Source: Pseudomonadota bacterium (lineage in GTDB: Bacteria > Pseudomonadota > Gammaproteobacteria > Xanthomonadales > Xanthomonadaceae). From it: 41,918 nt of DNA. The position numbers were made by a program, and so were the translations under genes. The stretch spans positions 1 through 41,918 of the forward strand of contig JAEWLO010000068.1 of the NCBI GenBank assembly GCA_023457475.1, given 5' to 3'. Shown piece by piece: positions 1 through 41,918 of this stretch (position 1 is the stretch's first letter; every line of letters starts with the position of its first letter). The notes under the pieces were generated by a model. It saw nothing but the letters and a program-made list of their open reading frames with translations. It searched no databases and was not told the DNA's origin.

Positions 1-1164
1 GATCTGCACAATGCCTGCGTAGTGCCCTTCGGTATCGATAAGGATCACCCGGGTGCCCGAGCCCAGCGGGAAGCGCTCCCGGAAGGTGGCAACGTCGAGA
101 TCCTGGGGGGCCGTGGAGACGCCACGGCGCATCATCAGGCCGGCCCGCAGGTTCTGGACCCAGCCCACGTCCTGGGCACTTTTGATGGTTTCGCCCCGCA
201 GGTGCAGCCGCCACGTGGAGAACGAATAGCCGAACTGCTGGCGCACCAGCGTGTTGGCCACCAGCACCGCGCCCATCACCAGGCTGGTGAGGACAAAGTC
301 GTGGGTGCCTTCGAGTACCAGCATCGCCATCGTCATCGGCGCGCCCAGAGGGGCAGGTTGCCACGGTTTACGGTGGTCTCGATGGCGGCGATCAGCCGCA
401 TGATTGCCACGCTCGCCCCGCCACACGCGACGCCCAGCAGCGAATACACGGCGTAGTCGGCCGCATTCACGGTGCTGACGGCCGCTGCCGGCAGCATGTA
501 TCCCTCCACGCCGGTTTGATCGGCAAGGAACGCCCCTGCCAGGGATGCGAGCACGATAGGGGCCAGTGCCGCAGGGGAGTAGGACCCCAGAACCACCTCA
601 AAGGCGTAGAACGCACCGGCCAGCGGCGCGCCGAAGGCCGCCGGCCGCGCCGGCACCCACCAGAATCCGCATGTCCATGCGGCGCAGGCGGAGCACGCGC
701 CCGAGTTGGGATCCGGTGCCTGCGCCCATCTGGGTGTACGTGGCCTCGAGGCCGACCGAAGCCCCCGAGCCGTTGGACAGCAGCGTCTGGCTGGCCACGA
801 TCAGGTTGTCGCGCATCGACATGCGGCCGCCGTGCAGCGCATTGGCCTCCACGGCATCGATGAGGGGACGCTTCAAGCGCGCGGCCCATACGCTGATCAG
901 CCCCACCAGCAGCCCGCCCACCGGTAGCGCCAGCAGGGCCACGGCCGCCACGTTCGCCTGCAGGCTCAGGCTTCCGTCGGCCTCCATGCCGTACAGCCAG
1001 CGCTGCAGTGAATGCGCCAGCAGCCCCTGAAGACCCGTCAGTGCCCCCGCCAGCAGCCCAACCAGCAGCGCCAGGGCAATGAACCAGGCCTCGCCGGACC
1101 GGAAGCGGCCGCGCAGTGCAGCCCATGCGTTGCCTAGAGGTTCTGAAGGAAGCGAGGGTGCCAT
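1..1164 (-). pseudogene. ClC-family chloride channel/H+ antiporter (C-terminal CBS region), disrupted; continues past the left window edge
   Basis: ClC motifs are split over three frames: 1164->~640 (GSGASVGLEATYTQMG...RILVGAGA), ~640->~340 (AAFGAPLAGAFYAFE...LPLWAR) and ~340->1 (APMTMAMLVLEGTHDF...FGYSFSTWRLHLRGETIKSAQDVGW...HYAGIVQI, open to the edge). The segment normally lying between LWAR and APMTM is missing. Confidence 0.88.
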
Positions 1165-1211
1165 GGGGGAATTCTACGCCGACCAAGCGGCCCACTGCCT
1201 GACACCCCATG

Positions 1212-1237
1212 AAAACGGGCCAGTTCCAGACTGGCCC
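1212..1237 (-). terminator. Intrinsic terminator downstream of the symE/RHH pair
   Basis: Perfect 8-bp stem GGGCCAGT(1217-1224)/ACTGGCCC(1230-1237), 5-nt loop, followed by GTTTT on the minus strand, ~45 bp after the stop at 1284. Confidence 0.65.
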
Positions 1238-1283
1238 AACAGCGCTACCCAAGCCTAAGCCAACAAGCCAAACTCCCTCGGCG

Positions 1284-1535
1284 CTACCGCCGTTCCCCGG
1301 AAGCCCAGGACGTCGACTTCTCCACCGGTGCCGGCTCGGGCACCACCGCATCTGCGGCGCGCGTCATGTTGCTCCACACGCTCAGATCCACGCCACGGTT
1401 CTTTTCCAGTTCCACGAACTTTTCCATCATGGCCCGCAGCACCTGCGCCGGCTGCAGGTGTGACCGCCACGCCGCTTCCTTGAATCGGCTGCGCAGCGCC
1501 TCATCCACCTTTACCCGCACCACCGGCTTTCTCAT
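1284..1535 (-). CDS. Small putative ribbon-helix-helix (RelB/CopG-like) DNA-binding protein, 83 aa
   Basis: MRKPVVRVKVDEALRSRFKEAAWRSHLQPAQVLRAMMEKFVE has the alternating beta-strand followed by two helices typical of RHH. Its ATG (1535) overlaps the symE TGA (ATGA, 1532-1535). Confidence 0.6.
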   Translation of the reverse strand: MRKPVVRVKVDEALRSRFKEAAWRSHLQPAQVLRAMMEKFVELEKNRGVDLSVWSNMTRAADAVVPEPAPVEKSTSWASGERR

Positions 1536-1879
1536 AGAACGCTCCAGGGGTGGCGACGGGGATGGCTGTGCGCCTCCACCTCTGCGTAACGCACTTCGCA
1601 ATGCAGGCGCGTGGGTACGCGTGGCAGTGGCTCAACCGCGTTGGCCACCGCTTCGATCACAAGCCGGGTTCCGATGGCTTCGATCCGTACGGTGGCACCC
1701 ACGCCGAACCCCATCTGCTCCAGCCAGCGGCCGCTGACCATCAGAAACGGCGTGGCACTGCCGGCGGAGTAGCCGCCAGCGAGGGGAGGGGGATTATCGG
1801 CGCCGCGACCGCCACCGCAGGAACGGGGGGCGTCGTTGGACGGGCAGGTGTATAGCGGGTCTTCCCAATGCATGTGCAT
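1532..1879 (-). CDS. symE: SymE-family (AbrB-fold) toxin, 115 aa
   Basis: PFLMVSGRWLEQMGFGVGATVRIEAIGTRLVI matches the SymE signature PxLxLxGxWLxxxGFxxGxxVxV. RBS GAGGAG at 1894-1889. Confidence 0.82.
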   Translation of the reverse strand: MHMHWEDPLYTCPSNDAPRSCGGGRGADNPPPLAGGYSAGSATPFLMVSGRWLEQMGFGVGATVRIEAIGTRLVIEAVANAVEPLPRVPTRLHCEVRYAEVEAHSHPRRHPWSVL

Positions 1880-1907
1880 CGTGATCTTCTCCTCGGGAGA
1901 AAAGGGG

Positions 1908-2070
1908 AAAAACCCCCTCGCGTTTTTACGGCGAGGGGCCGGGAGGTTAGAAGACCGTGAGCAATACCGGCGGGCTTATTTCCCCTTGTGAGGGGTCTTG
2001 TATTAGCCACCCTCCCGACTAGGGACATTGCACTACTAATTTATTGCTCAAGGGCCTTCTAAACCCGGGG
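1908..2070 (-). ncRNA. Structured leader with C4/CI-like antisense RNA domain (copy L): upstream target sites, antisense multi-stem and terminator-like hairpin
   Basis: Outer stem 2019-2011/1946-1938. Loop UAUUGCUCA (1966-1958) is complementary to UGAGCAAUA (2050-2042). Bulge CUUCUAA (1953-1947) is complementary to UUAGAAG (2062-2056). Hairpin 1938-1914 is followed by a U-tract (1912-1908). Homologous to 41334-41479. Confidence 0.75.
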
Positions 2071-2113
2071 CGAACCATGCACGGGATCAGCGACGATGGG
2101 AAGCGCCTTGTTT

Positions 2114-2131
2114 TGTAGGGTTTTTCTTACA
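2114..2131. promoter_or_regulatory. 18-bp palindromic candidate operator upstream of leader L
   Basis: TGTAGG-GTTTTT-CTTACA; arms complementary at 5 of 6 positions, in an AT-rich stretch. Confidence 0.4.
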
Positions 2132-2366
2132 CATCACGAATGGTGCAGTCTTTGACGCTATTGGCTGGTTATTCGTGTGACTGCGTTCGCAGTTCAGAGC
2201 AGTCCGCGACGTACTTGGCCTGGTCACGAACGTGGTTCTTTTTTCAATTCGCTGAAGTCCAAGCTCCAGAAGCGATCCGATCGCGACATCAGCGCGCAGC
2301 ACCGGATCCAGCAACGCGCCTCCGGCGTCTCATCCTGTGAGTTGCGGCGCTGGTAAGGTGCGCACC

Positions 2367-2549
2367 ATGGACATCAACGATCTTCCCGACGAAACCCGCC
2401 CCGACCCCACGGCGTACAGGCCGAACCTCGCCCACTTCGACCTTCGTGACCGACGCACCCCCGAAGAGCAGGCGGCGGCCTCGCGCCGCGAATCCGACCG
2501 GCGCAAAGGACGGGGGCGCAGCCGGTGGTGGGAGAAGCCGGAGGGCTGA
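2367..2549 (+). CDS. Small hypothetical protein, 60 aa
   Basis: MDINDLPDETRPDP...RSRWWEKPEG; AAGGTG upstream of ATG 2367; GC-rich third codon positions. Confidence 0.55.
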   Translation: MDINDLPDETRPDPTAYRPNLAHFDLRDRRTPEEQAAASRRESDRRKGRGRSRWWEKPEG

Positions 2550-2654
2550 GTGGCTGGCACCAGATCCCCACGCTAGACTGGCATCGCATCGGAACGGCCC
2601 CCATCGTCGTATGCCCCGTTCCGCCAGGACCCTGCCATGCCTCGAACGGATGCC

Positions 2655-3104
2655 ATGAAGCGAAACACCCTCATCTTCTTAGCGTACGGCCCGGTGATCG
2701 GCGGTCTGTGCATGTTTGCGCATCTTCTGGTCGGCATGGATCCTCTGCCACCGCTGTCCGAGTTCTTGAGCATCGGCATGATCTGGATGGTCATCTTCTT
2801 CATCGTCGGCGGCTATGTGGTGGGCGCTATCCCGGCGATCGCGACCGGGCTGCTCTTCGCCTTCGTAGCCTCACGGTGCAGCCTGAACTTCGTGAGCAGT
2901 GTTCTGCTGGGTGCCAGTGCAGGCTTCGTCACCAGCGCGATGGCGGTCGTCGTGATCGCATTGATCAACGACGGCGCGCCCAGGTGGAACTGGGTCATCC
3001 CTGGTGCCGGCGTGCTGGCGGGTGCGCTCTGCGGCGGCTATTGCTGGAGTGCCACACGGGCGTTAGCGCGGCGAACAACTCGGAGTTCGCCGCCAGATCG
3101 CTGA
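2655..3104 (+). CDS. Hypothetical multi-pass (about 4 TM) membrane protein
   Basis: Hydrophobic segments throughout; the C-terminus (RRTTRSS) reads into a decayed attC-like sequence. Confidence 0.7.
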   Translation: MKRNTLIFLAYGPVIGGLCMFAHLLVGMDPLPPLSEFLSIGMIWMVIFFIVGGYVVGAIPAIATGLLFAFVASRCSLNFVSSVLLGASAGFVTSAMAVVVIALINDGAPRWNWVIPGAGVLAGALCGGYCWSATRALARRTTRSSPPDR

Positions 3105-3133
3105 GCGTATGCAGCTCACTCCAAGCGTTTACA
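3070..3133 (+). mobile_element. Decayed attC-like site
   Basis: Starts GGCGAAC-AACTCG (cf. RYYTAAC-AATTCG) and ends GCAGCTCACTCCAAGC-GTTT (cf. GCGGCTCAATTCTGGC-GTT in the attC at 4233-4292). 64 bp long, at a gene end; the centre pairs poorly. Confidence 0.4.
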
Positions 3134-3188
3134 GCTTCATTTTCGGCTCGAAGCGCGCCAGGATGTCATGAACTATCAGGAGTAGAAC

Positions 3189-3605
3189 ATGGTCGATTTC
3201 ACCACGCTACAGTTTCGCGAGTCGTCGCCAACGGCTGAGGACTATTGCAAGCTGCGTTCAGCAGCGGGGCTCAGTGCAAAGACCATCGAAGCGGCCTCCC
3301 GTGCATTGCCGAATACGTTGTATGGCGTCAGCGTCTATCAAGGATCCGAGCTCGTGGCGATGGGGCGGGTAGTCGGAGATGGAGGCTGTCACCTGCAGGT
3401 GTGTGATATCGCCGTGGTGCCACAGTTTCAGGGTCAAGGCCTGGGCAAGGCTGTTATGAGTCGATTGGAGAGTTGGTTGGTAGCCAATATGCCGCCTTCG
3501 GCCTATGTCAGCTTGCTGGCTGACGGCGAGGCTCATCGTCTCTACGAGCAGTTTGGATTCTCGCCGACGGCTCCTGCCTCAGTGGGTATGTACAGGCGCT
3601 TCTAG
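3189..3605 (+). CDS. GNAT-family N-acetyltransferase
   Basis: Motif A DIAVVPQFQGQGLGKAVM, plus MGRVVGDGG and LYEQFGF; RBS AGGAG. Confidence 0.92.
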   Translation: MVDFTTLQFRESSPTAEDYCKLRSAAGLSAKTIEAASRALPNTLYGVSVYQGSELVAMGRVVGDGGCHLQVCDIAVVPQFQGQGLGKAVMSRLESWLVANMPPSAYVSLLADGEAHRLYEQFGFSPTAPASVGMYRRF

Positions 3606-3646
3606 CGCCATTCTCAGGGATTCTGGGCATTTGCGCTACGCCCAGG

Positions 3647-3733
3647 TATCTGCTTTTGGCTGAAAGCGGACATTGGGCCCAGACCGACCGCAGCGAAGGA
3701 TGGCAATGTCGGCTACCCACCCATAGCGGCTAC
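3647..3733 (+). repeat. Two tandem copies (A, B) of a TGTCCGCT-N(8-10)-AGCGGAC-type palindromic repeat
   Basis: A 3647-3672 TATCTGCTTTTGGCTGAAAGCGGACA; B 3705-3733 AATGTCGGCTACCCACCCATAGCGGCTAC. Confidence 0.55.
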
Positions 3734-3757
3734 TGGTGCAGCAGCCGAGCCTACCGC

Positions 3758-3794
3758 TGGGTCCGGTTATACGCTGGGTTGTTAGCCGGACCCA
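3758..3794 (+). mobile_element. Candidate attI-like or first crossover site of the cassette run
   Basis: Core GTTAGCC (GTTRRRY) at 3781-3787, preceded by GTTATAC, inside the inverted repeat TGGGTCCGG(3758-3766)/CCGGACCCA(3786-3794). Confidence 0.35.
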
Positions 3795-3879
3795 ACCACC
3801 CTAAGATCGAGCTGAACCAAAGGAAAAGCCCACCACAAGGTGCTTTGTGGATAAGTCGTATACCTCGATCCACGGGTCC

Positions 3880-3898
3880 GTCTACCACGTAGTTAGAC
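3880..3898 (+). mobile_element. 19-bp simple recombination site (truncated attC) closing a gene-less ~111-bp cassette
   Basis: GTCTACC-ACGTA-GTTAGAC: inverse core (1 mismatch), 5-bp spacer, core. The preceding GGGTCCG is complementary to the cassette start GTTAGCCGGACCC. Confidence 0.55.
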
Positions 3899-3914
3899 CG
3901 CTAAGGATTGCTCA

Positions 3915-4217
3915 GTGAACTCTTTGGTCTTTGCTTTTCAGATTGAGTTTTTCGTGGCAGCGCTATGTGCATCTGTAATTCTTTACATGCAGGTTCGTGG
4001 CTATCGCAAGCATAGGAAGCAGTTCTTCGTTACTTTGGCAATCTCAACTGTGTTTGCGGTAGCCGCTATGCTTATGAGGGCGCTCCCATACTTCGTTCAA
4101 TTGCCTGAAAGCCAATCGGTCATGGTGTACTGGCTTTCTGTCCCACTAGCTATTCTTGCCACTGCACTTGCCACATGGGGCAGCGTCCAATTCTTTCAGG
4201 CATTCGATGATAAATAG
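3915..4217 (+). CDS. Cassette-borne hypothetical 3-TM membrane protein, 100 aa
   Basis: Visibly AT-richer than the flanks; bounded by GTTAGACCGC (3892-3901) and its exact complement GCGGTCTAAC (4230-4239); RBS AAGGA. Confidence 0.82.
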   Translation: MNSLVFAFQIEFFVAALCASVILYMQVRGYRKHRKQFFVTLAISTVFAVAAMLMRALPYFVQLPESQSVMVYWLSVPLAILATALATWGSVQFFQAFDDK

Positions 4218-4232
4218 CACGCCGACATCGCG

Positions 4233-4292
4233 GTCTAACAGATCGTTCAAACCGACGCCGCTTCGCGCCGCGGCTCAATTCTGGCGTTGGGC
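4233..4292 (+). mobile_element. Integron attC site, 60 bp, Xanthomonas-type
   Basis: R'' GTCTAAC, 5-nt spacer, L'' GTTCAAAC, central CCGACGCCGC-TTC-GCGCCGCGG hairpin, L' GCTCAAT, 6-nt spacer, R' GTTGGGC. Confidence 0.85.
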
Positions 4293-4309
4293 CTCAATGG
4301 AGGATTCCC

Positions 4310-4406
4310 ATGTCTAGCTGGTTCAAATCGAGAACTGCACCTCCACCCTCGGTGAACGTTAGTCCGAATGGCCTACCGCCTGGCCAAACTAGAGGGCTCA
4401 AATTGA
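4310..4406 (+). pseudogene. Remnant of a cassette gene, probably internally deleted
   Basis: Strong RBS GGAGG plus ATG 4310 (MSSWFKSRTAPPP...). A TGA sits right before the next R'' (4404-4406) but in another frame. Cassette ends match: GTTGGGCCTCAAT vs ATTGAGGGCTAAC. Confidence 0.45.
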
Positions 4407-4407
4407 G

Positions 4408-4476
4408 GGCTAACACGTGGTTCCAGTGGGACTTCCCCGCCTTTGGCTGGGACACCCCTGAACCCGGGTATTGAAC
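4408..4476 (+). mobile_element. Integron attC site, 69 bp, with mutated R' core
   Basis: R'' GGCTAAC, 5-nt spacer, L'' GTTC(C)AG pairing with L' CTGAAC (4458-4463) with the characteristic extra base, 6-nt spacer, R' ATTGAAC instead of GTTRRRY. Confidence 0.7.
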
Positions 4477-4500
4477 GTCCGCTCCTGGCCGACAGCGGCC
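4474..4500 (+). repeat. TGTCCGCT-type palindromic repeat, copy C
   Basis: AACGTCCGCTCCTGGCCGACAGCGGCC; overlaps the R' box of the preceding attC. Confidence 0.55.
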
Positions 4501-4609
4501 CCCTCGCCGTGGCGGGGTCGGCGCGCCCGTGGTGCCGTCCGTTTCCGAACAAGAGCAAACTCTTTTCGGGTTTGGGTTTTCCTGGCTTGCAGTCCATCGT
4601 GGAGGCATC

Positions 4610-4894
4610 ATGGGTCGTGAAGTTGTGAGAGTTCCCCGTGGGTTCGAGCATCCGGTGGACGGGGATGGCGAGTACATCGCGGGTGGTCACTTCGAGTTGC
4701 TCTATGACGCAGATCCCGCATCGCATACGGCCTTTCAGCTCTATGAGAACGTCTCTGAAGGTACTCCGGTAAGCCCGGTGTTTGATACCGCTGAAGAACT
4801 TGCCCAATGGCTGGGACAGGAAGGCTGGCACCAGGAAGCCATTGATTCATTACTCGACGCGGGGCACGCGCCGTCTTTCATCGTCCAGTCCTGA
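4610..4894 (+). CDS. Hypothetical protein, 94 aa (possibly phage-related family)
   Basis: RBS GGAGG before ATG 4610; MGREVVRVPRGFEHP...FQLYENVSEGTPVSPVFDTAEELAQWL. Confidence 0.75.
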   Translation: MGREVVRVPRGFEHPVDGDGEYIAGGHFELLYDADPASHTAFQLYENVSEGTPVSPVFDTAEELAQWLGQEGWHQEAIDSLLDAGHAPSFIVQS

Positions 4895-4920
4895 TGTCCT
4901 GCTTTGGCTATTAAACAGAC
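4894..4920 (+). repeat. TGTCCGCT-type palindromic repeat, copy D (degenerate)
   Basis: ATGTCCTGCTTTGGCTATTAAACAGAC, starting at the stop codon of 4610-4894. Confidence 0.4.
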
Positions 4921-5045
4921 CCGCTCGGCTTCTCCTGCGCTTAGGGGGATGCTAAGGCCCGCCTCAGCCAGCAGAACGCACGTAAAGTGCAAGATCAGGA
5001 CGGGTGAAAGGGAGCTTGATCTCTCATCCCCTAGGGGTCTCACCA

Positions 5046-5696
5046 ATGCACGGAACAGCGGTTGAGTGGGTGGTTGTGATCGCCGGGCTGCTCGGCCTGG
5101 TCGGACTTGCGAACTCGGGCATTCAACCCAGCGGGGTATTGCTGTTCGCAGCCGCCGTCATCGCGGTGGCACTGGCCTTCTGGGCCGTACGGACGCAGCC
5201 CAGACCCGAAGAAGTTTACTCACCCATTGAAGGCGGTCGCAAGCGGGTGCGTTCGTCGTACGCCCCAATTTGGTTTGTACTCCCGGCGGCATTGGTGGCC
5301 GGATGGCTGTTCACCGTCTACGTGGCGGGCACGATTCTCGCCTCGGTCATGGCGGTGGAGCACACCCGAAGCGGCATCGTGATGTACAGCACGAAACTTG
5401 AGCCATCAGCGCGTTCGAGCCGACGTCCATGCACGGCGTTGTCTGTTGTATTGGCGACGGAGCGCGGACCGGTACCCATCAGACATTGCGACGCGGCTCT
5501 GGGGGACAGCATCCTACCTGTTGGCATGCGCTTAAAGTACCGCACACGCGAGTCGGTGCTTGGTCTGTTCGCTGCTCGCGAGCCCACGTTGCCCCGGGTA
5601 GAGTTGGCTCTGGAGATGGCCAAACGTGTAGAGCAGCAAGCGGCCCAGGCCGCAGCCGGCCACCACGCCTCTCGCCCAACCGTCAGCCCCAAGTAA
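5046..5696 (+). CDS. Hypothetical membrane protein (3 TM plus soluble C-terminal domain)
   Basis: Long ORF with three hydrophobic segments; start chosen at ATG 5046 after AGGGG. Confidence 0.65.
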   Translation: MHGTAVEWVVVIAGLLGLVGLANSGIQPSGVLLFAAAVIAVALAFWAVRTQPRPEEVYSPIEGGRKRVRSSYAPIWFVLPAALVAGWLFTVYVAGTILASVMAVEHTRSGIVMYSTKLEPSARSSRRPCTALSVVLATERGPVPIRHCDAALGDSILPVGMRLKYRTRESVLGLFAAREPTLPRVELALEMAKRVEQQAAQAAAGHHASRPTVSPK

Positions 5697-5788
5697 AACT
5701 ACTGTGCTACAGGCAGTGATTCTGCGCAGGTGACCGCCACAGCGCCGTATTAGCATTGCACCACCGAGTTCGCCGCCGGCCCACGCCA

Positions 5789-6724
5789 ATGCACGAGGCA
5801 CTACTCAAGAGCTGGAATGCGGGGGCTGTGCGAGAGGCCATCATCGCATTCGTTACGAGAGTCACCCAGGAAGGCGGCCCGGACTACGTTGAGCCGGTTG
5901 CCCGCATCGCCGTATTCGACAACGACGGCTGCCTGTGGTGCGAGAAGCCGGTGCCGATCCAGGCCGACTTCCTGATGCGGCGCATTGCCGAGCAGGCCCA
6001 GGCGGACCCCGCGCTACGCGAGAGACAGCCGTGGAAAGCGGTGCATGAGGGCGACCAGGCCTGGCTGTCCGATGTCATCACCAAGCACTACGAAGGCGAC
6101 GACACCACGCTCAAGGAAATGGCGGCCGGCTTGCTTTCCGCGTACGCCGAGGATGAGGTGGAGGCATTTGCCGGCAAGGCGGAGGCGTTTCTGCGCAGCG
6201 CTGTGAATCCCGCTTTGAAACGCCCCTACCTGAAGACTGCCTACGCGCCCATGCGCGAGTTGCTGCAGTACCTGGAAGCTCATCAGTTCACCAGCTACAT
6301 CGTGTCGGGGGGCGGAAGGGACTTCATGCGGCCGATCACCGCCGAGCTGTACGGCATCCCGCCCGAGCGCGTGGTGGGCACCGCGGTCACGCTGGAGTAC
6401 CGGGAAGAGGAAGGGATCGGCAAGCTGGTCCACACCTCGAAGCTGGAGGTGTTCGACGACGGTCCCAACAAGGTCGTACGCATCTGGAGCCGGATCGGGG
6501 CGCGACCGATCTTTGCCGCCGGCAACTCCAACGGTGATATCCAGATGTTGAAGTTTGCGACCCAGGGCGAGGGGGCCTCGCTGGCGCTGCTGGTCACCCA
6601 CGACGATGACGAGCGGGACCTTGCCTACACCTCCGGTGCCCAGAAAGCCGTGGCCATGGCCGCCCAGTGCGGCTGGCCGCTGGTCAGCGTGCGCAAGGAC
6701 TGGGCGCAGGTGTTTGTGGACTGA
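5789..6724 (+). CDS. HAD-superfamily hydrolase (phosphoserine/acid phosphatase-like)
   Basis: Motif I AVFDNDGCLW, motif II IVSGGG, motif IV AAGNSNGDIQML. Confidence 0.92.
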   Translation: MHEALLKSWNAGAVREAIIAFVTRVTQEGGPDYVEPVARIAVFDNDGCLWCEKPVPIQADFLMRRIAEQAQADPALRERQPWKAVHEGDQAWLSDVITKHYEGDDTTLKEMAAGLLSAYAEDEVEAFAGKAEAFLRSAVNPALKRPYLKTAYAPMRELLQYLEAHQFTSYIVSGGGRDFMRPITAELYGIPPERVVGTAVTLEYREEEGIGKLVHTSKLEVFDDGPNKVVRIWSRIGARPIFAAGNSNGDIQMLKFATQGEGASLALLVTHDDDERDLAYTSGAQKAVAMAAQCGWPLVSVRKDWAQVFVD

Positions 6725-6730
6725 AGGCCC

Positions 6731-7945
6731 GTGCCACCTTATCCGCCGCTTACAGCGACCCCATCTGCGAGGTGTCTCGTGTTGGTAGCTGCGCGCTGGG
6801 CGCTGCTGTGCCTGTTGCTGTGCTGGCTGAGCCCGGCGCTTGGGGCCGACGCGGATCACGCTTCGAAAGGCACTTCGGTTTTCCGTGACAGCAACGACGG
6901 CCACTTCGACATGTCGCGCTGGCTTCTGGAGCATCGCGGGTTCCTGCCGGTGCCGATTGTGATCACCGATCCCGCACTGGGCAATGGCGGCGGGCTGGCA
7001 CTGGCGTTCTTCCACCGCCCGCATGCCTCGGCACCGCCCGAGGGGCAGGGCGAGGACCCACCGAAGATGATCACCCCCGACATCTACGGCGGAATGGCGA
7101 TGCGTACCGAGAACGGCAGCAAGGCGTATGGCGTGGGCGCTTCGCTGCACTTCGATGACGACCGCTGGCGTTATCGCGGCGGGGTTGCCAAGGCCTCGAT
7201 GAATCTGGGCTTCCACACGCCCGGCACGCGCGCACCGCCGTTGGAGATCGACTACAACGTGGACGGTTTGCTCTCGTTCCAGCAGGGCTTTCGTCAGCTT
7301 GGCAACCGGGACCTGTACCTGGGTCTGGCCTGGATCTACATGGACGTGGACATCGGCTTCGACATCGACTCCGACCGGGATTTCTTCACCCAGCGGGAGC
7401 TGGCATCGCGCAGCTCCGGACTGGGGCTGTCGCTGGAGTACGACGGCCGCGACAACCCCTTTACCCCTTCCAGTGGCTGGCTGGGCATGATTGAAGGCAA
7501 CTTCTACCTGCCCGGCATCGGCAGCGATGTTGCGTTCCAGAGCTACCGGGGGCACGCCTACGGTTACTGGCCGCTGGGGCGTCATTTCGTGCTGGGCGGC
7601 CGCGCGGATGCCCGCTGGGCCGAGGGTGACATCCCGTTCTATCGGCTGCCCTACATCGACCTGCGCGGGATTGGCTCTGCCCGGTACCAGGACACCCGCG
7701 CCGGCGTGCTGGAAACCGAACTGCGCTGGAACGTTACCCCGCGCTGGTCCCTCATCGGATTCATGGGGGCCGGGCGCACCTGGGGTCGGCACAACAGCTT
7801 CAGCGACGCCAGCAGTCAGGTGTCCAAGGGCACAGGCGTGCGCTACCTGATCGCCCGGCAGCTGGGCATGCAGGTGGGGCTGGATTACGCATGGGGCCCG
7901 GAAGACGACACGTTCTACATTCAGGTGGGCAGCGCGTGGCGGTGA
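6731..7945 (+). CDS. Omp85/BamA-TamA-type outer-membrane barrel protein without obvious POTRA domains
   Basis: Signal peptide; YDGRDNPFTPSSG, IDLRG and terminal FYIQVGSAWR; 6 bp after the HAD gene. Start uncertain. Confidence 0.82.
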   Translation: MPPYPPLTATPSARCLVLVAARWALLCLLLCWLSPALGADADHASKGTSVFRDSNDGHFDMSRWLLEHRGFLPVPIVITDPALGNGGGLALAFFHRPHASAPPEGQGEDPPKMITPDIYGGMAMRTENGSKAYGVGASLHFDDDRWRYRGGVAKASMNLGFHTPGTRAPPLEIDYNVDGLLSFQQGFRQLGNRDLYLGLAWIYMDVDIGFDIDSDRDFFTQRELASRSSGLGLSLEYDGRDNPFTPSSGWLGMIEGNFYLPGIGSDVAFQSYRGHAYGYWPLGRHFVLGGRADARWAEGDIPFYRLPYIDLRGIGSARYQDTRAGVLETELRWNVTPRWSLIGFMGAGRTWGRHNSFSDASSQVSKGTGVRYLIARQLGMQVGLDYAWGPEDDTFYIQVGSAWR

Positions 7946-8105
7946 GGCAGGCTCCGCCAAGCCGCGCAGTGACACGCCATGCGTGTCATCCATCACCGTT
8001 CGAACATGACAAAGGACACGCATGGCGTGTCTCTACGCAGGCACTGCCCGCCATCAGAGATCCGTGCCAGACTCGATAGTTCAAGCTTGCCTGGAAAGGA
8101 CCCGC

Positions 8106-9230
8106 GTGCAGACCAGATACTTCATCCTTCTTCTTTCAGCTGTCGCGCTGCTGGCAGCACCCATGGTTGCGATGTCAGCACCCGCTCCCGAAGGGCGCGG
8201 CGAAGCCGTCAAGGTCATCTCAGAGCTGCGCCGCGTGGTAGCCGATGACGGCATCGAACGGCTTGAGAAGGTCCGCATCGGCGGCATCGACCAGTGGGTA
8301 TCCATCCGCGGAAGCGATCGCCGCAACCCGGTTCTACTGATGCTTCACGGTGGCCCCGGCTGGGTCGCGATGCCCACAAGCTGGTACTTCCAGCGCGGGT
8401 GGGAAGAGTTTTTCACCGTGGTCCAGTGGGATCAGCGCGGTGCCGGCAAGACCTACGTGGCGAATGATCCGAACGCCGTGGCACCGACGATGAACCGCGA
8501 GCGCATGATTGCCGACACCGAAGAGATGATCGGTTGGCTCCGCAAGGAGTTCGGCAAGGACAAGGTCTTCGTCATCGGTCAGTCCTGGGGAAGCTACCTG
8601 GGCCTGGAGGTTGCGCGGCGGCATCCAGAATGGCTGCATGCCTACGTGGGTATCGGCCAGATATCGAATGCACCTGAAAGTGAGCGGCGGGGCTGGGCAT
8701 GGACCCTGCAGCAGGCAACGGACGATGGAAACGCCGAGGCGATTGCCGATCTGAAGGCAGTTGCGCCCTACGCCAAAGGAGGCGCGCCGATTCCGCTGGA
8801 CGATCTGTTCAAGCAACGGAAGTGGCTGAACTACTACGGTGGCATGGTGCACAACCGCAGGGGCGGCGACGCGGAGGCGGCTGCGGTGAAGCTCTCCCCG
8901 GAATACACCGACCAGGATGTCGCCGGCGTCTGGAAGGGGAACGACTTCTCGATGGAGCACCTGTTGTCCGACGTGCTGACACTGGACATGAGCGGGTACA
9001 AGGAGTTCAACGTTCCGATGTTCCTGTTCCTTGGGCGTCACGATATCAATGTGTCTTCCGAGCTCGCCGCCGAATGGTTCGAGGGTATCAAGGCGCCGCA
9101 GAAACAGCTGGTCTGGTTCGAGGATTCCGCCCATGAGGTCATGATCGAGGAGCCGGGCAAGACCCTCGTCAGTCTGGTGCGGTATCTTCGCCCCATTGCG
9201 GAACGTGCGGGTGATGTGGTCCCTGAGTAG
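8106..9230 (+). CDS. Secreted alpha/beta hydrolase (proline iminopeptidase-like)
   Basis: HGGPG, WDQRGAGK, nucleophile elbow GQSWG, FEDSAH; signal peptide after GTG 8106 with RBS GGAAAGGA. Confidence 0.9.
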   Translation: MQTRYFILLLSAVALLAAPMVAMSAPAPEGRGEAVKVISELRRVVADDGIERLEKVRIGGIDQWVSIRGSDRRNPVLLMLHGGPGWVAMPTSWYFQRGWEEFFTVVQWDQRGAGKTYVANDPNAVAPTMNRERMIADTEEMIGWLRKEFGKDKVFVIGQSWGSYLGLEVARRHPEWLHAYVGIGQISNAPESERRGWAWTLQQATDDGNAEAIADLKAVAPYAKGGAPIPLDDLFKQRKWLNYYGGMVHNRRGGDAEAAAVKLSPEYTDQDVAGVWKGNDFSMEHLLSDVLTLDMSGYKEFNVPMFLFLGRHDINVSSELAAEWFEGIKAPQKQLVWFEDSAHEVMIEEPGKTLVSLVRYLRPIAERAGDVVPE

Positions 9231-9467
9231 TCAGAAGATGCCGCCTCTGATTTATCGGGGACTGTGACCGGATTTGTGTGTCAGTCGCCCTGTTCATGTC
9301 TTGGCATAGGTAAATCTACTTGCATCTCTCCTGTGAAAATACGGAGGCCCCGGTGCGTTACGGAGAACAACATGACACCGCATAACCTTGCCGCGCGATA
9401 GAGGGTTGCCTGGCCATGTGGGCACTCGCGGGGCATCCCGTAACTGTGCCTGCATGGAGATCCCGCG

Positions 9468-12400
9468 ATGCGCGCTGCCGATCGACCCATACGCTCCCGC
9501 CTCATTGGCCCCGTCCGTCGGCCCGCGCTCAAGCGCACCCTGTCGCTGTCCATCGCCTCGCTCATCACAGCCCTGAATGCCATGGTGATACTGCCTGCGG
9601 CCCAGGCCCAGGTGGTTGTAGCCGATGAAACGCTGGACTTCACAGGCACGGGCACCATCGATCTATCGTTGACCGTGGGCCCGAACGGCATTGCCAATTT
9701 TCAAGGAGCGAACTGGCTCATCGGTTCGGTGCCCGGAATACCGCGCCTTGATGTGCTCGGCACCGGGGTCGTCAACCAGACCGACAGCATCATTCGCTTT
9801 TCACCGGCCGCGCAGATCGCAGTGCAGGCGGGTGGCGTGTTCACCATCACGGGAGCATCTGCCATTCTTGCGGCGGATGGCAGCGTGTCCGATGCAAGGC
9901 TGACCAACGACGGCACCTTCGACTTCTCGCAGATCACCACGGCGCTGCCGCTCTCCGCACGAATCGATCTGGTCGATCCGGTCAACGTACCGATCAACGC
10001 AGGTGTCGCGCTTGGGAGCCTTGCGGGAACAGGGACGATCAACATGACGGACCGGGTACTGGTCATCGGCACGGACAACACAGAAAGCGCCTTTGCCGGC
10101 TCGGTGGCGTTGGGCAGCAGCGGTCGCTTCCTGAAAGCCGGGATGGGCACCCTGACCATTGACGGTTCCCAGTTCCAAGGCGGCGAGACGTTTGTTGGGC
10201 AAGGGACGTTCGCGCAGACCGCGGGAAACACCGGTATCAGCTACCTTTCGCTGGGCATTGGCGCGGGCAGCGAGGGCACGCTCGAGGTGAGCGGCGGCAC
10301 GCTCACCATCGGCACATCGCTGCACGTGGGCGACTTCGGGGGCGCCGGTACCGTCAATCAGACGGGCGGCAGCGTAGTACTCACCCCCCTGTGCGGCAAC
10401 CCCGCCAACTGCGTTTCGTTCAATATCGGCAACCAGGGTGGCAGCGGCATCTATCGCCTTTCCGGCGGCACGCTCGACTTCTCGGAAGGGTTCCTCGTGC
10501 TCGGGCGCAATACGAACCCGAATGCGGCGAGCACCGGCATTCTGGAGATCAGTGGCAGCGGGCATGCAACGCTGGGACCCGGTGCAACGCTTGTGCTCGG
10601 CAACAACAACCCGGCCACCACGCCCGGCACCGGCACCATCAACCAGACCGGCGGCACGCTGACGGTGGACAACACATCGTTCCTGAATCTCTCAGGCAGC
10701 GGTGCTGGCACGTACAACCTCAATGGCGGCACGCTGCAGATTGGCGGCACATCCCTGGTCAACAACTACCTGGCGCTTGGTGGGCCGTATGCCCTGAACC
10801 TGGGCGGCGGCACCGTGCAGGCGTTTGGCAGCGCGCTGGTCGCCGAGGCTGATGCCATGCTGACAGGGAGCTCCAGCTTCGACAGCAATGGCCTGGGCAT
10901 CCGCTGGAACGGCGTGCTGTCGGGTGCAGGTACGTTGAACAAGACGGGGGCCGGAGCGCTCACCTTGACGGCGAGCAATCTCTATTCGGGTGGCACCCAG
11001 GTGGTTGCCGGCACGCTGAACGTGCTGCGCAACGATGTGCTGGGCAGCGGCACGGTGACGATTCTCGACCAGGGAACCGTTGATGTAGCGCCAGAGGTGA
11101 CGGGCGATTTCAGCTTCAACAACGCACTCGCAGGGACCGGCCTCTTCAACGTTTCGTTACTGGACCCCGCTGACGCCTTCTCACTGGGCAACGCCAACGG
11201 TCAGTTCCAGGGCATAGTTCGCCTAGGTAACAGCCAGTTCGCGCTTTCCGGAACCAATACCACAGCACTCTCGGGTGCGACGCTCGCACTGGGCGCTGGC
11301 AATACTACGGTGGTGGGAAGCGGGGAGCAGGCTATAGGCGGCCTCACGCTCGAAGGTGCCTACCTCGACTTCAGTGACGCCGTGGTCCAGCTCCCGTCGG
11401 GCGCGCAAGCCGGCAGTTGGATATCCACCGGGGCGCTGGCGCTATTGGGGGGACGGGTAGGTATCGACTTCGCCAGCAGCGACCTGCAGAGCCAGCCCGG
11501 CATCTCCGGGGCAGGCAATCTGCTCAGCCAGGACGACAACGTACAGGTGGCCCTGATACGGTCCGGCACCGCGCCCATTGGCAACGTAAGCAATCTGTCG
11601 TTGGTTGACCGTTCGAGTGGCCAGCCCATCAGCGACGCCTTTTCTGTGAACGTCATCCAGGGCGGCAGCACCGTCGCCGTGGCGGACTACGACTTCATCT
11701 TCAACACGGTCGATGGCTCCGGCGCACAGGGGTTGTTCGTGGGCTACGGCCTGCGGCAACTCGATCTGCAGAACGGGCAGGCCTTGGCCCTGGCTCCCAC
11801 GTCCACAGCCTCCGGACAGGCCACTGATCTGGCCGCGCTGCTCATCGGCGGCGGCGGGCTCATCATTGATGCGGGTGGCAACCGCGTCAGCCTGTCCAAC
11901 GCCGCCAATGACTACCGCGGTGACACGCAGGTGCGCAGTGGCACGCTTCAGTTCGCCAACGATGGGGTGCTGGGGCTGACCTCGCTGCTCGACATCGCTC
12001 CGGGGGCTTCCGTGGAGACAGGTTCCTTCAACCAAAGCATCGGAAAGCTGATCGCGCAGCCAGGCAGCCGCCTCGTAGTTGATGGCGTGCTGACCATCAC
12101 CGATGCACAGCGGGCCGCCGGCGATCCCAGCGGCGGCTCTTTGGACGCTGGAACGCTGTACGGAACCGGTTCGCTGGTACTGGATCCCAGCCTGTTCGAG
12201 GTAAACGGTGCCAACGCCGGGTATACCGGCGACGTGACCGTGAGCGAGGGTTCCCACGTCATTCTCAACAATGCACAAGGCGTCGGCTCCGCAGGTACGC
12301 TTACCCTGGCTGGTGACGACGATCTCCTCACGTTTGGTCAGGTCGCGGCTGCCCCGGGCGTGGCACCGTCCGGGGTGTTCAGCAAGTCACTCGCAGGGCA

Positions 12401-14156
12401 GGGCACCGTGCAACTCATCGATGCGGCGGCGATCTCCCTGGGGGCCGACAACAGCGCCTTCTCAGGCCTGTTCGACATCGCACCGGGCACCACGCTGAAT
12501 GCCGGCCAGGCCAGCCACCTCGGGAGCGCGGCGGTGACAAACGAGGGAACCTTCGGGTTGTCCGCGGCGAGCAACTGGTCGTTGACCAATGCAGTCGCCG
12601 GGGCAGGGACGGTGGTGAAGACCGGCGCAGCCACATTGACCGTGACGCAGGCCTTGTCCGGCTTCACCGGCACCACCCAGATCAACGCCGGCACGCTTGA
12701 GCTTGCGTCCGCGGGTGTCATTGGCGGCAACGCAACCATCGCACCCGGGGCGCGGTTGTTGGCGCTGAACGCTGCGGCGATTCAGGGGCCGGTCGGCAAC
12801 GCAGGCGAATTCCAGGTTCAGGGCGCGGTCCGTACGGGCGGGTTCGTGAACAGCGGCACACTGCGGCTGGTGGGCTCCACCATCGGCAACACGTTGACCG
12901 TCAATGGCGACTACGAAGGGCAGGGCGGCACCGTGTTCCTCAACACCGTGCTGGCGGGCGACGACGCCCCGACCGACCGCCTGATCGTGCTGGGCAACAC
13001 CCGCGGCTCCAGTTGGCTGCAGGTAAACGGCGTTGCGGGCAACCAGCAGGGCACCACGCAGGGCATCCGGGTGGTGCAGGTGGATGGCCAATCCGACGGC
13101 GTGTTCACTTTGCAGGGGCGCGTGGTTGGCGGGCCGTTCGAGTATGGGTTGTTCCAAGGCAGTATTTCGGCCCCGGCGGACGGCGACTGGTACCTGCGTG
13201 CGCAGGCGGTGCGTCCCGAAGTGGGTGCCTACCTGGGCAATCAGTACGCCGCAGCCACCCTGCTGCGACAGACCCTGCGCGAGCGCACCGGCGAGCCGTC
13301 CTACGTGCAGGTCACCGAGGACAACACCACCGCCGCATGGGCGCGGTACCAGGGCCAGCAGATCCAGAGCGGCTTCCGCCTGGATGGACTGCAGCAGGAC
13401 CTGCGCGTGCAGACGGACATGCTGCAGGTGGGTATGGAGTTCCTGCGCAGACTGGGCAGCCACGGCCGCTGGCATGCCGGTCTCATGGCCGCACACGGAG
13501 AAACCACCACGGATGCGGACTCCCTTGTGCTGGAACGTTCAGCACGCGGCCGGGTGACGGCCAATGCATTGGGAGGCTATGCCACCTGGTTCCAGGACCC
13601 CACTGCGGTGACAGGTGCATATGTGGATGCCTGGCTGCAGTACGCCAGCTTCGACAACAAGGTGCGTGGCGATGGCCTCCCACAGGAGAAGTACGATGCC
13701 GACAGCTGGACCACGTCGGTGGAGGCGGGTTACACCTTTGCCGTCCATGAAAGTGGGTCGGGTGCGCTGTATCTGGAACCGCAGCTGCAAGCGCTCTACA
13801 CCGACTTTTCGGTAGACAGCCATCGAGAGACCAACGGCACGGAAGTGCAGGGGCGCAATGGCGGGCTGACCACGCGGCTCGGCCTTCGCGTGCATGGCGG
13901 ATCGCGTGACGACCGCTGGGGACGGGTGCACCCCTTTGCCGAGATCAACTGGTGGTACACCGCGAAGGACAACCTCGTGGTGTTCGACGGCCGCCGCGTG
14001 CAGCAGGATCTTCCCAGCGATGTTTACGAGGCCCGGGTCGGGTTTGACGTGTCCTTCAACCCGCGCTGGAGCAGCTCGCTCAGCCTCGGGCTGCAGGATG
14101 GCAGCGACGACTACCGGAATGTGGTGGGTACAGCGGGGCTCCGCGCGGCATGGTAA
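9468..14156 (+). CDS. Type Va autotransporter (AIDA-I-like adhesin), 1562 aa
   Basis: Signal ending AQA; Gly/Thr/Asn-rich beta-helical passenger with PATR repeats (LNKTGAGALTLTASNLYSGGTQVVAGTL); autochaperone (TLTVNGDYEGQGG...TDRLIVLGNT); barrel starting RPEVGAYLGN and ending in W. Confidence 0.95.
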   Translation: MRAADRPIRSRLIGPVRRPALKRTLSLSIASLITALNAMVILPAAQAQVVVADETLDFTGTGTIDLSLTVGPNGIANFQGANWLIGSVPGIPRLDVLGTGVVNQTDSIIRFSPAAQIAVQAGGVFTITGASAILAADGSVSDARLTNDGTFDFSQITTALPLSARIDLVDPVNVPINAGVALGSLAGTGTINMTDRVLVIGTDNTESAFAGSVALGSSGRFLKAGMGTLTIDGSQFQGGETFVGQGTFAQTAGNTGISYLSLGIGAGSEGTLEVSGGTLTIGTSLHVGDFGGAGTVNQTGGSVVLTPLCGNPANCVSFNIGNQGGSGIYRLSGGTLDFSEGFLVLGRNTNPNAASTGILEISGSGHATLGPGATLVLGNNNPATTPGTGTINQTGGTLTVDNTSFLNLSGSGAGTYNLNGGTLQIGGTSLVNNYLALGGPYALNLGGGTVQAFGSALVAEADAMLTGSSSFDSNGLGIRWNGVLSGAGTLNKTGAGALTLTASNLYSGGTQVVAGTLNVLRNDVLGSGTVTILDQGTVDVAPEVTGDFSFNNALAGTGLFNVSLLDPADAFSLGNANGQFQGIVRLGNSQFALSGTNTTALSGATLALGAGNTTVVGSGEQAIGGLTLEGAYLDFSDAVVQLPSGAQAGSWISTGALALLGGRVGIDFASSDLQSQPGISGAGNLLSQDDNVQVALIRSGTAPIGNVSNLSLVDRSSGQPISDAFSVNVIQGGSTVAVADYDFIFNTVDGSGAQGLFVGYGLRQLDLQNGQALALAPTSTASGQATDLAALLIGGGGLIIDAGGNRVSLSNAANDYRGDTQVRSGTLQFANDGVLGLTSLLDIAPGASVETGSFNQSIGKLIAQPGSRLVVDGVLTITDAQRAAGDPSGGSLDAGTLYGTGSLVLDPSLFEVNGANAGYTGDVTVSEGSHVILNNAQGVGSAGTLTLAGDDDLLTFGQVAAAPGVAPSGVFSKSLAGQGTVQLIDAAAISLGADNSAFSGLFDIAPGTTLNAGQASHLGSAAVTNEGTFGLSAASNWSLTNAVAGAGTVVKTGAATLTVTQALSGFTGTTQINAGTLELASAGVIGGNATIAPGARLLALNAAAIQGPVGNAGEFQVQGAVRTGGFVNSGTLRLVGSTIGNTLTVNGDYEGQGGTVFLNTVLAGDDAPTDRLIVLGNTRGSSWLQVNGVAGNQQGTTQGIRVVQVDGQSDGVFTLQGRVVGGPFEYGLFQGSISAPADGDWYLRAQAVRPEVGAYLGNQYAAATLLRQTLRERTGEPSYVQVTEDNTTAAWARYQGQQIQSGFRLDGLQQDLRVQTDMLQVGMEFLRRLGSHGRWHAGLMAAHGETTTDADSLVLERSARGRVTANALGGYATWFQDPTAVTGAYVDAWLQYASFDNKVRGDGLPQEKYDADSWTTSVEAGYTFAVHESGSGALYLEPQLQALYTDFSVDSHRETNGTEVQGRNGGLTTRLGLRVHGGSRDDRWGRVHPFAEINWWYTAKDNLVVFDGRRVQQDLPSDVYEARVGFDVSFNPRWSSSLSLGLQDGSDDYRNVVGTAGLRAAW

Positions 14157-14174
14157 CGCTGGGCTCTGCCCGGC
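14153..14174 (+). repeat. Degenerate GTAG-type REP palindrome
   Basis: GTAACGCTGGGCTCTGCCCGGC matches 41900-41918 (GTAGCGCCGGGCTCTGCCC) at 17 of 19 positions. Confidence 0.55.
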
Positions 14175-14244
14175 CGGGCGACTCAAAGGATTGAACATGG
14201 ACATCGGAGGCGTAGTACTCGTCAGCCATTCGCGATCACACTCC

Positions 14245-15063
14245 CTACCTTCCTCGGCAGCGCGGAAACTGGCTGCAACCCTGGAAGCTCTGACCGGTAC
14301 GACGATTCGTCCTTTCAACAAGCGCGCTGCCGCACTTCGGGCACGCGCTCGCGGGAGACGAAGGGGGCAGGGCAGGGGAAAGGGACGGTTCGATTCGCGT
14401 GGTTGCCTGCGGCACTGAGGCCGGGGGCTGCACCGCGCGTATCATCTCCAGCAGCGCTTCTCCGCTGACAAGCTCGATGGGCTTTCCCGCTGCGAACGCC
14501 TCGGCGTCCCGGGTAAAGGTTCCGATACCGACAATCTTCACGGCACTGGCACCGTGGTGCGCCAGCAGCCCCGCCATCTCACGCACCACGCTGACGCCAA
14601 CCTGACGCCGATTCCATTGCTTGCATTGCACAAGCACCTTCCGGCCCTGCTTGCGCAGGATCAGGTCGATGCCGCCGTCCGGGCCACCCAATCCGGTTTC
14701 CTCCACCGCGTACCCTTGGCGACGAAAAGCCTCGCCGACCAGCAGCTCGAACTCATGCCAGCTGCCGGAGGCCAGGTTCTCCAATGTGTTGCAGGTATCC
14801 AGAAGCCGGCGGCGGCGACGTGCGCCAAGGAAGGAGGCGAGCGCGGCCATCCAGCAAAGCGCCAGCACCAGCCAGGCGAAGGGAGCGAACAGGGGCCCCA
14901 GGCTGGCACCCAGCCCTTGCGTCAATGCGCCGCCGTGGCTGGAGAACCACCACGCGGGCAGGTGTCGGATCGCAAAGAAGCCGAGCACGCCGGCGAGGAT
15001 GCCGACAGGCCACGGCAGGCCGGCCAGCGCCGCGAATCCGTCCTTGTTTCGTCTGCGCGCCAT
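14245..15063 (-). CDS. Mrr-family (type IV) restriction endonuclease with N-terminal TM helices and C-terminal topoisomerase-type C4 zinc ribbon
   Basis: WHEFELLVGEAFRRQGY, DGGIDL...VQCKQW (D-QxK), CPKCG...FQGCSQFPRC. Confidence 0.92.
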   Translation of the reverse strand: MARRRNKDGFAALAGLPWPVGILAGVLGFFAIRHLPAWWFSSHGGALTQGLGASLGPLFAPFAWLVLALCWMAALASFLGARRRRRLLDTCNTLENLASGSWHEFELLVGEAFRRQGYAVEETGLGGPDGGIDLILRKQGRKVLVQCKQWNRRQVGVSVVREMAGLLAHHGASAVKIVGIGTFTRDAEAFAAGKPIELVSGEALLEMIRAVQPPASVPQATTRIEPSLSPALPPSSPASACPKCGSALVERTNRRTGQSFQGCSQFPRCRGR

Positions 15064-15330
15064 GCGAGATCCTCCGCTCTGTAGGCCAAGATAACGAAAG
15101 GGGAAAGTGCTGTCAGCAGGTAGGGAGAATTCCTATGCCCGCTTCCATGCACGTGTGCCACGCTGAGCGTTCGCCAGCAAGTCATCCACAACTGCCCGGC
15201 CTTGCGCTGGCTCGCCACTAACGTTTTGTCTAGCGGCGCTGTATTGACGGAACGCCTGTTTGCGCTCGAAGATGGAAACTGCCCCGCCTGTGACGGCGGA
15301 CCGAATGGACGCAATCAAGGACGAACCTAC

Positions 15331-16005
15331 GTGTATCTACGCGATGTGATGGTGGTGCCAAGCGCGGTTGGCAAAGAGGGTGTCTTCCGCCTTCGTGCCA
15401 GTTCCGATCATGTGCTGGACGTCCTGCGCCACCACCTGCCGAAGAAGTACGTTTTCAACGACCTGCGCAGACTGGTGCTCCAACTCGGCCCCGGACGGCC
15501 CGCCATTGAGCCCATCTTCACGAACTTGGACGGCGTCGGGATGTACCAGATACCGGAGTTCGATCTTCCTGCCTACTTCGAGGCGACCCAGGACGAGCAG
15601 AATGAAATCATCCTGACGCTTGTGGAGACGGCGTTCTCCACGTTTTCGCGGAAGTTCGGCACGGATCCCGTCCCGCTGCAGGCGGCGGTGGACGCCGTAC
15701 GCGCCTGTGGTTTCCATCTCGAGACCGATCTCAAGTGCTCAAGGACACATCCTGGTCGTGCATTGCGCGTGCATGTGATCCGCCGCTTCGCGCCGGGCGG
15801 CGTCTTTGTGCGGGTGGTGGTGCGGGCTTCGAAGGGTAAGGTGCTGCACGATGAAATCGTGGCCGCCGGCATGTGGGTCGTCTCGGTGGGTGACGCGTAC
15901 CACAGCAGCCGCTGGAACGGCGACACCCTGGAGATTCTGGGCATCTCCGGGAAGCAGACGGCGGAGGTTCCTTGCGCTCCATTCCTGGAGAGGATCGTTA
16001 CGTGA
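15331..16005 (+). CDS. Hypothetical protein (orphan, possibly immunity-like)
   Basis: Long ORF; GTG 15331 after AAGGA; no recognisable catalytic motif. Confidence 0.65.
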   Translation: MYLRDVMVVPSAVGKEGVFRLRASSDHVLDVLRHHLPKKYVFNDLRRLVLQLGPGRPAIEPIFTNLDGVGMYQIPEFDLPAYFEATQDEQNEIILTLVETAFSTFSRKFGTDPVPLQAAVDAVRACGFHLETDLKCSRTHPGRALRVHVIRRFAPGGVFVRVVVRASKGKVLHDEIVAAGMWVVSVGDAYHSSRWNGDTLEILGISGKQTAEVPCAPFLERIVT

Positions 16006-16063
16006 GTTTGATCCCAATTCGCATCGCCGTGCCCGCTGGTCCGCCTGTCAGGAGGTTGGTGTC

Positions 16064-16522
16064 ATGTTCAATTGGCTGAAGCAGATCTGGGAAGGTCCCG
16101 TTGTCGCAAGAACCGATCATCCTCTCTTTGGACCCATGGAGCTCAACAGGATTCGTGGGGAGGAGAGTTGGGACGCAGAATCCGTCTCTATTGGAGGTCG
16201 CACAGTCGCCGCGTACTTCAGAACGTCCGAATCGCGACTGCCATCCGAGGCGCAGATTCGCTTCCTGCGAGACACCATAGGCAGCCTGGATGCTACCTTC
16301 AAGAAGGCCGAAGCCGTCCTGGCACCTGCGTATGAGGAGATCTATGGCTCGTTTGCGGGTTCTCTGAGCGAGATTTTCGAGCTGGCGGGTGTCGAGGTCC
16401 CGTTGGATGGCAACCCGAGTAATCCGTGGATGCTCCAGTTCGAGACACTCAGTGGTCGCTATGCCCTCTTCACTGTCTACTTCCGGGACGGGGCGGCGGT
16501 GGACTTTCAACTCGACACCTGA
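16064..16522 (+). CDS. Hypothetical protein (orphan, possibly immunity-like), 152 aa
   Basis: RBS AGGAGG; MFNWLK...DHPLFGPM...TVYFRDG; acidic. Confidence 0.75.
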   Translation: MFNWLKQIWEGPVVARTDHPLFGPMELNRIRGEESWDAESVSIGGRTVAAYFRTSESRLPSEAQIRFLRDTIGSLDATFKKAEAVLAPAYEEIYGSFAGSLSEIFELAGVEVPLDGNPSNPWMLQFETLSGRYALFTVYFRDGAAVDFQLDT

Positions 16523-16555
16523 CGATCCGCTGAAGCACTTACCAAGGAAGGTCCC

Positions 16556-16972
16556 GTGGAAAACCCCTATGAGTCGTCAACGGCCACCGTACCCAGCAGC
16601 CCCGGGCGGTGGAAGAACAACGCACATACTGTCGTCTCAGTGCTGATCGCCACGTTCGGTGTACTGCAGTTTCTTGGGATGATGCTGATATCCGCCGCGC
16701 ACCTGGGGTCTCGTTACGCCGATGCGCTACCGCTCCCGCAGCTTGCATTCGGTGCGCTCCTGTCTTCATCGTTGTTGCTGGGCGGCATTACGCTCCTGCT
16801 GCGTCGAAGGATCTGCGTGTTTTTCTTCGCGGCCTTTCTTGTCGCCTATGTAATGAAGAACGGAACCACCGAAGCGTTCAGCCCAAGCTCCGTGGCGTTT
16901 GGCTTTGCGTTCCTGGCCTACGCCTCCTGGCGGTGGAAGCTCGGGCACCTCAAGGGTTGGCCTGGCGGCTGA
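16556..16972 (+). CDS. Hypothetical 4-TM membrane protein with N-terminal NPY motif
   Basis: RBS AAGGAAGG; MENPYESS followed by hydrophobic helices. Confidence 0.7.
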   Translation: MENPYESSTATVPSSPGRWKNNAHTVVSVLIATFGVLQFLGMMLISAAHLGSRYADALPLPQLAFGALLSSSLLLGGITLLLRRRICVFFFAAFLVAYVMKNGTTEAFSPSSVAFGFAFLAYASWRWKLGHLKGWPGG

Positions 16973-17153
16973 GACGGCCATATTGTGAGCGCCGTCACTC
17001 AATCCAGCGCGGGAGCTGATTGACACCCGGGCTGACGAGGAACAGCGTGCAGGTTGCGGCTCCACCTCCCGTGCCCGGGCGACCTCGCTTGACGTGACCT
17101 GACGTCCCGCGCCCGGCTACGATGTGCGTCTTCAATTGAGGTTCGGCGTTGGC

Positions 17154-19082
17154 ATGACGAAGCAGCACATGGACAGTGCGGGTGCACTGGGCGCTACCGC
17201 GGGAGAAGGGCATGCGCCCAGGCACCCAGGAGGAATCGGGTTGCTGGCGCTTCTCGCCGTGCCGATGGCTTTTCCGGTCGCCCACGCCTCCCAGCCCGTC
17301 ACCTTCGTCCTTCAGGCCAGTGGCTTCGAATCTGCGGTGGTGGCGGATGACCAAGGACGGCTGATCCAGGATGCGCCGGGACGCGTCCAGCAACTCACCC
17401 CGGACCGGTGGGTAGCGGTGGACCACGGCAGCAGCCAAAGCGTCTGGTTCGACGCGGTCGGCCGTGTTTCGCTCAAGGGTCTGTATGTCGAGATCCGCTC
17501 GCCGGCCTTTGAGCGCAATGCGGACGACCCGGACCAACGCCCGCTGTTCATTGCCTGGTCGAAGGCCGGCACGGGCCTGCTGCATTCCGATGGCAGCACC
17601 TTCATCGAATGGCAGCCGGGGCAGGGCGAGTGGACGCGGACCGCTCATCCTCAACGCTACAGCTGGCGGTCGCGCGAAGGTGAGCGCATCTTTGACCAGC
17701 AGGGGAAGCTTCGCCTTTCGCTGAAGGCTGAAGAACTCCGAGCTGCAGGCCCGTTCCCGGATCGCACCGAGTATCTGGTGTGCAACCTTGCGACACAGGC
17801 ACCCTGCACACTACGCGCCGAAACCGGCACCGTACTGTGGAGCGCAGCAATCGATGATCTCGAGCCACTGGCAACGGGTGGCTGGCTCGGCCGGCAGGGA
17901 AGTGCATGGCGTCAACTCGACGCGCACGGCCAGCCCACCGGCGACCGCACGCGTGTCCATGTAGAGGGGCATTTCTACGGCGTAACGCTCACCCCGGCCG
18001 ATGACGAAGCACCCTCGTGGCCGCGCTGGATGACCGAGTACAGGGTGGACCGCGAGGACGCTGAAGGGCTTTTCATTGACCCGAACAGTGCGGTCGGCGG
18101 CCTGATGCAGTCCGACGGACGCTTCACCCCGGTCCCGGATGCCACAAAGGGAGACGAGGTCTGCCCAGGCGTATGGCGTTACAGGATGCCCGAGGGAGAT
18201 CGGCTGGGTGATGGCAACGGAAACGTGGCAGGCCGCTTCCCGGCCTACTCATGGAATGCGGTCGAGGCACACCCGCATCTGAGATTGGCGGTGGCGGAGA
18301 ATGGCCAGGAGTCGCTGGTGGATTGCAGTGGGCGACAGGTAGTCGACACGCCGGCACTGGACCGCCTTACCTCCGAACTTGGCGGCATGAGGGGCACGCT
18401 GGCAGGCGAATCGGAGCAGCGCCTCTGGCTGGACGCCACCCTGCAGCCGCATCTGCTGCCGAAGGGCAGCGCGATCGACGCGTCCAGCCATGACGGTGCG
18501 CTGCTTCTGGTGAGAACGGGCGAGGGGCTTCGGCTGTACAACGTCAAGCAGAAGCGCTTCGTCGGCGCCGTGATGCAGTCCGTTGACCTGCTGCAAACCG
18601 GTGCCACGTTCCTGCAGGATGGCTACTACGGATTCGTGGACGAGGAAGGGATTGAGCGCCTCCCTCCGCGGTACAACGCTATAACCTCCTGGGGCAAGGA
18701 CCGTCTGTGGACGTGGCGTTATCTGGAAGACGACGCGTCAAGCCGGACGCAGGCGGCCCTGCATCGCCTGGACGGCTCGGTGATCAAACGCTGGAACGGT
18801 GCCGCCGTGGGCGACAGCCCGCTGCTCCACGATCTGCCAGACCAGGGGCCGGTCACGGAACTGATCGGCCCCACTATCGACACCGCGCAGGGCAGCTACT
18901 TTGGACAGCAGTGGGTAGACCGCGAGGGCCGCACGCTGTTCCTGGCCATGCACTGCCAGCGCGACGTGGCGGAAGCCCAGGGTGCGGTGATCGAGCCCTT
19001 GACCGGCAAGGTGAGACGGCACGGCATGGCCTGTGAGATTCCTGATCAGGTGCGGGCCGCCATGGCCCCTCTCATCCTGTGA
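17154..19082 (+). CDS. Exported WG-repeat-like (beta-rich) protein
   Basis: Signal-like segment ending AHA; repeats such as DGYYGFVDEEGIERLPPRYNAI and xDxxG turns. Start uncertain. Confidence 0.7.
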   Translation: MTKQHMDSAGALGATAGEGHAPRHPGGIGLLALLAVPMAFPVAHASQPVTFVLQASGFESAVVADDQGRLIQDAPGRVQQLTPDRWVAVDHGSSQSVWFDAVGRVSLKGLYVEIRSPAFERNADDPDQRPLFIAWSKAGTGLLHSDGSTFIEWQPGQGEWTRTAHPQRYSWRSREGERIFDQQGKLRLSLKAEELRAAGPFPDRTEYLVCNLATQAPCTLRAETGTVLWSAAIDDLEPLATGGWLGRQGSAWRQLDAHGQPTGDRTRVHVEGHFYGVTLTPADDEAPSWPRWMTEYRVDREDAEGLFIDPNSAVGGLMQSDGRFTPVPDATKGDEVCPGVWRYRMPEGDRLGDGNGNVAGRFPAYSWNAVEAHPHLRLAVAENGQESLVDCSGRQVVDTPALDRLTSELGGMRGTLAGESEQRLWLDATLQPHLLPKGSAIDASSHDGALLLVRTGEGLRLYNVKQKRFVGAVMQSVDLLQTGATFLQDGYYGFVDEEGIERLPPRYNAITSWGKDRLWTWRYLEDDASSRTQAALHRLDGSVIKRWNGAAVGDSPLLHDLPDQGPVTELIGPTIDTAQGSYFGQQWVDREGRTLFLAMHCQRDVAEAQGAVIEPLTGKVRRHGMACEIPDQVRAAMAPLIL

Positions 19083-19091
19083 GTGTCGTCC

Positions 19092-19823
19092 TCATCTCCA
19101 CGGATGGTTGTTAACTTCCACGAACAGCGTAGGCAGGGTCAGCAATGGATCGCCGATCTTCCCGATCTGAATGTCCAGATCGGCGGGCAGGGCGTTGCCC
19201 GCATCCTGCAGCAACCGTTCGCACCGCTGCTGAAAGTCGGCGTCCAATCGGCTGCGCGGCTGGAGGTAGCAGGAAAAGCGCGACTGGTCGCGCCACGCCG
19301 GAGGCACCACCGTGTACTCGGTGGTGCCCAGTGCGAACAACGGGGCGTATTCCTGGCCGGGCAGCGGCAGCGTGACCTGCTGGGCGTCCAACGTCTTCTG
19401 GCCTGGAAGATCAATGGCCCACGCCTTGAGACGATGCCGGCCGGGCACGGGGCCGACGTTGCCGTTCAGCGCTTCCTTGAGCAGAGCCAGCGCGCCGTCC
19501 ACGTCGAGCCCATGGTGCTGCAGGTCGACAGTGTTGAGCATCAGCCACAACTGGATGGGCCCTTCCACCGGTCCAGCGGCGTGCGCGATGTCGGCAGGGG
19601 CAAGCAGCGGCAGCACCGTAGTGCTCACCAGCGACCCCAGTGCGGTGGCATCACGTTCCCGGCTGGTCACAGTGATGAACAGTTCGGGGGTGATCTGCGG
19701 CCCCAGAGGCAGTAGGCTGGGCGCGATAGGCGTTGCCGGTGCCGCAGCGGGAGCCAACGAGCATCCCAGCGGCAAAAATGCGGTACCGGCGAGTGCTGCC
19801 TGCAGCAGGCGTCTGCGCTGCAT
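19092..19823 (-). CDS. Hypothetical Tat-exported (lipo)protein
   Basis: MQRRRLLQAALAGTAFLPLGC: twin-arginine motif plus lipobox-like Cys. Alternative starts 19841 or 19889. Confidence 0.65.
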   Translation of the reverse strand: MQRRRLLQAALAGTAFLPLGCSLAPAAAPATPIAPSLLPLGPQITPELFITVTSRERDATALGSLVSTTVLPLLAPADIAHAAGPVEGPIQLWLMLNTVDLQHHGLDVDGALALLKEALNGNVGPVPGRHRLKAWAIDLPGQKTLDAQQVTLPLPGQEYAPLFALGTTEYTVVPPAWRDQSRFSCYLQPRSRLDADFQQRCERLLQDAGNALPADLDIQIGKIGDPLLTLPTLFVEVNNHPWR

Positions 19824-19885
19824 CAAAGGGTTATCGTCCATGCGCAAGTGTAGCGTCTCGATACGGCACGCGGTCCGTGCGGCAA

Positions 19886-20869
19886 TCACGCACCACCCGC
19901 CACATCAATCGCCACCTTCCCGCGCAGACCGTGCCGCGTGCCATTCTCCAGCAGCTGATGAGCATCACCCATACGCTCCAGCGGCAGCACCGCACCAATC
20001 ACCGGCTTCACCTGCCCACGCTCCACCAGCCGCGTCAGCGCATCCAGCTTGCCCCGGTTCTGGCGGGTGAACACGAAATGGTAGGCCGCGTTCTTGCCCC
20101 AGGCCTCGACCAGGTTCTGGGGCGTGGCGATGTCCACGAGGCTGACCACGCGGCCGCCATCGGCAATCGCCAGCGGGCTACGGGTGAGGGTGTCGCCGCC
20201 GATGGTGTCGAACACCACATTGACCCCTTCGCCTCTGGTGATCTCGGCCACCGCGTCCACGTAGTCGGTGGTGGTGAAGTCGATGGCCTCATCGGCACCC
20301 AGCTCCCGCACGAAGGCGTGATCCTGCGTCCGGGCGGTGGTGAGCACCCGCGCACCCATCGCCTTGGCCACCTGGATGGCCAGCGTGCCGACGCCACCGG
20401 CACCGCCGTGGATCAGCACTGTCTCGCCGGCGGCCAGCTGGGCGCGGGTAAAGAACGCCTCCCACACCGTGCCGCCCGCCAGAGTGAGGCTGGCCGCTTC
20501 GAGGTGGCTCAGGTTCTCCGGCTTGCGCCCCACCAGCTCCACATCGGCCACGTGCTGCTCGGCGTACGAACCCCAGCCGCCGAAGATCTTAGGGGTGTAA
20601 TAGACGGCATCACCCACGGCGAATTCAGTGACATCCGAGCCGATCTCCTCGATGACCCCGGAGATGTCGTGGCCGATGATGGCGGGCAGGGGCACGTAGG
20701 CGGTGTAGTCACCCCGGCGGATCTGGTAGTCCAGCGGGTTCACCGCGGTGGCATGCACGCGCACCCGCACCTGACGCGCACCCACCTCGGGCACGGCCAC
20801 ATCCCGCAGTTCGAACGCATCGCTTCCGCCGAAGCGGGTCAGCACCATGGCTTTCATTCTGTTGCTCAT
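19886..20869 (-). CDS. MDR-superfamily NADPH:quinone oxidoreductase-like dehydrogenase
   Basis: [36 protein letters not shown]. Confidence 0.92.
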
Positions 20870-21049
20870 GAGGAGGAGTCCTTCGGTCTTCAGGGCCACG
20901 TGTGTGGCGATGCGTCATGCTCCTCTCGAAGGCCGGTGCCCGGTACCCAGCCACAGGCGAATTCACTTTCAACGATTCGTTGAAGGTGCGGCTGCCGGCG
21001 GCGGGGACGATATGCGAACCTATCCGGACGGAACCGGCCGGAAGCCGCG

Positions 21050-21958
21050 ATGGATTTCAACGACCTCACCCTGTTTGTACGCGTTGCCCGCCTTGGCAGC
21101 ATCAGCGCCGCCGCCCGCGACCTGGGCATCACACCGGCCGCCGCCAGTGCCCGGCTGGCGCTGTTCGAAAAGGGGCTGGGTGCACGACTGGTACACCGGA
21201 CTACCCGCAAGACCACTCTGACCGAGGATGGCAACGCCTTGCTGCCGCACGCCGAGCATCTGCTGGAGGCAGCTGACGCTGCCCGCGCCGTGCTTGGCCG
21301 TGAGCAGCAGTCGCCCCGGGGCGTGCTGCGGGTGGCGGCACCTTCCACCTTCGCCCGCATGCATATCGTGCCGATGCTGTCTGACTTCATGGCGCGCTAC
21401 CCGGATATCCGGCTGGACCTGCGCATCACCGACAGCGTGGTGGACCTGGTAGAAGGGGCGTTCGACGTGGCGATTCGCTATGCCGATCTGGCGGACTCCT
21501 CGATGGTCGCCCGGCGGCTGGCACCGGACCGTCGGGTACTGGTGGCCGCACCGGAGTACCTCGCGCAGCACGGAGAGCCGGCCACGCCGGAGGAGCTGGA
21601 CCGGCACGCCTGCCTGGTGGTGGGCACGCTGGACCTGTGGACGTTCCAGGACAAGGCAGGGGAGGTCATCCCCAGGCGGGTGGTGCCCACGCTGCGAATC
21701 AATGACGGTGGGGCGGTGCGGGATGCGGCCGTGGCCGGGCTCGGGATCGCCCTGATGGCGACCTGGGTGGCGGCCGAGGAGCTGCGGAGTGGGGCGCTGG
21801 TGCCGGTGTTGCGGGGGTATCCCTTGGTTTCCACGCAGACGCTTTGGGCGATTTACCCGAGTGTGCGTGAACTGGCACCGAAGGTGCGGGTGTTCATTGA
21901 TTGGCTGGTGGAGCGGATTGGAGTGGAGCCGGTCTGGGATCGGGGGCTCCCGGTCTAG
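21050..21958 (+). CDS. LysR-family transcriptional regulator (CrgA/DmlR-like)
   Basis: N-terminal HTH GSISAAARDLGITPAAAS...LVHRTTR; C-terminal APKVRVFIDWL; divergent from the MDR gene. Confidence 0.95.
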   Translation: MDFNDLTLFVRVARLGSISAAARDLGITPAAASARLALFEKGLGARLVHRTTRKTTLTEDGNALLPHAEHLLEAADAARAVLGREQQSPRGVLRVAAPSTFARMHIVPMLSDFMARYPDIRLDLRITDSVVDLVEGAFDVAIRYADLADSSMVARRLAPDRRVLVAAPEYLAQHGEPATPEELDRHACLVVGTLDLWTFQDKAGEVIPRRVVPTLRINDGGAVRDAAVAGLGIALMATWVAAEELRSGALVPVLRGYPLVSTQTLWAIYPSVRELAPKVRVFIDWLVERIGVEPVWDRGLPV

Positions 21959-21970
21959 GGACGGGGCGAT

Positions 21971-23794
21971 TCAGCAACCCTCGATCGCGTAGGCTGCGTG
22001 GACGAGGGCGAGGTGACTCAAGCCCTGGGGAGTATTTCCCAACCCCTCGTCAGTGTGCGGATCCCACATCTCCGGCATCAGCCCAACATCATTCCGACCC
22101 CGGGTCAGCCGCGAACCGAAGAGACGACCGGCTTCCTCCGTGTCGCCCAGCAGGCCATAAGCCTCCACCATCCAGAATGCGCAGCTGATGAAGGTGCCCT
22201 CGCATTCCTGCATGCCGCTGTAGCGCCAAAGCAGGTCGCCGCTTTCATCGGCCAGTTCCTGCCTCATCGCCTCCCGGGTCGCGATGAACCTATCCCGGCG
22301 CACCGCACCCAGGCCAAAGCGCGAAGCAAGCATAAGACTGGCGTCCAGACGCTCGCTGCCGGCGTGCATCACATAACTCTGCCTGGCCTCGCTCCAGCAG
22401 TGCTCGTCCACCCATTCGAGGATGCGCTCCCGCTCCCTCTGCCAGCGCGGCAGGCGTGCCGTAGTGATATGTCCGGCCTCCGCCAGTTCACAGGCTCGAC
22501 GCAGGGCCATCCAGCATTCCACCTTGGACATGGTGTAGTGCTGTGGTTCTTCCAGTTCCCAGAAGCCGTGATCCTTGCGCATCCAGCTGTCCGCGCATTC
22601 GTCCGCCAGTTCAAACAGCACACGGGCCGTGGTGGGGTCCAGAATGTGGCCGGCTTCGACCATGCGACTGGCCATCTCCAGAACGTCACCATAAGCGCAG
22701 GTCTGAAGCTGGTCGGTAGCGGTGTTGCCGATACGCACCGGTCGGCTGTTGCGATAGCCCGGCACCTCCACGACGCGTTCTTCCTCCACGCGTTCCCCGC
22801 GGAGGGTGAAGCAAGGGGCCAGGCCCGGGCGATGGCGGCCGATGGTGGTCATCAGCCAGCTGAAACCGGCCTTGGCGTCTGGAAGGGCACCCACCCGCAG
22901 GAAGGTCTTGATCACGTACGCGGCATCGCGTACCCACGCGTAGCGATAGTCCCAGTTCTTGTCGCCCCCGATACGCTCGGGCAGCGAGGCACTCACGGCT
23001 GCGGCGATGGCACCCGTTGGCGAGAACCACAGGAACTTCAGCGACAGAACGGAGCGGATCACGTCGGCACGGCGACTGATCCCGCAATGGAGATCCCCCA
23101 CCCATTGCCGCCATTCGTCGTCCGACCGGTCAATGCGTGCATCGATCTCGACCAGCTGGGGTACCGGCAGCACCTCGTCCTGCGCCACCAGCAGCGCGAC
23201 AACGTGGCGCTCGCCCGGACCCAGCGTCAGCGTGCCCCGAACCTCCCGGTCGTCGCGCTGGGCTATTTCGGTGCTCTCGGGATACCGCAGCATCGTCATG
23301 ACCGGCCCGACGTGATGCACGCAGCCATTGGGTGTGTCGCTCATCCAAGGCGTACACGTGCCGGCACGTGTCCCGGGCTGGTACAGCAGCTCGAAGATCA
23401 CCTCGCCCTCAAGGCCCTCAAGTCGCCGCGCCAGCTCGGACCAGGGCAGGCGGCCCGCCGGCCCGCTGTTGAGGGATTCAGTGACCAAGGCCACACCTGT
23501 GGCGGTGCGCACCCTCGTCTCCAGCACGTTGCTGTGGTCGCGGTAGCAGCGCTCAACAGCCTGCAGGCCACGCGCCTGCAGGACGAAGCGACCACCGTCG
23601 GGCGCGTCCAGGACGCGGTCCAGCAATGGCGGGGCGTCCATGCAGGGCGCACACCACCAGTCGATGCTGCCATCGGGCGCGATGAGCGCACTGGAGCGCC
23701 CATCCCCGATGGCGGCATACGCATGGATAGGGGCATAACCATCCGCATCGCGACCAGTCGCAACGGTACCGGCACCCGTAGCACCCGCCATCAC
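21971..23794 (-). CDS. Glycoside hydrolase family 15 (glucoamylase/trehalase-like)
   Basis: [58 protein letters not shown]; start overlaps the upstream SDR stop. Confidence 0.93.
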
Positions 23795-24690
23795 GGCAGA
23801 AGCATGCCGCCAGTGGCACCGATCACTTCACCGGTGATGTAGCTCGATTCCTGCGTAGCCAGCAGCACGTAGGCCGGCGCCATCTCCACCGGCTGCCCGG
23901 CACGCTTCAACGGCGTCTGTGAGCCGAATTCGGGAATCGCTTCGGGCGGCTGACCGCCCGCCGGCTGCAGCGGTGTCCAGATGGGGCCGGGCGCAATGGC
24001 GTTGACACGGATGCCGCGGTCCGCCACCTGCTGTGCCAGCGCCTTGGTGAAGTTCACGATGGCCGCCTTGGTCGGTGCGTAGTCCAACAGGTTCGGGGAA
24101 GGCTGGTAGGCCTGGATCGAAGCGGTGTTGATGATCGTGGCACCGGCCGGCAGATGGGGCAGGGCAGCCTTGCAGACCCAGAACAAGGCATGGACATTGG
24201 TACGGAAGGTAGCGTCGAACTGCTCGGTGGTCAGATCTTCTATCTTCTCCACCGCCAACTGCTTGCCGGCGATGTTGGCCAGCACGTCCAGCCCACCCAA
24301 GGCGTTCACTGCCTGCTCCACAAGCTGGCTGCAGAAGGCCTCGTCCTGCAGGTCACCCGGCAAAGGCACTGCTTTGCGACCCTCTGCCTCGATCAGCTTC
24401 ACCACCTCGGCCGCATCTTCCTCTTCTTCCGGAAGATAGTTGAGCACCACATCGGCACCTTCACGGGCAAAGGCAATGGCCACCGCGCGGCCAATTCCGG
24501 AGTCGGCACCGGTGACGAGCGCCTTGCGCCCCACCATGCGGCCAAAGCCAACGTAGCTCTTCTCGCCATGGTCGGCCTTCGGCGTGAGTCCGTGCACGGT
24601 GCCTGGCGGGTTCTGTACCTGCGCGGGGTAGCTAGGCTGCGGGAACTGGGTGAGGGGGTTCTGCATCGCGAACTGATTGGGGGACGTCAT
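23791..24690 (-). CDS. SDR oxidoreductase (YghA-like)
   Basis: [31 protein letters not shown]. Confidence 0.93.
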
Positions 24691-24723
24691 GTAGATCCTT
24701 TGGGGGAGAGAGATTCAGATGCC

Positions 24724-25590
<867 letters not shown>

Positions 25591-25708
25591 CGGGTGGACC
25601 TCGTCGAGCGGGAGAAGCTTCAGTGTGTGCAAACGCGAGTAAACACCGTGGCCCGGTCGCGTCGTCATCGTGTGCAGGGCCAATGCCGCTCTCAACTATC
25701 CATCGTGG

Positions 25709-26185
25709 CTAGCGCCTCGACTTCCCATCCCTGGACGCCCATTGCGTGATCAGCGCAGCGCTTCCCACCGCAATGGCATCCTCAACGGTGCCGGTGCTCG
25801 TTTGGCCGTAGCGTGCGATGGCACGCATCCGAAGATTGAACGTCACGTAGGCCATTCCCACGGCGGCACCCGCCCCAAGAAGGGCACCCAGCCTGCGGTG
25901 ACGGCGCGGTGCCAGCGATGCGCCTGCAATCATGCCCGTGGCCACGCGGGCGACCATGCCTGCAGGAACGATACGGTCCGGCGCGGATTTCATCTTGTCT
26001 CCGGCCAGCTCGCCGCCGGCCAGGGCAAGCATGCCAGCAGAGGCCAGCTTGTTGCCCAGCAGGCGAGGGGCGCCGTTGTCGGCGGGAAGATTGCCGCTTC
26101 GCGCGGCATTGGTCACGGCGGCCAAGGGCGTCATCGCCCGCATGCCCGCTACCGCGCCCATCAGGATCGAGTGAATCAACGCCAT
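25709..26185 (-). CDS. DUF4126-like membrane protein
   Basis: GAVAGMRAMTPLA, GELAGDK, EDAIAV; RBS GGAG. Confidence 0.75.
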   Translation of the reverse strand: MALIHSILMGAVAGMRAMTPLAAVTNAARSGNLPADNGAPRLLGNKLASAGMLALAGGELAGDKMKSAPDRIVPAGMVARVATGMIAGASLAPRRHRRLGALLGAGAAVGMAYVTFNLRMRAIARYGQTSTGTVEDAIAVGSAALITQWASRDGKSRR

Positions 26186-26217
26186 TGTGGTCTCCCGGGA
26201 TTCAAAGGGCTTTCGTG

Positions 26218-26382
26218 TCAGGGCTTCGGCGGCCGCTCATAGTCGTCCGGCTCTGCGGTGTGCTCTGCCTCGGGCATGTCCTTGTCCTTCCACTTCGCAT
26301 CGTCATTGCGCAGCTTGTCCGGCGTATGTGCCTTCTGCTGGTCATCGACGTCCGCGCCGGGATTGAAAGGTAAATTGTTCAT
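26218..26382 (-). CDS. Small highly hydrophilic protein, 54 aa (below the ORF-track cutoff)
   Basis: Manual translation [58 protein letters not shown] upstream; fills the gap in the same orientation as downstream genes. Confidence 0.7.
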
Positions 26383-26535
26383 GGTGCGGCTCCGAGTCGG
26401 GTACGGACGTCATGCTGCGCCTGCATGCATGAGTGCGGAGTATGTGCGGACTGCACACGCCCACCACATCAAGGTCACCCGTGCGGCACGCTGCCGCAGG
26501 TATCTGTAGGTTCTACGCCACGCGAGGACCTACCG

Positions 26536-27699
26536 ATGCGCGCATTGACCTACCACGGCAGCAAAGACGTTCGGGTGGACACCGTTCCCGATCCCACCCT
26601 GGCTGCACCGGACGATCTCATTCTCCGTGTCACGGCCACCGCCATCTGCGGCTCCGACCTGCACCTGTACCGGGGAAAGATCCCCGACCTGCATACCGGC
26701 GACGTGCTGGGTCACGAATTCATGGGCATCGTGGAAGAGGTGGGCAGCGCCGTCACCGAACTGCGTCCCGGCGACCGCGTGGTGGTCCCCTTCGTGATCG
26801 CCTGCGGCGAATGCTTCCACTGCAGGCTGGCCGAGCACGCCGCCTGCGAGACCACCAATACCGGCAAGGGCGCTGCGCTGAACCAGAAGGGCATCCGTGC
26901 ACCGGCCGCGTTGTTCGGCTACAGCCATCTCTATGGCGGCGTATCTGGCGGCCAGGCTGAATACGTTCGTGTGCCCAAGGCCAATGTCGGCCCGCTGCGC
27001 GTCCCGGATGCGCTGCCCGACGAGCAGGTGCTGTTCCTCTCCGACATCCTGCCCACCGGGTACCAAGCCGCCATCAATGCCGGAGTCAAACCGGGCTCCA
27101 CCGTGGCCATCTTCGGTGCAGGTCCGGTAGGTCTCATGAGCGCCGCGTGCTGTCGGCTGCTCGGGGCCGAAACCATTTTCATGGTCGACCACCTCCCTTA
27201 TCGGCTGGCCTTCGCCCAGCAGACCTACGGCGTCACGCCGGTGGATTTCAGCCAGATCGAAGATCCCGCGCAGTACATCATCACCCAGACCAACGGCCGC
27301 GGCGTGGATGCCTCCATCGAAGCGGTAGGCTTCGAGGCCGAAGGCAGCGCGCTCGAGTCGGCACTGACCACACTGAAGGTAGAGGGCAGCAGCGGGGTGG
27401 CCATCCGCCAGTGCATCGCCGCCACGCGACGCTGCGGCACCGTGAGCATCCCCGGCGTCTACGCCGGCTTCCTGCATGGCTTCCTGCTTGGCGACGCCTT
27501 CGACAAGGGGCTCACCTTCAAGATGGGCCAGACCCATGTGCAGGGATTGATGCCCGAGCTGCTGGACTACATCGGCGAAGGTGCGCTGGACCCGGGCGTC
27601 ATCATCACCCATCGCCTGTCGCTGGAAGACGCGGTACGTGGCTACGAAATCTTTGACCGCAAGGAAGAGGATTGCCGCAAGGTGATCCTGACGCCCTGA
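26536..27699 (+). CDS. Zn-dependent alcohol/formaldehyde dehydrogenase-like (YbdR-like)
   Basis: ICGSDLH, GHEFMG, CGECFHC...[23 protein letters not shown]. Confidence 0.93.
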
Positions 27700-27768
27700 C
27701 ATGGACTGCCTTTCCGATCACGCCGCCGGCACACGACTGCTGCCGTCCCCGGCGGCAGCGGGGTGAGC

Positions 27769-28035
27769 ATGTCCGCCGACTTTCTGGGCTGGGCCGCAAC
27801 GGTTGTGCTGATTGCCACCCTGATGCGGCAGATCTACAAGCAGCACCAGTCCGGATCGACAGAAGGCGTCTCGACGTGGCTGTTTGTCGGCCAGATGACC
27901 GCTTCGGTCCTGTTCATCGCCTACAGCGCGCTCGTGGGGTCAATGGTTTTCGTCGTTACCAACAGCCTGATCCTGGTGACAGCGGTTGTGGGACAGGCCC
28001 TCGCAGTGCGCCAGCGCCGCTCAAAGTCAAAGTGA
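27769..28035 (+). CDS. PQ-loop/SemiSWEET-like 3-TM protein
   Basis: 88 aa, three TM; RQIYKQHQSGSTEGVS matches the PQ-loop pattern; Asn in VVTN in the last helix. Confidence 0.7.
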   Translation: MSADFLGWAATVVLIATLMRQIYKQHQSGSTEGVSTWLFVGQMTASVLFIAYSALVGSMVFVVTNSLILVTAVVGQALAVRQRRSKSK

Positions 28036-28118
28036 AGGGAGAGGTGCCGGTCGGCCCGCTGGATCACGAAAACTCCACGCGCCGTCTTGTATCCCTGCGC
28101 TAAGACACATCGAAGAGC

Positions 28119-28601
28119 GTGAAAATGTCTGACCTTTTTGACCTTGGCATGCCCTGGTTCGAATTCGTGCTCCGGGCAGCGGCGGTCTACGTCGTGGTGC
28201 TTCTGCTCACACGACTCAGCGGCAAGCGCTCCATCGGCCAGTCTGCCCCCTTTGACATGCTCGTCATCGTGCTGCTGGGCACGGCAGTGCAGAACTCGCT
28301 GATTGGCGAGGACACCTCCCTGCTCGGTGGCTTGATCCTCGCGGCAACGCTGCTGGCACTCAACTGGCTGATGGGCTACGTGACCGCCCGCAGCCACCGT
28401 CTCCATGCCTGGGTGGAAGGAACGCCCGTCATCCTGGTCCGCGAAGGGAAGGTGTTCTGGGATCAACTGCGCCGCTGCAATGTTGCCCCGGAAGACCTTG
28501 ATGTGGCAATGCGCAAGGAGGGGTGTGAGGGGCACCATCGGATCAAACTGGCGGTGCTGGAAACCTCCGGTGACATCACCATGGAGATCACTCGCACTTG
28601 A
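28119..28601 (+). CDS. DUF421/YetF-family membrane protein
   Basis: RLSGKRSIGQ..PFD, VEGTPVILVREG, AVLETSGDIT. Confidence 0.88.
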   Translation: MKMSDLFDLGMPWFEFVLRAAAVYVVVLLLTRLSGKRSIGQSAPFDMLVIVLLGTAVQNSLIGEDTSLLGGLILAATLLALNWLMGYVTARSHRLHAWVEGTPVILVREGKVFWDQLRRCNVAPEDLDVAMRKEGCEGHHRIKLAVLETSGDITMEITRT

Positions 28602-28867
28602 TAAACGGTTCATCCTCAGGCTGAGTGCCCGCCAGCGTTGCCTTCCAACAGTCAGGATATGGACTCATGCCAGACGGGCATGACGTTCTGGACCTGTGTC
28701 ACGAATACATCGCCGATCTTTCACGGTGAGTTGATCGGTACAACGTATAGATTGCATTCATGGCGTTGCCGCGTCTCTGCGACCAATGCTTACCCGACTC
28801 AACTTCAACTGCGCCGCTCGCCGGCCGCAGCCGGTGTTTGCTTTCTCTTCTCTGGCAGAAATCCCCC

Positions 28868-30448
28868 ATGAATGCCGTCATCGTTGATCGCTCCCTCGAC
28901 GCGCTGCCTTCCGGCTCCGCGCTGCGCCTGACCGCGCCTCCCGCGTCCCGACGACGCGACACGCGCGGTCGCTTCATGCCGCGCTTCGACACCCATGCCG
29001 GTCAGCGGGTGCTGTTCGTGGTCTCGGAGATGGCGGATTTCGTCAAAGCCGGCGGACTGGGTGACGTGGCTGCCGCGTTGCCGCGCGCATTGCGTACCAC
29101 CTGCGATGTCCGCGTGCTCATCCCCGGTTACCCCGCCGTGCTGGAGCGCCTGCAACGGCTGGAACGCGTGGGGCAGGTGGCGGGCCGGGGCAACCTGCCG
29201 GTCTGCGAACTGGCGCGGGCCGAGCAGCACGACGGGCTGCCGGTGTACGTGCTGTTGAACCCCCATCTGTTTGAACGCGCAGGCTCGCCCTATGTGGACG
29301 AAGCGGGCAGGGAATGGAGCGACAACGCGGTGCGGTTCGCCACACTGGCCCATGCGGCGGCGGAGATCGCGGCCGGGCGGGTGGACAACGCATGGGCACC
29401 GGAGGTTCTGCACCTGAACGACTGGCCCAGCGCACTGGCGGCGGCGTATGTCCGCTGGGACGGCACGGAGGTGCCGACCCTGCTGACCATCCATAACCTG
29501 GCCTACCAGGGATTGTTCCCGCTGGACCAGGCCGCGGCGCTGGGCATTCCCGCACACCGGCTCGACGAACTCACCTTCTACGGCCAGCTGTCGTTCCTGC
29601 AGGCCGGCATCACCCACGCCACCCGGCTGAACACCGTCAGCCTGCGCTTCGCACGGCAGATCACAGCACCGGCCGATGGCTGCGGCCTGCACGACCTGCT
29701 GGCGCGGCGCGCCGCGCGCGGCCACCTGAGCGGCATTGTGAACGGCATCGACGCCAGCTGGGACCCCCGCAGCGACCGCCATCTGAGCGCGCATTTCAGC
29801 GTGCAGGCGTTCGACGGGCGGCGTCACAATGCCCAGAGCGTGCGTGAAGCCTTCGGCCTGCGCCACAGCGAGGGGCCGCTGTTCGCCGTGGTGTCGCGGC
29901 TGGTGCATCAGAAGGGCCTGGACATCAGCTGCGAGGTCGCGCCGCAGATCATCGCCGCAGGTGGCCAGCTGGTGATCATCGGCGGCGGTGAACCTGCGGT
30001 CGAGGAACAGGTGCGTGAACTGGCGCGCCGCTATCCTGGCCAGGTGGGTGCCTTCATCGGCTTCGAGGAAGGCTTGGCGCGGCAGATGTTCGCCGGCGCG
30101 GACTTCCTGCTCATGCCCTCGCGCTTTGAGCCCTGCGGCCTGAGCCAGATGTATGCCCAGCGTTTCGGTTGCCTGCCGGTGGCACATGCGACGGGTGGCC
30201 TGGTGGATACGGTGGAGGACGGCGTCACCGGCTTCCTGTTCCACCAACCGACCGCGGACGGCATGCGTCGCTGCGTGGAACGCGCCATGCGTACCTTCCG
30301 CCTGCCCGCGCTGCTGCACGCCATGCGCCGCGCGGCGATGATGCGCCCGAGTGGCTGGGACATTGCCGGTCGCCAGTACATGGACCTGTACCAGCAGGCC
30401 AGCCTGCAGATCCGTCCGCAGTCGGTGCCGGTGGCGGTGGCTGCATGA
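28868..30448 (+). CDS. glgA: Glycogen synthase (GT5)
   Basis: [50 protein letters not shown]. Start uncertain (28868 or 28976). Confidence 0.96.
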
Positions 30449-32688
30449 TGACGTTGGTGGACGCAGGAACGTTGACGACCACCGAAGGCACCCCTGACGC
30501 ACCTGGCGCATCTGACGTGGAAACGCTGGATGCGCTGACCGCGCTGGCACATGCAGCGCCGGTCGATGCCTTCGCGTGGCTTGGCACCCACCGCCGTCCG
30601 GACGGAGGAGCGCTGCTGCGGGTACTGCTGCCGGGGGCGGTCGCCGTCTCGGCCCGGACGTCATCCAGCGGCGAATGGGTCTCTTTGCCCCGCCAACCGG
30701 TCTACGGCGTCTTCGAAGGTGACATTGCCGCCGAGGGACAGCCTCCGGAACTGCGCATTGAATGGCCGCACGGCGAGCAGGTCACCCACGACCCGTACAG
30801 CTTCGGCCCCGTGCTGGAGGAAGCGGTGCTTCAGCAGTTCCGTGACGGCAGCGCCGATGCCATGCGCGCGCTCGGCGCGGTGCCTCAGCAGATAGCGGGC
30901 ATCGATGGCGTGCGGTTCGCGGTGTGGGCTCCCAACGCACACCGGGTCTCGGTGGTGGGCGATTTCAACAGCTGGGATGGGCGACGCCACCCCATGCGGC
31001 TGCGCCACACGGCCGGCGTATGGGAAGTGTTCGTGCCCGGCGTCCATGCCGGCGACCGCTACAAATTCCGGGTGACGGCCGCCGAGGGGCAGGTGCTGGC
31101 GGACAAGGCCGACCCCATGGCGCGCTGGGCCGAGCTGGCCCCGGCCACCGCCTCACGTGTGCCCGACGACACCGCGCATGAATGGCACGACCAGGCGTGG
31201 ATGCAGCAGCGCGCCAACTGGGCGCAGGCCCCTCTGTCGATCTATGAAGTGCACGCGGCATCCTGGCAGCGCGACGCGCAGGGCGAGGTGCTCGACTGGG
31301 CCGCATTGGGCGACCGCCTCATTCCGCACGTGCAGGCATTGGGGTTCACCCATATCGAGCTGCTGCCGGTGAGCGAGCATCCGTTCGGCGGCAGCTGGGG
31401 CTATCAACCGCTGGGCATCTATGCGCCCACCGCCCGGCATGGCACGCCCGCGGACTTCGCGCGTTTCGTGGACCGCTGTCACCAGGCCGGCATCGGCGTG
31501 ATCGTGGACTGGGTCAGCGCGCATTTTCCCGACGACGCGCATGGCCTGCAGCGGTTCGACGGCACCGCGCTGTACGAGCACGCGGACCCGCGTGAGGGCT
31601 TTCATGCCGACTGGCATACGCTCATCTACAACTACGGCCGCAACGAAGTGGGGGCCTATCTGCTCGGCAGCGCGCTGGAGTGGGTGGAGCGCTTCCACCT
31701 GGATGGGCTGCGCGTGGATGCGGTGGCGTCCATGCTGTATCGCGATTACAGCCGCGCCGAAGGCCAGTGGGTTCCCAACGAGCACGGCGGCCGCGAGAAC
31801 CTGCAGGCGGTGGCCTTCCTCAAGCAGATGAATGCCACGCTGCGGGCCCGGCATCCGGACGTGATGGTGATCGCCGAGGAGTCCACCGCCTGGCCGGGCG
31901 TGACCGCGCCGGTGGAGCAGGGCGGGCTCGGCTTCACCCACAAATGGAACATGGGCTGGATGCACGACACGCGGGGTTATCTGCACCGTGATCCGTCGCA
32001 TCGCCGCTATCACCACAGCGAAATCACCTTCGGGCTGGTCTACGCCTTCTCCGAGCGCTACGTGTTGCCGCTGTCGCACGATGAGGTGGTACACGGCAAG
32101 GGCTCGCTGCTCGGCGGCATGCCGGGCGACGAATGGCAGCGCTTTGCCCAGCTGCGGGCGTACTACGGGCTCATGTGGGCGCACCCGGGCAGCAAACTGC
32201 TGTTCATGGGCGGCGAGTTTGGCCAGTCGCGGGAGTGGTGCCACGACCGCGGCCTGGACTGGGACGAGGCCGGCCAACCGGCCAACCAGGGGCTGATGCG
32301 CCTGCTGGGCGACCTCAACAGCGTGCTCCGCACGCAACCGGCGTGCCACCGGGCCGAGCAGAACGAGGCCAGTTTCAGCTGGAGCGTGGGCGACGACCAG
32401 GCCAACAGCGTGTTTGCCTTCGTCCGCCACGATCCTGATGGCGACGCGCCGCCGTTGCTGGTGGTGACCAACCTCACCCCGGTCGTGCGGCACGGTTATC
32501 GTGTTGGCGTGCCGCAGGGTGGTCGCTGGCAGGAACTGCTCAACACCGACAGCACGCATTACGGCGGCAGCGACGTCGGAAACGCCGGTGGGGTGCTGGC
32601 CGAGGCCCGGCCGATGCACGGGCAGGCCCACTCCGTCCTGCTCACCCTGCCGCCGCTTGCCACCGTTTACCTGCAGGCCGACGCATGA
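30445..32688 (+). CDS. glgB: 1,4-alpha-glucan branching enzyme (GH13)
   Basis: [47 protein letters not shown] overlap with glgA. Confidence 0.97.
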
Positions 32689-34448
32689 GCGCCGCGCCGG
32701 AGCGACTGGGAGCCTGGCCGCTCCCGGACGGGCGGGTACGCTTCCGGCTCTGGGCTCCGGCGGCCCGCGAAGTGGCGCTGGTGCTCAGCGGCGAGGACCT
32801 GCCCATGCAACCAGAGGGCGACGGGTGTTTCGTTGCGGACGCCGCCGCGCCTTCCGGCGCACCTTACCGGTTCCGCATCGATGGCGACGCACAGGTGGCA
32901 GACCCTGCCTCCCGCTGGCAGCCGCACGGCGTGGACGGTGCCAGTGCCGTGCTGCCCTGCGACGGTCATGCCTGGTCCACCCCGGAATGGCGCGGCCGTC
33001 CCTGGAACGAGCTGGTCATCTACGAGGTGCATGCCGGGTGCAATGACGGTTATGCGGGTCTGCGCGCGCAGCTGCCTGCGCTGGCGGCCATGGGCATCAC
33101 CGCGCTGGAACTGATGCCGGTGGCGCAGTTCCCGGGCCGGCGCAACTGGGGCTACGACGGCGTGTTTCCCTACGCACCCGCCGAGGTCTATGGCACGCCC
33201 GACGCGCTCAAGGCGCTGGTGGACGACGCCCATGCGCAGGGCATGGCCGTGCTGCTGGACGTGGTCTACAACCACTTCGGTCCGCAGGGCAACCAGCTCG
33301 CGCAGTACGCGCCCGGCTTCTTCATTGCCGACAGCCACACCCCCTGGGGGCAGGGGATCGACTTCCACCAGCCCCAGGTGCAGCGCTTCTTCATCGACAA
33401 CGCGCTGATGTGGCTGCAGGAATACCGCTTCGACGGGCTGCGCCTCGATGCGGTCCACGCGATCGCACCGCAGGATTTCCTCACCCAGCTCTCCGCCGCC
33501 GTACGCGCGGCGGTGCCGCAGGAGCGGCACGTGCACCTCGTGCTCGAGAACGAGCGCAACCAGGCGCACTGGTTGCGCGAAGGCAGCTATCGGGCCCAGT
33601 GGAACGACGATTTCCACAACGCGCTGCATGTGCTGCTGACCGGCGAAAATGAAGGGTATTACGCCGATTTTGCCGCCGACTATGCCGGCCACGGTCGCGC
33701 CGCATCATTGCTGGCGCGGTGCCTGCGCGAAGGCTTTGCCTGGCAGGGCGAAGCCAACGGCGCAGGCGAGCGGCGGGGCGAGCCCAGTGGCGACCTCAGC
33801 CCCGACCATTTCGTGGTCTTCGCCCAGAACCATGACCAGGTCGGCAACCGTGCGTTGGGCGAACGTCTTTCAACGCTGGTGGACCCGTCGCTGGCGCGTC
33901 TCGCCACCGCGCTGACCCTGCTGGTACCGATGGTGCCGCTGTTGTTCATGGGCGAGCCGTGGCAGGCGCGCACGCCGTTCCTGTTCTTCACCGATTACCT
34001 GCCGCCACTGGACGCCGCAGTGCGCGAAGGACGCCGGCGCGAGTTCGCTGCATTCAGCGCATTCGCCGATCCCGACGCGCGCGCCCGCATTCCCGACCCC
34101 AACGACCCGGCCACGTTCGCCGCGTCGAAGGTGCGGTTGCCGGCCGACGATGATGCCGAGGCCGCTGCCACCCTCGCGTGGTTCACGCACCTGCTGGCAC
34201 TGCGCAGGCAGTGCCTGCAACCCGGCCTGGCCCAGGCACGTTCCCTGGGCACCCGGATTCTGGGCGAACAGGCCGTGCAGGCAGGTTGGCAGCTGCCACA
34301 GGGCGAATGGTGGCTGGCCTTCAACGCCGGCCCTGCCGAGGTGCCGCACGGTCTGCCGGTCGGCACGCTGCTGGTCGGCGAAGGCGAAAGCAACGCGCAT
34401 GTGCTGGGCCCCGGTGGCAGCCTGCGCGTGCACTGGGTGACGCGATGA
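32685..34448 (+). CDS. treZ: Malto-oligosyltrehalose trehalohydrolase
   Basis: [47 protein letters not shown]. Confidence 0.96.
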
Positions 34449-36256
34449 ACGCACCCGATACCGCACTGCGCACGCGCGCCGAAAAGGCGGGGCTGCGCGT
34501 GGACTGGACCGACGTCACCGGCGCGCCACAGGTGGTGTCCGCCGCCGTGCTCGACAGCGTGCTGGCGCTGCTCCCGCCCGTCGACCCTGACCTGGCACCG
34601 CCACTGCTGACCACCACAACCGGCGCACCGGTCGAGATTCCAGGCAGCCACGACGGCGGTGCGAGCTGGGTGTTGAGTAACGGCGAAGCGCTTCCTGCCG
34701 TGCGCCAGGCACAGGGTGCCTGGACCGCCCCGACGCAACCCGGTTACTGGGAATGGCAGCAGGAAGGGCGGCGGCAACGCGTTGCCGTGGCACCGGCGCG
34801 GGCGTTCTACCCCGATGCGGACGCTGCGCCACGGCACTGGGGGCTGGCGGCCCAGGTCTACAGCCTGCGGCAGGCCGGCGACGGCGGCATCGGCGACAGC
34901 AGTGGCGCAAGCCGCTGGCTGGAGCAGGTGGTCGCCCACGGAGGCGATGCACTGGCGCTCAGCCCCATCCATGCCGCCATGCCGCTGCGCGCTGGCTACA
35001 GCCCGTATTCGCCCAGCGACCGCACGCAGCTGGAAGCGCTGCATGGGGCGCCGCTGCAGGTGCTGCCGGAGGCCGCGGCCGCCGTGCGTGCCGCCGATGC
35101 CGCGCTGGACGCGCGCCTGTCCCAGCACGAGCAGGCGGCCTGCATCGACTGGCCCGCCGCCGCAGCGGCCAAGCAGCAATGGATAGACGCGTTGCCCGGG
35201 TGGCTGCGGCAGCATGACCCGGTGCGGTGGCGTCGCATTGCGGCGGATCTGGACGAGACGGGCGAGACGTTCGGCACCTGGCTGGCCCGCTGCAGCTGGA
35301 CCCAGGTGCAGCAGCAGGCGCGCAGGCAGGGGCTTGCCATCGGCCTGATCGCCGACCTGGCCGTTGGCTTCGATCCGCTCGGCGCGGAAGCGCAGCGCCA
35401 CGAAACGGCGGTACTGCGTGGGCTGGAACTGGGCGCGCCGCCCGATGCCTTCAACCCGCAGGGTCAGGCCTGGGGCATTACCGGTTACGCACCGCACGCG
35501 TTGCGGGCGCAGGGGTATGCCCCGTTCATCACGTTGCTGCGCGCGGTGATGGCCGACCGGGGCGGCATCCGCATCGACCACATCCTCGGCCTCAACCGGT
35601 TGTGGGTGCTGCCGCAGGGTGCCGGCGCAGGGCAGGGCGTGTACCTGGAGTATCCCTTCGCCGATCTCATCAACCTGCTGGTGCTCGAATCGTGGCGTAA
35701 CCGGTGCGTGGTCATCGGCGAAGACCTGGGCGTGGTGCCGCCCGGCATCCGCGCGACGTTGGCCGGGCGCGGCATTCTGGGTATCGACGTGCTGGCGTTC
35801 AGTCGTGACGCGACAGGCTTCTGGCCGTCCGCACGCTGGCGCTCCAGCGCGGTGGCCATGACCTCGACCCACGACCTGCCGCCGGTGGCCGGCTGGCTGG
35901 CCGGTCGCGACCTCGACTGGCATCACCGCCTGGGCTGGTCGGACGCAGCGGGTTCGCACAGACAGCGGGAAGAGCGCGAACGCCAACGGCAGCAGCTGGC
36001 GACCGTCGCGGCCGGGCAGGGGCTGCCGACAGACGACCTGCACCGTGCCGCACTCGCGATCACCGCGCGCTCGCCGGCACCGCTGGCGCTGTTGCCGCTG
36101 GAAGACGCGCTGGGCGAGACCGAGCAACCCAATCTTCCCGGCACCGTGCAGCAGCACCCGAACTGGCAGTGCCGCTTGCCCGCCGCGCCGGATGCGGCTG
36201 CATCGGAGCGGATGGCGCAGTTCGCCGTGCAGCGTCGGCAAGGAGGAGCGGCATGA
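34445..36256 (+). CDS. malQ: 4-alpha-glucanotransferase (GH77)
   Basis: GGIGD, SPYSPS, DLAVG, GAPPD, RIDHILG, IGEDLG, STHDLP, NLPGT...NW; ATGA overlap with treZ. Confidence 0.93.
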   Translation: MNAPDTALRTRAEKAGLRVDWTDVTGAPQVVSAAVLDSVLALLPPVDPDLAPPLLTTTTGAPVEIPGSHDGGASWVLSNGEALPAVRQAQGAWTAPTQPGYWEWQQEGRRQRVAVAPARAFYPDADAAPRHWGLAAQVYSLRQAGDGGIGDSSGASRWLEQVVAHGGDALALSPIHAAMPLRAGYSPYSPSDRTQLEALHGAPLQVLPEAAAAVRAADAALDARLSQHEQAACIDWPAAAAAKQQWIDALPGWLRQHDPVRWRRIAADLDETGETFGTWLARCSWTQVQQQARRQGLAIGLIADLAVGFDPLGAEAQRHETAVLRGLELGAPPDAFNPQGQAWGITGYAPHALRAQGYAPFITLLRAVMADRGGIRIDHILGLNRLWVLPQGAGAGQGVYLEYPFADLINLLVLESWRNRCVVIGEDLGVVPPGIRATLAGRGILGIDVLAFSRDATGFWPSARWRSSAVAMTSTHDLPPVAGWLAGRDLDWHHRLGWSDAAGSHRQREERERQRQQLATVAAGQGLPTDDLHRAALAITARSPAPLALLPLEDALGETEQPNLPGTVQQHPNWQCRLPAAPDAAASERMAQFAVQRRQGGAA

Positions 36257-38826
36257 CCCCGTTGCGGGCAACCATTCGGCTGCAGCTGCATGCCGGCTTC
36301 GACTTCAGCGCCGCGCAGGCGCAGCTCGACTATTTCGCCGACCTCGGCATCAGTCACCTGTATCTTTCGCCGATTGCCGAAGCGATGCCGGGCTCCACCC
36401 ACGGCTACGACGGCATCGATCCCACCCGCGTCAGCGCCGCGTTGGGCGGCGAGGGCGGCTTCGTGCGGTTGGCCCAGGCCGCACGTGCACAGGGCATGGG
36501 CATCCTGCTCGACATCGTGCCCAATCATCTCGCGGCCGATGTACGCAATCCCTGGTGGGCGGACGTGCTGGCGAACGGCCGGCGCAGCGCGTATGCAGAC
36601 TGGTTCGACATCGACTGGGAGGCACCCGGGTGCAACGGCCAGCTGTGGCTGCCGGTACTGGATCGACCGCTGGATGAGCTGCTCGCTGAGGGCGTGATCC
36701 GTGTCGAACCCGGATCCCAAGGCCCGCAGCTGGCGTACGGCGAGCACTACTGGCCGCTGTCCCCGCTGGGTATTCCGGAAGCGCCGGGCGCACAGATGGA
36801 GTGGATCGCCCGCAGCAACCAGAGCCCGACCCACCTGCAGCGTCTGCTCGACCATCAGGCGTATCGACTGGCGTGGTGGCGCAGTGGGCCGGACCGGGTG
36901 AACTACCGGCGCTTCTTCGATATCAATCAGCTGGCCGCAGTACGCGTGGAGCGCCCGGCGGCGTACGACGCCATGCACGCCTTGCCGCTGCGGCTGGTGC
37001 GCGAGGGCTGGGTGGATGGGCTGCGCATCGACCATGTCGATGGCCTGGCCGACCCAGCGGGGTATCTGCAAACCCTTCGCCATAACCTGGACGAAGCGGG
37101 TGCCGTGCGGGGACTGCCTCCCGGCGCACTCAGCCTGCACGTGGAGAAGATCCTGGCGGAAGGCGAATCCCTGCCGGAGGGCTGGCCCTGCGACGGCACC
37201 ACGGGTTACGACTTCATGGACCAGGTCGGTGCGCTGCTGCATGACCCGCGTGGCCAACCTGCGTTCGACACGTTCTGGACGCAGGTCTCCGGCTCGCGTG
37301 AGCGTTTCCCCTCCGTGCAACGCCAGGCCCGCACGGAACTGCTGGGCTCCACGCTGCAGGCGGATATGGACCGGTGCCTGCGCCAGCTACAGGCAGCCGT
37401 GCAGCACGAGGGCGCAACGGGCGACCTCACCCCGCGCATGTACGAACGCGCCACGCAGGCGTTGTTGCGGCACTTCCCGGTCTACCGCAGCTATGGCATG
37501 GCGTCGGCGACGGATCAGCAGGTACTGCGGCAGGCAGCCGAGGCGGCCCGTGCCGAACTCGACGCGGGCGACCGTGCGGCGTTGACCCGGGTCTGCAGCG
37601 CATTGGGCCACGAGCACGGGGAGGAGACCGAGGCACGGTCGACGCTGCGTACCCGCATCGAACAACTGGCGGCACCGCTCAACGCCAAAGCGGTGGAAGA
37701 CACCGCTTTCTATCGATATGGCCGGCTGCTGTCACGCAATGAAGTGGGAAGCGACCCCGACTACTTCGCACTCACCCCTTCGGCCTTCGTCGCCCGCGCA
37801 ACCGAACGGGGCACGCGCTTCCCGCGCGCAATGCTGGCGCTGGCCACCCACGACCACAAGCGTGGGCCGGACGCGCGCATGCGCCTGGCCCTGCTGTCCG
37901 CACGCCCGCAGCCCTGGCACAACGCCCTGTGCCGCTGGCAGCGTGAAGGCAGTGCGCAGGGCCATCCGCTGCCGCTGCCCGGCGCAGAAGCCTACATGCT
38001 CTGGCAGACGCTGCTGTCTGCGTGGCCACTTCAGCGCGACAGCGTCGATGCCGACTTCGCCGCACGCATCGCCGAGTGGCTGCGCAAGGCGCTGCGCGAG
38101 GGCAAGCGGCTCAGCCGCTGGAGCGACCCGAACGAAGCACTCGAGCGGGCGGCCGTCAGCTGGGTGGAATGGCTGTGCGGTGCACCGACGGCGCAGGCCC
38201 TGCGCGACGACGTGCACGCCTTCGTCGAGATCATCGCAGCGGACGCGGCGCGGCTGTCGCTGGCACAGCTGGCGCTGCAGCTCAGCTGCCCGGGCGTGCC
38301 CGACCTCTACCAGGGCAACGAGGGCTGGGACACCAGCCTGGTCGACCCGGACAACCGCCGGCCGGTGGACTATCAACAGCGCCGCGACTGGCGTGCCGAT
38401 CGCCGCCCATGGGCGGCCTTGCTGGCGGACTGGCACAGCGGTGCGCCCAAGGCGCGCCTGCTCGGTGTGCTGCTGCAGCTGCGCCGCGCGCAGCCGCTGC
38501 TGTTCGCGCAGGGCATCCTGCACCGGATCGACACCGGCGCGGACGACCTGCTGGTGTTCACCCGGCAGCGGCAACAGCAGGTGCTGCTGGTGGCCGTGTC
38601 TGTCCGGCCCGCTGCGGAGGCCGAGGGCCCTGCGCCCCCCGGCCTGGCGGCCGGCAACGACCCTCGCATGCTGCACCTGGCCGGTGTACCCGCCGGCCAC
38701 TACCGAAACCTGCTGGAAGGCGCGTCGTGGACGCATGCCGGCCACGCCGTTCCCGCAGACACCCTGTTCAACAACAGCCCCCTGGCCCTCTGGATTCGAG
38801 ACGTGGAGCAGCAAGATGGAACATGA
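36253..38826 (+). CDS. treY: Malto-oligosyltrehalose synthase
   Basis: GSTHGYD, DIVPNH, NYRRFFD, GLRIDHVDGL, GTTGYDF, ATHDHKRG, VDPDNRRPVDY. Confidence 0.96.
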   Translation: MTPLRATIRLQLHAGFDFSAAQAQLDYFADLGISHLYLSPIAEAMPGSTHGYDGIDPTRVSAALGGEGGFVRLAQAARAQGMGILLDIVPNHLAADVRNPWWADVLANGRRSAYADWFDIDWEAPGCNGQLWLPVLDRPLDELLAEGVIRVEPGSQGPQLAYGEHYWPLSPLGIPEAPGAQMEWIARSNQSPTHLQRLLDHQAYRLAWWRSGPDRVNYRRFFDINQLAAVRVERPAAYDAMHALPLRLVREGWVDGLRIDHVDGLADPAGYLQTLRHNLDEAGAVRGLPPGALSLHVEKILAEGESLPEGWPCDGTTGYDFMDQVGALLHDPRGQPAFDTFWTQVSGSRERFPSVQRQARTELLGSTLQADMDRCLRQLQAAVQHEGATGDLTPRMYERATQALLRHFPVYRSYGMASATDQQVLRQAAEAARAELDAGDRAALTRVCSALGHEHGEETEARSTLRTRIEQLAAPLNAKAVEDTAFYRYGRLLSRNEVGSDPDYFALTPSAFVARATERGTRFPRAMLALATHDHKRGPDARMRLALLSARPQPWHNALCRWQREGSAQGHPLPLPGAEAYMLWQTLLSAWPLQRDSVDADFAARIAEWLRKALREGKRLSRWSDPNEALERAAVSWVEWLCGAPTAQALRDDVHAFVEIIAADAARLSLAQLALQLSCPGVPDLYQGNEGWDTSLVDPDNRRPVDYQQRRDWRADRRPWAALLADWHSGAPKARLLGVLLQLRRAQPLLFAQGILHRIDTGADDLLVFTRQRQQQVLLVAVSVRPAAEAEGPAPPGLAAGNDPRMLHLAGVPAGHYRNLLEGASWTHAGHAVPADTLFNNSPLALWIRDVEQQDGT

Positions 38827-38995
38827 AGAGCGCCAACAACGCACTGAGCACCTGGCGCACCAGATCTGGGAGGCCGAAGGTCGCCCTGAAGGGCAGCAGG
38901 AACGCCACTGGCACATGGCCGAGCGCCTGGTAGAGGCCGAACTGGCCGTGCGGCAGCTGCCGGCAGAGAGCGGAGACACGCATGGCCAGCCGTGA
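38816..38995 (+). CDS. DUF2934-family small protein
   Basis: AHQIWEAEGRPEGQQERHWHMAE; overlaps the treY end and the glgX start. Confidence 0.88.
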   Translation: MEHEERQQRTEHLAHQIWEAEGRPEGQQERHWHMAERLVEAELAVRQLPAESGDTHGQP

Positions 38996-41102
38996 CCGCA
39001 TCCAGCAGCGCTCGCGCGTGCGTGAGGGACGTCCGTATCCGCTGGGCGCCACCTGGGACGGCCTCGGGGTGAACTTCGCACTGTACTCGCGCCACGCCAC
39101 CAAAGTAGAGCTGTGCCTGTTTGACGCACGTGGGCGCGAGCAGGAGCGCATCGTTCTTCCGGAATACACCGACGAGATCTGGCACGGCTACCTGCCCGAC
39201 GCACGTCCTGGCCAGCGCTATGGCTACCGCGTGCATGGCCCTTATGCGCCGGAAGCCGGGCACCGCTTCAATCCCAACAAGCTGCTGCTGGACCCCTATG
39301 CCAAGCAGATTGTGGGCGAGATCAAGTGGGCCCCACATCTGTTCGGTTACACCCTGGGCCATCGCGACGCAGACCGCAGCTTCGACCGCCGTGACAGCGC
39401 CAACTACATGCCGAAGTGTGCGGTGATCGATCCCGCCTACAGCTGGGGCAACGAACGCGCACCGGCCACACCGTGGGAAAACACGGTCATCTACGAGGCA
39501 CATGTGCGCGGCCTCACCATGCAGCACCCGCAGATTCCGGACGGCGAGCGCGGCACCTTCTCGGCGCTGCGCAACGATGCACTGGTTGACCACCTGAAGT
39601 ATCTCGGCGTCACCGCCATCGAGCTGCTGCCCGTGCACGCCTTCATCGACGACCAGCACCTGCTGGAGAAGGGCCTGCGCAACTACTGGGGCTACAACAG
39701 CATCGGTTTCTTCGCCCCGCACCCGCGCTATCTTTCGCTGGCCACGGTGGCCGAGTTCAAGCAGATGGTGGCGCGGCTGCACGATGCAGGCCTGGAAGTG
39801 ATCCTGGACGTGGTCTACAACCACACTGCCGAAGGCAACGAGCTGGGCCCGACCCTGTCGTTCAAGGGCATCGACAACGCCAGCTACTACCGCCTCGCCG
39901 AGGACCGGCGCTACTACATCAACGACACCGGTACCGGTAACACCTTCGACCTGACCAACGCCGGCGCGCTGCGCATGGTGATGGACTCGCTGCGCTACTG
40001 GGTGACCGAGATGCGGGTGGATGGATTCCGCTTCGACCTGGCCACCATCCTCGGCCGCGAGCGGCATGGTTTCGATGCCTCCGGCAGCTTCCTCGACGCG
40101 GTGCGCCAGGACCCCATCCTGGGCCAGGTGAAGCTGATTGCCGAACCGTGGGACATCGGGCCGGGCGGTTACCAGCTGGGCAACTTCGCCCCCGGCTGGG
40201 CCGAATGGAACGACCGCTTCCGTGACACCACGCGCGGGCTGTGGCGGGGTGACGCCGGGCAACTGGCCGACTTCGCCACGCGCTTCAACGGTTCCGCCGA
40301 CCTGTTCGATCATCAGGGCCGACGTCCCTCGTCCAGCGTCAACTTCATCACCGCGCATGACGGCTTCACCCTGCGCGACCTGGTCAGCTACGAGCACAAG
40401 CACAACGACGCCAACGGCGAAGACAACCGTGACGGCCACGAGCACAACCTCTCCTGCAATCACGGGGTGGAGGGAGACACGGACGACGCGACCGTGGTGT
40501 CCATCCGCGGCCAGCAGATGCGCAACCTGCTGGCCAGCCTGCTGCTGGCCCAGGGCACGCCGATGCTGCTGGCCGGCGACGAGTTCGGCCATAGCCAACA
40601 GGGCAACAACAACGCCTACTGCCAGGACAACCCGCTGAGCTGGATTGACTGGGAAAAGGCCGCGCAGCCCGGTGCCCAGGCTCAGGCCGCGTTCGTGCGA
40701 CGCGTGCTCAGCCTGCGCCGCCGCTACGGCCTGCTGCGCCGCAACCGGTTCCTACGGGGGGAAGTGGACGCCGAACTGGGCGTTGCCGACATCCGCTGGT
40801 GCCGGCCGGACGGCCAGCCCATGCAGGAGTCTGACTGGCACGACGGCGAACAGCGCGCCCTGGGCATCGTGCTGGATGGCCGCAGCCCCGATACGGGCCT
40901 GCGCCAGCCGGGCCGGCATGTCAGCCTGGCGTTGCTGTTGAATGCCGGCGATGCAGCGGTGCGCTTCGCGGTAGGCGACGACAGCCTCGACTTCCGCAAG
41001 GTGCTGCTGCAGACCCCGGAAGCACCGCTGCAGGCAGACGAGCAGGGCGGCTGGACGCTGCCGGCAAAGAGCCTGTGCCTGCTGGCGGCGAGCAGCGTTT
41101 GA
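38982..41102 (+). CDS. glgX: Glycogen debranching enzyme (isoamylase)
   Basis: PYPLGATWDG, KLLLDPYAK, NYWGY, DVVYNHTAEG, DGFRFDLA, IAEPWD, NFITAHDGFTL. Confidence 0.97.
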   Translation: MASRDRIQQRSRVREGRPYPLGATWDGLGVNFALYSRHATKVELCLFDARGREQERIVLPEYTDEIWHGYLPDARPGQRYGYRVHGPYAPEAGHRFNPNKLLLDPYAKQIVGEIKWAPHLFGYTLGHRDADRSFDRRDSANYMPKCAVIDPAYSWGNERAPATPWENTVIYEAHVRGLTMQHPQIPDGERGTFSALRNDALVDHLKYLGVTAIELLPVHAFIDDQHLLEKGLRNYWGYNSIGFFAPHPRYLSLATVAEFKQMVARLHDAGLEVILDVVYNHTAEGNELGPTLSFKGIDNASYYRLAEDRRYYINDTGTGNTFDLTNAGALRMVMDSLRYWVTEMRVDGFRFDLATILGRERHGFDASGSFLDAVRQDPILGQVKLIAEPWDIGPGGYQLGNFAPGWAEWNDRFRDTTRGLWRGDAGQLADFATRFNGSADLFDHQGRRPSSSVNFITAHDGFTLRDLVSYEHKHNDANGEDNRDGHEHNLSCNHGVEGDTDDATVVSIRGQQMRNLLASLLLAQGTPMLLAGDEFGHSQQGNNNAYCQDNPLSWIDWEKAAQPGAQAQAAFVRRVLSLRRRYGLLRRNRFLRGEVDAELGVADIRWCRPDGQPMQESDWHDGEQRALGIVLDGRSPDTGLRQPGRHVSLALLLNAGDAAVRFAVGDDSLDFRKVLLQTPEAPLQADEQGGWTLPAKSLCLLAASSV

Positions 41103-41333
41103 TGCGCGGTGTGTGCCGGGAGCGACAGTGTTGCGAGCGAGGCGCTCGATTTTTTCGAGCGTTCGAATGCGATAGAACTGCGACCTAGTGCCTAGCTAAA
41201 TGCGTGCTGGAACACGAAATTTCTCGAAACGATTCGTTTGCGACACGCATATCGCCCGGCATTCCGCAGCCAACGACACGGCCCGAACAAGGTCGCGTTC
41301 CAGTAGGCTCACGTCTGTCGCATGGTGTGCCTT

Positions 41334-41479
41334 GGGTGTCAGAACCCGATGTGGAGCTACAAGTTGGACGTCCTGTGTCGGGAGGGTGGCGCAATACAAA
41401 ACCCTCGCGGAAATACGTCGCACCGTAACCACATCACGGTTCTGAACCTCCCGACTCCCTCGCCATCCCGGCGAGGGAG
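41334..41479 (+). ncRNA. Structured leader with C4/CI-like antisense RNA domain (copy R)
   Basis: Outer stem GTCGGGAGG(41377-41385)/CCTCCCGAC(41447-41455). Inner stem ACCGT/ACGGT with loop CCACATC complementary to GATGTGG (41348-41354). GGTTCTGA (41438-41445) is complementary to TCAGAACC (41339-41346). 10-bp hairpin 41455-41479. Confidence 0.75.
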
Positions 41480-41498
41480 AACACAGAGGAGAACCAAG

Positions 41499-41819
41499 AT
41501 GCATGACGACTGGGCCGAACTGACCCCCGAACAACGCGCCTTCCGCAGGCGCTTCTGGCGCGCGCCGAAGAGCGTGATGATCAATGCGCTCTGCCACGAC
41601 GGCCTGGAAACCTACCCGGGCTGCCCGACCGTTCCCTGCCTGAAGACACGAGGGCTGTGGATTCGTGACCTGGGGGTTGAGCCGGGAACGCGCATGTACC
41701 TGGGCACAGGACCAGAGCTGATCGTGCTTGCTGCGGATCCGTCACGAGAGGCGCTGTCCAAGGCGCTGGTGAGGTTTGAGAAGACGGGGGAAGCGTGGAG
41801 GTTGGTGCCAGCTGGGTAG
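41499..41819 (+). CDS. Divergent SymE-like protein, 106 aa
   Basis: PCLKTRGLWIRDLGVEPGTRMYL aligns to the SymE signature; RBS GAGGAG; same leader and MHxxW start as the left SymE gene. Confidence 0.65.
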   Translation: MHDDWAELTPEQRAFRRRFWRAPKSVMINALCHDGLETYPGCPTVPCLKTRGLWIRDLGVEPGTRMYLGTGPELIVLAADPSREALSKALVRFEKTGEAWRLVPAG

Positions 41820-41830
41820 CGGAGCAGGGC

Positions 41831-41852
41831 GGGGCGGCGCTGGCGCCGCCCC
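41831..41852. terminator. GC-rich hairpin after the SymE-like gene
   Basis: GGGGCGGCGC/GCGCCGCCCC perfect inverted repeat; no U-tract, so terminator function is uncertain. Confidence 0.35.
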
Positions 41853-41899
41853 CATGGGGGACTGACGTGTGCAGGGCTCGCACTGGCCAATCGCGGGCC

Positions 41900-41918
41900 G
41901 TAGCGCCGGGCTCTGCCC
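41900..41918 (+). repeat. GTAG-type REP palindrome, cut by the window edge
   Basis: GTAG foot followed by CGCCGGGC-TCT-GCCC. Confidence 0.6.

Follow-up and report, generated by a model that had tools for sequence, protein, structure and literature searches.

SymE-like genes in a Xanthomonadaceae genome follow sRNA-Xcc1-type RNAs whose loops match target sites in their own leaders

Introduction

Two SymE-like genes lie near opposite ends of a 41,918-nucleotide stretch of DNA (contig JAEWLO010000068.1, assembly GCA_023457475.1; the window below means this whole stretch), and their leaders share one scaffold with different unpaired segments. This raises the question of what RNA the leaders encode, and whether it could control the gene behind it. 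SymR, the known regulator of SymE, is an enterobacterial antisense RNA. The original prediction for the window put forward another arrangement, in which a same-strand RNA resembling the C4 and CI immunity RNAs of phages would serve as antitoxin through loops that co-vary with targets in its own leader. Here, we follow up this proposal at the two loci, copy L and copy R, and in homologous leaders.

Results

Layout of the two modules

Both modules run in the order b1 hairpin, a1, a spacer of ~22–25 nt, sRNA-Xcc1 RNA, hairpin 3, ribosome-binding site and gene, with the features as follows.

Copy L
2052–2066, minus strand: b1 target hairpin, GGG / UUUAGAAGG / CCC, read from the sequence as the complement of b'
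2056–2062, minus strand: b1 site UUAGAAG, in the loop of the b1 hairpin
2042–2050, minus strand: a1 target site UGAGCAAUA, Watson-Crick complementary to the a' loop over 9 nt
From 2019, minus strand: scaffold GTCGGGAGGGTGGC..AATACAA..GGAAATA, read from the sequence
1930–2019, minus strand: sRNA-Xcc1 element (Rfam RF02221, 56.2 bits, E 1.5e-7, full model 1–87)
2011–2019 with 1938–1946 (CCTCCCGGC), minus strand: closing stem P1, part of the sRNA-Xcc1 element
1958–1966, minus strand: a' loop UAUUGCUCA, the loop of hairpin 2
1947–1953, minus strand: b', CUUCUAA, in the 3' junction
1901–1937, minus strand: hairpin 3, CCCCUCGC..GCGAGGGG then GUUUUUCCCCUUUU, from sequence and predicted fold, terminator-like by eye
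1532–1894, minus strand: Shine-Dalgarno GAGGAG (1889–1894) and SymE-like ORF of 115 aa, ATG (ATG-CAC) at 1879
1284–1535, minus strand: second ORF of 83 aa, probable ribbon-helix-helix (RHH) protein, start overlapping the symE stop (ATGA)

Copy R
41334–41347, plus strand: b1 hairpin GGGU..ACCC, with site UCAGAACC at 41339–41346
41348–41354, plus strand: a1 site GAUGUGG, from complement scoring
41377–41463, plus strand: sRNA-Xcc1-like element (Rfam RF02221, 45.6 bits, E 3.2e-7, under the cut-off of 53)
41429–41435, plus strand: a' loop, the loop of hairpin 2
41438–41445, plus strand: b', in the 3' junction
41447–41455, plus strand: 3' strand of closing stem P1, CCTCCCGAC
41456–41479, plus strand: hairpin 3, CUCCCUCGCC..GGCGAGGGAG, from sequence and predicted fold, without a U-run
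41486–41819, plus strand: Shine-Dalgarno GAGGAG (41486–41491) and SymE-like ORF of 106 aa, ATG (ATG-CAT) at 41499

On re-reading the sequence of both copies, every motif and complementarity that had been listed was found in its place; the b1 match of copy R, given as 5 nt, is complementary to b' as claimed and extends over 8 nt (UCAGAACC). The stem arms of hairpin 3 in copy L are CCCCTCGC and GCGAGGGG, and this hairpin is absent from the terminator scan list because its 9-nt loop exceeds the 8-nt limit of the scan, while at hairpin 3 of copy R the scan called no terminator. Both modules lie between ordinary chromosomal genes, copy L next to a ClC channel gene and a GNAT gene, and copy R next to an amylase-family gene. 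A non-exhaustive look found no integron context beside either. The palindromic repeat GTAGAGCCACGCCCTGCGTGGCT, considered as a possible integron attC site, is scattered near other copies of the RNA and absent near L and R.

The RNA is of, or close to, the sRNA-Xcc1 family

Covariance-model searches show that the RNA preceding both SymE-like genes belongs to, or is close to, Rfam family sRNA-Xcc1 (RF02221, gathering cut-off 53 bits), a cut-off reached by copy L and missed by copy R. This answers the question, raised in the original prediction, of whether the RNA is already catalogued. An sRNA-Xcc1 search of the bacterium's own genome also recovered copy R and gave 11 copies in all, and in the model alignments of L and R the closing stem P1, the AAUACAA-bearing hairpin 1 and the variable hairpin 2 are all present. 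sRNA-Xcc1 was discovered in strain 8004 of Xanthomonas campestris pv. campestris, where Northern blotting and RACE mapped a stable 88-nt RNA without a1b1 (PMC2996969). The RNA has since been discussed as acting in trans and as linked to virulence, and published predictions give it many targets (PMC2996969). That it lies upstream of symE in integron cassettes of Xanthomonas was described in 2025 (PMC12444791). The family and its symE adjacency are known, and for the C4-like logic we found, in the main texts searched, no paper tying sRNA-Xcc1 or symE to a C4-type mechanism. No DNA similar to the copy L leader was found in plasmid and phage collections, and viral contigs held no exact match to the scaffold.

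Loops and leader sites match copy by copy

Pairing was scored by exact complement, whole-module duplex folding having been set aside as uninformative because of the GC-rich flanks. The scoring shows that the hairpin 2 loop (a') and the 3' junction (b') match, as predicted complements, a1 and b1 of their own leader, on a scaffold common to both leaders, as had been proposed from L and R. Across the 11 copies of this genome the b pairing comprises at least 7 Watson-Crick bases in every copy and the a pairing does so in eight; by eye, site a of L009 pairs with G-U wobbles, and L004 and L010 lack a clear site a pairing in the 11-copy comparison. The score with the own leader was the highest in its row, without ties, in nine of the 11 copies, with a within-genome mean of 14.6 for own and 6.3 for cross pairs. 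A score of 13 or more was reached with the own leader at 34 of 41 loci but by just 28 of 1382 cross pairs, and in named genomes at 64 of 71 loci, against 64 of 3330 cross pairs.

The expectation that loops and targets would co-vary over homologous leaders was also borne out. In an alignment of 19 leaders, 89.2% of the cells were paired, against 77.6% after shuffling, and none of 500 shuffles was as high; nor did any of 500 shuffles reach the observed value in any of five pair-count measures, and slid controls on the same alignment gave 31–52% paired. The b helix was 92.5% paired and the a helix 70.4%, with two-sided changes at all 13 pairs; the six b pairs of columns 26–31 were paired in 19/19 sequences, again with two-sided changes at each. 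Closing stem P1 was 99.4% paired in the 19 leaders, and the stem of the b1 hairpin covaries too (93.4% of cells paired, 0/500 shuffles as high). G-U pairs in the alignments of the a and b helices and the b1 stem are confined to the RNA-coding strand, which argues for an RNA of this strand. Together, the alignments show that compensatory changes maintain the pairing on a scaffold that hardly varies.

The genome is GC-rich and repeat-rich, and these properties are all that speaks for chance complementarity, or a DNA-level repeat devoid of RNA function, as the source of the matches. We regard that explanation as scarcely credible, since it is contradicted by the own-versus-cross statistics and the shuffle and slide controls, by strand-specific G-U pairs, and by an Rfam family whose RNA has been detected experimentally.

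Each copy has its own address

The same scoring shows that every copy in the genome carries its own specificity: on a nearly invariant scaffold, the a site differs in all 11 copies and the b site comes in 10 versions. For all eight copies with two defined sites, the two-site target was found only at the own leader (3.37-Mb assembly, 76% complete). The R-type target has one additional match in the assembly, with its sites in reversed order, and the UGAGCAAUA string of copy L occurs four times over both strands of the 3.37-Mb assembly.

Sites downstream of the RNA gave a different picture. For b2/a2, the two-site score stays under 13 in all 11 copies of this genome, and downstream a2/b2 sites were rejected for them, with longest own matches averaging 4.2 nt against 5.4 nt across loci. 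We also rejected the idea that the start-codon region pairs with a conserved box, GCAUGGUG, located 5' to the b1 hairpin. Such a pairing looks convincing in L011, L010, L044 and L069, but own ranks are scattered overall, and own duplex energies (mean −17.0) are no better than those of cross pairs (mean −15.4). Among 41 sRNA-Xcc1 loci, however, eight have b2/a2 sites at the ribosome-binding site, which ties the family to the C4 design.

Comparison with C4 and other leader RNAs

A bona fide C4 and c4-a1b1 locus exists in the same genome, and its layout is that of the L and R modules, in keeping with the claimed likeness to C4. The order of its parts is the same, and C4 shares with L and R a closing stem, two hairpins, a' in the hairpin 2 loop and b' in the 3' junction, as well as a small hairpin with b1 in its loop and a1 coming next, and an RNA on the same strand as, and upstream of, the gene that it controls. 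A genome-wide C4 model search found C289 and one weak site among the 150 of 1541 candidates that were scored, a lower bound. The models of C4 (RF01695), c4-a1b1 (RF03163; both in clan CL00128) and isrK had no match in the L or R leader at E up to 10.

In P1/P7, C4 works by way of a2/b2 and is a substrate of RNase P. The C4 locus of this genome has downstream a2/b2 sites, whereas L and R, compared with P1/P7 C4, lack a2/b2 at the ribosome-binding site and a terminator after a1, and their cargo is SymE rather than icd/ant. As L and R have no such downstream sites, the P1 mechanism cannot be transferred to them. Of the C4/CI-like control originally envisaged, the architecture stands, but the downstream silencing step, by pairing at or after the ribosome-binding site, is seen in none of the 11 copies.

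The sRNA-Xcc1 of Xanthomonas shares with L and R the covariance-model family, P1, the AAUACAA hairpin and the variable hairpin 2 and junction; L and R differ in their compact leader, which has no terminator between a1b1 and the RNA and no b2/a2. P4 CI, which we liken by description, is processed from a leader on the strand of its target and can pair with a site further upstream in that transcript (PMC4825925). The shared strand and the upstream complementarity recur in L and R, but this seqA/seqB/seqC immunity uses one complementary segment with upstream and downstream sites and premature termination, and L and R have no downstream site. In IsrK of Salmonella Gifsy-1, an a1b1-type element pairs in cis with the downstream RNA to give an inactive message, which a short RNA of the same locus reopens in trans (PMC4825925). 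This isrK-orf45-anrP leader (RF01394) resembles L and R in its upstream a1b1-type element and in the cis pairing within one transcript that is predicted for them, and the isrK model overlaps c4-a1b1 at the C4 locus of this genome. Its trans-acting short RNA is, however, the upstream element with a Rho-independent terminator of its own, and it activates; in L and R the upstream element lacks a terminator and the expected stable species is the downstream C4-like core. E. coli SymE/SymR shares with copy L a SymE-type (AbrB-fold) protein and a presumed control by RNA. SymR is transcribed opposite to symE and spans its 5' end, whereas the candidate RNA at L and R is co-directional and upstream. At E up to 10 the SymR model matched neither strand of 1850–2150 and 41250–41540, consistent with the proposed difference from SymR, although an antisense RNA of another kind may be present there.

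Folding and transcription of the leaders

In all 11 leaders of this genome the predicted minimum-energy fold contains the cis helix between a1b1 and a'b', and blocking a1b1 costs a predicted 12.5–34.7 kcal/mol, with no consistent shift in the predicted accessibility of the ribosome-binding site. In L and R, the interval from a1 to the RNA holds no T-run and no terminator, judged from the sequence and the terminator scan. A T-run is present in 50 of 71 sRNA-Xcc1 loci of named genomes; the compact leaders, which lack it and have b1 and a1 23–43 nt before the RNA, come from records titled Stenotrophomonas at 19 of 21 loci. A sigma-70 promoter scan found no sites near copy L or R.

These folds are what would be expected if the leader worked purely in cis, the a1b1/a'b' helix being an intramolecular masking or gating fold (cf. 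isrK structure A) with no trans RNA and no antitoxin role, and a helix of this kind would by itself yield the covariation, in leaders that, in L and R, lack a terminator between a1b1 and the RNA. We nevertheless consider a purely cis role unlikely. The Xanthomonas homologue accumulates as 88 nt without a1b1 (PMC2996969), its target sites are presented in a loop and a single-stranded segment, like those of trans-acting C4, and 11 a sites and 10 b sites on a nearly invariant scaffold are a diversity for which a cis-only fold has no need.

Genes behind the RNA

The SymE-like protein of copy L matches Pfam SymE_toxin at 33.1 bits (cut-off 29) and NCBIfam SymE at E 8.5e-4, far under the cut-off of that model. 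The protein of copy R has no Pfam match at E up to 10 and matches NCBIfam SymE at E 0.039; it is 37% identical (pairwise, E 2e-12) to its L004 paralogue, which matches SymE_toxin at 20.2 bits, and it has the RLRGxW(L/M) core common to the aligned SymE-like proteins. Copy R would thus belong to SymE_toxin by transitive similarity only, without a direct domain match.

sRNA-Xcc1 is not specific to SymE. In a panel defined by the RNA, SymE_toxin was matched by only 5 of 28 downstream ORFs, and many loci elsewhere encode GYFLPEDSQ-type proteins after it, hence the idea of a module family dedicated to SymE was not upheld. Such interchangeable cargo, with 23 of 28 ORFs lacking a SymE match, is what would be seen if sRNA-Xcc1 were a trans regulator of unlinked genes, with a1b1 serving as a decoy or for autoregulation and the gene behind the RNA left uncontrolled. 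Trans regulation of unlinked genes was proposed in the first description, and published predictions name many genes (PMC2996969); the terminator-like hairpin between the RNA and symE of copy L fits with this account. It is nonetheless a very unlikely one: no other two-site target exists in the 76%-complete assembly, at 8 of 41 loci the same loops match ribosome-binding-site sites of the adjacent downstream gene, and SymE-like ORFs follow compact leaders at at least 12 of 21 named loci.

The 83-aa ORF of copy L matches Pfam RHH_10 at E 0.084, and a profile of three paralogues of its product matches the PutA RHH domain (2gpe, 2rbf) at E 0.0045–0.005. RHH-like genes also stand behind the SymE genes of L005 and L006, and at some loci an RHH-type ORF comes immediately behind the RNA. 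The ATGA overlap, the conservation of this partner in L, L005 and L006, and its occasional place right behind the RNA would suit a real protein antitoxin or repressor of SymE in such type-1 modules, with the RNA as a general leader. Copy R and the other type-2 modules, however, have no RHH-like gene and have kept RNA and targets, the matches behind the RHH assignment are weak (E 0.0045–0.084), and the loop/target covariation would go unexplained, so that we hold an RHH antitoxin to be highly improbable as the main control.

Discussion

The observations behind the original prediction were upheld and its interpretation in part. We favour, at a probability of about 0.6, a reading in which the SymE-like gene is the cargo of a leader with C4 architecture, and the sRNA-Xcc1 RNA is addressed to b1/a1 of that leader and exerts an immunity-like negative control. 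From the sequence evidence we infer control of SymE by this RNA. Leader and gene would form one transcript, which is an assumption given that no promoter-like site was found. Within it, a1b1 and a'b' would form an almost unbroken cis helix of ~15–20 bp, masking the RNA and competing with closing stem P1. A stable core of ~85–90 nt would be released, as for the Xanthomonas homologue, and would recognise in trans no leaders other than those from its own locus, setting the amount of full-length SymE message that is made or survives. The net effect would be a negative, immunity-like control of SymE through cleavage of the long duplex or premature termination. Since downstream sites are lacking in L and R, the ribosome-binding site would not be blocked directly. 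Type-1 modules, L among them, probably have a further, protein-based level of control in the translationally coupled RHH protein. Alternatively, the effect on SymE could be positive, as for IsrK.

More tentatively, and with the odds against it, compact leaders may represent a distinct class of RNA-controlled toxin module, in which an antitoxin-like RNA lies upstream on the same strand and transcript and has a two-part address in the 5' leader only. A cis-masked leader opened by its own RNA would then provide every one of the 11 SymE paralogues with an on/off memory that is its own and reinforces itself, with addresses driven apart by selection against cross-talk, as in P1/P7 heteroimmunity. 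The divergence in specificity could reflect drift and compensation rather than such selection.

Architecture suggests that the Rfam C4 clan and sRNA-Xcc1 may belong together, and sRNA-Xcc1 gains a concrete candidate role as a C4-type RNA addressed to its own leader. The 11 mutually distinct copies in one genome are a natural set of orthogonal RNA-RNA pairs. SymE is described as the one type I toxin family spread over several phyla (PMC5367252), and the L and R loci suggest how SymE homologues may be controlled outside the enterobacteria.

A catalogued RNA family precedes both SymE-like genes

The leaders of the two SymE-like genes in the window, copy L and copy R, match one RNA family.

1930-2019, minus strand: copy L, sRNA-Xcc1 (RF02221), 56.2 bits against a cut-off of 53, the sole above-cut-off Rfam match in the window
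41377-41463, plus strand: copy R, sRNA-Xcc1 model under permissive filters, 45.6 bits, E = 3.2e-7, below cut-off

The original prediction had left open whether the RNA was catalogued; the Rfam check gives a catalogued family. The C4, c4-a1b1, isrK and SymR models did not match either leader at E values up to 10, which for SymR is in keeping with the contrast drawn with E. coli, where symE is repressed from the opposite strand.

Reading both regions recovered every predicted element at both copies. From the 5' side, a small hairpin whose loop is rich in purines comes first, with a second site immediately 3' of it, and a spacer leads to GTCGGGAGGGTGGC..AATACAA..GGAAATA. A variable stem-loop and a short unpaired stretch come next, then CCTCCCG(G/A)C, the CCCTCGC/GCGAGGG hairpin, and finally GAGGAG ahead of ATG-CAY. 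Two parts of the RNA, the hairpin-2 loop (a') and the 3' junction (b'), match target sites in their own leader (a1 and b1), which in the compact form seen at L and R lie 23-43 nt 5' of the RNA with no terminator in between. As predicted, the copy L loop UAUUGCUCA is the exact complement of upstream UGAGCAAUA, and the junction CUUCUAA that of UUAGAAG. In copy R, CCACAUC pairs with GAUGUGG as proposed; the second match is also present, at 8 nt (GGUUCUGA with UCAGAACC), longer than first described. Hairpin 3 is terminator-like with U-runs in copy L but not in copy R, and no promoter was recognised around L and R.

Directly 5' of the b1 hairpin, a GCAUGGUG box is conserved at 2071-2080 (minus strand), 41320-41329 (plus strand) and at the equivalent position in other copies; it may be a promoter element, mark a 5' end or form a closure helix. 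Pairing of this box with the start-codon region is not supported, the two being complementary in few copies and overall no better matched than between different loci. A palindrome-containing spacer motif, TTGGACGTCC, is conserved between a1 and the closing stem of the RNA (P1) in copy R (41364-41373) and many same-genus leaders; copy L is without it. In copy R, a 165-aa reading frame (41322-41819, plus strand) stays open from the GCATGG box across the entire RNA and continues in frame into the SymE ORF. In this GC-rich DNA it is probably open by chance, since a stop interrupts the matching part of the L leader.

Eleven copies with their own addresses

The assembly (3.37 Mb, 543 contigs, 76% complete) holds 11 sRNA-Xcc1 matches, two of them above cut-off. 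All 11 copies have a Watson-Crick complement of b', at least 7 nt long, at a fixed upstream place, and eight have one of a'; the a' match is not clear-cut in two copies (L004, L010), and in a third (L009) a' pairs through G-U wobbles, as read by eye from the sequence. The two-site score, which measures the match of a'/b' to a1/b1, averages 14.6 against a copy's own leader versus 6.3 against the other leaders, and in 9 of 11 rows no other leader scores as high as the own one. The L and R leaders have no mutual match (scores 0 and 10), and in the assembly each of the eight targets with both sites defined occurs as a pair in its own leader only, apart from one extra hit for the R type in reversed order. 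Lying 39 kb apart and pointing outward, L and R are simply two of the genome's 11 paralogues. Several modules on other contigs (L001, L003, L005, L008, L009 and L010) are flanked by a palindromic repeat, GTAGAGCCACGCCCTGCGTGGCT, often as inverted pairs; none was seen near L or R within the window.

Loops and targets covary

Covariation of loops and targets across homologues, on which the original prediction turned, is present in the pair counts of 19 compact leaders (the 11 own copies and eight from the same genus, aligned with MAFFT). In the named structure, 89.2% of cells are paired, versus 77.6% in shuffles and 31-52% in slid controls, and none of 500 shuffles reached any of the five pairing measures. 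At columns 26-31, all 19 sequences keep the six b pairs, each of which has two-sided changes; column 27/156, for instance, is AU in 12, GC in five and CG in two. Two-sided changes also occur at all six pairs of the a helix, and its 70.4% paired cells are an underestimate, since R is shifted by one column in this alignment. P1 is 99.4% paired in these leaders, and the b1 hairpin stem, 93.4% paired, covaries as well. The helices contain G-U pairs, which would be C-A mismatches on the opposite strand, so the structure belongs to the RNA of this strand. The structure is real and strongly supported.

The RNA is present in 33 of 150 genomes of the same family. In a panel defined by the RNA (30 loci from 30 of these 33 genomes, plus the 11 own copies), 34 of 41 own pairs scored 13 or more versus 28 of 1382 pairings between loci whose modules clearly differ. 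At least 119 stretches, in records titled Xanthomonas, Stenotrophomonas, Luteimonas, Lysobacter, Pseudoxanthomonas, Rhodanobacter, Dyella and others, contain an exact 22-nt scaffold pattern. Nine of 80 scaffold loci were left out, being too close to the locus end or missing the 3' strand of P1; among the matches listed, 64 of the 71 kept reached 13 with their own leader versus 64 of 3330 cross pairs. In a SymE-defined panel, a regular expression placed the scaffold upstream in 16 of 29 loci, eight of which are compact and from the same genus.

The C4 plan

The same genome carries a true C4 locus.

L042:897-1113 (G000 contig C289), minus strand: bona fide C4 (69.3 bits), preceded by c4-a1b1 (53.4 bits)

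An isrK-like match (49.2 bits) overlaps c4-a1b1, both models covering the same DNA. The locus runs from a hairpin to b1 (UUGGCAG), displayed in the loop of a small hairpin, and a1 (UCCAAGG), then through a terminator with a U-run to C4, b2, an a2 that overlaps the Shine-Dalgarno sequence, and lastly the ATG of the next ORF. Both b2 and a2 lie at the ribosome-binding site of that ORF; within C4, a' lies in the hairpin-2 loop and b' in the 3' junction. C4 and sRNA-Xcc1 have consensus structure lines of identical topology, although neither model matches the other's members. Most sRNA-Xcc1 loci outside the genus share the element order, including a terminator-like hairpin after a1, and 8 of 41 have b2/a2 beside the ribosome-binding site, among them the best-scoring SymE cassette-type loci (L012-L014). 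In the 11 own copies, no downstream site reached 13 (0/11), and the longest own matches were no better than cross matches. Because locus order, structure topology and some b2/a2 sites agree, we conclude that sRNA-Xcc1 works on the C4 plan.

Among the matches listed, a T-run lies within 75 nt upstream of the RNA in 50 of 71 loci; of the 21 others, 19 are in records titled Stenotrophomonas (named genomes) and at least 12 have an ORF with the SymE core motif next. This suggests that the present genome belongs to Stenotrophomonas or lies close to it. Terminator-bearing leaders mostly precede proteins with an N-terminal GYFLPEDSQxRL motif (loci L016-L041, L073-L152), and ORFs of this type have almost no Pfam match.

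Proteins behind the RNA

A SymE-like ORF lies 3' of the RNA in 9 of 11 copies by alignment; seven of 11 downstream ORFs match SymE_toxin at E up to 0.01, three above the Pfam cut-off.

1532-1879, minus strand: L ORF, SymE_toxin, 33.1 bits (cut-off 29)
1284-1535, minus strand: conserved 83-aa ORF, overlapped by the L SymE gene by ATGA

The R ORF has no Pfam match; its pairwise identity to a paralogue with a weak SymE_toxin match is 37% (E = 2e-12), and it shares the RLRGxW(L/M) core in alignment. Counterparts of the 83-aa ORF, 80-83 aa long and overlapping the stop by ATGA, follow other type-1 SymE genes (L005:1982-2221, L006:1983-2222). A three-sequence profile weakly matches the PutA ribbon-helix-helix (RHH) domain (E = 0.0045), and by sequence the ORF may encode a protein partner or repressor of SymE. 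The downstream ORFs of L001 and L003 have an RHH-like C-terminal half. In some copies, the place of the SymE gene right behind the RNA is taken by an RHH-like ORF, or by an ORF that joins a degenerate SymE portion to an RHH-like one.

L001:1655-2119: RHH-like or fused ORF behind the RNA
L003:1653-1988: the same; also L085, L093, L119

Copy L is flanked by a ClC-channel gene on one side and a small membrane ORF and a GNAT gene on the other; copy R lies downstream of two amylase-family genes. The ClC-channel gene (1-1164, minus strand) has an internal stop in one frame: either the region holds two ORFs, or the assembly is frameshifted there.

Standing and proposed mechanism

Neither the RNA family nor its place next to symE is new. 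PMC12444791 describes symE with sRNA-Xcc1 as the most widespread Xanthomonas integron cassette and takes the upstream position of the RNA to suggest "a divergent regulatory mechanism"; in passages of PMC12189769 and PMC7313666, sRNA-Xcc1, C4 and isrK stand unlinked in one list. Literature searches of main texts found no paper proposing a C4-type self-addressed design for sRNA-Xcc1 or symE. What appears to be new in print is the C4-type logic with its covariation, and the compact variant before SymE that has upstream sites only.

The function of the modules we infer from their structure. In predicted folds, a1b1-a'b' pairing is part of the minimum-energy structure of all 11 leaders (10 + 9 bp around a small internal loop in L, 8 + 7 bp in R); it displaces P1 in nested folding, and forbidding it is predicted to cost 12.5-34.7 kcal/mol. 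A stable 88-nt species was mapped in Xanthomonas (PMC2996969), and IsrK is described in PMC4825925 as forming cis-inactive conformers that are reopened in trans. With these precedents, and with targets displayed as a loop and a single strand, the leader would be masked in cis by the a1b1-a'b' helix, and the RNA, once released, would act in trans on the same a1b1 address. In silico accessibility of the ribosome-binding site showed no consistent change when a1b1 was blocked. Activation of SymE instead of repression is a live alternative; on our analysis we favour negative control, in which SymE would be held down by cleavage of a long duplex or by premature termination.
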